Assembly: GCA_003212885.1 (NCBI GenBank)
Contig: QCOP01000002.1
Coordinates: 278-64,277, forward strand
Direction: 5' to 3'
Origin: Prochlorococcus sp. AG-432-D11
GTDB lineage: Bacteria > Cyanobacteriota > Cyanobacteriia > PCC-6307 > Cyanobiaceae
DNA length: 64,000 bases
Within the stretch, counting starts at the first letter, position 1. Every line of letters starts with the position of its first letter. Made by a program: the position numbers and the translations under genes. A model generated the notes under the pieces. That model worked only from the letters and a program-made list of their open reading frames with translations. It did not search any database and was not told where the DNA came from. Of this stretch, positions 1-64,000 are shown piece by piece.

Positions 1-1
1 T

Positions 2-1195
2 TATCCCCTGATTGCTAGCAGCTTATTAATTGCCGGAGGACTGACCAATTCAGCTTCTGCCAATTCGTCAGTTACTGCCTTACAGCTTAATAATTGCCAC
101 TACGTATCCGATATAACCAATGACCTTCATGATCAAAATAGCGGCATTGTTGACCCCGCTGCCGCTTGTGAATATTATCAAAGTAATGCAATTATCAAAA
201 ATGATGAAATCATAACCACCAACACCTCCAGCATTACTTCTAACTCATCAAGTATTACTTCTAATACCTCTAATATTACTTCCAATTCATCCAGTATTAC
301 TTCTAACTCATCCAGTATTACCAGTAATACTTCCAGTTTATCTACCAATACCTCTAAGATCTCTGATAATACATCCAATATTACATCTAATACCTCTGAT
401 ATTAGTAATCATACCTCCAGTTTATCTACTAATACCTCCAATATCTCCGGCAATACATCCAATATCTCGGGCAATACATCCAGCATTAATAGCAATTCAT
501 CTAGCATTTCTTCTAACACCTCGGACATTACTTCTAATACATCGAATATCTCTAGTAATACCTCTGATATTTCTTCTAATACTTCCAATATTAGTAGTAA
601 TACCTCCAATATCTCGGGCAATACATCGAATATCTCTAGCAATACGTCCAATATTAGTAGTCATCAATCTGCAATTAATACAAACATCTCCAACATCAAT
701 ACCAATACCTCAAACATCAATACCAATACATTGAACATCAATACGAATAGGAACAACATCAATAATCTTGGACAAGGTGTTGCTGGTGCAACTGCTCTAT
801 CAGGAGCTTTAAATGCTTTACCTCAGATAGGCTCGAATGATTCCAATGCCAGTTGTGGATTAGGGTCTGCAAGTTATAGCGGACGGATTGGATTGGGTTT
901 TGGCTGCGCTAAAAAGATCAATCAACGAATCGATGTGAATGCAGGCGGATCGTTTGTCTTTGGTGGCTCTCATGATTACGGTGATGGAACCCTCGATAAT
1001 TCAATGGTCAAGGCAGGGGTGGTTTTTAAATTAGGCAAACTCAATAATCAGACAATGATCAACGACAAGATAACCAACGGATGCTCTATTGATGTTTGCG
1101 AGAGAATCAATGCTTTAGAAGCTAAGAATAAAAATTTATTAGAAAGTCAGGCACAACTGTTGGCTCGCATTGAAAAACTGGAGCAAAAGTTTTGA
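2..1195 (+). CDS. Trimeric-autotransporter-like surface protein (5' end lies outside the window): N/S/T heptad stalk, YadA-anchor-like segment and an extra C-terminal coiled coil
   Basis: Frame 2 is open from the window edge to the stop at 1193-1195. It has no ATG/GTG/TTG before 731, so the ORF track shows only the tail. The translation starts with a signal-peptide-like ..LIASSLLIAGGLTNSASA, followed by about 26 heptads of the N-T-S-N-I-S-S type. Next come GVAGATALSGALNALPQ and amphipathic strands (CGLGSASYSGRIGLGFG, RIDVNAGGSFVFGG, MVKAGVVFKLG) resembling a YadA membrane anchor. The protein ends with INALEAKNKNLLESQAQLLARIEKLEQKF. Confidence 0.55.
   Translation, partial: YPLIASSLLIAGGLTNSASANSSVTALQLNNCHYVSDITNDLHDQNSGIVDPAAACEYYQSNAIIKNDEIITTNTSSITSNSSSITSNTSNITSNSSSITSNSSSITSNTSSLSTNTSKISDNTSNITSNTSDISNHTSSLSTNTSNISGNTSNISGNTSSINSNSSSISSNTSDITSNTSNISSNTSDISSNTSNISSNTSNISGNTSNISSNTSNISSHQSAINTNISNINTNTSNINTNTLNINTNRNNINNLGQGVAGATALSGALNALPQIGSNDSNASCGLGSASYSGRIGLGFGCAKKINQRIDVNAGGSFVFGGSHDYGDGTLDNSMVKAGVVFKLGKLNNQTMINDKITNGCSIDVCERINALEAKNKNLLESQAQLLARIEKLEQKF
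221..766 (+). repeat. Tandem 21-bp (heptad-coding) repeat array, about 26 imperfect units
   Basis: Units of the form aat-acc-tcc-aat-atc-tct-agc recur head to tail inside the CDS above. The minus-strand ORFs at 178..378 and 409..651 are shadows of this array. Confidence 0.9.
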
Positions 1196-1455
1196 ATATT
1201 TTGGAGTAACTTAAGTAAGTAATTATTTTTGAATTGTGTATTAAGAAATGAGTGAATTTAATTTTAGCTTGCAATCGCTTGTTTTCTTCATTGTATTATC
1301 TTGTACTGTTTTCTTTGCTTATTTACCATTCCTTCATATACTTTCTATTTTATAGATTCAGAATGCCAACTCTTTTGCACTGGTTGAGCAATTATTTTCT
1401 TTGTATGCTCTAATATCCTAATAGATTATATAATGAGTTATATAGGTTTAATTCG

Positions 1456-2805
1456 ATGATCTACGAGCCTGGTTTTTTTCGAAATCAATTTTCTAATTAT
1501 TCTAGTATTCAATCTTTAATAGGTGATTTTTTAAATGATAGGGTTTCTCCTAGTCTTATCGCTAGCTTTCACAAGATAAAACAAGATAAATTTACACGGA
1601 CTGTGAGAGACGAGCATTTGATTTTCAAGGAAGTTATTAGTAGCAATGATGATTTGAAAGCCTTATTATGTCATCCAATTCTATATAAACATGCAATTTG
1701 TGTTATTGAGCCTGCAGAACATGTAGGAATTAATTCATATGGAGAAGGAGTTAGGGCATCTAGCAATATTGCTTTTTTAAATCAATATATAGCAGATTGT
1801 GATTCTATTCTAATTCCTCTCTGGAAGACTGGAAAATTAGATAGTGAACTTCTTATGGCTTTACTCAGCAATTGTTTGGCGGTAATAGTTGAAGGCGGTC
1901 ATCCCACGGTTAAAGATTCACAATCATTTTCTGATTTAAATATTAGTCTTGATGAATTACAACAAATTAGTGATGAAATACTTTTATCAAGGGGATTAAA
2001 GACAGCCCCAGGGATATTTATTTGCTTGGGACATCAATTAGCTGCTCAATCACATATAAGACTAATTAAAAGAGCTACTCAAGCAATAATAAGAGATTTA
2101 GATCCTAATTCTTTTAAATCCTTATCTTATTATCAGAATTTAATTGATACTTGTAATAGGATTAAGGAGACTGGACAAAACCTTTTGGTCTATAAAGATA
2201 ATAAAAAAGTTGCGAGTGGTTGGAATGATCCTTGTTTTGCAGTAGCTTTAAATGAGATTCCGGAAGTCGGTGAGGTCGAATTATTACATTATTCGCATAC
2301 AGGAGAGCACCCTTCCAATGAATTCTCTAAGTTACATATTTACCATGAATTAACTAGTCATCAAGATCAGGGAATTGTTGAGGACTCAATAACTTATGAA
2401 AAGGATTTAAATATTGTTATGTTTCATAGTGATGAAGTTAATGAAGAAGCAATTCTATTTGCGAATTGGTCGTATGGTGAATTACATAAAGCCTTATCTC
2501 CAGTAAGAAAATCGATTTCTGTTTCTAATCTTTCTTGGCTTTTAAATCTTCCGACGTCTATCGAAATACTTTGCTCAACTAGTGCTAAGGGACAAATTTG
2601 TACAGAGGTAGCAGCTACATGTATAAACTATAGAGATTATGAAACACATCATGTTAGACGTTCATTTAGTTTCCAATTTCACCCTGAATTATTAGATGAT
2701 CTTAGGGAGTTTAAATTCTCAGGATTACCTACTTATAGAAAGTTAAAGAATGATGATGGTGTTAGAATGTTAATGCGAGTTATTTATGAGGCAATAATTG
2801 ATTAG
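1456..2805 (+). CDS. Class-I glutamine amidotransferase-like protein, atypically long
   Basis: It has a VIVEGGHP segment, the nucleophile elbow GIFICLGHQLAA (Cys) and, near the C-terminus, FSFQFHPE (His-Glu). These are the GATase1/C26 triad motifs, but roughly 200 aa separate the Cys and His motifs. No synthase partner gene is adjacent. Confidence 0.5.
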   Translation: MIYEPGFFRNQFSNYSSIQSLIGDFLNDRVSPSLIASFHKIKQDKFTRTVRDEHLIFKEVISSNDDLKALLCHPILYKHAICVIEPAEHVGINSYGEGVRASSNIAFLNQYIADCDSILIPLWKTGKLDSELLMALLSNCLAVIVEGGHPTVKDSQSFSDLNISLDELQQISDEILLSRGLKTAPGIFICLGHQLAAQSHIRLIKRATQAIIRDLDPNSFKSLSYYQNLIDTCNRIKETGQNLLVYKDNKKVASGWNDPCFAVALNEIPEVGEVELLHYSHTGEHPSNEFSKLHIYHELTSHQDQGIVEDSITYEKDLNIVMFHSDEVNEEAILFANWSYGELHKALSPVRKSISVSNLSWLLNLPTSIEILCSTSAKGQICTEVAATCINYRDYETHHVRRSFSFQFHPELLDDLREFKFSGLPTYRKLKNDDGVRMLMRVIYEAIID

Positions 2806-3028
2806 GTAACAATATTCATAAAAGTGATATTATTAGCATCATATTAAATAAAGCCTATAAATTTTTATGGATACTTTCCTCTTTTTATGTTATCCTTGAG
2901 TTTTGATATCATTAAAGAGTTAGATAAGTTCCCATGAGTAACTATTCCTAACCTTTGATAATGAATTGTTGTAGATCAAGATTGATTAGGATATATAATA
3001 TGTAATTAATTGTTCATTTTTGGGCTAA

Positions 3029-3769
3029 ATGGCTTCAAAATCTAGTTCTTGGTACTTTGGTGATTATTCTGGTGGTTTCCCAGGATTGAATTACAATAAG
3101 ATTATTTATCTTATAACTTTTTTGCTTTTTTTAAATATTTCTATTTCAACTGAAGAATCCATTGCTTCTTATAATGATGTATCCTATATATTAGATTATT
3201 TCTTGAAACTAGTTCAGATATTTTTTGTTACTGATTATATTGGAAAAATTGCTAACAGTTGGTCAAAAAAAGATTATCAAATCTCAGCTTTAATTCTTTC
3301 TATAACTAACACAAGGTCACTATTTGACCTGGCTTCTTTATTTGCTTTGATTTTACCTATTTTACCTAAAGAAAGTCCAATTCTTTTGGCTATTTATATT
3401 ATAAAAATGGGATTTACTATTTATCAATCTGAATTACGAGAAATAATTAATAGATTAAAGTACATTATTTTAGACAACCCAACAAAGACTTTTTTCCCTA
3501 TGATTCTCCTTTCAGTATTGAGTTATGCTTTTGCGACATTAATATACTTGGCTGAAAGAAATAATGATCCAGAGCATTTTGGATCAATACTTAGGTCTTT
3601 CTGGTTTTCCATTACTATGATTAGCTTTGCTTTTGACGGAATAATACCTCAATCTCTATTAGGAAAGGCAATAACAACAATTTTTGGTTTATTAGGATTG
3701 GTTTGTATCGCGTTGTTGACAGCAAATATTATTGACAGCAATTCCGAATTTGACAAGCAAAGCATGTAA
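3029..3769 (+). CDS. Ion-transport (voltage-gated-like, 6-TM) family membrane protein with a non-canonical pore loop
   Basis: Six hydrophobic segments are present. The pore-like region FWFSITMISFAFDGIIPQSLLGKAITTIFGLLGL aligns by eye to the K+ channel WWAVVTMTTVGYGD..P pattern. TVGYGD is replaced by SFAFDG. Confidence 0.45.
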   Translation: MASKSSSWYFGDYSGGFPGLNYNKIIYLITFLLFLNISISTEESIASYNDVSYILDYFLKLVQIFFVTDYIGKIANSWSKKDYQISALILSITNTRSLFDLASLFALILPILPKESPILLAIYIIKMGFTIYQSELREIINRLKYIILDNPTKTFFPMILLSVLSYAFATLIYLAERNNDPEHFGSILRSFWFSITMISFAFDGIIPQSLLGKAITTIFGLLGLVCIALLTANIIDSNSEFDKQSM

Positions 3770-3983
3770 TTTATGAGCTTTTAGAGTATATGTTTGTATT
3801 ATTATGTTTAGGATTACCCAATTTTGTATCTTTTAATACAAAAAACTTAATCTGTATACCTATTTGGTTCTAACCAATTTATTTTATTTTTAATGGATCA
3901 TTTGATATTTCAATAACTTAAAATACGCACACATCCTAGTTTTTTTAGGCACATTCTTTATAATTCACTCATTCCACCATTGG

Positions 3984-4845
3984 TTGATGAAATTCTTTTC
4001 TAGCTTATTTCTGATATTTCTTTTTGCTGTTAGCCCTTTTTCTTCTCCAGTAAGCGCTTCTTCCTCATCTGATCTTGCTCAGATTGATTATATAAACAAT
4101 ATTAAGCAGAGAGGTTACCTTAAAGTAGGACTTCCCCCCTTATATAACTCCTCCCTTCTATTATCCTGACGAGAAAACAGGAGAAATGGCAGGTTATGAC
4201 ATTGATCTTGTGAATGGATTTGCCAATAAATTGGGTGTTGAAGTTGAGTTTGACCGAGATTCAAAAGATTTTAACGATACAGTTTTCAGAGCTGGAAAAG
4301 GAGATTTTGATTTAGCGATTGGTAAGTTGAGTACAACTTATAAAAGAATGTCTGACACTCACCCTCATGAATATATGAATTTTAGGCAAGCACTACTTGT
4401 TAACAGAAAATTTGTTGCATCTTTAGATAAAGGTATATCAGAAGACAAGTTAGGGAAAGACATACTTAATTCAAAAATGAAAGTTGGAATCATAGGTGGT
4501 TCTTCATGGGAATCTTATGCGAATCAATTTATGCCTTCAGCTCAGAAAGTAGGTTATAAAGATTGGCCTGCTGTTAAGAAGGCATTATTTGAAACTAATG
4601 AAATTGATGCAATTTATAGAGATGCTACTGAGATAAAAAAAATAATTTATCAAGAGCCTAATCTTTCAATTAAATATGTTCCTATATTATTTAATGATGT
4701 TAAAGATGTTATATCTATTTTCCTTCCAACAGATGCAAACGTAGCTATGTCAGATGTTCTAGATTTTTATCTAAGAGATTACGGAATAAAAGGTGATGCA
4801 GAAATAATGGAGGAATTATCAGAATTCTATAACCCTATTAACTAA
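3984..4845 (+). pseudogene. Family-3 (amino-acid type) periplasmic solute-binding protein, split by a +1 frameshift in a C6 run
   Basis: ORF 3984..4169 carries a signal peptide and QRGYLKVGLPP. The next frame reads ..PPYITPPFYYPDEKTGEMAGYDIDLVNGFANKLGVEVEF, which matches the SBP_bac_3 pattern. Removing one C from cccccc at 4134-4139 fuses the two ORFs into one. Confidence 0.6.
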
Positions 4846-4877
4846 TTTTTTTTCTTTTAATCTTTTAAATATTAATT

Positions 4878-6164
4878 ATGAATTATTTAACTTTCAAAAA
4901 ATTCAGTCTAAGACTACGTTCAGTCAAGAACTTTTTGTTGATCATTTTACCAATTGCTTTGTTAATAGGTTATTTCTTCCCTTCCGCTTCATCGTCATTA
5001 AATACTATAGGTGTTTCTCTAATTAAACTGATTACCTTTCCAGCAATTCCATTAGTTCTTTCAGCAGTTGTTATTTCGATAACGTCTCTTTTTGATTTTA
5101 CTGGAGTTAATACATCTCATAATAAATTTGCAAAGAAGTTAATTCTTTCTTTGATTGGATTTATTTTCTTTTCCGCAGCGTTAGGACTTTTCCTTTCTTT
5201 ATTTATTAAACCTGGAATTCTTACTCCTGAAGGTAAACTGTCTATTGGTAAATATATGTTGGATACTACTGATATTCAAGTTAATATATTTAAATCTGAA
5301 ACAGAGAGTTTAGTTTCGAGCAATATTAACTTCTTTCAAACTCTTATACCTACAAACATTATTTCTGATGCAGCTAATAGCTCTACTTTGAGGATTATTA
5401 CAGGTTCAATATTGACTGGTCTTGGATTAGCTGCTGTTCCCTCAGAAAAAGCCAAGCCAATACTGTCCTTCTTGAAATCTGTAAATGCTTTGTCTGTAAA
5501 AGTTTTAGAAGAGCTTCTTGTTCTATCACCAGTAATGTTAATTTGTTTAATTGCAGGTGCATTTTCTTCAATTAGTACAGAGATAATAGTAGCCCTTTTG
5601 AACTTGGCACTTTGTGTTTTAGTTGGATCAATAGCTTTCCTTGGTATATCTAAAGTTATATTTAGAAAATTTACTTCTACTGAGGAGAGGAATATTCTAT
5701 CGTCCAATCCACTTGATGATGTGTATCTTTTAGCAATTTCAACGGGAAGCAGTATGGCGTGTTATCCAACTATTGTAAATACATTAAAGAATATTGGTAG
5801 AGATCCTAATGAGGTAGAGGCTTCTGCATCGATGAGTTTGTTATTAGCTAGATTAGGAAATATAATTTACAATGTAATTGTTATTATTTTTGCATTTAAT
5901 CTTTATGATGTTCGTATAACGCCTCTAATATTAATCCAAGCACTTCTAATGGGTATAGTTACAGGAATAGCAACAGCTGGTTTGACTGGTGTTGCTGTCC
6001 TTCCAAGTATTGGAGTAGCTTTGGCATTCTTTAGTCTGCCTATTCCGCCAATACTGCTCTTAATTGTTGCTATTGATCCAATAATTGATCTTCTTAGATC
6101 TTCTATTACTGGAGTATCTTCGATGGCACTAAGTACTGTAGTTTGTAGAAGAGGTGTCGTCTAA
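4878..6164 (+). CDS. Dicarboxylate/amino-acid:cation symporter (DAACS/GltP-like) family transporter, divergent
   Basis: It is a polytopic membrane protein. Segments STGSSMACYPTIVNTLKNIG and IDPIIDLLRSSITGVSSMALSTVV resemble the conserved SSaatLP and D..RT..Nv.G blocks of SDF-family carriers. Confidence 0.5.
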   Translation: MNYLTFKKFSLRLRSVKNFLLIILPIALLIGYFFPSASSSLNTIGVSLIKLITFPAIPLVLSAVVISITSLFDFTGVNTSHNKFAKKLILSLIGFIFFSAALGLFLSLFIKPGILTPEGKLSIGKYMLDTTDIQVNIFKSETESLVSSNINFFQTLIPTNIISDAANSSTLRIITGSILTGLGLAAVPSEKAKPILSFLKSVNALSVKVLEELLVLSPVMLICLIAGAFSSISTEIIVALLNLALCVLVGSIAFLGISKVIFRKFTSTEERNILSSNPLDDVYLLAISTGSSMACYPTIVNTLKNIGRDPNEVEASASMSLLLARLGNIIYNVIVIIFAFNLYDVRITPLILIQALLMGIVTGIATAGLTGVAVLPSIGVALAFFSLPIPPILLLIVAIDPIIDLLRSSITGVSSMALSTVVCRRGVV

Positions 6165-6512
6165 TTTTCTTTTTGTATATATTTTCTAGACTTAGGTTGA
6201 TTATTTCTAGTTAATATATTTATTTGCTATTTATTTTTTACAAAAAGATCTTTATTAATTCTATTCAATAAATTCTATGTTTATTTTTTTATAGAGTTGC
6301 CAATGTAATATTAATTTGTTCCAATTTATTAATAACTGATTTGATTCTGAATAAGCGTTTGACAAATTTTAGTTTATACAACGAAGTAAACTAGATTAAT
6401 CCTAATTATTGTTCCCATGTTTTTTAAAAATCTTTAGTGGTTCAAATTCTTTTACTGCTAAAAGACACAAAATCCAGTATCGACCAACTCAAACCTAGTA
6501 GGAGAAAACCTA

Positions 6513-7391
6513 GTGTACTTTCAGGACATAATTGCAACATTGAATCAGTTTTGGGCAGATCAAGGTTGCTTAATACTTCAACCATATGATCTTGAGAAAG
6601 GAGCTGGGACAATGAGTCCACACACTGTTTTGAGAGCTATTGGACCTGAGCCATGGTCAATTGCATACCCTGAACCATGTAGGAGACCAACAGATGGCAG
6701 ATACGGAGATAATCCAAATAGAGCTCAACATTATTTCCAATATCAAGTTTTAAAAAAACCTTCTCCCGAAGGAATTCAAGAAATCTATTTAAAATCTCTT
6801 GAAAAAATAGGGGTTGATCCCATGCAGCATGATATTAGGTTTGTTGAGGATAATTGGGAGTCTCCGACTCTTGGTGCATGGGGAGTTGGATGGGAAGTAT
6901 GGCTTGATGGAATGGAGGTTACTCAATTTACTTATTTTCAGCAATGTGGAGGAATTGATTGCCGACCAGTTTCTATAGAAATTACTTATGGGCTTGAGAG
7001 ATTGGCCATGTATTTACAAGATATTGAAAGTATATGGGATTTAAAGTGGAATAGTGAATACACATATGGTGATATCTGGCTGCCTTTTGAAAGGGCAAAT
7101 TGCAAATATAATTTTGAGGATTCAAGTCCAGCCAGGTTGACTGAGCTCTTTAATCTGTATGAGTTAGAAGCTAAGCACTTAATTGAGAGGAAGTTAGCGG
7201 CACCTTCCTTAGATTTCGTTCTTAAATGTAGTCACACCTTTAATCTTCTAGATGCCCGTGGTGTGATTTCAGTAACAGAAAGAACAGCCACCATAAAAAG
7301 AATTAGAGATTTGTCTAAAAGTGTTGCTGAAATATGGCTTGAAGAGCGTAAAATTTTAGGTTTTCCTTTGCTAACAAAAATAGATGAATGA
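6513..7391 (+). CDS. glyQ: Glycine--tRNA ligase alpha subunit
   Basis: It starts with [37 protein letters not shown] and the rest of the protein are typical of GlyQ over the full length. Confidence 0.95.
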
Positions 7392-7568
7392 AAAGCGACC
7401 CAATGAAAAAATGATTTTTTGATATAAGTTCAGGTATCAAATATTACTTTTTTGACGTGCTTGTATCTTTTGAGACACTATGGCGTAAAACTTTTTCTTG
7501 ATAAGAGTTTTTGAAGAAATACATTAAAGATACCCAAATAATTGGGTTTCCTGTGTGAGGGATCCGAA

Positions 7569-9083
7569 ATGAACCTTTTTAAGCAACTTCTTGTTGCTCC
7601 AGCTCTTATTGGGCTGTCAGCTCCTTTAGTAGCAAATGCTGCTGAGTTGAATATTGATGACGTTGCTTCTTATTCAACGTCTCCTGAGCAAGTTTCAATT
7701 TCCAGCCAACTTTCAGATGTTGTTCCTGGTGATTGGGCTTATACCGCTCTACAGAATTTAAGTGCAAGCTACGGTTGCGTAGACAGTGCTTATACTCAAA
7801 GTCTTAATAATGGTGCTCCTTTAACTCGTTTTGAAGCAGCAGCCTTAGTTAATTCATGCCTTGAAGGCAACCTCATTGCTAATGGAGAAGGATTAAGTCC
7901 TGATGCTATTTCTCTTTCAGAGGAGTTTGGATCAGAGATGGCAATACTGAAAGGTCGTGTTGACGGGCTTGAGTATAAAGTCTCAGAACTTAGTGCTGGA
8001 GCTTTCTCTTCTACTACAAAGATGAGTGGAACTGTTGACTTCGTTACTGGTTATCTTGACAGAGATAATGCTGACGATGACAACCTAAGTGGTTACTACA
8101 GAGCTAAGTATGATGTAACAAACAGCTTTACTGGTAAAGATCAGTTATATACAAGGTTTGTTACTGGTAATGCTGATTCATCTCATTGGGCTGAAAGCAC
8201 TACTTACGGTACTCACCTAAGTGCTGCCAATAAGAATGGCAATGCTTTAAAAGTTGACAAAATTTGGTATAGATTCCCTGTTGGAGACTTCACTTTTTGG
8301 GTTGGCCCAAGAATTGAGAACTACTACATGCTTGCAAGTTCTCCTTCAATTTATAAGCCAATCTTGAAGGCGTTTGCCAATGGTGGAAATATGTCCACCT
8401 ATGGATCTAGCACTGATGGTGGTTTTGGTGCTGCTTGGACTCAATCAACTGATGATCCTTATCAAGCAAGATTTGCTGTATCTACAAACTACGTAGCTAA
8501 AAAAGCTAACGACGCTAGCGTCGGAATGTTTGATGATGATGCTCAAACAAAATGGCTTTCCAAGGTTGAGTATGGTTCACCCCGTTGGCAAGTCTCCTAT
8601 GCTTTAGCTCTTCATGGTTGTGGCTCTTCTTGTAAGGCTTGGTCAAGTTATTTTGATACTGCAGCGGCAGGATCAACAACTGGTGATCAGACATCTCATG
8701 CTTTAAGAGCGTACTTGAGAGCTGAAGAGTCAGGTATTGTTCCAGATGTTCAGTTTGGATACGACTACTTTACTGTTGATGATGATGGTTCTGTAGGTGC
8801 TACTGAATCTGCTAGTGGTTGGATGATTGGTCTTATGTGGAAGGATGCTTTCATTGATGGCAATCGTTTAGGTGTTGCACTTGGTTCAGCAATGCAAGCT
8901 AATGACATTGTTGGCGGTGCTGATGATCCTGCAGATCCATTAACTTGGGAAGCTTATTACGACTACAAAGTTGCTGATTCAATCACAGTTACGCCAGCTA
9001 TTTTCTCTGGAGCTGATGTATATGATGGTGGCGACTCAGATGACTTCTTTGGTGGTTTAGTTAAAGTAACCTTTAAGTTCTAA
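7569..9083 (+). CDS. Cyanobacterial outer-membrane porin (SLH domain + OprB-like barrel, Som-type)
   Basis: The signal peptide is MNLFKQLLVAPALIGLSAPLVANA. An SLH motif (DVVPGDWAYTALQNL) is present. The C-terminal part is rich in beta-strands and ends in VKVTFKF. I preferred the ATG at 7569 over the upstream TTG at 7542. Confidence 0.85.
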   Translation: MNLFKQLLVAPALIGLSAPLVANAAELNIDDVASYSTSPEQVSISSQLSDVVPGDWAYTALQNLSASYGCVDSAYTQSLNNGAPLTRFEAAALVNSCLEGNLIANGEGLSPDAISLSEEFGSEMAILKGRVDGLEYKVSELSAGAFSSTTKMSGTVDFVTGYLDRDNADDDNLSGYYRAKYDVTNSFTGKDQLYTRFVTGNADSSHWAESTTYGTHLSAANKNGNALKVDKIWYRFPVGDFTFWVGPRIENYYMLASSPSIYKPILKAFANGGNMSTYGSSTDGGFGAAWTQSTDDPYQARFAVSTNYVAKKANDASVGMFDDDAQTKWLSKVEYGSPRWQVSYALALHGCGSSCKAWSSYFDTAAAGSTTGDQTSHALRAYLRAEESGIVPDVQFGYDYFTVDDDGSVGATESASGWMIGLMWKDAFIDGNRLGVALGSAMQANDIVGGADDPADPLTWEAYYDYKVADSITVTPAIFSGADVYDGGDSDDFFGGLVKVTFKF

Positions 9084-9108
9084 AAAAACTCTGAGAGTCT
9101 TTAGATTT

Positions 9109-9138
9109 AAAAGCGCTCATTTGAGCGCTTTTTTTTTT
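9109..9138 (+). terminator. Rho-independent terminator downstream of the porin gene
   Basis: The stem pairs aaaagcgctc with gagcgctttt (10 bp), has a 4-nt loop and is followed by a T run. Confidence 0.75.
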
Positions 9139-9328
9139 GAAGCTACTTTTCTTTACACAATTACTTTTGTTGATTTATTAAGAAGCATTGTCTTATATGC
9201 CTTCTTTCGTGGATATGTTAAAGAAACTGAAATCTCTAGAAAATTTATAATTTTTTCTAAAAATCTCTCATTAAATCGCTTTGTATTTGTTTGTATATAT
9301 GGCCTGATTTTATGTGATCTCTTTTAAT

Positions 9329-9574
9329 TTACCAGCAGTTTTCCCCCTCTCCAATAGGAATGCAAATTTCATTCTTTTCTGCTTCATCTTGGGCTCTTTG
9401 TGCATCTTCATCTAGAACACTTTCATCGTCAACATCTTGATCTGTTGTCCATTCCTTTGTTCCACCCATATCTGAATCATTAGCTTGAACTGCAATTGGA
9501 TTGATTGCTCCTGAACCTAAAAAGGCTGTAGCTGCGATCAATATTGCAACAGGGGAGCTTTTTTTCATTGCCAA
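9329..9574 (-). CDS. Small secreted acidic protein (hypothetical)
   Basis: The signal peptide is MAMKKSSPVAILIAATAFLGSGAINPIAVQA. The body is rich in D/E and the C-terminus is CIPIGEGENCW. Confidence 0.5.
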   Translation of the reverse strand: MAMKKSSPVAILIAATAFLGSGAINPIAVQANDSDMGGTKEWTTDQDVDDESVLDEDAQRAQDEAEKNEICIPIGEGENCW

Positions 9575-9655
9575 TAGGAAACTAATCCTATTTTGTCACT
9601 TTATTTTTTAAAGCCTTTATACCATTGCAACTATTTGATGTATAAAAAGTTACAC

Positions 9656-10321
9656 TTAATTTCCTATAGACCTTATCAGATTGCTATATGCCTGAAAAAT
9701 AAGATCAAGTTCATCAGATCTACCATGTCTTGCTAAAAGACCTTTTGCTCCTGCATCTAGACCAAATAAAAACCTTCTTTGATCATTGTTAGAAATATAA
9801 CTCTCAATCCATCCGACGCATACAACTCTAGTTCCATGAGTTACTTTTTTTACCGAATGAATAGACGTACTAGGATAAATAATTATTTCTCCTGCTTCTA
9901 ACTTTATATCTTCTGAATTAGAAATATTATGTATACATAATTCGCCTCCTTCATAATCTTCTGGTTCACTTAAGAATAAAGTAAATGATAAATCACTTCT
10001 ACCAGATCTCATATATGGATTATCGATATGTTTCCCGTACCCTTGACCAGCTTGAGTTTTTGTAAACATGGTTCCATGAATTTTTTTTGGTATTGCAAAG
10101 CTTTTAATCAGTACATCTGATGTAATGAGATCCTTTATTAAATAACTATTTCTTTCAGAAACTTTTGATTTTTTTTCTAGTTGAAAGTTTTCTTTATTAG
10201 CTGAAGCATGACTTCCAGCTGTTAGCTTTCCATCTTTCCATAGGGATTTGTTTTCAAGAATTTCTTTGATAATTTTCTTTGCTGTAATTTTGCTAATTAA
10301 TTCGTGCGTTAAATAATCCAC
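9656..10321 (-). CDS. piuC: PKHD-type Fe(II)/2-oxoglutarate-dependent hydroxylase (PiuC/YbiX-like)
   Basis: The segments GKHIDNP, LSFTLFLSEPEDYEGGEL, YPSTSIHSVKKVTHGTRVVCVGWIES match the PiuC-type dioxygenase pattern. Confidence 0.8.
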   Translation of the reverse strand: MDYLTHELISKITAKKIIKEILENKSLWKDGKLTAGSHASANKENFQLEKKSKVSERNSYLIKDLITSDVLIKSFAIPKKIHGTMFTKTQAGQGYGKHIDNPYMRSGRSDLSFTLFLSEPEDYEGGELCIHNISNSEDIKLEAGEIIIYPSTSIHSVKKVTHGTRVVCVGWIESYISNNDQRRFLFGLDAGAKGLLARHGRSDELDLIFQAYSNLIRSIGN

Positions 10322-10461
10322 TTTCGCTTTATGTTTCCCTTAGTATTCTTAACAGATCAATATTAGCATTGATTCATTTTTTACCTATCGAGGTATCATT
10401 TGTAGACTTGAAGTAAAATCTTAGTTCTTTATATAAAATAATTATAGGATTTTGTTTTTCT

Positions 10462-11490
10462 ATGAATTTGATTAGGCGTTTTTTAACTGCATCATCTATA
10501 ACTTCATTGTTCTTCTCTGCTGTCATACCACTCTCAATTAAGGCTTCTGAAAGAGAAGTTAGAGTTTATTCTGGCCGGCACTACAATACAGATCGCCAAG
10601 TTTTTAAGAAGTTTGCCGAGGAAACTGGTATTAGGGTCAGACTCATTGAAGCTACAGGTATTTCTTTGGTTGAAAGATTGAAACGAGAAGGGAAGAACTC
10701 AAATGCGGATGTAATTTTATTAGTTGATGCAGCAAGAATTGCAAATGCAGCCAAAGAAGGATTATTACAGTCTTATCGCTCTGATCTCCTAGAAAAAAAT
10801 GTTCCCGTCGAATATAGAGATCCTGAAGCAAGATGGTATGCGCTAACTAGAAGAGTTCGAGTTATGGTTGCTAACCCTAAATTAGTTGATGTTGAAAAGA
10901 TAAAAACATTCTCTGACCTTGCCGATCCATCTTTAAAAGGATTAGTTTGTCTGCGAAAGAGAAATAGTCCTTATAATCAATCTTTAGTAGCAAATCAATT
11001 AGTTTTGAAAGGTGAAGAAAATACTAAGTCTTGGCTAGAATCAATGTTGGGGAATGTGTCACAACCTTTTTTCCCTGGTGATATTGGGATTACTCGTGCT
11101 GTTGCGCAACGCAAATGTGGTATTGGGATCGTAAATCATTACTATGTTGCAAGAATGCTTGCAGGAATTAATGGCAAACGTGATAGTAAATTAGCAAAAA
11201 AAATTATAGTTATTACCCCTAATCCTGCTCATATAAATGTCAGCGCGGGTGGCCTGGCAAAATATGCAAAAAACAAAAAGGAAGGTATAAAACTTTTAGA
11301 GTTTTTAGCTTCTCCTGATGGCAGTTCAGGCTTGGCAGGACCTACTTTCGAACATCCATTGAATGGTTTTAATGATTCTAAAGAACTTGAAAATTTTGGT
11401 GATGTTGTTCCTGATAGAGTGACTGTTAATGAACTAGGAGAGTATAATGCTAAAGCCATTGAGTTGATGGCAGCTACTGGATGGGAATAA
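10462..11490 (+). CDS. futA: Iron(III) ABC-transporter periplasmic binding protein (FutA/IdiA/AfuA)
   Basis: A signal peptide is followed by VRVYSGRHYNTDRQVFKKFAEETGIRVRLIEA, and the protein shows full-length FutA/IdiA-like sequence. It is divergent from piuC. Confidence 0.85.
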   Translation: MNLIRRFLTASSITSLFFSAVIPLSIKASEREVRVYSGRHYNTDRQVFKKFAEETGIRVRLIEATGISLVERLKREGKNSNADVILLVDAARIANAAKEGLLQSYRSDLLEKNVPVEYRDPEARWYALTRRVRVMVANPKLVDVEKIKTFSDLADPSLKGLVCLRKRNSPYNQSLVANQLVLKGEENTKSWLESMLGNVSQPFFPGDIGITRAVAQRKCGIGIVNHYYVARMLAGINGKRDSKLAKKIIVITPNPAHINVSAGGLAKYAKNKKEGIKLLEFLASPDGSSGLAGPTFEHPLNGFNDSKELENFGDVVPDRVTVNELGEYNAKAIELMAATGWE

Positions 11491-11541
11491 TAAATATTAC
11501 TTTTAAGTACTAATTAACAACTTTGATTACCTTGTTCTTAT

Positions 11542-11626
11542 GGAGAGGTGGCTGAGAGGTTTAAAGCGAACGATTCGAAATCGTTTGACAGGTAACTGTC
11601 CGTGGGTTCGAATCCCACCTTCTCCG
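11542..11626 (+). tRNA. tRNA-Ser (anticodon CGA), type II with long variable arm
   Basis: The acceptor stem pairs GGAGAGG with CTTCTCC (one G-U) and the discriminator is G. The anticodon stem AACGA/TCGTT carries loop TT-CGA-AA. The variable arm is TGACAGGTAACTGTCC and the T arm is GTGGG-TTCGAAT-CCCAC. Confidence 0.9.
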
Positions 11627-11729
11627 TAATTTCTTTTGTTCATGGATGCTAATACTCCCTGCACTGGAAAGGATTAGAGGGAAACATCTGTTCCTAGACG
11701 CTCAAGGATATTCATAGAGTTTCAGTCCT

Positions 11730-11821
11730 GTGTTGGCGGATGTGTTGGTGGATAATATAAATGTGTTGGCGGAAATATTAGGTGCTTTTATGAGTTGTTT
11801 TTTTAGATATGTGTTGGCGGA
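11730..11821 (+). repeat. Motif cluster A: four direct copies of GTGTTGGCGGA (one is GTGTTGGTGGA)
   Basis: The copies lie at 11730-11740, 11742-11752, 11763-11773 and 11811-11821, all on the + strand. The cluster sits 104 bp after the tRNA and upstream of the AlpA-like gene. Confidence 0.9.
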
Positions 11822-11911
11822 TGTTATTTCTTTCAAACCCTTATTACCACTGCTAGTTAACGCTTACTGGTACGTCCAAAGTGTCCCTATAGTAGATACG
11901 ACTTCATTGCT

Positions 11912-12094
11912 ATGAAACCTCATTTTTATACACGAAAAGATGTCCTTGCGATTACAAGATACTCACGTTCAACTATTGACCGTTTAGAGGCAAAAGGGCA
12001 GTTCCCTAAAAGGTTATCCCCTTCTGTAAATAGGATTTTTTGGATTGCATCTGAAGTTGATAAATGGTGTGAGGAGTTATCTAATGCTTACTGA
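11912..12094 (+). CDS. AlpA/excisionase-like (MerR-superfamily HTH) small DNA-binding protein
   Basis: ITRYSRSTIDRLEAKGQFPKRLSPSVNRIFWIASEVDKWCEE matches the phage AlpA/Xis pattern (..rsTiyrl...G.FP.p..l....v.W...ev..W). Confidence 0.65.
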   Translation: MKPHFYTRKDVLAITRYSRSTIDRLEAKGQFPKRLSPSVNRIFWIASEVDKWCEELSNAY

Positions 12095-12221
12095 TAAAGA
12101 AATACGCAAAATTAAAGTAACTAATCATCAGCAAAACTTTGGATATGGTTCTATTGCCAAGTCATTGGGCATGAAGAAATCTACAGTACAGATGATTGTT
12201 CAAAGGGAGGTAGCAGCATGA
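12084..12221 (+). CDS. 45-aa HTH protein (absent from the ORF track)
   Basis: The protein is MLTDKEIRKIKVTNHQQNFGYGSIAKSLGMKKSTVQMIVQREVAA, and GYGSIAKSLGMKKSTVQMIV looks like a helix-turn-helix. It overlaps the previous stop by 11 nt and shares ATGA with the next ORF. Confidence 0.45.
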   Translation: MLTDKEIRKIKVTNHQQNFGYGSIAKSLGMKKSTVQMIVQREVAA

Positions 12222-12421
12222 TTAGAACAAATAATTATGCAGGTGGATTATCTAATTACATTGTTTTGAAGGAAGAGAAGGAAGTTATTTTTTATTTGCA
12301 TAATCCCTATCCAGATTGCTTGGAAATCCCTGAGATAATGAAGCATAGGTTTCCTGATGATTACAAGAGCATAGTTGTAAGTTCCTTGGATGAGTTCAAG
12401 AAGTATGGGCAGAAAGTATGA
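12218..12421 (+). CDS. Hypothetical 67-aa protein
   Basis: The ORF is coupled by ATGA overlaps at both ends. A ggagg Shine-Dalgarno-like sequence lies upstream. Confidence 0.45.
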   Translation: MIRTNNYAGGLSNYIVLKEEKEVIFYLHNPYPDCLEIPEIMKHRFPDDYKSIVVSSLDEFKKYGQKV

Positions 12422-12594
12422 GTACTGATTGGAAAGACACCTCATGGCAAGAAGATTTCTTAGACATGAAGGCACATAAACCAGAAGACGTGAAATTGCT
12501 CATGGAAGGACCGAGAGGTTTTTTGGATGCAATGAAACTTGGTTCTCTTCATGAGGAATACAAACGATTGAAAAAGAGGCAAAGCAATGAATGA
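12418..12594 (+). CDS. Hypothetical 58-aa protein (absent from the ORF track)
   Basis: The protein is MSTDWKDTSWQEDFLDMKAHKPEDVKLLMEGPRGFLDAMKLGSLHEEYKRLKKRQSNE. It has an ATGA overlap upstream and an 8-nt overlap downstream. Confidence 0.4.
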   Translation: MSTDWKDTSWQEDFLDMKAHKPEDVKLLMEGPRGFLDAMKLGSLHEEYKRLKKRQSNE

Positions 12595-12850
12595 CATCAA
12601 TTGGAGAGAAGAATTATTGGACTCGGCAAAGTTCAATAAGAAGGAAGAAAACTTGTTGATGCATGGTGCAAAGTCATTGGCACAGAGTTGGCACTTAGGT
12701 GCTCTGTACACACGCTGGAAGAAGTTGAAAGGTTATAGAGAACCTCCGACTCCTAATTGCCAAAGTTCATTTCTTGAATGGGAGCATCGACTTGCCAAGT
12801 GTGACTTCTATATCCTTAATGAAGAGGACTTCTCTTATCCAGACTGGTAA
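12587..12850 (+). CDS. Hypothetical 87-aa protein
   Basis: The ORF is in the coupled chain. I recognised no family. Confidence 0.45.
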   Translation: MNDINWREELLDSAKFNKKEENLLMHGAKSLAQSWHLGALYTRWKKLKGYREPPTPNCQSSFLEWEHRLAKCDFYILNEEDFSYPDW

Positions 12851-12856
12851 AAAAGT

Positions 12857-13000
12857 ATGCAGTTAATTGAACAGCACAAAAAATTCATTGCTTGGTACCA
12901 AGAGAAACTTGGTTTGTCTGATTATGGATTGCTTTGGTTTGTTTTTTTTAAAGGCGTTGTTCTCACTCTGATCATTGAGCGATTACTCTTTCATCTCTGA
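12857..13000 (+). CDS. 47-aa single-TM protein (absent from the ORF track)
   Basis: The protein is MQLIEQHKKFIAWYQEKLGLSDYGLLWFVFFKGVVLTLIIERLLFHL. It is a paralog of the ORF at 13502..13663 (shared ..Y..KLGL....WL.F..G..L pattern). Confidence 0.4.
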   Translation: MQLIEQHKKFIAWYQEKLGLSDYGLLWFVFFKGVVLTLIIERLLFHL

Positions 13001-13007
13001 GGTTGTT

Positions 13008-13169
13008 ATGACTATTGATTGGAATGCTGCCAGAAAGCACTGCACTGAAAAGAACTGGAAGTGGACGCTGGATTTGATCGACAAATACCAAAAAGAAATG
13101 GAAGAACTAAAAGATGAGAATGTTAAACTCAAGCGACAATTGGTTCTTAGATCTCAAATGAACAAGTAA
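13008..13169 (+). CDS. 53-aa coiled-coil protein
   Basis: The ATG at 13008 is preceded by gagg. The protein is MTIDWNAARKHCTEKNWKWTLDLIDKYQKEMEELKDENVKLKRQLVLRSQMNK. A TAATG overlap links it to the next ORF. Confidence 0.4.
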   Translation: MTIDWNAARKHCTEKNWKWTLDLIDKYQKEMEELKDENVKLKRQLVLRSQMNK

Positions 13170-13501
13170 TGCCAGTTTTGATAATTGGTTGGAGCGTGTA
13201 CGACAAACTCTCAGAGGAAGAGCAAAAGGAGTTTGCATTAGTAGAGCGATATAGAACTGATTATTTTTATGAGTGCTATGAGTATGAAAATGCGAAGGGG
13301 AATAAAAATTATGAGTGGAGTGATCGATGCTTTACAAGTCAGGAAGAATTATTGGAATTCTTTGGTTATGAAATGATCGAAGACTTAAATGCAGATGCCG
13401 TATATGCAAGAAGGGTAGAGATGTTTACTGATGAGGAAGAAAAGAAGTGGATGAAATTAAGCGATGGTGGAAATCAAATCAAAGTAATGGGAGCGAAATA
13501 A
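13169..13501 (+). CDS. Hypothetical 110-aa acidic protein
   Basis: It is the largest ORF in the coupled chain. I recognised no family. Confidence 0.5.
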   Translation: MPVLIIGWSVYDKLSEEEQKEFALVERYRTDYFYECYEYENAKGNKNYEWSDRCFTSQEELLEFFGYEMIEDLNADAVYARRVEMFTDEEEKKWMKLSDGGNQIKVMGAK

Positions 13502-13663
13502 ATGCTTACCACTATCAGACAAATACACGACTCCACAATTGATTGCTATAGGAAATTGGGTCTGAATAATTCCACGATTGCTTGGTTGCTCTTTGTAGAA
13601 GGATTGTTTTTAGTTCTTGTAGGCAAAACAATCGTAGAATTGGTTGAAAAATTTTCCCTCTGA
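13502..13663 (+). CDS. 53-aa single-TM protein (absent from the ORF track)
   Basis: The protein is MLTTIRQIHDSTIDCYRKLGLNNSTIAWLLFVEGLFLVLVGKTIVELVEKFSL. Its ATG directly follows the previous stop. Confidence 0.4.
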   Translation: MLTTIRQIHDSTIDCYRKLGLNNSTIAWLLFVEGLFLVLVGKTIVELVEKFSL

Positions 13664-14183
13664 CAATAACTTTCTAATCAATTACTTTGATTAGATTTTG
13701 ATCTTCACCTTTCCACTCTTTGTAATCTTCATAGTCATAACCATCATTAGATAGTATGTCTTTTTCAATACTCACAATCCAATTATCTTTAAAACAATGT
13801 CTATCTTGTAATGGATAATTTGCATTTCTAAAAGCACAAACCTCATCAAATAATTGATTTTGTTCTTTTTCTTACTTTAATCATAATTAAGTGTTAGATG
13901 TTATTTAATTCCAGTCCTTTTTTGAGGGGATTTAATGACGGTCTTGGTCGTCACTATATGGACACTTTCGACGTATCAGTTTCTAATATTTTGCTGTTGA
14001 ATTGTTCCCTACACTATAGGTTTAGTTTGGATTTACCAGTTATTTATACTTACAGATCACTTGTTAAAAGTATACGTAATTTGCAGTTAATTTGTTATAT
14101 AAAAAAGTTAGGAACCAAAAGTCTACAAAGCATTCCTTTTGAGAGAAAACATCCCGCCAAAAATTTCCCCATAAGGTTTTTTT

Positions 14184-14219
14184 GTGTTGGTGGATAGAAT
14201 GTAGTTAGTTGTTGGCGGA
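14184..14219 (+). repeat. Motif cluster B: GTGTTGGTGGA and TTGTTGGCGGA
   Basis: The copies lie at 14184-14194 and 14209-14219. The cluster ends 5 bp before the ATG of the TPR cargo gene. Confidence 0.8.
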
Positions 14220-14224
14220 TCGAG

Positions 14225-14698
14225 ATGAAGAAACGAACTGCGATTATTGGAACACTGGTTTCATTGCTACCTATGGGACAACCGTTGGTGATAGGGACTG
14301 GAACGGTTTTGACTAGTGCTGCGGTGATGCTTACTGCCCCTGAAATAGCAAAGGCAGAGAGTGCTGAGTTCTATTTCCAAAGGGCATATAAGAAAGGCGA
14401 AGAAGGAGATTATTCGGGAGCAATAGTTGATTACAACAAGGCGATTGAGATCAATCCAAAGGATGCAGATGCGTATTACAACCGTGGAAATGCAAAAGAT
14501 GAATTAGGAGATTATTCGGGAGCAATAGTTGATTACAACAAGGCGATTGAGATCAATCCAAAGGATGCAGATGCGTATAAAAACCGTGGGAATTCAAAGG
14601 AACTGATAGAAGATATGAAAGGTGCTTGTTCTGATTGGAGAAAAGCATCTGAATTGGGAGATGAAGATGCTGCACAATGGGTAAAGAACGAATGCTGA
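14225..14698 (+). CDS. Secreted TPR-repeat protein (island cargo)
   Basis: It has a hydrophobic N-terminal leader. The 34-aa TPR units read DYSGAIVDYNKAIEINPKDADAYYNRGN, and the C-terminus is GACSDWRKASELGDEDAAQWVKNEC. A perfect 72-bp duplication lies at 14406-14477 = 14508-14579. Confidence 0.8.
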   Translation: MKKRTAIIGTLVSLLPMGQPLVIGTGTVLTSAAVMLTAPEIAKAESAEFYFQRAYKKGEEGDYSGAIVDYNKAIEINPKDADAYYNRGNAKDELGDYSGAIVDYNKAIEINPKDADAYKNRGNSKELIEDMKGACSDWRKASELGDEDAAQWVKNEC

Positions 14699-14751
14699 TA
14701 TTTTTTTAGAAGTTTGATTGCCTACAGTTTATTTTTTGAACGTAATAAGAA

Positions 14752-14774
14752 GTGTTGGCGGATGTGTTGGAGGA
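14752..14774 (+). repeat. Motif cluster C: GTGTTGGCGGA and GTGTTGGAGGA
   Basis: The copies lie at 14752-14762 and 14764-14774. The 27-bp block 14752-14778 matches 11730-11756 with 3 mismatches. Confidence 0.85.
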
Positions 14775-14807
14775 TTATTAGGTATTCTGAAATGTACCTG
14801 CGCACTC

Positions 14808-14855
14808 CTGTCCATACCTGTTCAGTAGTGTTCAATTAGGCGGACACCTTCTCCG
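14808..14855 (+). repeat. Decayed copy of the tRNA-Ser 3' half (attR-like boundary 1)
   Basis: ctgtcc...gttcaattaggcggacaccttctccg compares with tRNA ctgtccgtgggttcgaatcccaccttctccg. The terminal 11 nt are identical. Confidence 0.7.
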
Positions 14856-14946
14856 CTTTTCTAAAACGAACTTGGGTTGTATAGGGTGCAAATAAGTATC
14901 ACGCTAATTAATTTGATCTAAGATATCTAATATTTAACTATTTGAT

Positions 14947-15288
14947 ATGGCAAGATTTGCATTGCAAGAAGGAGAAAATCTACTTTCCTTAAAACGGCGT
15001 GCGTACTGGAAGAATTTGAGACATGCTAGTAATTTTGGCACTCTTTACTTGACTGATAAGAGAATAGTTTTTTGCTCAACTGCAGGGTGGAAGTTGGTGC
15101 TATTAGGTCAGATATTTGATTCATTTATTAAATCAGCGAATATACGTTGGGAGGCAGAGCACAGTCGTGTTGGAGTTATAGATGGTAATGGTATGTACTC
15201 TAAACTCAAATTCTTGACTTTGGATGGAGAAAATACCAACGTAGTAGTTGAGGAGGATTTTATTAATTTGATGAACACTTTTAAGTGA
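14947..15288 (+). CDS. Hypothetical 113-aa protein (possibly bacterial PH/GRAM-like)
   Basis: GTLYLTDKRIVFCS resembles the core strand pair of GRAM/bPH domains. This is only a weak motif-level reading. Confidence 0.4.
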   Translation: MARFALQEGENLLSLKRRAYWKNLRHASNFGTLYLTDKRIVFCSTAGWKLVLLGQIFDSFIKSANIRWEAEHSRVGVIDGNGMYSKLKFLTLDGENTNVVVEEDFINLMNTFK

Positions 15289-15344
15289 TAGCGTCCAAAA
15301 AAAATCCCAATTAATATAATATTCTCATTTGTAAAATTAAATCA

Positions 15345-15770
15345 ATGAATTTACTAAGAAAAATAGTGACATCTTTGATTATTGGGTCTACCATTGTCGC
15401 TTGTGCTGATCCAAATAAGGAGGTGAAATTTGATGCAAATGTAATCCAAACTACCAATGAAAAGATCATATTAAAAACTACAATTACAAATTATTCAGAC
15501 TCGGACAAAACTCTTAGTGAGATTGATATCGATAAGTCTTTACATCAAACTCTTAATTTATCTAGGATGGATGGTTCTATAGGAGAGCCTATCCCTCTTG
15601 ACAATACTTATTCTTATGAAATCAATCAAATAATTCCTTCAGGAGAATCCTTGACGATAAACTTTAAAGGACAATCTACAACTCAGTTTATATCGGGAGA
15701 AATAGATTTTATAGTAAATAATGATAATTGGAACTTTCGGTCTATATTAGTAGATTGTTGTAAAGAATAG
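15345..15770 (+). CDS. Putative lipoprotein, 141 aa
   Basis: The signal peptide has a lipobox-like IVAC (MNLLRKIVTSLIIGSTIVAC). Confidence 0.5.
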   Translation: MNLLRKIVTSLIIGSTIVACADPNKEVKFDANVIQTTNEKIILKTTITNYSDSDKTLSEIDIDKSLHQTLNLSRMDGSIGEPIPLDNTYSYEINQIIPSGESLTINFKGQSTTQFISGEIDFIVNNDNWNFRSILVDCCKE

Positions 15771-16121
15771 GTTCCATTTTTCTTTTGATATCCTATATTT
15801 ATGACTATTATGATTCTTCTTCTCTTAACAGAAGTTGTTCACCCTACTTTGATATCGAGAGCAATTATTTTTGACAATTGGCTGACAAGATATTCCCTCT
15901 TCATACCTCTATAGCCTCAAATGTAGTGGTTTAGTTGGAACATGATATTAAAAATGGAATACAAGAGAAAATAGATCAGAGTAGGGTTTACCCCCTCCAT
16001 CCTTGAACTTAGAATTTCTAACCCGGTGTCACTTTGGTTATAAAAAAATAGTGTTATAGTATCTGAAGAATTTTTAGGTATAAATTGTCTTATAGCAATT
16101 AATTTACTTTCAAAAATTACT

Positions 16122-16144
16122 AATTAGTCGGACACCGTCTCCCC
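16122..16144 (+). repeat. Second tRNA-end-like boundary repeat (attR-like boundary 2)
   Basis: It shares 20 of 23 nt with 14834-14856 and retains the gacacc.tctcc core of the tRNA acceptor/T-arm end. Confidence 0.6.
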
Positions 16145-16167
16145 TTTTGGTTGAAATTTTTTCAAAT

Positions 16168-16488
16168 ATGACTACAAAAATAGAAGCTTTGTCTAATAGG
16201 CAAAAAGATGCAGGGTGGGGGTATGCCTTTGCTCATTGGATTCCCTTTCTTTGGATCTACTATGCAATTACTAGGAGAACTATAACTCCTTTTCTTTATT
16301 TATTATTTGGGGGGTTTTTGGTTGGATTAACTATTGGGATTGTTTCTGCAATAGTTAATCCTAAGGCAAAAGAGGATAATCTTAGTAGATTAGGAGCTAT
16401 TGGAGGTTTTGTAGCGACTCCATTCCTTGCTAAAAAGGGTATCGATCAATCAAGAAAATCTGGAAAGAAACAATTAGAAAAAAATTAA
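16168..16488 (+). CDS. Small membrane protein (hypothetical)
   Basis: I preferred the ATG at 16168 because the TTG at 16147 abuts the boundary repeat. Two to three TM segments are present. Confidence 0.45.
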   Translation: MTTKIEALSNRQKDAGWGYAFAHWIPFLWIYYAITRRTITPFLYLLFGGFLVGLTIGIVSAIVNPKAKEDNLSRLGAIGGFVATPFLAKKGIDQSRKSGKKQLEKN

Positions 16489-16625
16489 TTAATTATCTTT
16501 CTGAAGAATAAGGATTCTGCGGTATAAATAATACCAGATTATCATTTGCTTTATATTCGTTTGTATTTTTATAGTAGAGATAATTTTTACAATTTATTTA
16601 ACTATTAATTTTAGGATCTTATAAA

Positions 16626-17141
16626 TTAGACATGATAAGCTCTGTCTATACATAGTAGATACTCTATTGATCGTTGCATTGAAATGTTAGCCCAAATACA
16701 AAAAACAAAATAGATAGCAAAGTAGGGAGGCCACAATATTAGACCCACAATACTAAATGATAAAAGAAATATACAAGATGAAAAAACCACAAAAAACAAA
16801 TTAAACATTAGAATAATCATTGGAAGATCCTTTATAGGAGGAGTCAAGTTGTCTCTTCTTTTATTCGAACTTCCTTTCGTTTTCCTAGTATAATAAGCAG
16901 CCCGATCCGGTATTATGAAATCAAATAAAATAAAAGCAAGACCACAAGTAAAGAATGATATGAAAACTGCTATAAATGGGTTGCATATTTGCGAATCTTC
17001 ATCAACTGCATTGAGAACTTCTATCCATTTGTACAACAAATAGTAACCATATAAACCACATGTAAGCCAAGTAAAAAAAACTATCTCCAAGGTACTAATG
17101 TACCTAAAATTTTTGATTATTTTGGAGTTTTCGATTTCCAT
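16626..17141 (-). CDS. Membrane protein, possibly DUF4234-like
   Basis: It has four TM segments. FTWLTCGLYGYYLLYKW resembles the DUF4234 signature (..T.GiY..yW.yk). Confidence 0.4.
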   Translation of the reverse strand: MEIENSKIIKNFRYISTLEIVFFTWLTCGLYGYYLLYKWIEVLNAVDEDSQICNPFIAVFISFFTCGLAFILFDFIIPDRAAYYTRKTKGSSNKRRDNLTPPIKDLPMIILMFNLFFVVFSSCIFLLSFSIVGLILWPPYFAIYFVFCIWANISMQRSIEYLLCIDRAYHV

Positions 17142-17485
17142 TGGAAGACGTTACTTATGTCATGCTGTACATTTATATAATAAACTAATGATCATGATTT
17201 TTGAATAAAATATTTTTTATTTATATTCGCATCTTCGATCTGTGCATATATTATATTTTAGAATATTTATTTTGACATTCTATCTTCTGCTTTGTAATTA
17301 TTTTAGATATAAATCTAATTAATAAATGCTTCCATAGTTTTTAACTAGCAGGTTAATTGATGCCCTTTCAAGTATTTAGATGTTTTAGACTTTTCAAGTC
17401 TCTTTAAATGTCTAATTTCTATTAGGATTGAATTTGTTATATTTGCGAGAGCTTGCTAGACTAAATTTTAATTTAAAAGATCTAT

Positions 17486-17779
17486 ATGGATATAGCATCT
17501 CTCGTCTTGCTCTTATTTGCCTCATTACTATATTTACTTCATGGTATTAGTAGTGTAGTGTGTGAGTATTTTGATTTTTGTCTACCATTCTCTTTATTCG
17601 TAAGTATTTTATTTATACAAGTTGTTTTTTACTTTATGTCTTCTTGTAGTTCATTAATTAATTGTTTTACTAATAGGAATTCAGGTAAATTGTATAAGTT
17701 TCTTTTATTATCAGTTTCTTCAGGAATGTTTCTAGCTAGTTTGAGTTGGCTGATTGCATGGTTTCAAAAGTTCCAATAA
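17486..17779 (+). CDS. Small membrane protein (hypothetical)
   Basis: This 97-aa ORF has three hydrophobic segments. I recognised no family. Confidence 0.35.
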   Translation: MDIASLVLLLFASLLYLLHGISSVVCEYFDFCLPFSLFVSILFIQVVFYFMSSCSSLINCFTNRNSGKLYKFLLLSVSSGMFLASLSWLIAWFQKFQ

Positions 17780-18127
17780 ACTATATTTTAGTTTTCAAGA
17801 ATAATTTATTTAATTAATTGCATTTATTAATTCTAAGAGATTATCGCATTAATTTTTTGTTGATACTTTTATGGATTTAATATAAGAATAGTTAGTCCAT
17901 TTTTATTTTTAGCAATTATTCTTCTTATCTCTATAGGTAGAGCGCTCTTTTCAGTTAATACTTAACAAGTTATTCTCTTGGGATTATATATTAATATATA
18001 GTTATTAGTATTGTACTCAAGTTTTATTTGGCATAGTATAAATTACTTTATATTATGCCATCATATTACTTTTTATGGTAGATTCTTTTCTTATACCTAT
18101 AATTTTAGATATCATTTAAATCTTCTT

Positions 18128-18715
18128 ATGTCGCAATCAATAATTCTTAATAGGGCTTGGTCGGACTATAAAAAACACTGGTCCATGACTCTTGTATTTG
18201 CCATTCTTGCATTACCATTCTGTTCTGGTTTCTTTTTCTTCCCAATTCTGGTTGTTTTGATTGGTTATGTTCCATGTATTTTTTATAAAACACAGAAGGT
18301 TGTTACCCCTAAGGATATCGGATCATTTCTGGGTGATAACTTTTTGAGAATTATAATTGCTGGAATATGTCAAACTATAGCTATTGCTATTGGTACTTTA
18401 CTTTGCTTTATTCCAGGAATATTGGTTTCTCTTTCTACACCTTTAGTGCTTTCGAGAATTGTAAATACTGACAAATCAGGTTTTGAATGTGTCAAGTTAG
18501 GAATTCAAGAAGTGTTTACAGGACTTGGATCTAAAAAAATATTGCTATTTATTATGAATCAATTTATCATTGGACTAGTGCTTACTTTATCTATAACATG
18601 CACTTTTGGTCTAGGTGGCATTGTAGCTCTCCCTGTGGCTCAGTTTTATCTCTATGGATATATGAAAAATAATAATCTTGGGAATGATGCAATAAATCTT
18701 CTTCCTTCTCTTTAG
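18128..18715 (+). CDS. Polytopic membrane protein (hypothetical)
   Basis: I preferred the ATG at 18128 (MSQSIILNRAW..). The upstream part of the ORF-track call is low-complexity AT-rich sequence. Confidence 0.45.
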   Translation: MSQSIILNRAWSDYKKHWSMTLVFAILALPFCSGFFFFPILVVLIGYVPCIFYKTQKVVTPKDIGSFLGDNFLRIIIAGICQTIAIAIGTLLCFIPGILVSLSTPLVLSRIVNTDKSGFECVKLGIQEVFTGLGSKKILLFIMNQFIIGLVLTLSITCTFGLGGIVALPVAQFYLYGYMKNNNLGNDAINLLPSL

Positions 18716-19311
18716 GTAATAACTTTTTCTTCGTTCGCCCCATTCCTTTTGTGGTTTCGCAATTTGACTATCAATCTTTTACCCAATATTAATAGTATAA
18801 CTATCAATATTAATGATATTAAAGGTAGGAGAATTGCAGTTAAAGTTAGTATTATAGACACTATATCTTCTGCAATGGCAATAATAGGATTGCCAAGTCC
18901 TCCTGTAGTTGCAGTTGATAAGCCACGCAATAAGACTGATGAAGTTTGAACTGTACCAGTTAGCCCAACCCCTGAAATCAAAGCAAGTATCCATTGTAAT
19001 CCCGGATAGATTCCATCAAGTGAAGCACATGTGAGGATTGTGCCAGCTGTTATAGCAGCTGGTGTAGAAATAATATCTAGTAAATTATCTAGCCAGGGTA
19101 TGAAATATCCGCAAACTTCAAATAATGCAGCTGCAGCAAATAAGCCAATAGCCCAATCTGATGAAAACCATTGCCAGGATTCGCCAAGTGTTATTAAGTC
19201 TGCTCTTGTAAAAATACCCAGAAATAGTGGTGGCAGAAAGGCACGAAAACCGCATGCAGCCGAAAGCCCTAAGCCAAGGGAAATTGAGGTAATTGGGGTA
19301 AATAGATCCAT
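18712..19311 (-). CDS. DUF4126-like membrane protein
   Basis: MDLFTPITSISLGLGLSAACGFRAFLPPLFLGIF and the overall TM layout resemble DUF4126. Four other ORF-track calls overlap this locus on both strands and are shadows. Confidence 0.5.
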   Translation of the reverse strand: MDLFTPITSISLGLGLSAACGFRAFLPPLFLGIFTRADLITLGESWQWFSSDWAIGLFAAAALFEVCGYFIPWLDNLLDIISTPAAITAGTILTCASLDGIYPGLQWILALISGVGLTGTVQTSSVLLRGLSTATTGGLGNPIIAIAEDIVSIILTLTAILLPLISLILIVILLILGKRLIVKLRNHKRNGANEEKVIT

Positions 19312-19555
19312 ATAAAACGCTATTAGTTTGATTAATCTTAGATAAGTTTTTAATCATTGATTAAAAAGTATACACTTGGTTAAAGTATATGAGTTACTTG
19401 CTTATGAATAAAAACTTTCAAAATACTTAGTAAGTTGTCCTTGATTGTTCAGAGATTCTTAATCTTTATACTAGATTCAATGAAACTTTTTCCCGCTAAA
19501 TTATCTAATAAAGCAAAAGCTTTTTTAGATAATTACTTTATTCAATTCTAAATTA

Positions 19556-19978
19556 GTGTCTTATTTTTTCTCAACTCTAAGTCAAAGAATTAATTTGACA
19601 AAAAAAAAGAAATTTATTCCATTAGCTCTGATTGGATATCTTTCTTTGAAAAAGTATTTAAATTGGTTGCCAGGCTTGAGTTGCCCTTTGCGGCATGCAA
19701 CTGGTGTACCATGCCCAACTTGCTTTCTTACTCGATCAGTATCAGCAAGTTTAACCGGTAATTTAGGTGAAGCATTGGAATATCACTTATTTGGTCCACC
19801 TATTGCAGTTTTTTTAGTTTGGTGGATGTTCTATACTCTTAAAACTAAAAAATTAATTCCATCTAGATTAAATGTATTATATATTTCTATATTCATAGCT
19901 ATGATTTTTATTTATTGGATAGTTAGACTTGTATTAAATATATTTTTTCAAGTCCCCTCATTCCCACTGGAAATTTAA
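19556..19978 (+). CDS. DUF2752-like membrane protein
   Basis: CPLRHATGVPCPTCFLTRS matches the DUF2752 CP...tG.pCP.Cg.tR motif. TM segments follow it. Confidence 0.55.
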   Translation: MSYFFSTLSQRINLTKKKKFIPLALIGYLSLKKYLNWLPGLSCPLRHATGVPCPTCFLTRSVSASLTGNLGEALEYHLFGPPIAVFLVWWMFYTLKTKKLIPSRLNVLYISIFIAMIFIYWIVRLVLNIFFQVPSFPLEI

Positions 19979-20055
19979 TTTTCACCCTAATTATTGTATT
20001 TAAATTGTTTTTTGTGTGAATTTATACTTCAGCAGACTAGAATTAATAGGAGATA

Positions 20056-21009
20056 TTATTCATTTAGGCATGACCTTAAATATTTTGTCCATTTCATGTG
20101 ACCCTTCTTAGAAAGATGAACACGGTCAACATAATCAGTTGGCGAATAATCCTCTTTTATAAAATAGTAAAGATTGCAGGTGCTCAAGACATTTGGGTTT
20201 TCTTCAAGAGTAATAAGATAATCATCATATAATTTTATATTAGAAAGATTCTTTTTGCTTTTTTCAAACCATACTTTTGGAGGGGTTAAAACAACATCAA
20301 CCTTGAATTTTGAAGATCTAATGTAATTATTTAGATCATTCCATGCTATTTCAATAGTTCTCGCTTCTATTTTTTGATCTGTGGGATTGACTTGTTTTTC
20401 TTCAGGAGTCTCCGTTCTTAAACCTAAAAGTATATATCTCAAAAAAACATAATTAAATAATTCATTTATTGCTTTAGGCTGCTTTGGTGGTGATGTCCAG
20501 TATGGTAGGCCTCTTAGTTGAGATAAGTTTCTTAAATCGTCTCCAGGCAGAATAATTAGAATGAATTTTGATGGTATACGGTCAGAATAGAGAGAGAAAT
20601 TAGCAATAAATCTTCCCATGTTATCCGTTCCCCATCCATTTACTCCTGAATTTAAGCAAACTAATTTTCTATTCTTTGAACAATAGGCAATAGAAAATAA
20701 TTCAGTATCATCTATATATGAACCACCGTAAGTTACACTATCTCCAACAAAAATAATAATTTTAGCATTTGGATCTTGTTTCTTATTAGGGTCGAAACGA
20801 AAACCTTCAAAGTCTGTATTTACAGCTGTATTTTTTAATCTTACTTTGCTTTGGTTTGGCCTTAACCTGTAACCAATTAGCTTATCTTCTTTATATAGTA
20901 ATGGATTACCTAGTCCTATTGTCCTTCCAGTAAATTCTAAAACCAGCGTTCCAAATAATATAGATATTGATAAAAGAACGATATTAGTAATTAATTTTTT
21001 TAAATTCAT
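20056..21009 (-). CDS. Membrane-anchored SGNH/GDSL-like hydrolase or acyl-modifying enzyme
   Basis: It has an N-terminal TM segment. Block I is IIIFVGDSVTYGG, block III is ILPGDDLRN and block V is DRVHLSKKGH. It is a paralog of 22846..24141. Confidence 0.6.
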   Translation of the reverse strand: MNLKKLITNIVLLSISILFGTLVLEFTGRTIGLGNPLLYKEDKLIGYRLRPNQSKVRLKNTAVNTDFEGFRFDPNKKQDPNAKIIIFVGDSVTYGGSYIDDTELFSIAYCSKNRKLVCLNSGVNGWGTDNMGRFIANFSLYSDRIPSKFILIILPGDDLRNLSQLRGLPYWTSPPKQPKAINELFNYVFLRYILLGLRTETPEEKQVNPTDQKIEARTIEIAWNDLNNYIRSSKFKVDVVLTPPKVWFEKSKKNLSNIKLYDDYLITLEENPNVLSTCNLYYFIKEDYSPTDYVDRVHLSKKGHMKWTKYLRSCLNE

Positions 21010-21369
21010 TTCTAAATCTTGGAGATACTTTTTAAGTTATCATAAGAATGGTTTAACCACTATGTATTCTAAAAAGTAAAAGAATAATGCCCTATTTAAT
21101 ATAGGTTGTGAATTTGTTGCATGGTACCTTTTTTAATCGTTTAAATCTAGATCTTTAATATTAGTAAGCATTGGTAACTGGTGGTATAGAAAAGTTTGTA
21201 TATATGATTTTTCACTCAAAAGCTTTTCCGTGACTTTTTCTATAATAACAAAATTATAGGGGACTTCCTAATTTAATCCTCTCTTCAATATCTATGTATA
21301 AAAACTCAGTTGGCAAAATCATGAATTTTGAATTATATTTTTAGAATATATAGTGATTAAATTTATTCT

Positions 21370-22254
21370 ATGAAAAAAATAAATGTATTCCTAGCTACCT
21401 TTATTGCTTTGATGCCACTAGGACGTCCCCTTTTTCTTATAACTGGAGCTTCTCTGACAGCTTCTGCTGTAGTGTTGACTTCACCTGACAAAGCTTATGC
21501 AGATAGAGATTTTTATTTCTTTTATAATCGTGCCGTTACTAAGTATAATTTAGAAGATTATTCTGGAGCAATTTCTGATTATAATAGAGCAATAAAGATT
21601 AATCCAAAGGATGCAGATGCTTATTACAATCGTGGCAGTGCTAAGTATAATTTAGAAGATTATTCAGGATCGATATCTGATTATAGTAAAGCAATTGAGA
21701 TTAACACAAAGTATGCAGATGCTTATTACAATCGTGGCCTTTCTCAATATAAGTTAGAGGATTATTTAGGATCGATATCTGATTTTAGTAAAGCAATTGA
21801 GATTAACACAAAGTATGCAGATGCTTATTATAATCGTGGCCTTGCAAAGAGTTTTTTAGAAGACTATGAGGGAGCTATATCTGATTATAGTAAAGCAATT
21901 GAGATTAATCCAAATGATGAAATGAGTTATATTAACCGTGGTATTTCGAAGGATAGCTTAGAAGATTATTCTGGAGCTATATCTGATTACAGTAAAGCAA
22001 TTGATATTAATCCGAATGATGATATAAGTTATTACAACAGAGGTATATCGAAGGATAACTTAGAAGACTATGAGGGAGCTATATCTGATTATAGTAAAGC
22101 AATTGAGATTAATCCAAATGATGGTGATTATTTCCTGAATAGAGGAATTGCGAGGGAGTTAGTTACTGATCTTAATGGTGCTTGTTCTGACTGGAGATCT
22201 GCTGAATCATTTGGGAATGCAGATGCGGCTATATGGGTAAGAAATCAATGCTGA
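21370..22254 (+). CDS. Secreted TPR-repeat protein (7 units), paralog of 14225..14698
   Basis: The leader is similar (MKKINVFLATFIALMPLGRPL..). The TPR units read DYSGAISDYSKAIEINPxDxxxYYNRG, and the tail matches (GACSDWRSAESFGNADAAIWVRNQC). Adjacent 102-bp units are nearly identical. Confidence 0.8.
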   Translation: MKKINVFLATFIALMPLGRPLFLITGASLTASAVVLTSPDKAYADRDFYFFYNRAVTKYNLEDYSGAISDYNRAIKINPKDADAYYNRGSAKYNLEDYSGSISDYSKAIEINTKYADAYYNRGLSQYKLEDYLGSISDFSKAIEINTKYADAYYNRGLAKSFLEDYEGAISDYSKAIEINPNDEMSYINRGISKDSLEDYSGAISDYSKAIDINPNDDISYYNRGISKDNLEDYEGAISDYSKAIEINPNDGDYFLNRGIARELVTDLNGACSDWRSAESFGNADAAIWVRNQC

Positions 22255-22290
22255 AATTTTTGAGAAACTTCAATTTGTAATGATCACCAA

Positions 22291-22488
22291 CTATTTAATT
22301 TCCTTATGAATAGTCATTCTATTCAGTTGAGGACAAAACTTTTTTAATTCTAACCTTTCAGTTGTATTTCTTCGGTTTTTTTCAGTTGTATACCTTGATA
22401 CTCCTGGCGAGCGCTTTTCAGAAGGACTAGCAGTACGACACTCAGTGCATTCTAAGGTTACAACTATCCTTGTGCCTTTTTTGGCCAT
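22291..22488 (-). CDS. rpmG: 50S ribosomal protein L33
   Basis: [19 protein letters not shown]...[35 protein letters not shown] is full-length L33. The start is set at the internal ATG (22488). Confidence 0.9.
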
Positions 22489-22845
22489 AATTTTTATATA
22501 TTCCGCTAAAGGAAATATTGATATGTTCATCCATACTACAGCTTTATTGGTTAATTGTGTCCATTGATGTTTTTCTTTCGACTATATCGTAGATTTGGTG
22601 AGATTTCAGCCTATCAAATGAGATTTTGACTTGATAGTGGCTTGAAGGGCTTGTAGATGGTTTGCAGTGAATCCGCTCCCTTTTTCAGAGGTCTTAAAAC
22701 TAAAGAAAACTCTCTGGACTTAATTAAGTTCTGTTCTGAATTTTAAGAAGTAAAGTAAGAACATCTTCTATGATAGTTTGATTTTGACTATTTACGAGAA
22801 ATTAGTATTTGTATTTAGCCTTCATTAGATGTCTTTGAATTATAT

Positions 22846-24141
22846 TTATTTGAACTTACTTTCTAAACTATCAAAGATAAGCTCGCCTACTTTTTGATAG
22901 CCTGAGTCAGAGAAATGACCATTTATATGATCCTTAGCACTAAAAGTGGAATCTATATCTTTATCTAGATCGTAAAAAGAAAATCCGTTTTCATTGGCTA
23001 TTTCTTTTAGAAGGTTTCTTTGTAATTCATTTGAATAGGAGTATTTCTTTTTATCAATATAGGGCTTGGAATTGAATCCACCAAAGCCCAAATATATAAG
23101 TGTAACGTCTGCTCCCCATTTTTCAGATTCAGTCCTAAGTTCTTTCATTACTTGCTTGGCAGCTATTTTCATTAAGTCAAGTTCTTTCTTAGGAAGAGTT
23201 CTCGTTAAAATTTCTTCTCTAGTAATTACTTTGTTTTTTTTATTAATAACTTGATAATTTAAAATTTGTGATTGTATAGTCCTAATAAGATTAATAGATC
23301 TTGGGAAATTTAGATTTGCAAAGGTTTTTAGCTTTTCTTTGTAAGTGGCCTTTTTTGAATTAATTGAGCTTAATGAGTTGCTTTCAGGCTGAATTAATTG
23401 AAAATATGACATTACATTTTCATCAGCTATTGCTTTGTTTTTTGCTAATACAAGTTGTTGATTAAAATCATATTTAATATAGTTTACTAAAGGAGATTGA
23501 ATTTCGTCTTGAAGATTCCTTAAATCGTTTCCAACCCAAAACCAAAATATATGTTTTGGTTTGTACTTTCTAGCATATTCTTTTAGGTAGGCAAGTTCTA
23601 GCAAGGGGCCAGCGCCTCCTTGTGCAAAAGAAACTATATTGTTTTGATTCTTACTTATTTTGGTGAGAATATTTCTTATAGTGTATTCATTTGTACAAGC
23701 ACCTTGTACGTATGAGTCTCCTATTAGAGCAATATCTATTGTTTTTGATTCGTATACATTGTCAGGGTTATTGAATCCATAGCGATCACTTATATAGTTT
23801 GAAAGATACCCTTGTTCGTTGCAGAAGTAAGTTTTTCGGTTTGAGATTCCATTTATTGGAAAGATTTTTTCATTTAAATTGGTTACATTTGTTCCATAGT
23901 CTGGGTAAAAAGATACGACATACTCGTCAAGAAAACGTTTGTCTTTGATTGCTTCATTGATTCTTTTAAAATCACTTTTTATAAAATGTCTATTTGATTT
24001 ATCGTGTTTCTTGCTAAAGAAATCATATGTAATAAATGTCAGGCATATTATTGAAATAAAAGATAACAAAAAGATTATATTATAATAAATAATTTTTGTT
24101 AGAGTATTTTCTTTATTTAGATTTCCTTTATTAGCTTGCAT
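22846..24141 (-). CDS. Membrane-anchored SGNH-like protein, last gene of the carbamoyltransferase operon
   Basis: The start at 24141 (MQANKGN..) overlaps the stop of the upstream 53-aa gene as TAATG. It has a TM segment. Block I is IALIGDSYVQG, block III is WFWVGNDLRNL, and HINGHFSDSGY lies near the C-terminus. Confidence 0.6.
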   Translation of the reverse strand: MQANKGNLNKENTLTKIIYYNIIFLLSFISIICLTFITYDFFSKKHDKSNRHFIKSDFKRINEAIKDKRFLDEYVVSFYPDYGTNVTNLNEKIFPINGISNRKTYFCNEQGYLSNYISDRYGFNNPDNVYESKTIDIALIGDSYVQGACTNEYTIRNILTKISKNQNNIVSFAQGGAGPLLELAYLKEYARKYKPKHIFWFWVGNDLRNLQDEIQSPLVNYIKYDFNQQLVLAKNKAIADENVMSYFQLIQPESNSLSSINSKKATYKEKLKTFANLNFPRSINLIRTIQSQILNYQVINKKNKVITREEILTRTLPKKELDLMKIAAKQVMKELRTESEKWGADVTLIYLGFGGFNSKPYIDKKKYSYSNELQRNLLKEIANENGFSFYDLDKDIDSTFSAKDHINGHFSDSGYQKVGELIFDSLESKFK

Positions 24142-24302
24142 TAAAAAATTGTATATATAAATGGGGCAATAACTGAACCTTGTGTAAATACAATTAAGGT
24201 TCCCATTAATACGATAGTTAAAATTAGAGGAGCTAACCAATACTTTTTGCGAACTTTTAGAAAGTCCCAAATGTCTTGAATTAAATCTAGAAAAGCATCC
24301 AT
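24141..24302 (-). CDS. DUF5989 (SxtK-like) 53-aa membrane protein, missing from the ORF track
   Basis: My own translation of the minus strand gives MDAFLDLIQDIWDFLKVRKKYWLAPLILTIVLMGTLIVFTQGSVIAPFIYTIF. This is the pattern of the small proteins that accompany carbamoyltransferase/SxtJ pairs. Confidence 0.65.
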   Translation of the reverse strand: MDAFLDLIQDIWDFLKVRKKYWLAPLILTIVLMGTLIVFTQGSVIAPFIYTIF

Positions 24303-24304
24303 AA

Positions 24305-24697
24305 CTAAAAAATCCTAGTTAAATCAGTGGGAGGAGTATCTTTGATTTCACGATAGGTCAATGTGTTCATTTTCTTTTTTCGTAGTGGATCATAACCACA
24401 TAATTTCATAATCAGAGCTATAGGTTGCAATACTAATAGAAAAACCAGTCCTAAGATTATTCTGCTATTAATAAAGCCAAGGATATGTCCTAGCCTCATC
24501 CATCCTATATAGGGGTAATAAAGAATTTTTGGAAAGGCAATGCTTGAGATTAGACAAGGCAGCCCTATAAATAAAGTCCAGCTTCTAAAGCTATGCCCAC
24601 TTATTAAAGGAAGAAGAAATCCTATTATTAGTGGGAAGCCAATTCCAATAATCAAGCCAAATTCACGAAGCTGTTTTTCAGAGTGTGCTTGTTTCAT
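24305..24697 (-). CDS. SxtJ-like membrane protein
   Basis: This 130-aa protein has 3-4 TM segments. It lies immediately downstream of the carbamoyltransferase (2-nt gap) and upstream of the DUF5989-like ORF. Confidence 0.55.
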   Translation of the reverse strand: MKQAHSEKQLREFGLIIGIGFPLIIGFLLPLISGHSFRSWTLFIGLPCLISSIAFPKILYYPYIGWMRLGHILGFINSRIILGLVFLLVLQPIALIMKLCGYDPLRKKKMNTLTYREIKDTPPTDLTRIF

Positions 24698-24699
24698 AA

Positions 24700-26556
24700 T
24701 TAATCCAATTCAAACTCCTGCTTCCAGGTTTCGTCTTTTTCTGATTCTGGTTGGGCAGATTTTAATAATATTTGATTTTGCAGCACAAGCACATCCATTT
24801 CAGTTCTCATAAAGCAACGATATGCATCTTGAGGAGTACAGACAATTGGCTCTCCTCTTACATTGAAGGATGTATTGACTATCGTTGGGCAACCAGTTAA
24901 TCGTTTAAATGCACTTATGAGGTTGAAATATCGAGGATTTGTTCTTTCATTAACTGTTTGAACTCTGGCTGAATAATCAACATGTGTAATGGCTGGAAGT
25001 GAAGATCTAGGGATATTTAATTTTTCAATGCCAAAAAGCTCTTCTTGTTCTTTAGTCATTTCTTTACATAGTCCTTTTTTAACAGGAGAAACTAAAAGCA
25101 TATATGGACTTTTACTAGTCATTTCAAATTGACTTGATACGTCCTCTTCCAAAACTGATGGAGCAAATGGGCGAAAACTTTCTCGATATTTTATTTTTAA
25201 ATTCATGATACTCTGCATTTTTTGATTTCTAGGATCTCCAATAATTGATCTAGCGCCTAAAGCTCTTGGTCCAAACTCCATGGGTCCGTTAAACCATCCA
25301 ACAACCTTTCCTTCATTAAGAATTTGAGCAAGTTTTTCAAATAAGTTTTTATCTTTAAGAGTTTCGTAAGGAGCATTAATTTTTTCTAGATAAGTAATAA
25401 TTTCTTCATTTGAGTAATTTGGTCCTAGATAGGTTCCTTTCATTGAATCATTAGGATTTACTTTTCTTTCTTGCCCTAAATTCTCATACCATCCTACAAG
25501 GGCTGCTCCTAAAGCAGATCCCGCATCCCCACTTGCCGGTTGAATCCATATCTCATCAAAAATCTTTTCTTGTAAAAGCTTTCCATTAGCAACACAATTT
25601 AAAGCTACTCCTCCTGCAAGGCAAATATTTGATATCCCTGTTTCTTTACGAAGAGATCTAGCTAATTTCAATACTATTTCTTCAGTTACTTCTTGTATTG
25701 ATGAAGCTAAATCCATATGAAATTGAGTTAATTCTTTTTCACTTTCTCTAGGTGGATTATTAAAAAGTTTATGAAATTTATGACTTGTCATTCTGAAACC
25801 ACGATGAAATTTAAAATAACTAATATCTAATTTAAAGGTACCATCATCTTTTATATCTATAAGATTTTTCTTTATTAATTCTGAGTACTTAGGTTGACCA
25901 TAAGGAGCTAATCCCATTAATTTATATTCACCAGAGTTAACTTTAAAACCACAATAGTAAGTAAATGCTGAGTAAAGTAAACCCAATGAATGAGGAAAAC
26001 TTATTTCCCAAAGAGGAGTTATTTTATTTTTTTTACCTATCCATGCTGAAGTTGTAGCCCATTCTCCAACTCCATCCATACAAAGTATGACTGATTTTTC
26101 AAAAGGGCTTGGGAAAAATGCTGCGGCGGCATGAGAAAGATGATGTTCTGAAAAAAGAAGCTCAGGGATTTGACTGCTGTTTTGAGGACAAAGATTTTTT
26201 TGTAAGATTTTAAATTGTTTTTTTAGTTCTGACTTTAGAAAAAGCTTTTCTTTCAACCATACTTGCATTGCAGCGATAAATGATCTTCCTCCTCTAGGAG
26301 CTGCTCCTATGTATGTTTCTAATAATCTTTCAAATGTAAGAAGAGGCTTCTCATAATAGACAATTGAAGAAACATGACCTAGATCTATATCTTGTGAAGT
26401 TAGGCAATATTTTATTGCGTGTTTTGGGAAGCTAGAATCGTGTTTTTTTCTAGAAAATCTCTCTTCTTGCGCTGCCGCTATAATTTCGCCATCACATAGT
26501 AGTGCTGCGGCACTGTCATGATAAAAGGATGATATGCCAAGAATATAATTGGACAC
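24700..26556 (-). CDS. Carbamoyltransferase (NodU/CmcH/SxtI family)
   Basis: ILGISSFYHDSAAALLCDGEIIAAAQEERFSRKKHD, GVALNCVANG and VNTSFNVRGEPIV are present. The two-domain architecture spans the full 618 aa. Confidence 0.85.
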   Translation of the reverse strand: MSNYILGISSFYHDSAAALLCDGEIIAAAQEERFSRKKHDSSFPKHAIKYCLTSQDIDLGHVSSIVYYEKPLLTFERLLETYIGAAPRGGRSFIAAMQVWLKEKLFLKSELKKQFKILQKNLCPQNSSQIPELLFSEHHLSHAAAAFFPSPFEKSVILCMDGVGEWATTSAWIGKKNKITPLWEISFPHSLGLLYSAFTYYCGFKVNSGEYKLMGLAPYGQPKYSELIKKNLIDIKDDGTFKLDISYFKFHRGFRMTSHKFHKLFNNPPRESEKELTQFHMDLASSIQEVTEEIVLKLARSLRKETGISNICLAGGVALNCVANGKLLQEKIFDEIWIQPASGDAGSALGAALVGWYENLGQERKVNPNDSMKGTYLGPNYSNEEIITYLEKINAPYETLKDKNLFEKLAQILNEGKVVGWFNGPMEFGPRALGARSIIGDPRNQKMQSIMNLKIKYRESFRPFAPSVLEEDVSSQFEMTSKSPYMLLVSPVKKGLCKEMTKEQEELFGIEKLNIPRSSLPAITHVDYSARVQTVNERTNPRYFNLISAFKRLTGCPTIVNTSFNVRGEPIVCTPQDAYRCFMRTEMDVLVLQNQILLKSAQPESEKDETWKQEFELD

Positions 26557-26805
26557 TTTTTTAGATGCCTGTAATCTTGATTATCTTTCCATAATAAGCA
26601 TTTATTAGTCCTCTTTAGTGCAATTATTCATTATTTGGTGATCTAAAGTAATTTGTCTTTCCGAGTTTTATGTGATAACAGAAATTGATGCTTTCTTTGG
26701 ATTGCTTATATTTTTGTTAGCCAAAAAACTATTTATAGATTGCTACTATATGAATTTTGATCAAATTTTAAATTAATAGTTTTAAAAAACAGTTTACATT
26801 CTAAT

Positions 26806-27051
26806 TCACCAAAATGGATCATAGGAAAATTCTACATTAAGAACATTAGAGTTGCTTTTTGGGATATTACTTATACATGCTCTGGTGATTTTTCCATTCA
26901 CCTCAATCTCGCAAGCACCACAACTTCCAGTTAGACATCCAGTAGGGATTGCAATCCCAGCTTTCTCTGCTTCTGAAAGCCAACCTTTCCCAGGTTTTAC
27001 TAGTGAAGATTGCCCATTTGGCCAATTCACTTGTAAATACTGATTTTTCAT
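26806..27051 (-). CDS. Plant-type [2Fe-2S] ferredoxin-like protein
   Basis: CLTGSCGAC is followed by a later C (RACIS), giving the C-x4-C-x2-C...C pattern. An ATGA overlap links it to the cobQ stop. Confidence 0.7.
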   Translation of the reverse strand: MKNQYLQVNWPNGQSSLVKPGKGWLSEAEKAGIAIPTGCLTGSCGACEIEVNGKITRACISNIPKSNSNVLNVEFSYDPFW

Positions 27052-28589
27052 ATGCTTGGTAGCTTCTCTAAATTAATGTTTTTTTCTAGGGCAACGGAAA
27101 GAAGATTCATAGTTTTGTCTCTTTGTACTTTGTAATTTGGAGCATCGTTAGAAAGCTGTTTTAGTCCCTTTTGTTTCCTTAGCTGATTTATCCAAATTCT
27201 TCGCCATTTGCCATTGTCAAAGATTCCGTGAAGATAAGTTCCACCAATAGATGATCCATTAGTAGGGAAGATAATCCATCCTAATGATGGGTCATTAAAA
27301 ATTGCATTTACTTTTTCCTCAGAGTCTTTCAACAAAATGCTTTTTCCATGGTGAAGTTCAAACCCTAAAATATTTGTCTCCTGTGGCCATAGACTTTTAA
27401 CTTGACGCCTTCTGAGTGATTTTCTAGATTCAATTGTAGTTACAATTGGCAAAAGATTTAGACCATCTTGCTTTGAAACGCTTTTATTCGTATGTTCTAG
27501 ATGCATAGGATCATTGATATTCAAACCAAGCATCTGTAGGCCTCCACATATTCCAAAAATGTTACCTCCACATCGAACATAATCGATGATCTGTTTAGCC
27601 ATTCCACTCATTTTTAGTACTTCTAAATCTCTAATAGATTGCTTACTTCCAGGGATTATAATGCAATCAGGGGAGCCAATTGGCTCCCCTGGTGCAATCC
27701 AATTTATTTTTATTGTAGGTTCTATTTCAAGTGGCTCTAGATCAGAGAAATTGCTAATTGAAGGAAGCCTAATTACCGTAATTTCAATTTCAGCATATGG
27801 TTTGATTCCTTTCCTTTCAATTAGATCTAAGGAATCTTCTGATGAAAATATTTCATTAAGCCATGGCATTACTCCTAAAATAGGTATGTTTGTTTTATTT
27901 TCTAGCCAGCTTACGCCTTCATCAAATAGTGATATGTCACCTCGAAACTTGTTAATAATAATCCCTTTGATTAATTTTTTCTCATTAGGGTTTAGTAATT
28001 CTAAAGTACCCACTATCTGAGCAAACACTCCTCCTCTTTCAATGTCAGATACTAAAATGCAATCTGCATCTAGATATTTAGCAAGTCGTAAATTCGTTAA
28101 GTCTTTATGTTGAAGGTTGATTTCAACTGGACTACCTGCACCTTCAATAACAAGTCTTCCATCTTTATAAGTTTGTTCTATTTTTTTAAGCCCTTTTTTT
28201 ATTGCTTCCCATCCTGGATTAAACCAATTTTGATAATAATTCTTAGCTGATGTTGTGCCAACGCTTTTGCCTAGGTGAATTACTTCGCTTATACAGTCTC
28301 CTTTGGGTTTTAATAGAATTGGATTCATAGCATGCATTGGTTCTATTTCAGCTGCCCATGCTTGCACCGCCTGCGAATAAGCCATCTCTTTGCCTTCATA
28401 GTCAACCCAAGCGTTATTACTCATGTTTTGGCCTTTAAAGGGGATTGGGTTGAATCCCCTATGTTTAAGTGCTCGGCAGAAAGCTGTTGAAATTAATGAT
28501 TTACCAGAACCGCTAGAAGTCCCCAAAATCATTAAGGGCTTGGAATTACTTTTATGATTCACTGGAATAAGAACTTTCGTGATATCCAA
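27048..28589 (-). CDS. cobQ: Cobyric acid synthase
   Basis: It has MILGTSSGSGKS, a P-loop-like N-terminus. The C-terminal GATase domain carries GICGGLQMLG and YLHGIF. The true start may be the internal ATG near 28532. Confidence 0.85.
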   Translation of the reverse strand: MDITKVLIPVNHKSNSKPLMILGTSSGSGKSLISTAFCRALKHRGFNPIPFKGQNMSNNAWVDYEGKEMAYSQAVQAWAAEIEPMHAMNPILLKPKGDCISEVIHLGKSVGTTSAKNYYQNWFNPGWEAIKKGLKKIEQTYKDGRLVIEGAGSPVEINLQHKDLTNLRLAKYLDADCILVSDIERGGVFAQIVGTLELLNPNEKKLIKGIIINKFRGDISLFDEGVSWLENKTNIPILGVMPWLNEIFSSEDSLDLIERKGIKPYAEIEITVIRLPSISNFSDLEPLEIEPTIKINWIAPGEPIGSPDCIIIPGSKQSIRDLEVLKMSGMAKQIIDYVRCGGNIFGICGGLQMLGLNINDPMHLEHTNKSVSKQDGLNLLPIVTTIESRKSLRRRQVKSLWPQETNILGFELHHGKSILLKDSEEKVNAIFNDPSLGWIIFPTNGSSIGGTYLHGIFDNGKWRRIWINQLRKQKGLKQLSNDAPNYKVQRDKTMNLLSVALEKNINLEKLPSI

Positions 28590-28933
28590 GTTTTTAATCT
28601 TTCAAAATTGTTCGTTTCATTTAAATTATAGATTTCTTTATTTTCAAGAATTACCCTTCCGAGGGGAGTAAGGCGGACTTTAGAAGTCAGTCCTTGTCCA
28701 TCTACTTCTCTCCTTAATACTCCAAGGGTAATTAACCATCGAAACTCAGATTCTATTTTTTCAGATGTTTTGAAGGGATTTAGATTTCTGTCGATGTAAG
28801 TTTTTTGATATTTTAAAACATCTAAAGAACTTAACCCAATACTATTACTATCTCTAAAAAATAGTTGATTTAATAAGCTATATCGCATTGCATTTGCGCT
28901 TCTTTTGAGGATTTTTTTACTAATTATATTCAT
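28559..28933 (-). CDS. Conserved hypothetical protein
   Basis: This 124-aa ORF lies upstream of cobQ. I recognised no family. Confidence 0.5.
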   Translation of the reverse strand: MNIISKKILKRSANAMRYSLLNQLFFRDSNSIGLSSLDVLKYQKTYIDRNLNPFKTSEKIESEFRWLITLGVLRREVDGQGLTSKVRLTPLGRVILENKEIYNLNETNNFERLKTWISRKFLFQ

Positions 28934-29012
28934 TATTAGGATTTTGAACTAGAAAAAGTTGTTTTTTTGATTTAAGGAGATACATTTTTGATGACATCTT
29001 ATTTGATTTAAA

Positions 29013-29630
29013 TTGCTTGTCCTAGCCTCTAAGTCTATCGCGCGTCAAGGTTTACTCAATCAGGTTGGGATAAATCATAAAGTAATGCCTAGTGATATAG
29101 ATGAGGATACCTATAAAAATGAAAATATTATAGATTTGGTTCAAGATCTTGCAAATGCTAAGGCTAAAAAGGTTGCTGAAAAACTTTTAAAATGTGATTT
29201 AAATTCCTTTGACCTAAGACAAATAGAATCAGTTTTAGGATGTGATTCTATGTTTGAAGTTCAAGGAAAGTTTTTTGGCAAACCTAAAAATCATGAAGAA
29301 GCAATAGAGCGACTAATAATGATCTCTGCAAATACAGGAATTCTTCATACTGGTCATTGCTTACTTTATAGAAAAAAAACTAAGGATAAAGTAGGAGGAT
29401 CAGTTTTTAGTTACTCATTTAAAAAAGTTGTTAGTACTAAAATTCATTTTTCCGAAATGAGTCTTGTAGATATTAAAAAGTATGTTTCCACTAGAGAACC
29501 TTTGGGATGTGCAGGTGGATTTTCTTTGGACGGAAATGGAGCTAGATTTATAGAATCTATAGAAGGTTGTTTTAGTAATGTGATTGGAATCAGTTTGCCA
29601 TGGCTTAATAAAGTAATAAATCAAATATAA
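29013..29630 (+). CDS. maf: Maf-like nucleoside-triphosphate pyrophosphatase
   Basis: It starts with TTG. LVLASKSIARQGLLNQVGINHKVMPSDIDE and GCAGGFSLDG fit the Maf family. Confidence 0.8.
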   Translation: MLVLASKSIARQGLLNQVGINHKVMPSDIDEDTYKNENIIDLVQDLANAKAKKVAEKLLKCDLNSFDLRQIESVLGCDSMFEVQGKFFGKPKNHEEAIERLIMISANTGILHTGHCLLYRKKTKDKVGGSVFSYSFKKVVSTKIHFSEMSLVDIKKYVSTREPLGCAGGFSLDGNGARFIESIEGCFSNVIGISLPWLNKVINQI

Positions 29631-29640
29631 ATATAAAAAA

Positions 29641-29671
29641 AGAAGCTCTCAACTTATTGTTGAGAGCTTCT
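29641..29671. terminator. Bidirectional rho-independent terminator between maf and psbC
   Basis: A 13-bp perfect stem pairs agaagctctcaac with gttgagagcttct around a 5-nt loop. An A7 run lies on one side and a T-rich run on the other. Confidence 0.8.
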
Positions 29672-29704
29672 TATTTGTTTAACTAAGAAACTAATTAATT
29701 GAAA

Positions 29705-31087
29705 TTAATCAAGATCTGCCATTGATAATGCAGGCTCGTTATTTCTATCAATTCCTTTTTCAAAACCAGCTGCAGCTGCTCTTGCTCTTCCTGCGTGCCA
29801 TAAATGACCTATGAATGTAAACCATCCAAGGAAAAACTGTGCAGAAGCAAGCCATTGACGAAGATTAACAAAGTTAACTGCGTTAGGCTCGGTAATGATT
29901 CCACCAACAGAGTTGATAGAAGCGTTTGGAGCATGAGTCATATATTCAGCAGCTCGACGAACTTGCCAAGGCTGAATATCATTTTGAATCTTATCTAGAC
30001 TCAGACCATTAGGTCCTCTAAGAGGTTCAAGCCAAGGTCCTCTGAAATCCCAGAAACGCATGGTTTCGCCTCCAAAGATAATTTCTCCAGTAGGAGAGCG
30101 CATGAGATATTTACCAAGACCAGTTGGTCCCATAGCAGTACCTACATTTGCGCCAATTCTTTGATCTCTAACTAAGAATGTGAAGCTCTGAGCTTGAGAT
30201 GCTTCGGCATTAGTTGGACCATAGAATTCAGATGGATAAGCAGTGTTGTTGAACCAAATAAATGTTGAAGCAACAAAACTTGCTACACAAATACCACCCA
30301 ATGCATAACTGAGCAGTCCCTCTCCATTCCAGATAAAGGCTCTTCTAGCCCATCCAAATGGTTGAGTAAATATATGAAATAGACCACCGAGAACTTCGAT
30401 GACACCAACATAAATGTGGCCGCCAACTATATCCTCCATGGAATTAACACCAACCATCCAACCTCCTCCACCCCAAGGGGTTTGAAGTAGGTATCCAAAA
30501 ATAACTCTAGGATCAAGAGTTGGATTGATTAGTCTTACTTCTCCTCCACCGGGAGCCCATGTGTCATAAGCTCCGCCGATGTACATCCAGTTGATGGACC
30601 AAGCAAGAGCACCAACTCCAAGAACGATGAGATGAAAACCAAGGATATTAGTCATTTGATTTTTATCTCTCCAGTCTGTGGAGAAGAATGGGAAAGCTTC
30701 TTCTAATTTTTCTGGTCCAGCCAATGAATGGTAAATACCTCCAAAACCTAGGATTCCAGATGCAATTAGATGAACAACACCTGCTGCAAAAAATGGATAG
30801 ATGTCTGTAACTTCTCCACCAGGACCAATCCCATAGCCAAACATTGCAACGTGAGGCATGCAAATTAATCCTTGCTCCCACATTGGTTTGTCAAATGTGA
30901 AATGACTCACTTCATAAAGCATCATGGCACCGGCCCAGAAAACAATCAGGCCTGCATGAGCTATGTGTGCTCCAAGTAATTTTCCAGAGAGATTGATTAG
31001 ACGAGCATTGCCTACATACCAGGCATAGCCTGTCTCTTCAATACTTTGGTTAGGAGCCTTTAATAGGTTATTAAAGGGCGTTTCCAC
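29705..31087 (-). CDS. psbC: Photosystem II CP43 reaction-centre protein
   Basis: The protein is CP43 over its full length. I set the start at GTG 31087 ([13 protein letters not shown]..), which overlaps the psbD 3' end by 17 nt, as is typical for psbDC. Confidence 0.93.
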
Positions 31088-32147
31088 GTGGGAGTACCTC
31101 CTCAGGGAATACAAAATTTTCGTGTGGTTGATCCACAGAAGACATCCAAGCTCTCATACCTTCGTTTAAAAGTATGTTTTTGGTATAAAACGTTTCAAAC
31201 TCTGGATCTTCTGCAGCACGAATTTCTTGACTTACAAAGTCATATGCTCTCAAGTTCAAGGCAAGACCAACAATTCCAATAGAAGAAGTCCACATACCCA
31301 TTACAGGTACGAAGAGCATCAGGAAGTGAAGGAAACGCTTGTTTGAGAAAGCTATACCAAAGATTTGACTCCAGAAACGATTAGCAGTGACCATTGAATA
31401 GGTCTCTTCTTCCTGGGTAGGATCAAAAGCTCTGAAAGTTGAACTTTGTACCTTGCCTTCAGAGTAGATGCTTGTATCTTCATAGAGAGTGTTTTGCACA
31501 GTTGCACCATGTATGGCGCATAGCAGTGCTCCTCCAAGAATCCCAGCAACACCCATCATGTGGAAAGGATTCAAAGTAATATTATGGAAGCCTTGAATGA
31601 AGAGGATGTAGCGGAATATTGCAGCAACTCCAAATGAAGGAGCAAAGAACCAACTATGTTGGCCAAGTGGATAAATTAGGAAAACACTTGTAAATACTGC
31701 AATTACAGCTGAAAAAGCAAGAGCGTTGTATGGACGAATGCCAACTAGTCTTGCAATTTCAAACTGACGAAGCATGAAACCTATAAGACTGAATACACCG
31801 TGGAGTGCAACAAAATTCCATAGGCCTCCAAGCTGGAGCCATCTGACTAAACTTCCTTGAGCCTCAGGTCCCCAAAGGAAGAGAAGACTGTGGCCCATAG
31901 CATCGCCAGGAGTGCTAACGGCAGCTGTAAGGAAATTGCATCCTTCAAGATAAGAACTTGCAACACCATGGGTATACCAAGAAGTTACAAAGGTTGTGCC
32001 TAGGAACCATCCCCCTATAGCCAAATAGGCAGTAGGGAATAGAAGAAGACCAGACCAACCAACAAATACGAATCGGTCGCGCTTTAGCCAGTCATCGAGG
32101 GTGTCAAACCACCCTCTTTCTGGTACGCGTCCAACAGCGATCGTCAT
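31071..32147 (-). CDS. psbD: Photosystem II D2 protein
   Basis: [33 protein letters not shown] is the D2 N-terminus. The start is the internal ATG at 32147. The ORF-track extension to 32291 is not D2 sequence. Confidence 0.95.
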
Positions 32148-32324
32148 GAGAGGAACGTTGCTGAGAATATGTGAATACCGTGGGACTTTAACAATTCCTG
32201 ATGGATGACGGGGAATATTTTTATCAGATGAAATCGGTTGTTGTATTGCTAAATAGTCCAAAAAACTAATTTTTGGTAATTTTTGGACCAACTTGTAAGA
32301 GAATATTCTTGTCTAATTCAAGTC

Positions 32325-32906
32325 ATGTCAGTAAAAAAACAGGAAAGCTCAAAGATGGAAAATCCTTCAGAAACCTATCTTGAACAAAGTATTAAGGGTT
32401 CTAGAAAAATTTCAAATTATTTTGTTGCGAGCTCCCTAACTATTGGAGGTATAGGTTTTTCTCTTGCTTCTTTATCAAGTTACTTTGGTAAGAATTTTTT
32501 ACCTTTGGGCAATCCTTCCAGTTTGATTTTTGTCCCACAAGGTTTGATTATGGGTTTGTATGGCATTGCTGGAAGCTTGTTGGCTATATATCTTTGGAAC
32601 CTTGTGGTTGTTGATTTTGGATCTGGCTTTAACACTTTTGATAAGGGAACTGGACAGCTAGTGCTTTCACGAAGAGGATTTTTTAAAGAAATTTTAGTCG
32701 AAATCGATCTTAAAGATATTAAGGCTGTAAAGCTTGATATTCGTGAAGGCCTTAATGCAAAAAGGAGAATCTGTTTAAGAATTCAGGGAAGGAAAGATAT
32801 TCCTATAACTCCTGCAGGGCCTCCATCACCCTTGCTTGATTTAGAGCAGGAAGGTGCAGAATTAGCGAGATTCTTAAATGTGAATCTAGAAGGACTGCCA
32901 TCTTAG
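32325..32906 (+). CDS. ycf4: Photosystem I assembly protein Ycf4
   Basis: [30 protein letters not shown]...[15 protein letters not shown] fits Ycf4. The start is uncertain (32325 or 32355). Confidence 0.85.
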
Positions 32907-32924
32907 AATTTTATATACAAAAAA

Positions 32925-33602
32925 ATGATTTTATCCAGAAAAAAAAATAAGTACTTCTTTTTCTGGATCGTTATTTGTTTATTAATTGTAGGTTGTAAGC
33001 AGTCTAATAAAAATATTCAAAACAGAGCTTGTGAATCACAAACTTTTAAGTGTTTAAATGATAAAAAACAAATTAAAATGACTACAAATAAAGGTACGGT
33101 AATTATAGAAGTTAATGGATTAGAGGCTCCATTGACTTCAGGAAATTTCAATGATTTAGTTAGTAGAGGTTTTTATAATCAAATAAAATTTCATAGAGTA
33201 ATTAGAGATTCATCATTTAAACTTATTCAAGCGGGAGATCCTATGTCATTTAAATTAAATGCAAATGACTTAGACCTTGGGAAAGGATATTATATTGAAG
33301 AGCAAACTGGATATGCAAGATTTATTCCATTGGAAATAAAACTAAGGAATGAGAATATGCCTAGATATAATACTACTATTACTAATGTAATAGACCAAAA
33401 AAATATTTCATTGCTAAATAAGAGAGGAGCAATAGGCTTGTTAAGATCTAAGGCTATAAACTCTGGAAGTTCACAGTTTTATTTTGCTTTAACTGATTTG
33501 CCAGAACTTGATGGAAGATATGCCGTGTTTGGCAAGGTTATAAAGGGGCTTGATGTTTTAGATAGGATTAATGAAGGAGATGTAGTTATTGAAATTAAGT
33601 AA
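32925..33602 (+). CDS. Cyclophilin-type peptidyl-prolyl isomerase, probable lipoprotein
   Basis: It has an LLIVGC lipobox. GNFNDLVSRGFYNQIKFHRVI and GSSQFYFALTDLPELDGRYAVFGKVIKG are present. Confidence 0.8.
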   Translation: MILSRKKNKYFFFWIVICLLIVGCKQSNKNIQNRACESQTFKCLNDKKQIKMTTNKGTVIIEVNGLEAPLTSGNFNDLVSRGFYNQIKFHRVIRDSSFKLIQAGDPMSFKLNANDLDLGKGYYIEEQTGYARFIPLEIKLRNENMPRYNTTITNVIDQKNISLLNKRGAIGLLRSKAINSGSSQFYFALTDLPELDGRYAVFGKVIKGLDVLDRINEGDVVIEIK

Positions 33603-33625
33603 TTTTCAGGCTTTCTCTATTGATT

Positions 33626-34156
33626 TTATGCTGGAAGAGTAATCCCTTTGCTGCTAGTTTTAAGCATTTCAGTATTGACACCTGATTCTCTTTCAAGAGC
33701 TATTTTCCCTGTTCTTGCAATTTCAAGAATCCCATAAGGATTTAAAAGCTTTTCAAGAGCTACTAGTTTTCCAGGATCTCCTACAACCTCAAGTGTTAAG
33801 GCTTTGTCTGAAACATCAACCACTTTAGCCCTAAAAATTTGAACAAGATCTAATATTTCCTGCCTTTGATTACATGGCGCATTTACTTTCAGGAGCATTA
33901 GTTCTCTTTCTACTGCTGGAAGCCCAGTTAAATTTAGAACTTTCAGTATGTTTACAAGCTTGTCAAGTTGTTTAGACATCTGCTGAAGAGTTTGGTCGTC
34001 TCCTTCTACAACCATGGTTAGCCTTGAAATACCTTCAGATTCAGCTGGGCCAACAGCCAAGCTTTCAATGTTAAAACCTCTTCTTGCAAATAGACCAGAG
34101 ATCCTACTTAGAGCTCCAGATTGATCTTCAACAAGTACGGAAAGAGTGTGCTTCAT
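33626..34156 (-). CDS. ilvH: Acetolactate synthase small (regulatory) subunit
   Basis: [39 protein letters not shown] shows the ACT domain. The protein is a full-length match to the family pattern. Confidence 0.9.
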
Positions 34157-34160
34157 ATTT

Positions 34161-35114
34161 TTATATTATTTTGGCTTGTAGATCAAGCCAATTTAAGACT
34201 GATCTATTGAAAATATCAGGACATTCGTCATGAGGACAATGCCCAGAAGAATTAATTAAAAATAAGTCAATCCAAGGATGCAATTTTTTAAGATTTTTAG
34301 CTACAAAAAAAGGAACAAGTCTGTCTTCTTTCCCCCAAATCAGCAGAATTGGGCGTCGGTTGGGTGAGTCTCTTATGAGTTTTAATAGTTCAGGAGCAGT
34401 GTCCTCTTTTTTTCTTGATGACATTCCAATACACATAGATCTTAGCGCCCTGGCTGCTGAACTTCTTTCCGCAGGGTGCTTTACTATCCTTTTTAAATCA
34501 TAGTCCAATTTGATATTTTTTTTGTAGGCAAATTGTAGCGCAATATTTAGTAATTTTGATTTTGTTATTATTGGCAGAATAATTTCTAATGGCAAAAGTT
34601 TGAAGAAATATTTAATAAAGAATAGATTTAACTTTTTTAAGAAATTTGGTAGCTTTATATTAGATTTTCCCATTAGAGATGGATCTGCTAAAGGAGCTGC
34701 TATGACGGCAGATACAAGCTCTTGATTATAAGCAAGTGTCGTTATAGCTGTTAGAGAACCCAGAGAATTCCCAATTAGAACTGTTTTATTATTTAAATCT
34801 GATTTAATAATTTCCTTAAGGAAAGCAGCTACTTGATTTGACCAGACCTTGTTGTCTAATTGATTCAATTTTTTAGGTTTAGGTTGCTCTGAAGATCCAA
34901 ACCCAATTAGATCTAACCCATAAACTCTGAATCCAGCAGATACAAAGAAATTGGCATTGTTTCTCCAGTGCTTGCTGCAAGCTCCAAAGCCATGAAGCAG
35001 AAGAATTGTTTTTTTGTGTTCTTTTCCTAATACTCGCCAGTGGCACGAAATCCCTTGCCAAGACCAGTATTTTTTTTCTCCCCAATCAGGATTTGCATTA
35101 AGCTTCAAGCTCAT
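34161..35114 (-). CDS. Alpha/beta-fold hydrolase
   Basis: [16 protein letters not shown], the nucleophile elbow GNSLGS and C-terminal GHCPHDE are present. Confidence 0.75.
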
Positions 35115-35201
35115 TGTTTTTTCGAATGTAGGTTTTTAAATAGATTTGTTGGGGATTTAAATGCTAGGGGTTTAAATAGTTAGATGATATAGATTATTAC
35201 T

Positions 35202-35300
35202 ATGGCTTCTGAGATTTTTGGCACTGCTGCAATTTTCTGGGTTTTAATACCAGTTGGACTAGCTGGCGGAGCCCTCTTGCTAAAACTTCAGGGAGATTAA
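35202..35300 (+). CDS. petM: Cytochrome b6-f complex subunit 7 (PetM), 32 aa, missing from the ORF track
   Basis: My own translation gives [32 protein letters not shown], the characteristic PetM sequence. Confidence 0.8.
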
Positions 35301-35360
35301 ATTTCTCTCACGATGTTGAGCACTTCCCTTTAAGATCCTTTTTTGGTAATGACCTAAGGT

Positions 35361-36323
35361 ATGCAGGTTCTAATTATTGGCGGGACAGGTACGCTTGGTC
35401 GTCAGATAGCTAAAACTGCTGTCGACTATGGCCACGATGTTCGATGTATGGTTCGTCGGCCAAGGAATGCTTCATATCTCCAAGAATGGGGATGTGAGCT
35501 TACTCAAGGTGATCTTCTTTATGAAAGGGATATAGAGAATTCTCTTGATGGAATAGAAGCGGTTATTGATTCCTCAACTAGTCGTCCTGATGATCCAAGA
35601 AGTATTTATGAAACAGATTGGCAAGGCAAATTAAATTTGTTTAGGGCTTGTGAAGCCAAAGGAGTTAGCAGAGTAGTATTTCTCTCTTTATTGGCTGCTG
35701 AAAAGTTTAGAAATGTGCCTTTAATGGATATTAAATTCTGTACAGAGAAACTCTTAGAACAATCGAATCTTGATTACACAATTCTTCAGGGAGCAGCTTT
35801 TATGCAGGGTGTCGTTGGTCAATTTGCAATACCCATATTGGATAGCCAGGCAGTGTGGATTAGTGGAAGCAGTAGCCGAATAGCTTATATGAATACTCAG
35901 GATATGGCTAAGTTTGCTGTTATGGCATTAATTAGACAAGAAACAATTAGAAAAACATTTCCTGTAGTTGGCCCAAAACCTTGGACTGCCAATGAACTTG
36001 TTAGCTTGTGTGAAAGTTTTAGTAATAAAAAGGCACGAGTTTTAAGAGTATCTCCTTTTTTGATCTCAGTGGCTAAGTCTTTGGTTTCATTTTTTGAGTC
36101 AACTTTAAATGTTGCAGAAAGGCTTGCCTTTTCTGAAGTTAGTGGAAGTGGGCTATCACTTGATGCACCTATGAGTCAAACTTATGAGGCATTTGGACTA
36201 AACCCCTCAGAAACGACTGATATGGAGTCTTATATCAGAGAGTATTATGATTTGATTTTGAAAAGGCTTAGAGAAATGGAAAAAGATTTAAATAGAGAAG
36301 AGAAAAAAAAGCTTCCTTTTTAG
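35361..36323 (+). CDS. ycf39: Ycf39-like atypical short-chain dehydrogenase (NmrA/HCF244-like)
   Basis: It has the Rossmann N-terminus MQVLIIGGTGTLGRQIA, is 320 aa long and ends in a lysine-rich tail. Confidence 0.75.
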   Translation: MQVLIIGGTGTLGRQIAKTAVDYGHDVRCMVRRPRNASYLQEWGCELTQGDLLYERDIENSLDGIEAVIDSSTSRPDDPRSIYETDWQGKLNLFRACEAKGVSRVVFLSLLAAEKFRNVPLMDIKFCTEKLLEQSNLDYTILQGAAFMQGVVGQFAIPILDSQAVWISGSSSRIAYMNTQDMAKFAVMALIRQETIRKTFPVVGPKPWTANELVSLCESFSNKKARVLRVSPFLISVAKSLVSFFESTLNVAERLAFSEVSGSGLSLDAPMSQTYEAFGLNPSETTDMESYIREYYDLILKRLREMEKDLNREEKKKLPF

Positions 36324-36382
36324 CCAAGATACCTTGCTTTCTTGTAGTTTATTTGTACTATTGTAATAGAGTTTTTCTTTCT

Positions 36383-36598
36383 ATGTCAGTTGTTCAAATA
36401 AAAAATCTAAACAGAAGGCTAGATATCCTTGCGAAAGAAGCCTCTGAAGCTCTTGATAAAGCTTGTGGTACTCAGTTATGGCGAAGCATGGGATTTGATG
36501 CATTTGATGGCATTGATGATTTTGAAAGGCGTTCAATAGCTAATTATTATTTTGGACAATTGCAAACAGTAAATGAGGTTCGAGATTCTTTAAGTTAG
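36383..36598 (+). CDS. Conserved hypothetical 71-aa protein
   Basis: I preferred the ATG at 36383 (MSVVQIKNLNRRLD..). Confidence 0.4.
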   Translation: MSVVQIKNLNRRLDILAKEASEALDKACGTQLWRSMGFDAFDGIDDFERRSIANYYFGQLQTVNEVRDSLS

Positions 36599-36662
36599 AT
36601 ATTTTTAATTAATTTCTTCTTTTGCTTTAGATTAGATTGATAAAAATAAAATTTTTCTTTGG

Positions 36663-36935
36663 ATGATTGAAACTTCAGGCACAATTGAGAAAGAGCAGGG
36701 AAATGGCTTTTACTTAGTCACACTTGAGCAGCCAGAGGGACATCAGTGTCTTTGTCGGGCGGCAGGAAAACTAACCAAATTCAGAATTAAGTTGCTTGCT
36801 GGAGATAAGGTTTTAGTTGAAATAAGTCCTTATGACTTAACAAGAGGAAGAATTACTTATAGAGAAAGAAATGCTGGTGGTGGTGGCCCACGAAATTCCC
36901 GAGGTGGAGGAGCTAGAGGAGCTCGTAGGAAGTAG
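36663..36935 (+). CDS. IF-1-like S1-fold protein with Arg/Gly-rich C-terminal tail
   Basis: GKLTKFRIKLLAGDKVLVEISPYDLTRGRITYRE parallels IF-1 (GK.r.n.IrIl.GDkV.VE.sPYDLtrGRItyR). The protein then continues as RNAGGGGPRNSRGGGARGARRK. Confidence 0.7.
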   Translation: MIETSGTIEKEQGNGFYLVTLEQPEGHQCLCRAAGKLTKFRIKLLAGDKVLVEISPYDLTRGRITYRERNAGGGGPRNSRGGGARGARRK

Positions 36936-36945
36936 AAACTTTCTC

Positions 36946-38328
36946 TTAAGTCATAAATTTATTTATTACTTCTTTAAACTCTTTCCTTTGCTTTACTCCT
37001 TTCCATTGATGTAAAAGTTTTTTTTCTTTGAAAAGGTGAACTGTTGGAGTGCCATTGATACCTGCTTGTGTTGCAATTTTTTGTTCCTTTTCAATATCAA
37101 TTTCAATACCAAGAACTTCTCCTCCAATCTCTTCCAAAACTCTTTTTAATTGCGGTTTTAATATATGACAAGGTCCACAACTTTTAGAGGTGTAAACAAC
37201 TAAAAGTAATTTTGAACTTTCGTGATAAAGCTTCCTAAGAGCATAGCTTCCTTTTTGCCAAATAGAGTTACTTTTGAATGTCTCTTCGGTGGTTTCCTTT
37301 AAATTTTGTGGTGAGTCTGCTTGAGCAGGTTCTGTGGAACCTCTTTTTAACAAGGTTGAAAGATTGTTTTTAGATAGCCACTTCTCAGCGACTAAAGCTG
37401 CTTTGCAGCCGCTACTAGCAGCTGTAATGCCTTGCTTCCATTCACTGTCAGATACGTCGCCAGCAGTGTAAACCCCTTCTATTGAAGTTTCTGGTCTCCC
37501 AGGCTGAGTAATTATATAACCTTTATTATCGAGTTCTAATTGATTGTTGAGGAAATCACTGTTCGGCGTGTGACCAATGGCATAAAAAACCCCTTTAACT
37601 TTAAGGACATGCTCTTTAGATGAATTTTTCTTCTTTATTCTTAATTCAGATAGCCACTCTTCGCCTTGAGCACTTACTAATTGCGATTCCCAGTGAATGG
37701 TAATTTGTGAATTTGAATGAACTCTATCTGCCATTGCTGCACTGGCTTTGAGCTTATCTGACCGGACTATTAAATGGACATGACTACCATATTTAGTAAG
37801 ATAAACAGCTTCTTCGCACGCTGAATCTCCTCCCCCAACAACTGCAAGCTCTTCGTTTCTAAATTGTGGGGTAGCTCCATCACAAATTGCGCAGGCACTT
37901 ATGCCGAGACTCCAAAATTTTTCTTCATTTTGTATACCAAGTTTGTTTGCACTAGCGCCAGTGGCAATGATTATTGAGTGAGAGGTAATTATTTCATTTG
38001 ATGTTTCAAGACGAAAAGGACGTTTGCTTAAGTCAATTTTCTCAACATCTTCTTCAAGAAGTTTTGTGCCCCATCTTATAGCTTGGGCTTTCATCAAATC
38101 CATTAAATCTGGCCCAAGAACCCCATCGGGGAAGCCTGGAAAGTTTTCAACAAATGTTGTGGTCATTAATTGACCTCCAGCAATCCCACCCTTTTGAAAG
38201 CCAGTTATTAACAGTGGTTGGAGATTTGCACGAGCAGCATATATACCAGATGTATAGCCTGCCGGACCAGAACCAATTATTACAAGGTTCTCAATATGAT
38301 TTTTTAGTGATTTTTCTTCAGCCTCCAT
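36946..38328 (-). CDS. trxB: NADPH-thioredoxin reductase C (thioredoxin reductase fused to a thioredoxin domain)
   Basis: It has GSGPAGYT, the redox CAICDG and GGGDSACEEA. The C-terminal Trx module carries the CGPC active site. Confidence 0.88.
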   Translation of the reverse strand: MEAEEKSLKNHIENLVIIGSGPAGYTSGIYAARANLQPLLITGFQKGGIAGGQLMTTTFVENFPGFPDGVLGPDLMDLMKAQAIRWGTKLLEEDVEKIDLSKRPFRLETSNEIITSHSIIIATGASANKLGIQNEEKFWSLGISACAICDGATPQFRNEELAVVGGGDSACEEAVYLTKYGSHVHLIVRSDKLKASAAMADRVHSNSQITIHWESQLVSAQGEEWLSELRIKKKNSSKEHVLKVKGVFYAIGHTPNSDFLNNQLELDNKGYIITQPGRPETSIEGVYTAGDVSDSEWKQGITAASSGCKAALVAEKWLSKNNLSTLLKRGSTEPAQADSPQNLKETTEETFKSNSIWQKGSYALRKLYHESSKLLLVVYTSKSCGPCHILKPQLKRVLEEIGGEVLGIEIDIEKEQKIATQAGINGTPTVHLFKEKKLLHQWKGVKQRKEFKEVINKFMT

Positions 38329-38460
38329 TATTCAAGGCGAAAAGGATTATAAAAATATCTTAGTTAGAAAAGCTAATTATTGCGGTTAAAAAAACGGACT
38401 TAAAAAACAAATGGATATTAATTCTTGAGCTGAAGCAATTAGGTTGTGAATTATGTAAAG

Positions 38461-38778
38461 TTAGAGTTCTACAACTTCATCTATGTCAGGAATACTTGTT
38501 TGTTCATCAATATTTGTTGTCAGTATTGATGGAAAGATCAAAAGGGACTTATCAATATTAGCTTTCTGATTTTCCAGACATATTATCCATTCACGAAATT
38601 CTTGAGTAATTGCATAGCTGTCTTCATAACGCTCGACACTATCCATCAATGCAATCCTGCTTGAGGCCCAGCAAGTTGCTATGCTTATTCGCCTTTTTAG
38701 AGTTGAATCCATTTTTGTTCCTTCAGCGTGCTTACCTTTGCACGATGAGGCCAAGAAATCATGTCTCCTTTTGTACAA
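38461..38778 (-). CDS. Hypothetical protein
   Basis: This is an ORF only, and the start may be the internal ATG at 38712. I recognised no family. Confidence 0.3.
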   Translation of the reverse strand: MYKRRHDFLASSCKGKHAEGTKMDSTLKRRISIATCWASSRIALMDSVERYEDSYAITQEFREWIICLENQKANIDKSLLIFPSILTTNIDEQTSIPDIDEVVEL

Positions 38779-38918
38779 AATTCGATTTTTTTTAGAAAAT
38801 GATTAATTACCTTAAGGAAATCTATAGATATCTAACATGAATACTGGGATCTCGAGGATTCAATTTAAGGAATTTGTCAATAGTTAAAATAAGTTTAGGA
38901 TTTAGGAGTTTTTAACAA

Positions 38919-39497
38919 TTAGATAGCTTCTGTATGATTAATAAGGAGTGTTTGTACTTCATTTATTCCTTCTTGGGCTGCATTTCTTGCACTATCAAAG
39001 TTGCCGTTAGCATCTTCTAAAAGGCTTTCAGCTAATCGATCAAGAAGTTCTTCTTTCCGCTCTTTTATCATTGAAATAATTTCATTATCGATAAGCCTTT
39101 GCACAGCAATAGTGCGAAGCTTATCGTCTGTTGCCTCAGCAAATGTTCCCTGGACTAATTCCTGAATAAATAACCGGTGAACTTCGCTACTCCGGAGAAA
39201 GCTTTCTGTTGCATTAATGATTCCCTCGACCAAGGCCTCGTCTGGTTCAGAATCTTTATCTGCAAGTTTGAATTCCCAATCTAAGTGCTTTCTTTGCCAG
39301 CCAGATGAATGAAGGCTTGGCATAACTGTTTGTGAGTAAGTATCTACTGACATTTCATAGATTCTCTCTGCAAGTCTTTCACACCATTCTTTGCCATGGG
39401 TTTGAAGGTTTTTTTCCATAGCTGTTCTTGAAACAGCGTGCCCACCATGATGGCTATGACAAACTCCATCGGGACATTCAATTGCGGTTAGACCCAT
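38919..39497 (-). CDS. Conserved hypothetical protein with N-terminal Cys/His cluster
   Basis: This 192-aa protein starts IECPDGVCHSHHGGH and has a helical, acidic remainder. Confidence 0.5.
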   Translation of the reverse strand: MGLTAIECPDGVCHSHHGGHAVSRTAMEKNLQTHGKEWCERLAERIYEMSVDTYSQTVMPSLHSSGWQRKHLDWEFKLADKDSEPDEALVEGIINATESFLRSSEVHRLFIQELVQGTFAEATDDKLRTIAVQRLIDNEIISMIKERKEELLDRLAESLLEDANGNFDSARNAAQEGINEVQTLLINHTEAI

Positions 39498-39627
39498 TTT
39501 TGATGGATTTAGTACTGACCTATTTATTAGCTAAAAACTTCTTGAAGGAAAAGCTTTTTTTACAAAAGATTCTGGTCTTAAGACCTTTTACTGATTAATC
39601 TCAATTTGGTTAGTCTCAAAATTTGTT

Positions 39628-40773
39628 TTGACAAGTTTTTTTATCCCATTAGAAACAGCTTCAGGGGAAACGCGAGTTGCAGCAACCCCGGAAACTGTAA
39701 AAAAACTTTCCTCATTAGGATCCGAAGTCTTTATTGAGAAAGGTGCTGGACTTTTAGCTGGTTTTAATGATGAAAGTTTTCAAAAAGCAGGTGCAGAGAT
39801 TGTTTGTTTGACTTCTAATGAAAGCTTCCTTAGGAAATCGCTAATTGTTCTCTGTTTAAGCGCACCGAATCAAGAACTGCTGTCCAAGCTATCTCATGGT
39901 TCAGTGCTTATTGGTTTGTTGGCCCCATATGGGAATAAAGAGTTAGAAGCTTCTTTGAAGAAGAAAGGTTTGTCAGCATTAGCTTTAGAACTTTTGCCAA
40001 GAATTAGTCGTGCTCAGTCTGCGGATGCCTTGTCTTCCCAAGCGAATATTGCTGGATATAAATCTGTTCTTATTGCTGCTGCAGCTCTTGATAGGTATTT
40101 CCCAATGTTAATGACAGCAGCTGGGACTGTGCAGCCAGCAAAAGTTGTTGTATTAGGAGCAGGTGTGGCAGGGCTTCAAGCTATAGCAACAGCAAAAAGA
40201 CTTGGCGCTGTTGTATATGTTAGCGATATTCGACTAGCTGTTAAGGAGCAAGTTGAATCATTAGGTGCAAAATTCATTAATTTACCTAAGGAGGTTGAAA
40301 ACCCCTCAGAATCTGGCGGGTATGCAAAGCAAGCTTCTGAAGAATTCCTTCTTGCTCAAAGAAAATTATTAATGGATCAGTTGGCTGACGCTGATGTCGC
40401 AATTTGTACTGCTCAAGTGCCAGGGAAAAGAGCTCCAAATTTAATTTCTGAAGAAATGCTTGATAAGATGAGACCAGGAGCTGTAGTTGTAGATCTTGCT
40501 GTTTCCCAAGGGGGTAATTGCTCTCATACAAAGCCTTCTCAAACAATTTTAAGAAAAGGGGTAAAGCTTATAGGTGCAAATGATTTGCCTCGAACTGTTT
40601 CAAATCATGCTAGTGCTCTTTATTCAAGGAATTTGCTTGCGTTAATTAGGCCACTTTTAAAAGATAATGAATTGTGCCTGAGTACTGAAGATGAATTGAT
40701 TGATGGTTCACTAATTAGTAAAGATGGAGTTATTCGGATATCTCAAGTTTTTAATTCAGGAGGAGGGAACTGA
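39628..40773 (+). CDS. pntA: NAD(P) transhydrogenase subunit alpha, part 1
   Basis: It starts with TTG. ETRVAATPETVKKL and the Rossmann motif VVVLGAGVAGLQAIATAKRLGA are present. Confidence 0.9.
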   Translation: MTSFFIPLETASGETRVAATPETVKKLSSLGSEVFIEKGAGLLAGFNDESFQKAGAEIVCLTSNESFLRKSLIVLCLSAPNQELLSKLSHGSVLIGLLAPYGNKELEASLKKKGLSALALELLPRISRAQSADALSSQANIAGYKSVLIAAAALDRYFPMLMTAAGTVQPAKVVVLGAGVAGLQAIATAKRLGAVVYVSDIRLAVKEQVESLGAKFINLPKEVENPSESGGYAKQASEEFLLAQRKLLMDQLADADVAICTAQVPGKRAPNLISEEMLDKMRPGAVVVDLAVSQGGNCSHTKPSQTILRKGVKLIGANDLPRTVSNHASALYSRNLLALIRPLLKDNELCLSTEDELIDGSLISKDGVIRISQVFNSGGGN

Positions 40774-41084
40774 TGTCATTTCTGAGCGAGGCACTTTGGG
40801 TTTTACTCTTAGGGAGTTTGCTGGGATTGGAGCTCATTGGGAAAGTGCCTCCAACTTTGCATACCCCTCTTATGAGTGGGGCTAATGCTATTTCCGGAAT
40901 AACAATGCTTGCTGCATTGACTCTCATTATTAAGGCTGGAAGTAATCTGCCTTTATTAATTATGGGGTCTATTTCACTAGGATTTGCTTTGTTTAATGTT
41001 ATTGGAGGTTTTCTTGTTACTGACAGGATGCTTGCAATGTTTAGCCGTAAAACTTCACGTAGAAATAGGAGAATCACTAAATGA
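40773..41084 (+). CDS. NAD(P) transhydrogenase subunit alpha, part 2 (membrane)
   Basis: This 103-aa protein has 3 TM segments. It overlaps the flanking pnt genes by 1 and 4 nt. Confidence 0.85.
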   Translation: MSFLSEALWVLLLGSLLGLELIGKVPPTLHTPLMSGANAISGITMLAALTLIIKAGSNLPLLIMGSISLGFALFNVIGGFLVTDRMLAMFSRKTSRRNRRITK

Positions 41085-42517
41085 ATGTTGTAGGAATCGT
41101 AAAATACTCTATTGATCTTATTGCAGTACTTTTGCTTGCTCTAGGAATAAAAGGGTTGTCAAAAGTTAGATCAGCCAGAGAAGCTAATCGTCTTGCAGCA
41201 ATTGCAATGTTTCTTGCTGTTTTAGGGATTTTATTTAATGGAATTGTTGAAGGAGGTATATCAGCATCTGCTTGGATTTGGATTGCATTAGGTTCTTGTA
41301 TTGGAAGCATTCTAGGAGCTCTAATTGCAAGGATTGTTCCAATGACATCAATGCCAGAAATAGTTGCTTTATTTAATGGATGTGGGGGGATGTCTTCTCT
41401 TATCGTTGCCTTAGCAGTAGCATTATTTCCTTTATCAAATAGTGACCAAATAGATAACTTTGCTTGGGTAGAAAGAGCTTCTATTGTTGTGTCTGTCTTT
41501 GTTGGTTCAATTACTTTTACTGGGTCAATTGTGGCCATGGGAAAGCTACAGGGATGGCTTGCCACACCTTCATTGATGCAAAGCAAATTTCGGCATTTAA
41601 TTAATATATCTTTGACTATTTCATCTTTAATTGCAGCAATAGAATTATTACGTAGTGGTCAAACTGGACTTTGGCTATTAGTTATAAGTTCTGGAATCTT
41701 AGGTATTGGAGTAACTCTTCCTATTGGTGGAGCAGATATGCCAGTAGTTATATCATTACTTAATAGCTATTCGGGTGTTGCTGCGGCTGCGGCAGGGTTT
41801 GTTGTAGGTAGTCAAATATTAATTGTAGCTGGCGCAATGGTAGGAGCGGCTGGGTTAATCCTTACTAAGGTTATGTGTGATGGAATGAACAGATCATTAG
41901 TTTCTGTTTTGTTTGGAGGAGCACTCAGTACCTCTATGGATACTGCTAAAGGCGGAGGAGAGTATGTAAATATAACTAGTTGCAGTCCAGAAGAATGTGC
42001 TCTTACCCTTGAAGCTGCCGAAAGGGTGATAATTGTACCTGGGTATGGATTGGCAGTCGCGCAAGCTCAACACACTCTTAGAGAAGTAACAAGACTTTTA
42101 GAAGTTAATAACATTGAAGTCTCCTATGCAATACATCCAGTTGCAGGGAGGATGCCTGGACATATGAATGTTCTTTTAGCAGAAGCCGATGTTCCCTATG
42201 AACAACTTAAAGAGATGGAAGTAATAAATCCAGAATTTCCAGCAACTGACGTAGTTTTAGTTCTTGGAGCAAATGATGTAGTAAATCCTCAGGCTAAAAA
42301 TGATCCAAGTTCTCCTCTATATGGAATGCCTGTTTTGGATGTTCAAGAAGCCAGAACTGTTTTTGTAATTAAAAGGGGGATGAGTGCAGGTTATTCGGGG
42401 ATCAAAAATGACCTTTTTGATTTACCTAACACTTCAATGGTTTTTGGAGATGCTAAAAAAGTTTTGGGTGACCTATTAGTTGAATTAAAGGAGTTAGGCA
42501 TTGGAAGGAACGGATAG
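41081..42517 (+). CDS. pntB: NAD(P) transhydrogenase subunit beta
   Basis: It has an N-terminal membrane domain. The C-terminal NADP(H) domain carries VPGYGLAVAQAQH, HPVAGRMPGHMNVLLAEA and GANDVVNP. Confidence 0.92.
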   Translation: MNVVGIVKYSIDLIAVLLLALGIKGLSKVRSAREANRLAAIAMFLAVLGILFNGIVEGGISASAWIWIALGSCIGSILGALIARIVPMTSMPEIVALFNGCGGMSSLIVALAVALFPLSNSDQIDNFAWVERASIVVSVFVGSITFTGSIVAMGKLQGWLATPSLMQSKFRHLINISLTISSLIAAIELLRSGQTGLWLLVISSGILGIGVTLPIGGADMPVVISLLNSYSGVAAAAAGFVVGSQILIVAGAMVGAAGLILTKVMCDGMNRSLVSVLFGGALSTSMDTAKGGGEYVNITSCSPEECALTLEAAERVIIVPGYGLAVAQAQHTLREVTRLLEVNNIEVSYAIHPVAGRMPGHMNVLLAEADVPYEQLKEMEVINPEFPATDVVLVLGANDVVNPQAKNDPSSPLYGMPVLDVQEARTVFVIKRGMSAGYSGIKNDLFDLPNTSMVFGDAKKVLGDLLVELKELGIGRNG

Positions 42518-43643
42518 TATTAATAAAGCAATTGTGATTGAAAAACAGTTTGAAGATTTTCAACAACGCTTTCCTTGGATAGGCGGAGATCTTCAAACAT
42601 TGAGAGATACTTTTAGGACTGATGTTTTGCCAAAAGATGATGGAGAGATTCTCAAAATACCAGTACCACTGCTACCAAATACCTACCGTATAGATGAGTC
42701 CTCAAAATTAATTGCCTATTTGAATAAGCCTAAAGATAAAGAAAATACTCGTGGTTTAGTTCTTTTACTTCATGGATTAGGTGGTTCAAGTAGAAGAAGT
42801 GGCTTAAGACGTATGTCAGAAAATCTTGTAGAAGCAGGATTTGCTGTTCTTCGTTTAAATCTAAGAGGTGCTGATCCTGGAAGAGAATTAGCTGCAGGAA
42901 CTTATGCTGCTAATTGTAATAGTGATTTATGTCAGGTTTTTAAATATGCTCGTTCCATTTGTAAATCTATTGGAGATAATGAAAAATCGAATAATAGATA
43001 TATCCCACTTTTTGGAGTTGGTTTATCCCTTGGTGGGACTATTCTTTTAAATGCTTCTTTACATCTTGGAACAGATCTTTCATTTCAGGAACCAGTCTTA
43101 GATGGACTTGTTTGTGTTAGTAGTCCGCTTGATTTGAATGCATGCAGTAAATCTATTGAGCTCCCAAGAAATCGGATTTATCAGTCCTGGTTATTACATA
43201 GGTTAATTAAACAAACATTAGCTGATCCATTTGGCATAAGTGATATCGAAAGAGAAAATCTCCTTTTAAGAAATAATTTTGGTTTTACAAGAATTTCTTC
43301 AATTAAAGATTTTGATAGAATAATTACTGCTCCAAGGTGGGGTTATAAAAATGTTGATGAATATTATAAAAATGCTTCCCCATTAGGAGATCTTTTACAG
43401 AATCCTTTGTCAATACCAAGAACACTTTTAGTCCAATCGAAAGATGATCCATGGGTACCATCTAAAGCTGTTGAATGCCTAAGGAAAGAACTATTATTAA
43501 AAGGCAAATACAACTCTTCTAAGATAGAGTTCTTAATCACTACTAACGGAGGTCATAATGGATTTCATGGAATTAATGGATGCTGGGGAGATGAAGTTGT
43601 TAAGGAATGGCTTTTAAATACTTTAATAAGAATACTTGGTTGA
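42501..43643 (+). CDS. Alpha/beta-fold hydrolase (YheT-like)
   Basis: VLLLHGLGGSS, the nucleophile elbow GVGLSLGG and C-terminal GGHNGF are present. Confidence 0.7.
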   Translation: MEGTDSINKAIVIEKQFEDFQQRFPWIGGDLQTLRDTFRTDVLPKDDGEILKIPVPLLPNTYRIDESSKLIAYLNKPKDKENTRGLVLLLHGLGGSSRRSGLRRMSENLVEAGFAVLRLNLRGADPGRELAAGTYAANCNSDLCQVFKYARSICKSIGDNEKSNNRYIPLFGVGLSLGGTILLNASLHLGTDLSFQEPVLDGLVCVSSPLDLNACSKSIELPRNRIYQSWLLHRLIKQTLADPFGISDIERENLLLRNNFGFTRISSIKDFDRIITAPRWGYKNVDEYYKNASPLGDLLQNPLSIPRTLLVQSKDDPWVPSKAVECLRKELLLKGKYNSSKIEFLITTNGGHNGFHGINGCWGDEVVKEWLLNTLIRILG

Positions 43644-43982
43644 AAAGCATTTAAAAGTACTAACTTTTAGGATGTATTCTTCAATAGGTTTGCCATGAAT
43701 AATATGACTATTAATTATGGAATAAATTTTTTCTGGTATTACTTTCCTATACCAAATCCCTTCAGGCCAGATTAAAAGTATTGGACCATCTGTACAAACT
43801 CTTAAGCAATCAACTTTTGATCTTAATACAATACCATTTTTTCTTTCAGGGTCTTCTAGTCTTAATTCTTTAATCACTTTTTTAAGGGTTTGCCAGCTTT
43901 CAATACCTATCGATGGATTACAGCATAGTGCCTTCTTTGAATTTGCACATAAAAGGATATGGTGACTTATAAGTGGAAACAT
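43623..43982 (-). CDS. Thioredoxin-like [2Fe-2S] ferredoxin family protein
   Basis: HILLCANSKKALCC...VDCLRVCTDGPILLIWPEGIWY fits the (2Fe-2S) ferredoxin / sucrase-ferredoxin-like pattern. Confidence 0.6.
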   Translation of the reverse strand: MFPLISHHILLCANSKKALCCNPSIGIESWQTLKKVIKELRLEDPERKNGIVLRSKVDCLRVCTDGPILLIWPEGIWYRKVIPEKIYSIINSHIIHGKPIEEYILKVSTFKCFSTKYSY

Positions 43983-43991
43983 TTTCTATGA

Positions 43992-45230
43992 TTAGGAAAA
44001 TAGTTTTCTTGATTGTTTTTTTGCAAACTCTCTACAAATTTTCCGAGCCCATAAATCAACATAGATAATATCTTCAAGGTTAGGTTCTTGTTTGAAATTT
44101 TCCTTATGTTTTTCGCAAGTTAATTCTATTAGAGATGGAATTTCTAGAAAATGAATTTGCTCTTCTAAAAATATTGCGACTGCTTCTTCATTAGCTGCAT
44201 TCAAAGCTGCTGGCATTGTTCCACCGTATTTACCTGCACTATAAGCAAGCTGCATGCAAGGATATTTAGTTTTATCAGGTTTTTTAAAAGTTAAATTGTT
44301 TATTTCTGGAAGATTTAATCTTTTCCAAGGAGTTTCTATTCTATTAGGCCAACTCATGGCATATAAAATAGGAAGTTTCATGTCTGGCCAACCCATTTGG
44401 GCTAATACAGAAGAATCAGATAATTCAATCATTGAATGAATTATGCTTTGAGGATGAATAACTATCTCAATATGATCGTAATCCAATCCAAATAGATAAT
44501 GAGCTTCTATTACCTCAAGCCCTTTATTCATTAGAGTTGCTGAATCTACAGTTATTTTTTTACCCATACTCCAGTTTGGGTGACTTGTGGCATCATGGAC
44601 AGTTGCTTTCTTCAAGTCTTCTATTGACCAATCCCTAAATGCGCCGCCTGAAGCAGTTAGTTGGATGCTTTTGAATCCAGGGGTTGGAACTCCAGTGGAC
44701 AATCTTGCATTATCGGCCCAAGGGGTCCCTTGAAGACATTGAAAAATAGCAGAATGTTCTGAATCAGCAGGTAGCAAGCGACTTCCACTTTTTTCTAGTT
44801 CAGGAAGTACAACTGGGCCAGCGGCAATAAGTGTTTCTTTATTAGCTAAAGCAATGTCTTTTCCAGCTTTTATTGCTGCCAAAGTTGGAAGTAATCCCGC
44901 GCAACCTACTATTCCAGTAACTACTAGATCAGCTTTTCCCCATGCCGCCGCTTCATTAAGCCCTTCAGGCCCACAAACTAACTTTGGAATATTTATTAGT
45001 TGATTCTCTAGTTGTAGGCCATTTAACCTTTCTTTTAGTTGTTGCATCCCAGAAGAATGGGCTAAGGCGACGATTTCTGGTTTATGTCGCTTAATTTGAT
45101 CACACAGGAGATCTAGATTCCTACCTGCGGTAAGAGCTACAACTTTGAATTGATCTGGAAATTCTTCAGCTATTTCTAGAGTTTGGGTGCCAATTGAACC
45201 AGTTGAGCCGAGAACACTAATGGCTTTCAC
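43992..45230 (-). CDS. dxr: 1-deoxy-D-xylulose-5-phosphate reductoisomerase
   Basis: [32 protein letters not shown] and [10 protein letters not shown] are present. Confidence 0.95.
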
Positions 45231-45313
45231 ATTTTTAGGCCAGTTCCAATAAGTCTCTCACTTCAAGGTTTATAACTACAAAAAAAGTAATGATTTTATG
45301 AATGAATTGATTT

Positions 45314-46849
45314 TTATTTTTTAATCCAGTCTGTTGCCCCCCCCGGCTTATCTATTAATTCAATTCCCATTGTTCCTAATAGATCTCTGATTTTGTCGGC
45401 TTGCTGAAAATCATGATTCTCCTTGGCTAATTTTCTTTCATTTATATAAGAAAGGATTTTTTCTTCATCAGCAAAAGCTTGAGAGGCTCTTTCAATTTTC
45501 TCTGCTTTAAATCCAATTGATTCAGTAAGTTCTTCAAGAAGTGCCCATTGTTGTTTGATCTGTTGTTTTTCACATTTGGTGAGCTTTTCAATGGAATTAG
45601 GTTCTATTTTATTTGCTAATGACCTTATTGATTTGGCTAGTTGAAAAATTATTGCAAGACCACTAGATGTATTTAGATCATCATTTAAGGCAAAAATAAA
45701 ATCTGTTCTTAGCCCTATTAATTCTTCAGAATATATAAATTTCTTTGAATCTTTTTCAGTATTTTTTGGTTCGAAGCTTGGTTCAGAACTTTTAGAAAAA
45801 TTATATGTAATGCCAAGATTTAAAGCTTCATTTATTTTCTTCCAACCACTTGCTGCGGCATCAATAGCCTCTTTTGTGAAATCAATGGGTTTTCTATAGT
45901 GAGCTTGCAATATAAAAAGTCTTAGAGTCATTGGAGATACTCCACTATTAAGTAAGGATCTAATAGTCGTAAAGTTTCCAAGAGATTTACTCATTTTTTT
46001 TCCTCCAACATTCACCATTCCATTGTGAAGCCAGTAATTGGCTAATTCTTTATTGTTAACTGCTTCGGATTGAGCAATCTCATTTTCGTGATGAGGGAAA
46101 ATAAGATCTCCTCCTCCTAGATGAATATCAATAGTTTCGCCAAGTTCTTTCTTGACCATTGCTGAGCATTCAATATGCCACCCTGGGCGTCCTGCTCCCC
46201 AAGGAGAAGAAAAACTTGGTTCATCTTTTTTAGATTTTTTCCACAAGGCAAAATCAAAAACATTTTTCTTATTTGAAGTTTGATCCTTCGTTATACGCCC
46301 TTCTGCATTAAGTTGTTGTTGATCAAGATTTCTGCCGCTGAGCTTTCCATAATTTTTATAGTTTTTTACATCGAAATAAACATTTCCATCAATTGCATAT
46401 GCATGATCATTTTCAACCAGTTCTTCAATCATTTCTCTTATTGAGTCGAGACATTTTGTCGCTCGAGGCATTTTGTCAGCGGGTAAAATATTTAACTTAT
46501 TCATATCTTCTTGGAAAGCGACAATATTTTTGTTACTTACTTCTTCCATTGAGCAATCTTCTTTAGAAGCACGTTCTATTATTTTGTCATCAATATCAGT
46601 AAAATTTTGTACATAGGTTACTTCATATCCTTGCCAGATTAAGTATCTTCTTAAGACATCCCATACTATATAACTTCTTGCATGTCCTAAGTGACAGAGG
46701 TCATAAACGGTTACCCCACAGCAATAGATAGTTACTTTATTACTGTTAATGGGAATAAAAGTCTCTTTCTGTCGGGAAATAGTATTGGTTAACTTTATTG
46801 GCACTTGGTTTGAAAAAAGATTTTTTAAAATATTAGTATTATTCGTCAT
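45314..46849 (-). CDS. cysS: Cysteine--tRNA ligase
   Basis: The HLGHARSY (HIGH) and KMSKS motifs are present. The start is set at ATG 46849, 4 nt after the polA stop. The ORF-track start at 46900 would overlap polA. Confidence 0.92.
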
Positions 46850-46853
46850 AAAA

Positions 46854-49787
46854 TTATTTAGCTTCCATCCAGTTGTTGCCAATACCAACTTCAACAACAA
46901 GTGGAACGCTCAGCAAAACTGCCTTTTCCATCGTTTCAATAACTACTTTCTTTACTTGGTCTATTACAGATGGCTCAACTTCGAAGACCAATTCATCGTG
47001 TACTTGTAAAAGTAGATTTGCAGGAAGATTTAATTCCTTAAGCTTTTTGTTCAGAGATACCATAGCTATTTTAATAATGTCAGCACTTGATCCTTGAATA
47101 GGAGCATTAGCAGCTGCTCTTAATTGTTGCGCTTCAATGCCTCCTCTGCGCGCCATTGTTATATCAATTTCATTTACATTTTTACCTTTCAATCTGCCTA
47201 AACCATCCTTATTAAAATGAAAGTAACGTCTTCTTCCCATTAATGTACTCACATATCCTCTACTTAGTGCAAGCCTTTCTTGAAGTTCAAGGTAATTAAA
47301 CACTTTTGGATACCTTTGTTTATATCGTAATAAAAACTCTTTAGCTTCTTGAAGGGAGTATCCTGTTGACCTTGCAAATCTTTGAGCGCCCATTCCATAT
47401 ACGACGCCAAAGTTTATTGTTTTTCCTATACGACGTTCATCAGAATTGATGGAATCTTTTTCTAATAATATTTGAGCAGTAAGTGAATGAACGTCTTCAC
47501 CAGTGATATATGCCTTTTGAAGGGTTTCTTCTTGAGACAAGTGAGCAAGGATACGAAGCTCAATTTGTGAATAGTCAGCACTTAGTAGCTTCCAATTTTC
47601 TTGAGGAAGAAATGCTTTTCGAATACGTCTACTAAAGTCAGTCCTAATGGGGATGTTTTGTAGATTTGGATTACTACTACTTAATCGACCTGTTGCAGTA
47701 ACAGCTTGATTGAAATCTGTATGAACTCTTCCAGTACTTTTCTCTACAAGTTGAGGAAGGGCATCTACATATGTGGTTAGAAGTTTTGTTAATGTTCTAT
47801 ATTCAATGATTAGGGGCACTATTACGTGATCATTTTCAAGCTTTTCAAGGACATTTATATCGGTACTCCATCCAGTTTTAGTTTTTCTTGATTTTTTCCT
47901 ATTTAGATCAAGTTTTTCAAATAAAACATCACCTAATTGCTTAGGAGAATTGATATTAAAATTACTATTTGAATATTCATAGACCTTTTGTTCAATATTA
48001 CTTAGTGTTTGATTTAACTCTGATGAAAGCCTGTTTAGGTAATTTATGTCAATAGTGATACCCCGTCCTTCCATTTCTGCAAGGATAGGTTCTAATGGCA
48101 TTTCAACTTTTTCAAGAAGATTAACTAGATCTTTACCCATCCTAGACAAATCTTCTTTAATAAGAAATGAAATCTTTCTAGTTAAGTAAACATCCATTCC
48201 ACAATATTTGCTGGCTGTCTCTATATCAACATAGTCAAAAGTTTTGCCTTTAGGAACAATCTCTTTAAAGCTTTTGGGTATATAGTTAAATTCTCTCTTT
48301 GAGATTTCTTCAAGACTGTGCTTATTAGTTGCGTCGCGAATGTAGTCTCCTAGAAGTGTATCCATAATGACTCCTTCTAGAGGTATGCCATGGCTTAGAA
48401 AGACCATCCTGTCATATTTTGCATTTTGTAAGACTTTCGGATGTTTTTTACTACTTAGCCAGGGTGAGATTAAATTAATTACATCAATTAGACTAAGTTG
48501 AGAATCATTCTTATTTTTTAACTCGCTAGGCGTTTTATGTCCTATAGGAATATATGCAATGTCTTGTTTACCCTCTCCCCAGCAAATGCCAATTCCAACT
48601 AGTTCTGCTAATGAAGGGTTTAGATGAGTTGTTTCAGTGTCAATTGAAACTGGAGATTCGTTTGTCTCAAATTGTAGAAGATTATTAATTAAATCATTAA
48701 GATCTTTTTTTGTATAGATTATTTTGGGGTCAATAATGGGGATTGAATGGCCTGGGATTGTATTGCTGTTATTTTCTGTTTCTTTATCATCTATTTTTTT
48801 CTGATTGTTTTTTATGTTTGTTTTAAAACCTCCTTTGTTGAATGAAGCCATAAAGTAAGGAATCTGTCTTATAAGGCTTTGAAGTTCTAATTTCTCTAAA
48901 GATTTAGTTAAACTACTATTATTTATTTTTTTAAGTTCAAAACTAGGTATATTTTTTAGGGGAACATTTATAATTATTTCTGCTAATTTCATTGATAGGT
49001 ATGCATTTTTCTTTCCTATTTTTAGTTTTTGTTTTAATGCTCCTTTAACTATACCTTGGGATGCTTTTTCCCCTAAATGTTCTAAGTTTTCTAGTAGTTT
49101 AAAGATACCATTAAGATCTGTATTCTCTTTTAATAAAGTTATTGCAGTTTTTGGACCTACGCCTCTTATGCCAGGAATATTGTCTGAACTATCTCCTGTT
49201 AGAGCTTTAAGTTGAATTACATTTGATGGAGATACTCCAAGTTTCTCTAAAACTAGTTTTTCATTTATAAGTGTAGGGTTACTGCTTTTGGAATATGGAC
49301 CACCTCCCATATACATAATGGCTATATCTCTCGAGTCATCCACTAGTTGGAATAAATCTCTGTCTCCAGAGAGAATTCTTACTCTCCATCCTTCGTCCGC
49401 GGCTCTATTAGCAAGAGTTCCTAGAACATCATCAGCTTCATAGCCTGGAGCTGTACAAATTGGTATGTTTAGATCATTTTTTAAAATTTCTTGTAGTTGC
49501 TCTAGGTCTTGAAAAAAGGTTTCTGGAGCAGTATCTCGATTTGCTTTGTAGTTTGGATCAGTTTTATGTCTAAATGTGGGTTCACTTGTATCAAAAGCTA
49601 TTGTTAACCCCTCTGGGCTGATTGTTTTGCAATTTTCTAGAAGACTCTTAAGAAAGCCATATGTAACACTTGTGGGAATTCCTTCTTTAGTCATTAGCCC
49701 TCCTTCTCTACTATTGGCAAAAGCATAAAAGCTTCTAAAAGCAAGAGAATGTCCGTCAACTAGTAGCAATGTTGGTTTTGAAGGCAT
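46854..49787 (-). CDS. polA: DNA polymerase I
   Basis: The 5'-3' exonuclease N-terminus reads [16 protein letters not shown]. The polymerase motifs [12 protein letters not shown] and QVHDELVFE are present. Confidence 0.95.
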
Positions 49788-49834
49788 TTCCAGGGAAATA
49801 AAGTAGGTATTAAAATTGTTTGCAAAGTTAGTTT

Positions 49835-50902
49835 CTATTTCCCTTTACTCCAGGGAGGCAGATCAATAAAGATTAGTTCGCCAGGTTCAATACCATTATT
49901 AATAGCCGTTTTTCCGCTGCTACTTGACCCAAGTTCAACTTTCTTAAATTTAGGATTGTTATTCTCGCCTACTACAAATAACCCTGGTTCTCCATTCTCG
50001 GTAACTATTGCTACGGTTGGTACTAGGACTTTGATTGAAGTTTTTCCTGTAAGAAACTCTATTTCTGACGTCATTCCAATTCTTATTTTTTTTGGTTCTT
50101 CTAAAAAATAAAGTTTGACATTGAAAGAAGTTACATTGTTTTCTTTGTTTGCCCTTGGTGAGATTTCCACTATCTTCGATTCAAATACTTCGTCGGGGAA
50201 GGCTTCTATTCGAATATTTGCCAGTTGACTAACTTCTAGACGACCTATATCACTTTCGGGTACCTTTGCAATGACTTCTAGACCTTGCGAAAGTTCAACT
50301 ATTGAATTCTTGACTAGCGTTGTTGAAGTGTTACTACTTGATGTACTTGGAGCTACAAATGAACCAGATTCAGCATATTTTGACGTAATAATTCCTTTAA
50401 AAGGAGCCTTAACAAGTAATTCTTCTCCTTCTACTTTTAATTGATTTAAACGTGCTTGACTAGTTAAATAGTTTTTTAAATATTCATCAAAAACATCTGC
50501 ACTAATAGCTCCATTTTTAAATAAATCTTGCCTTCTAATGTATGCTGACTTTTCTTTCTCAAATGATGCAATTGCTTCATTTAATCTAAATTTGTAATCT
50601 CTTCCCTCTAATTTTGCAATATTTTCATTTTTGTTTATAAGTTGGCCTTCTTTAACGTAGACCTCTTCAATAAAACCTTGCCTTTTCGGATTGATTTTTA
50701 TACTCTTCTGAGCCTGTATGTCGCCATTTGCAGTGATTATTGAAGGAAGTCTCCCTTCAGAGACGGAGGTTGTAAAGCGTGAAAGGTCTCTTTGACGATC
50801 TTTACCAGAATTAAATTTTCCTACAAAGAAACTTATTCCAGCAAGAAAAATAGCAGAGCTAATGGCAAAAAGTCTTAAATTTTGAAATTTTGTCTTAGCC
50901 AT
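49835..50902 (-). CDS. Efflux-transporter periplasmic adaptor (HlyD/MFP family)
   Basis: It has an N-terminal TM anchor, a coiled-coil hairpin region and a beta-barrel C-terminus typical of membrane-fusion proteins. Confidence 0.7.
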   Translation of the reverse strand: MAKTKFQNLRLFAISSAIFLAGISFFVGKFNSGKDRQRDLSRFTTSVSEGRLPSIITANGDIQAQKSIKINPKRQGFIEEVYVKEGQLINKNENIAKLEGRDYKFRLNEAIASFEKEKSAYIRRQDLFKNGAISADVFDEYLKNYLTSQARLNQLKVEGEELLVKAPFKGIITSKYAESGSFVAPSTSSSNTSTTLVKNSIVELSQGLEVIAKVPESDIGRLEVSQLANIRIEAFPDEVFESKIVEISPRANKENNVTSFNVKLYFLEEPKKIRIGMTSEIEFLTGKTSIKVLVPTVAIVTENGEPGLFVVGENNNPKFKKVELGSSSSGKTAINNGIEPGELIFIDLPPWSKGK

Positions 50903-51053
50903 TTTTTATTGGATTTAATAGCATGTTAATTAGTTTTTATAGGTCTTCAGACCTAATCCTCGCATTCAAAAAGCATACTTTCTATTATTTCACTTCAAGG
51001 AGGTGCATTTGATCAAGCTAAGCTGATCATCATTCGGCGATTTTTTTTTTCAA

Positions 51054-52145
51054 ATGCTTAAAGCAGGGATAATAGGTCTTCCTAATGTGGGCAAATCAAC
51101 TTTATTCAATGCTGTTGTAGCAAATGCTAAGGCTCAGGCTGCAAATTTCCCCTTTTGCACCATCGAGCCAAATATTGGGACCGTTGATGTACCAGATGAG
51201 AGACTTCAGGTGCTTGGTGAAATTAGTTCTAGTAAAGTATTGGTGCCAACACGGATCGAGTTTGTTGATATTGCTGGTTTAGTAAAAGGAGCAAGTAAAG
51301 GCGAAGGCTTGGGAAACAAATTTTTGTCAAATATTCGAGAGGTTGATGCGATAATTCATGTTTTACGTTGTTTTGATGATGATGAAGTTATTCATGTTTC
51401 TGGGGAAGTAAACCCTATAAATGATTTGGAGGTTATTAATTTAGAATTAGGACTTGCTGATCTTAGCCAAATTGAAAAGCGGCGTGAGCGTCTAAAAAAA
51501 CAACTTCGTGTTAGTGAAGAGGCAAAAATAGAAGATAATGCTTTGGAAAAGATTTTAGAGAATATTCAAAACGGTGGCCCTGCAAGAAATGTTCAATTGA
51601 CAGAGCATGAGAAAATAATTATCAAGCCTCTTGGACTCTTAACTTTGAAGCCAATTATTTATGCAATCAATTTAAGTGAGAATGAATTATCTACTGGAAA
51701 TGCCTATTCTGAAGAAATTGAGAATTATGCAGAGATAGATGGCTCAGAATGTATTAATATTTCTGCACAAGTTGAATCTGAACTAGTAGATTTAGCTGTC
51801 GAAGAAAAAGAAGATTATTTGAATAGTATTGGAGTTAATGAGGGTGGTTTAAAAACTTTAATTAAAGCTTCTTATAAGCTTTTGGGATTAAGTACATATT
51901 TCACTACAGGAGAAAAGGAATCTAGAGCATGGACTATCAAATCTGGAATGACAGCTCCTGAAGCAGCAGGTGTTATTCATTCTGATTTTGAAAAAGGTTT
52001 TATTAGAGCGCAAACTATAAATTATGAAAAATTTGTACAAGCAGGCTCAATGAGCGAGTCACGTAATAAAGGTTGGATTAGAAGCGAAGGTAAAGATTAT
52101 CTTGTAAAAGAGGGTGACATTATGGAATTTTTGTTCAACACATAA
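51054..52145 (+). CDS. ychF: Ribosome-binding ATPase YchF
   Basis: GIIGLPNVGKSTLFNA, the P-loop, is followed by the coiled-coil insert and a TGS-like C-terminus. Confidence 0.93.
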   Translation: MLKAGIIGLPNVGKSTLFNAVVANAKAQAANFPFCTIEPNIGTVDVPDERLQVLGEISSSKVLVPTRIEFVDIAGLVKGASKGEGLGNKFLSNIREVDAIIHVLRCFDDDEVIHVSGEVNPINDLEVINLELGLADLSQIEKRRERLKKQLRVSEEAKIEDNALEKILENIQNGGPARNVQLTEHEKIIIKPLGLLTLKPIIYAINLSENELSTGNAYSEEIENYAEIDGSECINISAQVESELVDLAVEEKEDYLNSIGVNEGGLKTLIKASYKLLGLSTYFTTGEKESRAWTIKSGMTAPEAAGVIHSDFEKGFIRAQTINYEKFVQAGSMSESRNKGWIRSEGKDYLVKEGDIMEFLFNT

Positions 52146-52372
52146 GAGAATCTTTTTCTTTTTAATTGATTTAATTTTACAGATTCCTAATCTTTTATGT
52201 ATGCAAAACTATTCCTGTTTAGACAGAGGAATATCGTTATAAAAGAGAATCCTATTAAAAGTTCAGTAGTTAATATAAGGATTAATGCCATGAAGTTATA
52301 TTCTGCATTGAAGAAAGTAGCCGATTCAGCTATTTGGTTTAAGTAAGAATCATTTAAATAAGACATTGAACT

Positions 52373-52561
52373 TTAGTTTTCCCAATGAGTATGCGCAATA
52401 CCTAATTCATGCATACGTGTATGTTCATCAATGCTATCTTTCAAGCCATTAGCCCCAGGACCGAATGAGTTATACATTCCATATGCTACTGAACCAAGCA
52501 AGAAAAATAAAATAATTCCTATCATTAGATAAGGTGTATGGTGAAAACTAGATGATTCCAT
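52373..52561 (-). CDS. Small membrane protein with His-rich tail (hypothetical)
   Basis: This 62-aa protein has one TM segment and ends in HTRMHELGIAHTHWEN. Confidence 0.4.
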   Translation of the reverse strand: MESSSFHHTPYLMIGIILFFLLGSVAYGMYNSFGPGANGLKDSIDEHTRMHELGIAHTHWEN

Positions 52562-52904
52562 GAAAAAAATAATTTAGATTTATACATCATTAATCATTAG
52601 TTGATATTTTTCAAATAAATCGTTTACATTTTTTTGAACATTTTTCTCTTTAAGGATAAAACTTTGTTCTATCTGAATGTTTTAATTGATTCAAAGTAAG
52701 GTTTATATTGTGTTGAGACTGATCAATTGATTAGCCTACCACTGCTATGACTAGTATTTCACAATTATAAGGCTGAGATATCTCTTGAGGCAGTGAGCCT
52801 TAAACACTTCTCAAATCAGTCCCAATTACCACAATCTAGTCTAACTTTTATTGTGTTTAGTCTAGCCATCTTTTAGTGTGGCCAGAAAGCAACCACATCT
52901 AAAT

Positions 52905-52939
52905 ACAATAGTATTTTAATTACATTAAAATACTATTGT
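52905..52939. repeat. Perfect 16-bp-arm inverted repeat with 3-nt loop
   Basis: acaatagtattttaat-tac-attaaaatactattgt was verified base by base. It lies in a 535-bp intergenic region. Confidence 0.85.
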
Positions 52940-53096
52940 TAGTAAGGCTTTATTGGATTTGGAATTACGCTTGGCTTATTTTTTGTGGTATTGGTTTGAT
53001 CCTAAATTGACGTTCTAATAAGTTATTCTCCCTTTATTTGTATGAGTTTATATTTAATGTATAGTAAGTTAAAGTCTAAAATTTTTATTTTATTAG

Positions 53097-53600
53097 ATGT
53101 TTATGGATTCCTTGGCAATTAAGAAAACATCGCCTTTATATGATTACTGGATAAATAAACAAGATGATTTGGATGAAGATATTAGACTTAGAAAAGCAAA
53201 TAAAAAAAATCCTCAGGTTCGTTTATTTGCAAACGAACCTTATAAATGGGAAAGTCTTTATCAAAGTATTATTCGAAGAATAATTAATGGTGATAGATCA
53301 TCTATTAAAGGCCTAAATATTTTGCTTGATATGATAAATTCACAAGAGAAAGAGCTTCTTTTAAAAAAACTATTCTCAGAGGGTTTGCTTGAAAGAAATG
53401 TTATTTATGACATAAAAATAAATCGATTTGCTCATCTAAAGAAAACGCAAAATTTTCTAACATTTATTAGCATACTCGTAACTATTTTTGTAAATCCATA
53501 TGATATAAATATTAAAAGAAAACCTAATCATATATATGAAAAAACAGCTATTATTTTCTTTAATATAAGAAAAATTAGTGACTTAAAATTAAACTTATAA
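53097..53600 (+). CDS. Hypothetical 167-aa protein
   Basis: This is an ORF only, in a very AT-rich context. Confidence 0.35.
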   Translation: MFMDSLAIKKTSPLYDYWINKQDDLDEDIRLRKANKKNPQVRLFANEPYKWESLYQSIIRRIINGDRSSIKGLNILLDMINSQEKELLLKKLFSEGLLERNVIYDIKINRFAHLKKTQNFLTFISILVTIFVNPYDINIKRKPNHIYEKTAIIFFNIRKISDLKLNL

Positions 53601-53777
53601 TTTATAATATTTATTATCTTAGAGTATCTAGCATATTTTTTATGTCTTTAAGTATTTTAGTTTATATATCCAAGAATTAATTTCTGTAATAAAAAATACT
53701 TATCGATATGCAATTAACTTTTTAATCCTTTTTAGTAGATAGCTTTGACTCTAAAAAATGGTAATTAAAATTTTAGA

Positions 53778-54401
53778 TTAATAATATAATGGATAAATTT
53801 TGTTGGGTAATTCTTTTTGATTATTTGAATCATATTTATTGTTGTGATGAGAGGATGATGTTTGTTCAAAGTTTTCTAATGACTTTATTATGTCAAATGT
53901 TCTTAACTCTCCTTGGTCCATTCCACTAACTATTAATAGTTCTTGTGATAGTTTTGCAGCAGGTCTATGATTTTTAAATCGAAAACTAATAATTTCTTTA
54001 TCACCTTTATTATTATATCCAACTATTGTAAAAAAATAGTTTTCTTGTCCTCCAAGCTTTCCCCCTTCAATCCCTCCAGTTGCTCCTCCCGCAATTATCC
54101 CTGGAGCACATGCAATTACTGTCCAACAAGTTGCAATTCCCCCTACAATCGCTCCTCCTATACTTCCTCCTCCTGCGCCGATAACGGATTTAGACTGATT
54201 TGTATATGATCTATCTTCTTTAAACCATTGAACAATTCTAGTAGATGGGATAAATGTATTTGGAGTACTAATTCCATCTCGAGAAACTTTTATGCTGCAA
54301 TTATTTTTATTACAAAGAGCTTCGTAAGTACTAGATATTGCTGGTGCAATGCTTAGTGATGTAGTTAATAGCAAATTTGCAAAAAATAGTTTCAATTTCA
54401 T
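53778..54401 (-). CDS. Secreted protein with glycine-zipper insert (paralog group P1)
   Basis: It has a signal peptide. YEALCNKNNCSIKV is followed by the Gly-zipper GAGGGSIGGAIVGGIATCWTVIACAPGIIAGGATGGIEGG and by IISFRFKNH. Confidence 0.55.
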   Translation of the reverse strand: MKLKLFFANLLLTTSLSIAPAISSTYEALCNKNNCSIKVSRDGISTPNTFIPSTRIVQWFKEDRSYTNQSKSVIGAGGGSIGGAIVGGIATCWTVIACAPGIIAGGATGGIEGGKLGGQENYFFTIVGYNNKGDKEIISFRFKNHRPAAKLSQELLIVSGMDQGELRTFDIIKSLENFEQTSSSHHNNKYDSNNQKELPNKIYPLYY

Positions 54402-54438
54402 ATAGTCTCAAGGTCGTTGTGTCGATTTTAATTGGTTT

Positions 54439-54960
54439 TTATTTATTTATTTTACATGTTGAGATATATAGATCTATTATATCAGCAAAATCTATAGCAA
54501 CTTTGTGGTTTTTAAATCTTACAATTAACCTTTCTTTTAATAGACTATCTTTCTTTGGTACAGAGAATAGAAAATCATGATCAATACCTTTTTCTAGTCT
54601 TGTGTATGTTGCAAGTTTATCATCTCCACTATTGATTTTTTTATAAGGCGATGAAGGATTGGATCTGTATCCTACTTTAGCAAATTTATCACAAATATCT
54701 ATTTCACTTATTCCGTAAATAGAGATAGAGTTTAGTTTTTTGTTTTTTATAAATACAGAACAGCCATCAAATCGCCCACCTTTTGAGCATAGCGCCTTAT
54801 ATTTATCTGTTGGCTTCTCTTTTTGTTCAAATATACTTGAGAATCTTGCCATTGAAGGAGTATTCAAGAAAGAGAATAAATATATTAATGCTATGATAAG
54901 GTTCTTTTTTAACACTCTTTTTAGTATCTTGTTTAAGAAAATTTCTCGGACTTTATTCAT
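54439..54960 (-). CDS. Secreted protein (paralog group P2)
   Basis: I set the start at ATG 54960 (MNKVREIF.., signal peptide ..FLNTPSMA). YKALCSKGGRFDGCSVFIK and LIVRFKNH are present. Confidence 0.5.
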   Translation of the reverse strand: MNKVREIFLNKILKRVLKKNLIIALIYLFSFLNTPSMARFSSIFEQKEKPTDKYKALCSKGGRFDGCSVFIKNKKLNSISIYGISEIDICDKFAKVGYRSNPSSPYKKINSGDDKLATYTRLEKGIDHDFLFSVPKKDSLLKERLIVRFKNHKVAIDFADIIDLYISTCKINK

Positions 54961-55690
54961 TCTTTTATTTTCAACTTCTAGTATTTTAGCTGATGATAGA
55001 ATAAAAAATGTTACTTTTTCAACCGAATCTTCTGTTGTATTAATGCCATGTATGGATAAAACAGGGGTGATGATGGGAGGAGGTCCTACTAAAAATGAAT
55101 ATTGTACTGAAATATTAAACCAATTGATTAGAGATGGCGGAGCAAAGACGATTTCTTGGTTTAAAGTCAACAACCATTTGCAAAAAGTTGTTAATGCTAG
55201 TTCATCTTATAATTCGAATAATCCTTATCTTTCTGGAGCTTCAATGCCAGGAGCAATGAGGTTTGATTATACAAATGATATGTATATACCTGAGTTAATA
55301 GAGGCATCTAGGGATTTGGGTGCTAAGTATATAGTTCGACCAATTGTGCTAAATAAGGATTCTATTAGAGAAAGTCAAAGTGAAGTAGGTAGAGTAAACC
55401 CAGCAGTTTTAATACCTGTAGTTGGGATATTTGCTCAAAAGGGACCAAAAAATACTGTAACCAAGTCATCTAATGTAACTATTAAATTCGATATTATTAG
55501 CATTCCTGAAGAGGATATTGTTTCTACAAGGTCCTTCTCGGGAGATGTTAATACTACTAAGGAGATAAGAGGATATAGTTATGATACAAGTGCTTTTGGA
55601 GCAATGGGAGGAATGGATGCTGGAACAAGAGCTGCAATGACAGATGCAATATATCAGGGGATTGAGTATTTAGCAGAGCGAATTGATTGA
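54929..55690 (+). CDS. Secreted protein, possibly CsgG/LpoB-like fold
   Basis: The start is uncertain (TTG 54929 or ATG 54893). The signal peptide is KKISRTLFILLFSTSSILA. Segments VVLMPCMDKTG, LGAKYIVRPIVLN and VTIKFDIISIPEEDIVSTRSFSG resemble the CsgG/LpoB-type lipoprotein pattern, but only weakly. Confidence 0.45.
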   Translation: MFKKISRTLFILLFSTSSILADDRIKNVTFSTESSVVLMPCMDKTGVMMGGGPTKNEYCTEILNQLIRDGGAKTISWFKVNNHLQKVVNASSSYNSNNPYLSGASMPGAMRFDYTNDMYIPELIEASRDLGAKYIVRPIVLNKDSIRESQSEVGRVNPAVLIPVVGIFAQKGPKNTVTKSSNVTIKFDIISIPEEDIVSTRSFSGDVNTTKEIRGYSYDTSAFGAMGGMDAGTRAAMTDAIYQGIEYLAERID

Positions 55691-55692
55691 AA

Positions 55693-56097
55693 TTAATCAG
55701 TCATAGGACTTATATCTTCTAAAAGAAATTTTAATGGTTGAACATACTGACTATCATTAAATGCTATAGCCATTTGTTTAGAGTCACCATCAATATTCTT
55801 GTAAGCAATACCAAAAACATGTCTGTGCTTTACCCAAGTAAATATGAAGCCTTTTAGTTTGCTTTCATTTGTATATCCCCATTTTCCAATATTATTTATT
55901 TTTATAATATTTGTTCTACCAGTAGGAAACTTTATAATAATAGACTTTTTATAAAGTTTTAAATTACATTTCTGCTCAGTTTTGAGTTCAACTATACATG
56001 TCAGATTATTATATTCTTCAGCAGCCTTAACCACGTTTAATATATTGAAAATAATAATTGTTGAAAAAAAAATTGATAATATTTTTACACGATTCAT
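55693..56097 (-). CDS. Secreted protein (paralog group P3)
   Basis: I set the start at ATG 56097 (MNRVKILSIFF..VVKA). YNNLTCIVELKTEQKCNLKL and MAIAFND align with P1 and P2. Confidence 0.5.
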   Translation of the reverse strand: MNRVKILSIFFSTIIIFNILNVVKAAEEYNNLTCIVELKTEQKCNLKLYKKSIIIKFPTGRTNIIKINNIGKWGYTNESKLKGFIFTWVKHRHVFGIAYKNIDGDSKQMAIAFNDSQYVQPLKFLLEDISPMTD

Positions 56098-56129
56098 GAT
56101 AAAATTGATCCAATACAATAGACATTAAC

Positions 56130-56561
56130 ATGAATAAGTTTCTTTTGTCTTTAGTGGCTCTTCTAGCTATCTCAACTCTTGAGATTGATGCTTCTCAAAA
56201 AAATTTAAAGACTAATGATCGGAAAAAACTTGCTGAAGCAATTAAGATAGAAGCGTATAAATTCGCAAATAACCCCTCTGACTATTCATTGGTTATATCA
56301 ACTGAGAAATTAGTCTGGGAAATGATACAAGGTACTGAAGGTAAATCCAGTTGTACAATTCCTTCCTATGACTTAACAAGAAGCATGGAAATACTCAACG
56401 CTACTTTTATTAAATTGTCCACACAAGTAGATTCTTATAAAGGAATGCCAGGTATGGGTAATTATAAAAAACAGGCAGTTGCTCAGATGGAAAGTGAAAT
56501 CAATGGTCAAAAGGCAGGATTAAATAAGGTTTTAAATAATGTTATAAAATATTGTATTTAA
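56130..56561 (+). CDS. Secreted helical protein (hypothetical)
   Basis: The signal peptide is MNKFLLSLVALLAISTLEIDA. Confidence 0.5.
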   Translation: MNKFLLSLVALLAISTLEIDASQKNLKTNDRKKLAEAIKIEAYKFANNPSDYSLVISTEKLVWEMIQGTEGKSSCTIPSYDLTRSMEILNATFIKLSTQVDSYKGMPGMGNYKKQAVAQMESEINGQKAGLNKVLNNVIKYCI

Positions 56562-56779
56562 TAAATTATTTAATCCTTGCTTTAAATAATTTTCTTTTTA
56601 AAGAAGTATTTATGGCTTGAATTCTTTAATTGTTTCATTTTAATATGAATCCAAAAAATGTATAATTTTTTATATATAAAAATTAATTTTATTTTAAATT
56701 GAAAAATTTGAGAATTAATTCCTTCAAAAGTATAATTGTAGTTAATCTATTGTTTAAATATAAGTAATGCAAAAATAAA

Positions 56780-58141
56780 TCAGATCTTTATAAGATCTTT
56801 TTCTAAAAATAGTGATATTGATTCATTGACTATTTTTAGATCACAATTTGAGATGGAGGCTATCTCGAAATTGGAATGTTTACCATCCGCAAGGTGCATT
56901 AGCCAAGAAAATACATCTAGATGTTTACCATTTATTTGTATTTCATTATTAAAGTCAAATTGTCTTGAGTGAGACCCTTTACTATTTTCTTCATGTGTTG
57001 GTTGAGATATAGTTCCACCTGTATTTGGGTAAAGGCTTCTCTTGCCCAGTTGATACTCACAATTTTTCATAAGTCTCTTGGGAAAACAGTATGACTCTAT
57101 ATTGTCGACCCATTGCAAATATATTTCTAGTGTTTCAATTAGATCTTTTGATGATATGAAATCTAGATTATCTGCTGATGTATGATATTCATCATATTCA
57201 TAATATTTTGATTTATGAATTGATGGTGTAACTATTCTAATTCCAGGACTTGAGTACTGCCTTTCATCACTACCATCAGGAACAAATGGGTAGGTAATAT
57301 AATCATTATTTGTTTTTTGTTTTAAAGCGTAGTGTGCAGCTTTATTTATCCAGTGTTCTGGATCAAACCCTTCTTTAATTGACAATTTATCTGGTCCAGC
57401 GACACAGCTGAGTATCATCCCACCAATAACGTTGGAAAGGTTGGCTTGAGATAGAAATGCAATTGTTCCAATGGTTTCAGGCCCTATTACAAGTCGATAT
57501 GAATATTTAGTGTCTACTGATTGGAGCTTATTAAATAGCAATGCTGCGCCAATAAAGCCACTAAGATTATCATTTGCTAGAGATGGATGGCAACAATAAC
57601 TGGAAATTAGTATCTCTTGATTTACTTTACCTTTTTTATACGATTCTAGCCATATAAGTTTTCCATTTTCTTTGAGTTCTGAATCAATATTAATTTCGAA
57701 TGGCTCAACAAAATCTTTACTTTTTAATAGATTATGTCTGCAGCAAAATCCCCAATCCCTTCTGTAATAAGATGTCCTATATGGTATCCATTCAGGATGA
57801 TCTGGAAGTGTATGTAACTTCTTTAAAAAATCATTTTTACTCAATATTGTTTTAATAGGTTTAGAATATGACATTAGATGTATATTGTTTTCACTAATAT
57901 CAATTATCTTCTTACCATTCTTGTTTTTAACATATGCGTCTTTTACATTCCATTGAGGAGGTATTTCCCAATCAAATACTTTTTCTCCTGATGGAATTGA
58001 CTTTATAACCGAATCATTTAATAGATTTTTTTGTAAATATGTTAGTGATTTCTCAACTCCTTCTCCAGTAAGGCTTCTATTAATAGGAAATAAATGTTGA
58101 AGTAGTTTGTCAACTAAAGCTATATTAATACCATTGTTCAT
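56780..58141 (-). CDS. DUF4910 / aminopeptidase-like (M28-type fold) protein with C-terminal winged-helix-like segment
   Basis: The N-terminus LLQHLFPINRSLTGEGVEKSL is the SLTG.G signature I associate with DUF2172/DUF4910 proteins. This is a motif-level call. Confidence 0.5.
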   Translation of the reverse strand: MNNGINIALVDKLLQHLFPINRSLTGEGVEKSLTYLQKNLLNDSVIKSIPSGEKVFDWEIPPQWNVKDAYVKNKNGKKIIDISENNIHLMSYSKPIKTILSKNDFLKKLHTLPDHPEWIPYRTSYYRRDWGFCCRHNLLKSKDFVEPFEINIDSELKENGKLIWLESYKKGKVNQEILISSYCCHPSLANDNLSGFIGAALLFNKLQSVDTKYSYRLVIGPETIGTIAFLSQANLSNVIGGMILSCVAGPDKLSIKEGFDPEHWINKAAHYALKQKTNNDYITYPFVPDGSDERQYSSPGIRIVTPSIHKSKYYEYDEYHTSADNLDFISSKDLIETLEIYLQWVDNIESYCFPKRLMKNCEYQLGKRSLYPNTGGTISQPTHEENSKGSHSRQFDFNNEIQINGKHLDVFSWLMHLADGKHSNFEIASISNCDLKIVNESISLFLEKDLIKI

Positions 58142-58320
58142 GAAGAATATTCCTGAATAGATAGTCCAATAATTATTGTTAACAATAGTCTATGAAGAAT
58201 AAATAAACCAGTAGTAGGAAATTTACACTATGTAGTGATGTTTCTTTTAGGTCATATCAACACGATGTTTTTGGTGTTTTTTTGACCTCAAGTTTACTAG
58301 TATCTCTAGTAACTCTTTAT

Positions 58321-58509
58321 ATGAAGTACAGACTAGTACGTTACGATAGACAGTCTGATGTTCATACAGACTTGGTTTTTGATAATTACGATCAAGCCTA
58401 TGATTTCCTATTTAGCATATCTGGTGATCTATGTTGCTCAGATGCAGATTATTTTGATGGCCCCTATTATGAAATAGTTCCATTGCCACAAAAGGATCCC
58501 AATAATTAA
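58321..58509 (+). CDS. Hypothetical 62-aa protein
   Basis: This is an ORF only. I preferred the ATG at 58321. Confidence 0.3.
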   Translation: MKYRLVRYDRQSDVHTDLVFDNYDQAYDFLFSISGDLCCSDADYFDGPYYEIVPLPQKDPNN

Positions 58510-59684
58510 TCTTAAAATGCTTCACTATACATTGAGAACCCTAAGCATCTACTTCATAATTCTTCTTAGGAGGTTGCGAACTTAAGTGGTAAAAGTCAGT
58601 AATTTGCTAAGAATATCCTTGCATCAGATCTAAAAATGTTGTTTGAACGAAGGAATGCTCCTTCTTTCTGTGTTGAAGTCAATTAGGTTGTTACCTTTAA
58701 CCTGATGAAATGGCTTATGTAATCGCTGAAACTCATTCTAATGATTTTAATTTATCGCAAAACTATATTTATATTAGTTTGCAAGATGGTTGTCTAAATT
58801 ATCCAGTTGGAATCTAAGACTTTTCTATAGAATTATTTATTATGAAATGACTTTGACTATTCTTTCATTATATAAAAAATACCAAACTCTACTTTTATAT
58901 TTACTTGGCTGTTAATTTAATCTAATCGTCTAAAATTTTACGTATTATTCCTTTCTTGCAGTATATTATGTAATGCTTTTATACTGAATACCTTAAGTTT
59001 TTGGGATTATAAATGTCTCACTTAGTTGAGTTTCTGTAACACATAGAGGAGGTAATTAAGTTTTTCTTTGCTGAGAATTGGAATAAATTTGTTCATTCCA
59101 ATTGCTTATACCACTAACTTCCTCTCCTCGTAGTTTAAATAATCATATTTCCCTTTATAATTCAACCTTGGACTATACAGTCAGGTGTATTATCTTTTAG
59201 GTATGAAAATATAACTAGAGCCTTTCTTTATATCTTTCTTTCTAAGAATATTACCTTGTTGATATTTAAATAGAAATTTACGATTTGATCTCCTACTTTT
59301 ACATACACTATTAAACTTTACTAAGCCATATTAGACTATTTTTTTTTGTTATATTTGATTGAGATTATATTCTCACTAGTATAGTTCTTCTATATTAATT
59401 ATTCGACTTGATACTATTTAATTAAATTATTATTCAGTTTACTTCTTTATATTATATTTTTATTGGTTTTACGTATTCTTATTTAAGTCTTGATCTTCTC
59501 TTCATTAAGTTATTAGTAATACTTAACTATTTGAGCTTATGAGGATTCATATTGATATTATTTATAAGTTGTATCTATTAATTTAGTTCTAATTATAGAA
59601 TGATTTTAATGATAACTATTGAATATAGATGATATACTAGGATTAGATATAGACAAAATTGTATTTTCGTTGTCCCAAATTTTT

Positions 59685-60341
59685 ATGAAAAAAGAATCAA
59701 AGCCCTGTATTGATGTATTTAGAGATGCTTATAATAATAGGTATACCTGGGAATCTGATTTTAAAGGATATTCTGGTGATGTTATCTGGTCTGATGGATC
59801 TAGAAAGACCATGGGATCTTTTTCTATAGATGCAGAATTTAAGACCTGTATTAAGAATATTTCAGATGATACAACCTCTAACTTAATTAAGCATCAATTA
59901 TGGGAAGTATGTATTCACCGAGTTAGGAGGGATTTTGTTAAAGTCCATTGTGACAATTCGTTTTCTTTTGGCAATTATGATGAATGTGGTCAAGAAATTA
60001 TTGTTGATGGTAAAAATAAAGGAGATAGGTATTGGGTTAAAAATAATGTAATAAATGTAGTTCATAGAAATATACATGGAAAATTAATTGTTATTAATAC
60101 AAGCAAAATCCTAGAGACTGATCGTGGCTATTTAAGCCTTGAATATGTCAGTCAATATTTTGATCCAATTTCCAATAAGCCTATTACAGGAGAAATGCTA
60201 TATCGAGATAAGTTTTCTGTTTTAGACAAGGTTAACTTTTTGGTTTTATCTAACAGAGAGATAGAATATTCCCCTTTTATTGATACTTCTAGAAGTGTTC
60301 ATAAATATGACTTTTTTAATATGACTCAAATTATTAACTAG
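59685..60341 (+). CDS. Conserved hypothetical protein (possibly DUF3386-like)
   Basis: I preferred the ATG at 59685. FRDAYNNRYTWESDFKGYSGDV resembles a cyanobacterial/plant conserved family as I recall it, but I could not verify this. Confidence 0.4.
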   Translation: MKKESKPCIDVFRDAYNNRYTWESDFKGYSGDVIWSDGSRKTMGSFSIDAEFKTCIKNISDDTTSNLIKHQLWEVCIHRVRRDFVKVHCDNSFSFGNYDECGQEIIVDGKNKGDRYWVKNNVINVVHRNIHGKLIVINTSKILETDRGYLSLEYVSQYFDPISNKPITGEMLYRDKFSVLDKVNFLVLSNREIEYSPFIDTSRSVHKYDFFNMTQIIN

Positions 60342-60379
60342 TCTAATGCCTTATATTAAATATATATTTAATTTGGAAC

Positions 60380-60646
60380 ATGTCTAAGGATCTATTTCCT
60401 GCTGATGTCTCAAAAAGGATTTGTAATCATATGAATCTTGACCATAAGGACTCCTTGATTACTTATGCAAAGCATTATGGAGGCATTTCAAATCCTATTC
60501 ACGTCGAACTTGTTGATATTACTAAGAATGCTATGCATCTTGAAGTGGATGAAGAGTCTGTAGAAATTCTTTTTGATCATAAATTAAAAGATAGTTCAGA
60601 TGCCCATAAAACATTGGTCTCCATGATTAAGTCACTGTCTGATTAG
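60380..60646 (+). CDS. DUF2470-like (haem-related) small protein
   Basis: ICNHMNLDHKDSLITYAKHYGG matches the HMN.DH motif of DUF2470. Confidence 0.6.
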   Translation: MSKDLFPADVSKRICNHMNLDHKDSLITYAKHYGGISNPIHVELVDITKNAMHLEVDEESVEILFDHKLKDSSDAHKTLVSMIKSLSD

Positions 60647-60987
60647 TAAAAGAATCATTCAGGATTTAAATAGGTATTACTTTATACCTATATTAGGTTC
60701 TTTTTTTGAATTAAGTAGTATAATTAAAAACTTTTTAATACTATTTTTTATACAAGTAGTCTTCTTTTTTTATGTGATAATTAATTAATTAATTCTAATT
60801 AATACCATGAATTCTGATCAGATAAGTCTTGTCAGTCAATCAATTGCTTTACATCCTCCTATTGTTATAGGAGCTCTATGTTTATTTATGTATATAAGAA
60901 GAAGGATTTTGCTAAGCAATTGATTCTCTTTTCTAACTTTAGCCTTCATGCTAATTCTTTTTAATAATTTTAAATCCAATTTTTATT

Positions 60988-61338
60988 ATGGACTTTTTTA
61001 AGGAGTTTTTGTTTGGAATAGTTGGCTCATCGATTATTTTCTGGGTTTGCGTTGTTGCTCTTTGGCATACTTACATGTTTCCAAGGCTATTTAGTGAGGA
61101 TTATTCTTCCAACATTTCTTCGCCTTCTGCTAATTCTTCAACTAACTCTAGCCCTTCTTTGATTGATCGTGGTAAATATTCAAGGCAATTTTTTGTAATA
61201 GCAGATTTTAATAATTCTAATGATATGGCTATTAATAATAGGTTGTATATTTATTTATTGTTTAGCTTAGTATTTATGTCTTTCTTATTATTAGTTTATG
61301 GTCTTCATAGTGGTTTTTTACTTTATGATATTAAATAA
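60988..61338 (+). CDS. Membrane protein with Ser-rich linker (hypothetical)
   Basis: Two TM segments flank SSNISSPSANSSTNSSPS. Confidence 0.35.
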   Translation: MDFFKEFLFGIVGSSIIFWVCVVALWHTYMFPRLFSEDYSSNISSPSANSSTNSSPSLIDRGKYSRQFFVIADFNNSNDMAINNRLYIYLLFSLVFMSFLLLVYGLHSGFLLYDIK

Positions 61339-61572
61339 TACTTTATTAATTTTATTTATGTATTTTTCTTGAGCTATTATATGATTAGGTAGTTTTTATC
61401 TATCTATTAATTATTTATATTTCTTGGTATTTTATTTATAATTAATAAATTCGGTCCTTTTTGTCTGAGTTATCTGATTCTCGACTTTGTATATCTTGTG
61501 ACTTTAAATAGTATTTTATTTACAGCAAAAAAACCTGATATTTCTTATGAATGTATCGTTATCAAAAAATCA

Positions 61573-62097
61573 ATGTCTGTAGGAATTTATTTTGCAACCA
61601 CAACAGGTAAAACTGAAGATGTTGCTGAAAGGTTGCATGGGTTGCTTGGAGGCACAGATACACCGAAGGATATGTCTGATGTGGATGATCTGAAGGAATT
61701 CCAAGATCACGATGGGATAATTTGCGGTATTCCAACATGGAATACAGGTGCCGATTCTGAAAGGTCTGGAACTGCATGGGATACTCTTCTAGATGAGATT
61801 TCTGAACTTGATCTTTCTGGGAGAAAGGTGGCAATTTTTGGATTAGGAGATTCCTCAACTTATACCGAAAATTATTGCGATGCGATGGAGGAGCTACACC
61901 GTTTTTTTAAGACTGCTGGGGCTTCGATGGTTGGTTATGTATCAGCTAGTGAATATACATTTGATGAGTCAAAAAGTGTTGATAATGGATCTTTTTGTGG
62001 GCTTCCTCTCGATGAAGATAGTGAGTCGGATCTTACTGACGCGAGGCTAGTTAAATGGGCCGATCAATTGAAGAATGAAATACCAGGCCTAGCTTAG
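61573..62097 (+). CDS. isiB: Flavodoxin (long-chain)
   Basis: MSVGIYFATTTGKTEDVAERL, GIPTWNTG and FGLGDSSTYTENYCDAM are present. The start is the internal ATG. The ORF-track GTG extension is not flavodoxin sequence. Confidence 0.92.
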   Translation: MSVGIYFATTTGKTEDVAERLHGLLGGTDTPKDMSDVDDLKEFQDHDGIICGIPTWNTGADSERSGTAWDTLLDEISELDLSGRKVAIFGLGDSSTYTENYCDAMEELHRFFKTAGASMVGYVSASEYTFDESKSVDNGSFCGLPLDEDSESDLTDARLVKWADQLKNEIPGLA

Positions 62098-62445
62098 TTA
62101 GGTGGTAGGCATTAATTCTGCTCTAGGTTGGTTGATTTTTTAACTGAATGAAGTGCTAAAAATTTATCTGCCACACTGACACTTACCTCCCTTCCAATTT
62201 GAGCACCTTTTTTGCTTGCACTTTTTCTTTTTGCTTCTAACTATGAACTCATTAGATAAAAAGGTATTTTTTCTTTTGAATGTCATATATATATTTTTTC
62301 TAAGGGGTTTTTAGTACTTGATAATACCTTGCTACAAAATCCATGACTTGTATATTTTGTAACTCAATCATGACTCATTTCGTCAAGTGTTTAGTAATTG
62401 CTTATAATAATTACATAACCAACATATTAAATAAATTATCTTTTT

Positions 62446-63003
62446 ATGAAGCCTGAAACATTAAATCGTCTTAACCTTCAGGTTGGACCTTCGGGTAGGG
62501 CAATCGCGCAACCAATGGAAACTTCATTGGTTGATCTTATTTATGAACACTTAACGATGGAAAGAAATGCAAATGCTCAGTATTTTGCAATTTCTTTATG
62601 GTTTGCTGAGAGAGAATTCAAAGGTTTTTCTCAATTTTTCAAACAAGAATCTAAGGCGGAGCAGGAACATGCTTATACTTTTGCTAATTACCTGATTGCG
62701 CGTGGACAAACCGTTGTCTTAGACCAATTACTTGCTCCCAAGCAAGAGTGGAATTCTATTGAAGAAGTTATAAGTTTTTCATTCCAAATGGAAGCAGATG
62801 TTTCTAGTTCTTTAAATCAACTCTATTCAATAGCTGAGAGGTCTTCAGATAATAGAACGTCTGTATTTTTAGATCCTATTATTGAGAGTCAAATAGCTTC
62901 TGAAGACGAGTTTGCTCACATTCTTGGTCGGGTTAAATTTGCTAACAATGACCCATCTGCATTATTCATTCTTGATAATGAACTATTAGGGAATAATGCA
63001 TAA
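62446..63003 (+). CDS. ftn: Ferritin-family iron-storage protein
   Basis: EHLTMERNANAQYFAISLWF and ESKAEQEHAYTFANYL supply the ferroxidase-centre E/EQEH pattern. Confidence 0.8.
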   Translation: MKPETLNRLNLQVGPSGRAIAQPMETSLVDLIYEHLTMERNANAQYFAISLWFAEREFKGFSQFFKQESKAEQEHAYTFANYLIARGQTVVLDQLLAPKQEWNSIEEVISFSFQMEADVSSSLNQLYSIAERSSDNRTSVFLDPIIESQIASEDEFAHILGRVKFANNDPSALFILDNELLGNNA

Positions 63004-63019
63004 CCTAAATAAGGTTTAT

Positions 63020-63298
63020 TTACCCTTTTAATGATTTAAACCGTCTACATAGCTCGTTAAGAAAAATGAAAGATAAATCATCTTCAGATTTTGTTTTAAC
63101 AATTTGACTAGATATTTTACAAAGTTCAAACATCCTGTGCTCTATTTTTTGTTTTTCTTTTAGAAGTCTATTTATTAGTATTTTATCTCTAGTTGCTCTT
63201 ATTTCATTATAGATTGAGTTGTACCTACAAGAAATAGACATTACTTCCCTAGACAAACTTCCCACCAATGAATCTGATGTAGCAATTGTATTCTTCAT
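63020..63298 (-). CDS. Hypothetical 92-aa protein downstream of the Crp-like regulator
   Basis: The ORF starts directly after the upstream stop, so it is probably co-transcribed. Confidence 0.4.
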   Translation of the reverse strand: MKNTIATSDSLVGSLSREVMSISCRYNSIYNEIRATRDKILINRLLKEKQKIEHRMFELCKISSQIVKTKSEDDLSFIFLNELCRRFKSLKG

Positions 63299-63892
63299 TT
63301 ATATTGTTAATGATAAAGATGAGGCTTCAATGAATTCTGGGGCAAAGTATATCGAACTTTCTTCTGATGGCACATGTAGAAGGTGGGCTGCTTTAAGTCT
63401 GGATATAAGTCTTGTTGATGTAACTCGAGTTGAACCAATTAACTCACCAATTCTTTCGTGAGTAAGTCTAAAAGGTAGTTTGCACCAATTACCACACCTT
63501 TTGCCTAGCCTAGTTACTAAAAGAGCAAATAAAGCTTGAAGCCGTTGCTCTGAGTTAGTTAAATGTCTTATTCTAAGTAGTTGCAAAGTCCATTCATTTA
63601 CTGCATCTATTGATTCATATATTTCATCTGTTTGACTAATAAAAGTAAATGTTGTTAGAGCTTCAAGGCAGACTCCATCACTACAGATTTTTTCAGTTTC
63701 TAATTGATCACCTGATTGGATAAAAGCTAGCGTCATGTCAGCGGTCTCTTCGCAAGGACAATACACTCTTGCTATTCCATCAAGTACTTTTAAAGACGAC
63801 TTTGATGAAATAGATGTACTTAAAAATATTGACTGCCCCTGAGCCAGTTTGGATCTTCTTGGCTCAAGACCAATGCCTAAATTTCCATCCAT
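63299..63892 (-). CDS. Crp/Fnr-family transcriptional regulator
   Basis: It has an N-terminal cNMP-binding-like beta-roll. The C-terminal HTH is LTHERIGELIGSTRVTSTRLISRLK. Confidence 0.8.
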   Translation of the reverse strand: MDGNLGIGLEPRRSKLAQGQSIFLSTSISSKSSLKVLDGIARVYCPCEETADMTLAFIQSGDQLETEKICSDGVCLEALTTFTFISQTDEIYESIDAVNEWTLQLLRIRHLTNSEQRLQALFALLVTRLGKRCGNWCKLPFRLTHERIGELIGSTRVTSTRLISRLKAAHLLHVPSEESSIYFAPEFIEASSLSLTI

Positions 63893-63910
63893 TGAATCGA
63901 CCGTTGCAAT

Positions 63911-63925
63911 TGAGAATAATTATCA
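63911..63925. promoter_or_regulatory. Candidate Fur box (7-1-7 inverted repeat) upstream of the Crp-like gene
   Basis: tGAGAATaATTATCa differs from the generic 7-1-7 Fur consensus tGATAATnATTATCa at one position. It lies 19-33 bp upstream of the start codon at 63892. Confidence 0.4.
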
Positions 63926-64000
63926 ACTTACTATGAAGCATGGCTTTTTTGCAAGCGATTCTCAATAGCAACTGCTGTTGAGAGGCTTTTGTTATGGTTT

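Follow-up and report, generated by a model that had tools for sequence, protein, structure and literature searches.

Two stacked layers at the 3′ end of a tRNA-Ser(CGA) gene in Prochlorococcus: probable serial integration followed by integrase loss

The window, by which we mean the whole 64-kb stretch of DNA that was analysed, contains an intact tRNA-Ser(CGA) gene that is directly followed by a 3.2-kb segment (layer 1, 11627-14855) and then by a 1.3-kb segment (layer 2, 14856-16144). The features of the locus, numbered along the window, are as follows.

11541-11627, + strand: intact tRNA-Ser(CGA) (ARAGORN; Rfam RF00005 at 11542-11626, 58 bits)
11627-11911, + strand: left (P′) arm, with four direct GTGTTGGCGGA-type repeats at 11730, 11742, 11763 and 11811
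11912-12094, + strand: alpA/xis, intact gene for an AlpA-family excisionase/regulator of 60 aa (Pfam PF05930, 1.1e-9; phrog_2790, 1.7e-10)
12084-12221, + strand: 45-aa ORF in which the integrase stump runs into a helix-turn-helix tail of foreign origin (tblastn, blastn)
12218-13663, + strand: operon-like run of seven small ORFs with no function assigned (12218-12421, 12418-12594, 12587-12850, 12857-13000, 13008-13169, 13169-13501 and 13502-13663)
13674-14040, − strand: small, apparently frameshifted ORF (~13674-13885) with two inverted copies of a 28-mer (13953-13980 and 14013-14040)
14076-14195, + strand: inner right arm, with homology to the parent element (92% identical to positions 108-228 of contig L029), ending with a repeat copy at 14184
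14196-14751, + strand: insertion relative to the parent, absent from L029, whose flanks abut there
14752-14855, + strand: right (P) arm and attR1 core, with a repeat pair at −93/−81 from the core, which lies at 14845-14855
14856-16121, + strand: body of layer 2, with two ORFs (14947-15288 and 15345-15770)
16122-16148, + strand: attR2, 27 nt left over from an element end of the same kind, AATTAGTCGGACACCGTCTCCCCTTTT (24/27 nt match to 14834-14860)

The final 11 nt of the tRNA (11616-11626, CACCTTCTCCG) constitute the attL core, and the 64 kb contain exactly one further copy of them, at 14845-14855 and in the orientation of the tRNA. The chance expectation from base composition is 0.003 per strand, and none of 100 shuffles contained two matches, so that the identity of the tRNA end with the far junction, described in an earlier note made from the sequence, is upheld. 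The same note had taken the whole of 14808-14855 for a degenerate 3′ half of the tRNA, of which only the 11-nt core can be retained. When the tRNA minus its last 11 nt was aligned locally to 14760-14844, the proposed variable-arm/T-arm copy at 14808-14844 scored at chance level (13, against 13.2 ± 2.1 for shuffles, P = 0.55; P = 0.41 against real genomic windows), and no partial tRNA was detected by Rfam at either layer boundary at E ≤ 1. Instead, 14808-14844 belongs to the right arm of the element itself, and related elements have it conserved. The acceptor stem of the intact tRNA has a G6:U67 wobble, in which it differs from 10 relatives.

The arms of layer 1 are marked by GTGTTGGCGGA, which occurs with at most one mismatch in eight copies between 11730 and 14774, all on the + strand, compared to 0.15 copies expected for the whole window. 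The four copies of the left arm sit 104-185 nt past the tRNA, and in context the motif forms repeat units of 19-27 nt. The left arm is 88% identical to positions 342-633 of L029 and matches the left-arm nhmmer profile with an E value of 3e-61; the right arm shares 83% identity with L029 217-331 and 80% with L002 20564-20657, and matches the right-arm profile at about 1e-30, as do related elements (1e-27 to 1e-32). In L029 and L026, right arm, core and left arm are joined without a tRNA in an attP-type junction, which identifies 14752-14855 and 11627-11911 as the two ends of one element; these junctions could, instead of marking excised circles, join tandem elements. Over eight elements the arm geometry is constant while the repeat sequence varies, the right-arm pair lying at approximately −93/−81 from the core and the left-arm copies being spaced by 12 and 21 nt. 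This geometry and covariation point to the 11-nt repeats as candidate arm-type binding sites for the N-terminal domain of an integrase.

The left arm is followed by an excisionase gene of the AlpA type (11912-12094), which is intact, and by the integrase stump; both had been overlooked by the earlier reader. The AlpA protein is 100% identical on seven ocean metagenome contigs (L029-L035), in which a 421-aa tyrosine integrase with Arm-DNA-bind_3 (Pfam PF13356) and Phage_integrase domains then follows. The window is 98% identical to these contigs from 11808 to 12148 (blastn) and unrelated to them beyond 12148/12149, 65 nt into the integrase gene, and 21 of the 23 residues encoded by 12084-12152 are identical to the N-terminus of the L029 integrase (tblastn). 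The helix-turn-helix tail that continues the 45-aa ORF matches Pfam HTH_SB and HTH_38 below their cut-offs and has no BLASTP similarity to the resolvase of L006; the exact fused ORF and the adjoining 67-aa ORF were found on no other contig or record. The autonomous arrangement at the same tRNA is found in L010, in the order tRNA, repeats, alpA and integrase.

Searches of both layers and the 64-kb window by tblastn with four recombinases revealed no functional integrase, serine recombinase or primase, in accordance with the earlier statement that neither layer codes for a recombinase or primase. Among these queries, the small serine recombinase (resolvase) of L006 finds nothing in the window. 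A replication module is likewise absent, as there is no Pfam or PHROG match to one in the layers and the VapE-like protein of L002 is unmatched in the window by tblastn. The layers had been described as either relics or elements mobilised in trans, and it is the relic half of this alternative that gains direct backing, from the integrase stump at 12084-12152 and the stop of homology at 12148. No circular junction joining 14855 to 11627, a check proposed in the earlier note, was found, nor was any attP or circular junction of an integrase-less form.

Two of the seven small ORFs, 12418-12594 and 12587-12850, match phrog_869 and phrog_16908, and ORF 13169-13501 has 170 homologues in Prochlorococcus genomes and marine metagenomes; the cargo ORFs are full length, and homologues of the small ORFs adjoin a resolvase in L006. 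The two inverted 28-mers within 13674-14040 are copies of a 28-mer at 11866-11893, in the part of the left arm upstream of alpA, and this segment could be a pseudogene with a promoter copy. The parent contigs L029-L035 end ~1 kb past the integrase and a full-length parent was not recovered, because of which 12149-14075 may be either parental cargo after a simple deletion or DNA imported by recombination. The insertion at 14196-14751 holds a gene for a TPR protein (14225-14698; Pfam TPR_11, 6e-23) with a hydrophobic N-terminal segment, located between the repeat copies at 14184/14209 and those at 14752/14764. This gene is a paralogue of another TPR gene in the window, at 21370-22254.

At the second boundary, the 23-mer 14834-14856 returns at 16122-16144 with three mismatches, where none would be expected by chance. 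The match of 20/23 nt reported earlier is thus reproduced, and it extends to 24/27 nt when 14834-14860 is compared with 16122-16148. Outside these final 27 nt, searches including the nhmmer arm profiles found no arm homology at the second boundary, and the body of layer 2 lacks both arm repeats and recombination genes. Of its two ORFs, 14947-15288 shows a weak GRAM-like match and 15345-15770 has a hydrophobic segment at the N-terminus.

The site is hypervariable among relatives. In ten of them futA adjoins tRNA-Ser(CGA), the content after the tRNA is different in each, and the gap between the tRNA and rpmG is as short as 0.3 kb in L001 and as long as 10.7 kb in the window; both near-empty and differently filled versions of the site are seen. 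The FutA protein of the window is itself a singleton among about 15 billion proteins. In L005, the sequence past two layers corresponds to that found just past the tRNA in L007 (97% over 61 nt). Layers that lack an integrase and show matched repeats on the left and right, in the same arm geometry, are present in L002 (1.17 kb, with a single DUF805 gene) and as layer A of L005 (1.19 kb, one membrane-protein gene), and repeat blocks with a closing core in a variant arrangement are found in layer B of L005 (0.37 kb, no gene), L008 and L003. These mini-layers each keep their repeat blocks, conserved in geometry and lineage-specific in repeat sequence. L002 and L011 also have a larger element at tRNA-Ser(CGA), with a DUF6538-type integrase and a VapE-like primase.

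Taken as a whole, the locus is probably the product of serial integrations, in which layer 1 would be an element deprived of its integrase by deletion and layer 2 an older or more decayed remnant. A Prochlorococcus-type genome would have undergone two site-specific integrations in succession, both directed at the final 11-12 nt of tRNA-Ser(CGA), and the earlier claim of at least two integration events at this tRNA end is borne out by a core and end repeats beyond chance. The ancestor of layer 1 would have been autonomous, encoding an excisionase of the AlpA type and a P4/CP4-57-like tyrosine integrase, and both of its arms would have had arrays of 11-nt repeats. The integrase would then have been lost through a deletion or replacement that begins 65 nt inside its gene. 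The excisionase gene is intact and all the cis requirements (attL core, four-repeat left arm, two-repeat right arm at the canonical distance and attR core) are still there, and the TPR gene has been inserted amid the right-arm repeats. Layer 2 would represent an earlier or further-decayed insertion, with 27 nt of the element end left; the order of the two events is suggested solely by their degree of decay. Layer 1 is presumably no longer self-mobile and might be excised solely with the integrase of an incoming cognate element, in a CIME-like manner, and its mobilisation by such a helper integrase is possible.

CIMEs are cis-mobilizable elements derived from ICEs or IMEs (Pavlovic et al. 2004, Bellanger et al. 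2011, as reviewed in PMC5704250). Similarly, layer 1 has lost its integration genes by an apparent deletion (the integrase is truncated at codon 21-23) and retains both attL and attR, with identical 11-nt cores and the repeats of both arms at canonical positions, in a tandem array that would stem from repeated site-specific integration at one tRNA 3′ end. Unlike CIMEs, it has no conjugation context and keeps an excisionase gene, and its mobilisation after accretion is hypothetical. The direct repeats at fixed distances around a short core resemble lambda/P4-type att sites, and the integrase of intact relatives has the PF13356 arm-binding domain; here, in contrast, binding of the repeats is suggested by geometry and covariation only. 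Phage satellites of the PICI type differ as well, as no terS, capsid or other packaging or interference genes were matched by Pfam or PHROG and no related DNA or protein was found in IMG/VR viral contigs or sequenced phages.

The retained sites raise the alternative that layer 1 and similar mini-layers are working non-autonomous cassettes, moved by a cognate integrase either in trans or after tandem accretion. Its intact cis sites, its excisionase gene with a product 100% identical to that of the circulating autonomous form, and its full-length cargo ORFs would all be expected of such a cassette, as would the integrase-less layers of matched repeats and identical geometry in L002 and L005 (layer A) and the repeat blocks with closing core in L005 (layer B), L008 and L003. 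However, decay in place of full elements predicts matched arms equally well, the fused ORF and the 67-aa ORF next to it are recorded nowhere else, no integrase-less attP junction was found, and scans of viral contigs yield nothing. In addition, layer 1 shows signs of decay in the apparently frameshifted ORF and in the TPR insertion that splits the right-arm repeats, and we regard this explanation as improbable. That the integrase-less layers as a group (layer 1 of the window and those of 0.4-1.2 kb in L002, L005, L008 and L003) form a functional class of miniature gene cassettes moved by cognate YR_2-type integrases is doubtful.

A second alternative concerns tycheposons, tRNA-targeting cargo elements with a partial tRNA duplication of ~40 bp and seven island tRNAs (Hackl et al., bioRxiv 10.1101/2020.12.28.424599), of which the layers could be remnants in the strict sense, that is, of elements that carry cargo, a primase/helicase module for replication and an integrase from a clade of their own. 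Stacking at the proximal end of Prochlorococcus islands agrees with the published tandem elements parted by partial tRNAs, and the larger DUF6538-type integrase/VapE-like primase element uses the same tRNA in L002 and L011. In contrast, layer 1 matches another family in its arms, its alpA and its integrase stump, namely one whose P4-like integrase has an arm-binding domain; neither the clade integrase nor a replication gene is present in the window, the duplicated stretch measures 11 nt instead of some 40 nt, and tRNA-Ser(cga) is entered under cryptic_A/YR_2 and does not figure among the seven island tRNAs. The tycheposon comparison of the earlier note therefore does not hold in the strict sense, and this origin is very unlikely.

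Layer 1 does not fit tycheposons proper; it fits the cryptic_A/YR_2 group, as far as the listed features of that group allow a match. The entry for YR_2 elements in STab 5 of Hackl et al. (bioRxiv 10.1101/2020.12.28.424599) gives SSR, xis2, tRNA S[cga] and ~20-bp repeats beside the tRNA. In line with integration beside tRNA-Ser(cga/gct) or tRNA-Thr(ggt), the tRNA-Ser(CGA) abuts layer 1; short direct repeats of about this size lie beside it; and the AlpA-family gene at 11912-12094 is a xis-type gene, compared with xis2 by description only. Intact relatives (L010 and L029) have a tyrosine recombinase, and L006 has a small serine recombinase beside the same small ORFs, whereas the window copy has only a 23-codon stump of the former and none of the latter. 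Finally, that the repeats are chance matches or a common regulatory motif without any integration deserves practically no credence: the core is short (11 nt) and 14808-14844 is indeed not tRNA-like, but the shuffle tests place the core, the 14834-14856 repeat and the GTGTTGGCGGA array beyond chance, the same arm-core-arm architecture recurs in unrelated contigs, and L005 and L007 share a flank of the empty-site type.

The serial-integration reading makes this locus an example, resolved to the base pair, of island growth at a tRNA in Prochlorococcus, through integration, loss of the integrase and then burial by or beside other layers. It agrees with the known mode of island building in these cyanobacteria, and it is therefore instructive rather than a new type of system. 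Moreover, it links the little-studied cryptic_A/YR_2 group, represented by a single entry of a supplementary table, with a concrete att-site architecture, in which a 12-nt core has a repeat pair ~81-93 nt upstream and, 104-194 nt downstream, another three or four repeats. The variation of the repeat sequence within a fixed geometry leads to a testable prediction on the arm-site specificity of the integrases. The locus also provides a handle to detect integrase-less derivatives that are overlooked by integrase-based screens. Working cassettes, if they prove true, would constitute a route of single-gene traffic in Prochlorococcus islands.

The last 11 nucleotides of tRNA-Ser(CGA), CACCTTCTCCG, recur once more in a search of the window, on the same strand at 14845-14855; two matches were reached in 0 of 100 shuffles, and base composition predicts 0.003 per strand. 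A 23-mer, AATTAGGCGGACACCTTCTCCGC, lies at 14834-14856 and has a second copy with 3 mismatches at 16122-16144, for which the chance expectation is none, and the wider stretches 14834-14860 and 16122-16148 match at 24 of 27 nt. The repeat GTGTTGGCGGA, with at most 1 mismatch, is present in 8 copies between 11730 and 14774, all on the + strand, compared to 0.15 expected in the whole window. The tRNA-end repeats reported in the earlier note are genuine, and its two-layer reading of 11627-16144 is upheld. The main features are as follows.

11542-11626, tRNA-Ser(CGA) by Rfam (11541-11627 by ARAGORN, which finds this one tRNA only in the window)
11627-14855, layer 1, directly after the tRNA
11912-12094, alpA, the first gene past the tRNA
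12084-12221, fused ORF, integrase stump with a foreign tail
13674-14040, an apparently frameshifted minus-strand ORF and, beside it, two inverted 28-mer copies
14196-14751, stretch with a TPR gene
14845-14855, core repeat (attR1) closing layer 1
14856-16144, layer 2
16122-16148, 27-nt remnant (attR2) at the terminus of layer 2

The decayed tRNA half that had been proposed at 14808-14844 did not survive: its highest-scoring local alignment with the tRNA reaches 13 against a shuffle mean of 13.2 (P about 0.5), Rfam at E <= 1 does not recognise a partial tRNA in this stretch, and an extended tRNA-like copy is ruled out by these results together with the comparison to genomic windows. The acceptor stem of the window tRNA, ending in CACCTTCTCCG, contains a G6:U67 wobble, and the tRNA end is CACCCTCTCCG in 10 of 10 relatives, unlike that of the window. 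Both attR1 and the attR core of layer A (4949-4960) of the comparison sequence L005 carry the same T as the window tRNA end (11616-11626), whereas the L005 tRNA itself has C. The T in these attR cores hints that position 67 is located 5' of the strand-exchange point.

The ends of layer 1 can be compared with L029, an ocean metagenome contig that bears an intact parent-type element and no tRNA. It carries a stretch that matches window 14076-14195 and 14752-14863 at 83-92% identity, joined to the core GGACACCCTCTCCGT, past which follow DNA 88% identical to window 11637-11929, alpA, and an integrase gene. The junction is of the attP type, coming from an excised circle or else from the boundary between tandem copies, and it shows 14752-14855 and 11627-11911 to be the two arms of a single element. 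The more distant relative L026 has the same arm-core-arm layout, and L010 represents the integrated autonomous form at tRNA-Ser(CGA), with the tRNA, repeats, alpA (57% identical), and a 423-aa integrase. L029 also contains, at about 520-900, three tandem copies of a unit that runs from the fourth arm repeat through the alpA upstream region into the first codons of alpA.

The gene at 11912-12094 encodes an excisionase/regulator of the AlpA family (Pfam 1.1e-9), annotated in PHROG as 'excisionase and transcriptional regulator'. Exact-sequence look-up (Tara, ENA, Logan) retrieved the identical 60-aa protein on at least 7 ocean metagenome contigs (L029-L035), in which the end of alpA shares a few bases with the beginning of a tyrosine integrase gene encoding 421 aa with Arm-DNA-bind_3 and Phage_integrase domains, followed downstream by a 148-aa ORF. 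These contigs are 98% identical to the window over 11808-12148, and similarity is lost past 12148. The fused ORF begins with 21 of the 23 first residues of the 421-aa integrase, and its remainder is a helix-turn-helix tail unrelated to integrase. From these matches, layer 1 is a derivative of an autonomous element, with the integrase gene cut 65 nt from its start. No further recombinase was found in the 64-kb window by tblastn with four recombinases of related loci; the absence of an integrase noted earlier stands, and its cause is a truncated integrase gene.

Arm repeats were compared in the window, L029, L026, L002, L005 (two layers), L008, and L003. At about 81-93 nt ahead of the core, each compared element has a pair of 11-nt direct repeats, except L002 and L003, which have one copy. 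A canonical left arm is shared by four elements (window, L029, L002, and L005 layer A), with 3-4 repeats from 104-124 nt past the core, spaced at 12 and 21 nt; L005 layer B, L008, and L003 have instead a block of three repeats directly upstream of the right-arm copy or pair. The repeat sequences vary among elements (GTGTTGGCGGA, GTGTTGGTGGA, GTGTTAGGGAA, TGTTGTGGGAT, TGTTGTTGGAT, and CTTGTTGGAT), but inside any one element the sequence is identical in both arms or both repeat blocks. Since the geometry is fixed, the sequence co-varies, and the integrase has an arm-binding domain, the repeats are most likely arm-type integrase sites. Gene-less layers of 0.2-0.4 kb, consisting of arm repeats and core alone, occur at 11204-11430 of L001 and at 4961-5332 of L005, and by analogy with solo LTRs they may have arisen from recombination between left-arm and right-arm repeats.

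The stretch 14196-14751 is missing from L029 and flanked by repeat copies, and it represents an insertion in the right arm of layer 1. Its gene, located between arm-repeat copies, encodes a TPR protein of 157 aa whose N-terminal segment is hydrophobic and which is a singleton in the protein collection. The gene is a paralogue of the rpmG-adjacent TPR gene (21370-22254; 63-72% DNA identity) and shares 80-82% identity with the L010 TPR gene. It may derive from flanking host DNA that an element captured, or it may have been cargo of a mini-element that became fused. Inverted copies of the 28-mer that precedes alpA (11866-11893) lie at 13953-13980 (89% complementary) and 14013-14040 (79%) and may be duplicated promoter/operator sequences. 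Homologues of the 110-aa ORF are found in island contexts without att sites or integrases, and the ORF is therefore a common island gene and no marker of the layer-1 element. In the comparison sequence L006, three layer-1 ORFs have homologues (70-91% identical) that are inverted at 4132-5525, 2.3-3.8 kb from its tRNA-Ser(CGA), beside a 194-aa resolvase/invertase-type serine recombinase, and inversion of the block by this recombinase is a possibility. The L006 synteny also raised the idea that the fused-ORF tail is the C-terminus of a small serine recombinase, to which sequence searches gave no support.

Nothing shows movement of the integrase-less layer 1. Searched as exact sequences, the TPR protein, the 113-aa layer-2 ORF, the fused ORF, and its neighbouring 67-aa ORF returned no record elsewhere; neither att patterns nor the integrase nor the 110-aa ORF gave a match in scans of viral-fraction contigs; sequenced phages showed no DNA match; and no junction of the integrase-deleted form was found. 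Signs of decay in layer 1 are the apparently frameshifted ORF and the TPR insertion. Since every cis site is intact, as is the excisionase gene, an incoming cognate element may still be able to rescue it.

Layer 2 holds two ORFs with no informative matches and no detected arm repeats. Upstream of its 27-nt remnant no arm homology was found (ungapped identity 21/73 vs 19 +/- 3.7 expected), and nhmmer aligned just the last 21 nt at this boundary, which is not significant (E = 2.3). The preferred reading of layer 2 is that a related element inserted earlier than layer 1 or has decayed further, with the order of the events judged from the degree of decay alone. The remainder of the local island (16147-21009), which reaches to the TPR and rpmG genes, codes for small membrane proteins (DUF4234, DUF4126, DUF2752, and unknowns) and has no more core-like sites. 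A G+C peak of 0.43 at 30-32 kb (29705-32291) corresponds to photosystem II genes (Pfam PSII, Photo_RC) and not to foreign DNA.

The order of futA and tRNA-Ser(CGA) is kept in ten Prochlorococcus species representatives, and the DNA past the tRNA is different in each. Distances from the tRNA to rpmG (L33), the next conserved landmark, are short in L001 (0.3 kb) and L003 (1.3 kb), longer in L008 (4.1 kb) and L005 (4.5 kb), and longest in the window (10.7 kb). The collections yielded no genome close to that of the window: the window FutA occurs as a singleton in the protein collection and reaches at best 76% identity among species representatives. Both layers of L005 are without integrase, and in an empty-site-type comparison its flank past the second core is 97% identical over 61 nt to the DNA immediately after the L007 tRNA. 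L002 carries a full element with a different, DUF6538-type integrase and a VapE-like primase, then a partial tRNA, and past it a 1.17-kb integrase-less element around a single DUF805 gene; the ends of this element share 77-80% identity with the layer-1 ends of the window. The larger second element (L002 11199-19486; L011 13658-17220) encodes the 526-aa integrase and 445-aa primase, 76-89% identical between the two genomes; therefore, at least two integrase families target this tRNA.

Prochlorococcus islands with stacked elements, partial tRNAs between them, and degenerate remnants have been described by Hackl et al. (bioRxiv 10.1101/2020.12.28.424599); Ser(cga) is not among the seven island tRNAs of that work. 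In its Supplementary Table 5, 67 'cryptic_A' elements are assigned to integrase group YR_2, with SSR and xis2 as signature genes, and this description fits the family of layer 1. Tycheposons in the strict sense, to which the earlier note had likened the locus, differ in having a replication module and a duplication of about 40 nt, compared to none and 11 nt in layer 1. With Ser(cga) also outside the seven island tRNAs, layer 1 should be reassigned from the tycheposons to the cryptic_A/YR_2 group. What may be new here is only the recurrence of integrase-less mini-layers with matched repeats.

Follow-up and report, generated by a model that had tools for sequence, protein, structure and literature searches.

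Repeated 11-bp motifs in a Prochlorococcus genomic island are probably arm-type integrase sites of a tRNA-Ser(CGA) element that has lost its integrase

An 11-bp motif (GTGTTGGNGGA) that occurs in eight copies within 3 kb of a Prochlorococcus genomic island, all on the + strand, raises the question of which protein these copies serve. Prochlorococcus islands are thought to have been built by tRNA-targeting tycheposons, which have been described in a preprint without att-site anatomy (Hackl et al., bioRxiv 10.1101/2020.12.28.424599). A first-pass annotation of the 64,000-nucleotide stretch analyzed here (the window) interpreted the motif copies as protein-binding sites and named arm-type recombinase or excisionase sites, replication iterons, and operators for adjacent AlpA or HTH proteins as options. 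Our analyses indicate that the copies are most likely arm-type sites of a heterobivalent P4/lambda-like integrase, which belonged to a tycheposon-like element that integrated into tRNA-Ser(CGA) at its 3' end.

When GTGTTGGCGGA was searched with at most one mismatch, motif copies were found to start at 11730, 11742, 11763, and 11811 (cluster A), at 14184 and 14209 (cluster B), and at 14752 and 14764 (cluster C), which recovers all eight + strand copies at the coordinates initially given. Only 0.15 copies are expected by chance from dinucleotide-preserving shuffles, and none of 100 shuffles reached nine. An additional one-mismatch copy is located on the - strand at 6044, within ORF 4878-6164, and a relaxed pattern (TGTTGGNGGA) yields three more - strand matches at 29900 (inside psbC), 37831, and 46001. 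The first-pass annotation had seen no motif elsewhere in the 64 kb; these stray matches do occur, but they are isolated and look like chance. The 27-bp blocks at 11730-11756 and 14752-14778 differ at two positions (93% identity) rather than at three, and ATTAGGT does follow the third copy of cluster A and the second copy of cluster C but is conserved in the closest relatives only. In an alignment of five attL/P' arms with flanks that have otherwise diverged, 26 of 33 columns within the motif are invariant, as compared to 14 of 128 outside it (Fisher p = 7e-14). The motif is also kept in the related elements L008, L014, and L029, which encode integrases 52-63% identical to that of relative L001 and have flanks that are hardly alignable. 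Judged from these alignments, the motif is a phylogenetic footprint.

The clusters belong to a 3.2-kb element that ends at tRNA-Ser(CGA) (attL) and at an 11-bp copy of the tRNA 3' end (attR). ARAGORN places this tRNA gene, which represents the integration target on the attB/attL side, at 11541..11627 (+); in L008 and L029, the motif triplet likewise follows tRNA-Ser(CGA). The 11-mer at the tRNA 3' end (attL core, 11616..11626, +) occurs only twice in the 64 kb, at 11616 and 14845, with 0.15 occurrences expected. The second occurrence, i.e., the partial tRNA repeat CACCTTCTCCG (14845..14855, +), is the attR core and right element boundary and can be aligned to the cores of L001 and L014. Like tycheposons, the window element is hence integrated at an island tRNA and flanked by a partial tRNA repeat. 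The P' arm (11730..11773, +) comprises three sites of cluster A (11730-11740, 11742-11752, and 11763-11773), at +104, +116, and +137 from the core end, and the P arm (cluster C, 14752..14774, +) is a doublet (14752-14762 and 14764-14774) at -103 and -91 relative to the end of the attR core. A fourth site in cluster A (11811..11821, +; +185 from the core) lies 43 bp upstream of the -35 of a putative alpA promoter, is absent at the corresponding position in L008, L014, and L029, and is possibly autoregulatory. This promoter (TTACTG, 18 nt, TATAGT; 11864..11893, +) was read by eye, and a consensus promoter scan made no call for it at these positions; a 28-nt repeat inside it (11866-11893) has an inverted copy at 13953-13980 (89%). 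The following gene, alpA (11912..12094, +), encodes an AlpA-family excisionase/regulator (recombination directionality factor, RDF), which exceeds the curated cut-off for PF05930 (38.4 bits; cut-off 21) and matches the excisionase family phrog_2790 as well as an AlpA-family protein in the PDB (8c3t, E = 4.5e-6).

The 60-aa AlpA is 100% identical on seven marine metagenome contigs, where its gene overlaps that of a 421-aa integrase with matches to Arm-DNA-bind_3 (31.4 bits; cut-off 27), Phage_int_M, and Phage_integrase. As expected for a tyrosine recombinase (catalytic pattern R...H-x-x-R...H/W...Y), PF00589 is above cut-off in the relatives' integrase, and the catalytic residues R256, H353, R356, H380, and Y390 (numbering of P0002, a 63%-identical integrase relative) are invariant in 60 homologues, all from relatives. 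A sequence-only search of the integrase against the PDB gave no match; when P0002 was modelled with AF2 (pLDDT 89), the fold matched that of full-length lambda Int (1z1g, E = 9e-9), and the N-domain of the model matched the arm-binding domains of HPI, P4-like, and HAI7 integrases (3jtz, 3rmp, and 3ju0; TM 0.81-0.84 at 28-29% identity, with TM 0.84 and rmsd 1.6 A for 3jtz). A separate N-terminal arm-binding domain is thus found in the relatives, while the window keeps residues 1-23. About 20 relatives (integrases 39-100% identical) have a common layout with a doublet before the core and a triplet after it; these relatives share a common ancestry and the layout counts are therefore not independent. 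Wherever the contig of a relative covers the P arm, the doublet is located at -104 to -100 and -92 to -88, and wherever it covers the P' arm, the triplet is located at +104 to +136, with spacings of 12 and 21-23 bp. This geometry holds in the 14 loci measured (-103, -91, +104, +116, +137, and +185 in the window), such that copies lie outside the core, on both sides and at fixed distances, as is typical of arm-type sites. In L001 and L014, the attP order is contiguous (doublet, core, triplet, and then alpA-int); contigs from metagenomes that show P-core-P' may represent tandem junctions rather than circles, and no terminal overlaps were found on them. In motif families F2-F4, the alpA-int pair adjoins the P arm instead, and in L001-L003 a unit of one site and a ~90-nt leader is present in three tandem copies. 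The footprint, the fixed geometry, and a cognate integrase with an arm-binding domain support the initial proposal of protein-binding sites, and the protein that binds them is most likely this integrase.

In the window itself, nucleotide identity to the integrase-bearing contigs (98%) ends at 12148, and the integrase gene is represented by its first ~22 codons (MLTDKEIRKIKVTNHQQNFG; 12084..12148, +), fused to an unrelated HTH-like tail in ORF 12084-12221. This tail has HTH_38/HTH_SB matches below Pfam cut-offs, and the fusion is specific to the window, with none of the relatives carrying it. A tblastn search of the 64-kb window with the integrase recovered residues 1-23 only and no cognate integrase. 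The inward-facing site-specific integrase that tycheposons carry at one end is hence reduced to a ~23-aa remnant here, and is present in relatives L001-L008 and L025. In its place, the window has a block of small ORFs (12218..13663, +), a cargo mosaic of island and cyanophage-like genes with phrog_16908, phrog_869, and cyanomyovirus homologues, pieces of which recur in other Prochlorococcus islands without motif or tRNA. ORFs 11730-11915 and 13898-14197 have no family matches and overlie non-coding att DNA in which conservation is confined to the binding sites, consistent with the earlier view that they are probably artefacts.

While about six motif variants are found in four families (GTGTTGGNGGA, GGTGTKGGA, AGGGGATGAAAT, GGGGGAGAAAT, AGGGGAGGAAAT, and TGTGCTGGTGA), all of these share one architecture. 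The first-pass annotation had suggested asking whether the motif covaries with the DNA-binding gene in homologous elements, and a single triad of related elements (L012, L013, and L015) provides an answer. L012 and L015 have near-identical flanks and integrases that are 94.6% identical outside the N-domain but just 74.7% identical within it, and all five of their arm sites differ. L012 and L013, on the other hand, have the same motif, and the residues they share are enriched in the N-domain (11:13 there versus 7:61 elsewhere; Fisher p = 4.7e-4). From these comparisons, the motif appears to track the integrase N-domain and not AlpA. Hence, the motif is unlike the core-type sequence and, in this single triad, covaries with the integrase N-domain; with clusters that flank the att core at fixed distances and a motif that switches together with the arm-binding domain, arm-type recombinase sites are the one option among those initially listed that is borne out.

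A role of the motif as AlpA sites, with the copies acting both as alpA-operon operators and as RDF sites, would fit with the intact alpA directly downstream of cluster A, with the finding that AlpA and motif are always found together, and with known RDF binding to tandem direct repeats within att arms (e.g., TorI in KplE1; PMC2951348). The triad speaks against this role, since AlpA is nearly identical in L013 and L015, with motifs that differ at two positions in all five sites, and is more divergent in L012, with a motif that nevertheless equals that of L013. RDF sites would also be expected as tandem phased repeats on one arm that track the RDF; the motif does not track AlpA and, in the manner of arm-type sites, its copies are found on both arms, ~100 bp away from the core. 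Moreover, the stretch from the P doublet to the core, in which RDF sites would be expected, contains four other phased repeats of 10 bp (ACCTGCGCAC TCCTGTCCAT ACCTGTTCAG TAGTGTTCAA; 14796..14835, +) that fit the geometry of such sites. A ..TC(A/T) pattern with 10-bp phasing is present in 10 P arms that represent all motif families, with 29 of 37 occurrences on one phase, a value that none of 2000 shuffles equalled. The repeats at 14796-14835 are candidate AlpA sites or extra core-type sites and, by position and phasing beside the attR core, seem better candidates for AlpA sites than the 11-bp motif, for which an AlpA role is improbable.

Replication iterons of the excised element, a further option of the first-pass annotation, are a very improbable explanation, even though tycheposons often have replication modules (bioRxiv 10.1101/2020.12.28.424599) and the direct repeats are spaced at about one and two helical turns. 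Profile searches detected no Rep, initiator, primase, helicase, or other replication gene in the window element, and no initiator, primase, or helicase is annotated in the full 8-kb relative L025; in addition, the repeats lie on both sides of the recombination core in all cases, at fixed distances from it, and change with the integrase arm-binding domain. We give the least credence to the idea that the copies are passive duplication scars without sequence-specific function, or operators of the HTH ORF 12084-12221. Motif-carrying segments do duplicate, as seen in cluster B and in the tandem units of L001-L003, and the window has no integrase, but retention of the motif in L008, L014, and L029 despite hardly alignable flanks largely refutes mere scars, and a geometry that is the same across families with unrelated motif sequences also speaks against them. 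Operators for the ORF 12084-12221 product can be set aside on the ground that this fusion with ~22 integrase codons is unique to the window and that relatives without it keep the motif.

Among the arm-type sites, cluster B (14184-14194 and 14209-14219; 14184..14219, +) does not fit the canonical geometry, with a distance of ~640 bp from the core and a spacing of 25 bp. It abuts a gene for a TPR-repeat protein with a hydrophobic N-terminus (14225..14698, +; Pfam TPR_11/TPR_1) and ends 5 bp before its ATG, as originally reported (14219 and 14225, respectively). The upstream flank (14076..14183, +) is a conserved P-arm flank, 92% identical to L001:108-228, and its retention points to cluster B as a displaced or duplicated piece of the P arm, the TPR gene therefore being sandwiched as cargo between P-arm site copies. 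The spacer of cluster B (GGATAGAATGTAG) resembles TGGATTAGAATG, a conserved leader of TPR genes in other islands, and TPR genes are carried as cargo in L008 and L012, too. Cluster B was probably left behind as the TPR gene inserted into, or recombined beside, the P-arm site array. The proposed backbone-plus-cassette organization stands with regard to a TPR gene between duplicated P-arm sites, although clusters B and C are not independent regulatory arrays.

Mechanistically, the excised circle would contain a single attP of some 250-300 bp, made up of the P doublet (cluster C), the 10-bp repeats, the 11-bp core, and the P' triplet (cluster A), and integration would split this array into attL (tRNA, core, and cluster A) and attR (cluster C and core). 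The integrase would grip the arm sites with its N-terminal domain and act on the core with its C-terminal domains, and AlpA would bend the P arm and thereby direct excision. In the window, a mosaic of small island genes takes the place of the integrase gene beyond codon ~22; the element would therefore be mobile only when a cognate integrase is supplied in trans. As there is no integrase in the window, its arm sites may be non-functional relics.

Phage lambda has two arm sites (P1 and P2), separated by a host-factor site, on one arm, three adjacent arm sites (P'1-P'3) on the other, and Xis sites X1-X2. The element resembles lambda in its heterobivalent integrase, in a two-site arm combined with an adjacent three-site arm, and in phased short tandem repeats that lie core-proximal to the two arm sites, on the arm retained in attR. 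It differs in that the two sites of the P doublet directly adjoin each other (12 bp), that all sites have one orientation, and that the target is a tRNA 3' end with an identity of only 11-17 bp; no IHF sites were identified in the element. P4-like integrases (DUF4102/Arm-DNA-bind_3; P4 Int/Vis, Yersinia HPI integrase, and HAI7) have a similar N-domain fold, are paired with an AlpA/Vis-type RDF, and target tRNA genes, but identity to these enterobacterial integrases is low, the arm-site sequences are unrelated, and the host here is a picocyanobacterium. KplE1 offers a precedent, as its attL carries P' arm-type sites that overlap the promoter of the integrase gene and through which the integrase is autoregulated (PMC2951348). 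The window has the same succession as KplE1 (CPS-53; IntS/TorI) of tRNA, core, P' arm sites, and inward-reading promoter of recombination genes (11811-11893), and this analogy suggests Int autoregulation at the promoter-proximal site of window-type elements. By contrast to KplE1, alpA is first in the operon and int overlaps its end, and the RDF and Int are therefore co-transcribed rather than uncoupled.

For tycheposons and 'cryptic' integrase/excisionase elements, Hackl et al. (bioRxiv 10.1101/2020.12.28.424599) describe remnants that have degenerated and insertions stacked on one another, and the integrase family described here may belong to these 'cryptic' elements. Shared features are integration at an island tRNA, a partial tRNA repeat, an inward-facing tyrosine integrase with excisionase at one end, and cargo; the window copy differs by having neither integrase nor replication module, and the text of that preprint does not mention arm-type sites or a repeated binding motif. 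The window element resembles CIMEs (cis-mobilisable elements) and other att-flanked elements that lack an integrase in its intact attL and attR, its missing integrase, and its potential excision by the integrase of a related element; unlike CIMEs, it retains an intact RDF gene.

This copy is thus a well-preserved case of a known mechanism, not of a new one, from which the integrase has been lost, and island layer 1 is a recently disabled element rather than an unknown regulatory system. A rather unlikely proposition is that arm-site arrays are also preferred junctions for gain, loss, and swap of modules in Prochlorococcus elements. Three 'site + promoter (+ truncated alpA)' units are stacked in L001-L003, with each junction at a motif edge, and other islands have arrays of TPR genes interspersed with different doublets and core-like scars. 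If this proposition is true, islands would grow one cassette at a time, much as integrons do, driven by short integrase-site repeats, and integrase-less derivatives like the present element would remain mobilizable in trans as satellites of intact elements. The attP/attL/attR map, with 2+3 arm sites, RDF-like phased repeats, and core, is valid across this picocyanobacterial integrase family, and a doublet ~100 bp before a partial tRNA provides a signature for element ends and remnants even where no integrase is left. Finally, the elements provide a natural example of a switch in integrase specificity, in which five sites and the N-domain change together.

Scanning the window with the motif GTGTTGGCGGA at no more than one mismatch returned eight + strand copies, where dinucleotide-preserving shuffles of the window gave an expectation of 0.15; the copies occupy the coordinates reported in the first-pass annotation and form three clusters, A (11730-11821), B (14184-14219) and C (14752-14774). 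The remark in that annotation that the motif was not noticed elsewhere in the 64 kb holds for the + strand at this threshold, but one - strand copy was found at 6044, within an ORF; a looser pattern, TGTTGGNGGA, adds three isolated - strand matches, at least one of them inside the core gene psbC. The 5 bp said to separate cluster B from the start codon of the TPR-repeat gene (14225-14698) were correct, and the 27-bp blocks shared by clusters A and C differ at only 2 positions rather than the 3 claimed. The window is Prochlorococcus-like in its G+C content (~32%) and its genes, among them psbC/psbD, one for a FutA/IdiA-like solute-binding protein and further picocyanobacterial genes. The last 11 bases of tRNA-Ser(CGA) (11541-11627), CACCTTCTCCG, recur a single time in the window, at 14845-14855. 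The motif clusters thus fall exactly within a 3.2-kb segment bounded by the tRNA 3' end and this sole partial repeat, an arrangement characteristic of elements integrated in a site-specific manner. Cluster A starts 104 bp past the left core and cluster C starts 103 bp ahead of the right core.

The element encodes a 60-aa AlpA-family excisionase (11912-12094; PF05930; PDB 8c3t), and no integrase was found in the window. An AlpA that is 100% identical occurs on seven marine metagenome contigs, where alpA overlaps the gene for a 421-aa tyrosine integrase; a first AlpA scan of genome contigs confirmed no relative. Nucleotide identity between the window and the integrase-bearing contigs is 98% over 11808-12148 and ends there, and ORF 12084-12221 therefore consists of the first ~22 integrase codons joined to unrelated sequence, the integrase having been replaced. 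The near identity of the window to integrase-bearing copies shows that this loss was recent. Other Prochlorococcus islands lacking both the motif and a tRNA were found to contain fragments of the replacing block. The 45-aa chimeric product begins with the N-terminus of the arm-binding domain of the lost integrase and ends in an HTH-like tail with HTH_38/HTH_SB matches under the Pfam cut-offs; an exact look-up returned no identical protein from elsewhere, and phage proteins gave no meaningful match. In the relatives, the integrase contains Arm-DNA-bind_3 and Phage_integrase, each above its Pfam cut-off, and 60 homologues show no variation at the catalytic R, H-x-x-R, H and Y. A sequence search of the PDB with the integrase gave no match, and structural matches came from a fold search: a 63%-identical relative, as modelled by AlphaFold (pLDDT 89), matched full-length lambda integrase, and its N-domain matched experimental structures of the arm-type binding domains from the HPI, P4-like and HAI7 integrases (TM 0.81-0.84). 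Among IMG/VR viral contigs, neither an integrase match nor an exact motif doublet was found.

L001, a contig with a related locus in which the arms are joined, gives the order of the parts: a 100-bp sequence that in the window precedes cluster B, a motif doublet, ~70 bp holding four phased 10-bp repeats, the core, ~110 bp, a motif triplet, and further motif copies followed by alpA-int. This order identifies cluster C as the P arm and cluster A as the P' arm. Site positions were measured from the last core base in 14 loci, with integrases 39-100% identical to that of L001 and with tRNA-Ser(CGA) or tRNA-Ser(GCT) as targets; the loci lie on Prochlorococcus-like contigs of HL type and LL type and on contigs of other picocyanobacteria. 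The two doublet sites invariably begin at -104 to -100 and -92 to -88, and the triplet sites begin at +104 to +136, spaced by 12 and 21-23 bp. Elsewhere in the island of the window, no other doublet-plus-core scars were found. The position of alpA-int varies: in the family with the motif GTGTTGGNGGA (the window, L001, L008, L014 and L029), it lies beside the tRNA-proximal P' arm, and in other motif families (L013, L015, L012, L025 and L031) beside the tRNA-distal P arm, which implies that the recombination module was inverted or relocated relative to attP as the families evolved.

Four families were defined by motif sequence, F1 (GTGTTGGNGGA), F2 (GGTGT(T/G)GGA), F3 (AGGGGATGAAAT / GGGGGAGAAAT / AGGGGAGGAAAT) and F4 (TGTGCTGGTGA). 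Evidence on which protein reads the motif comes from one triad of loci. L012 and L015 have nearly identical flanks; outside the N-domain their integrases share 94.6% identity and within it only 74.7%, with the same two positions changed in all five sites. L012 shares its motif with L013. Where L013 and L015 differ and L012 matches one of them, the match is with L013 at 11 positions and with L015 at 13 inside the N-domain; the corresponding counts for the rest of the integrase are 7 and 61 (Fisher p = 4.7e-4). AlpA shows the opposite pattern, being almost identical in L013 and L015 despite their different motifs and more divergent in L012, and the comparison therefore favours the integrase N-domain over AlpA as the probable reader. 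A perfect inverted arm motif (TCCGCCAACA) also occurs within the alpA coding sequence of L008 (9937-9946, - strand) and L014 (1287-1296, - strand), though not in that of the window; it spans S-A-N-R codons, is G+C-rich in an A+T-rich genome, and hints at a selected extra site.

In all motif families, the stretch from the P doublet to the core contains four repeats in 10-bp phase, each ending in TC(A/T) (14796-14835 in the window); 29 of 37 TC(A/T) occurrences share one phase, a level reached by 0 of 2000 shuffles. These repeats fit the expectation for RDF sites and are candidate AlpA sites, but some could instead be core-type integrase sites, given the likeness of the final repeat to the tRNA T-loop.

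The geometry of cluster B is not that of an arm: its two copies are spaced 25 bp apart, and it lies ~640 bp from the core. The first copy runs on from the conserved P-arm flank, the spacer GGATAGAATGTAG resembles TGGATTAGAATG, the conserved leader of TPR genes in other islands, and the second copy abuts the start codon of the TPR gene, which is located between clusters B and C. Cluster B is a second copy of the P-arm sites with the upstream flank retained, and looks like a rearrangement product; derivation from P' sites 2-3 agrees with the T-variant site, but was dropped because the spacer similarity is weak. L001-L003 carry three tandem units of site plus leader (plus truncated alpA) with junctions at motif edges. 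Units of an arm site and a ~90-nt leader/promoter occur in two or three tandem copies in L001 (515-908), L002, L003, L005 and L007, one with a truncated alpA start and each joined at the motif 5' edge; their presence in independent assemblies makes an assembly artefact unlikely. In other Prochlorococcus islands (L032, 4400-8600; L033, 1-8600), tandem paralogous TPR genes each follow a conserved leader, a hairpin-like GTAGAAAG…TTTCTCTAC and then TGGATTAGAATG. Scattered among these genes are other 11-bp doublets with core-like CACCTTCTCTG / CAACTTCTCT sequences after them, which may be stacked att scars left by different integrases. Cluster B, the tandem units and these TPR arrays together suggest that arm-site arrays are frequent recombination junctions.

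The rest of the element is a row of small ORFs, some of which have homologues in cyanomyoviruses. Adjacent ORFs of 58 and 87 aa at 12418-12850 both match phrog_869 and phrog_16908 and have ~45-53% identical homologues in the T4-like cyanophages P-RSM6, P-TIM68, P-SSM2 and S-SSM5; a DNA search of the phage collection found no match to the small-ORF block. A 110-aa ORF had no meaningful match among phage proteins, and exact-protein look-ups found neither it nor the TPR protein on record. The TPR gene contains 102-bp internal repeats (14302-14652) that are 63-72% identical to repeats (21552-22208) of a larger TPR gene (21370-22254) deeper in the same island. Upstream of alpA, 28 nt that resemble a promoter (11866-11893) recur as an inverted copy (89%) 2 kb downstream, at 13953-13980, which faces a minus-strand ORF (about 13680-13872) that has no family match and is frameshifted in an A-run (MIKVRKR… then …EQNQLFDEVCAFRNANYPLQDRH…); a 26-nt direct similarity, 11820-11845 / 13897-13922, was dropped as AT-rich and perhaps due to chance. 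The distal island encodes, in this order, a GDSL-like protein (22846-24270), an SxtJ-family protein and a carbamoyltransferase (Carbam_trans_N/C), the last two at 24305-26556; these resemble a small cluster of modification genes with no relation to the motif.

Other readings of the motif were rejected. The first-pass annotation had proposed replication iterons, but there is no replication gene and the sites straddle the core. It had also proposed operators, either for the 12084..12221 product, which is encoded by a window-specific fusion, or for AlpA, which does not track the motif; neither was retained. Passive duplication scars are likewise rejected, as the motif has been selectively retained by relatives that have diverged: in five F1 attL/P' arms with barely alignable flanks, 26 of 33 motif columns are invariant versus 14 of 128 others. 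Every feature of att sites that can be checked by sequence was present.

Arm-type integrase sites, the preferred reading, would work like lambda and P4-type att sites, so far as sequence tells. In a putative circular form, for which no terminal overlaps were found on any metagenome contig, the doublet, phased repeats, core and triplet would form a single attP; Int would bridge arm and core sites for integration at the tRNA 3' end, and AlpA, on the P arm beside the core, would direct excision. The fourth site (11811), which has no counterpart at this position in L008, L014 and L029, is followed after 43 bp by a plausible alpA promoter (TTACTG, 18 nt, TATAGT; 11864-11893) that a consensus promoter/terminator scan did not call. 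The site may allow Int to regulate the operon, an arrangement similar to that of KplE1 IntS, for which P' arm sites overlap the promoter and regulation by Int has been demonstrated (PMC2951348). The element family matches the tycheposons or "cryptic" elements of Prochlorococcus islands, which are tRNA-associated and have an integrase and an excisionase; in its text, the tycheposon preprint makes no mention of arm-type or repeated binding sites. Tycheposons carry an integrase and the window copy does not; the most apt term for it is an integrase-less derivative resembling a CIME. With its integrase gone, its sites would be usable only with an integrase supplied in trans, and would otherwise be recent relics.
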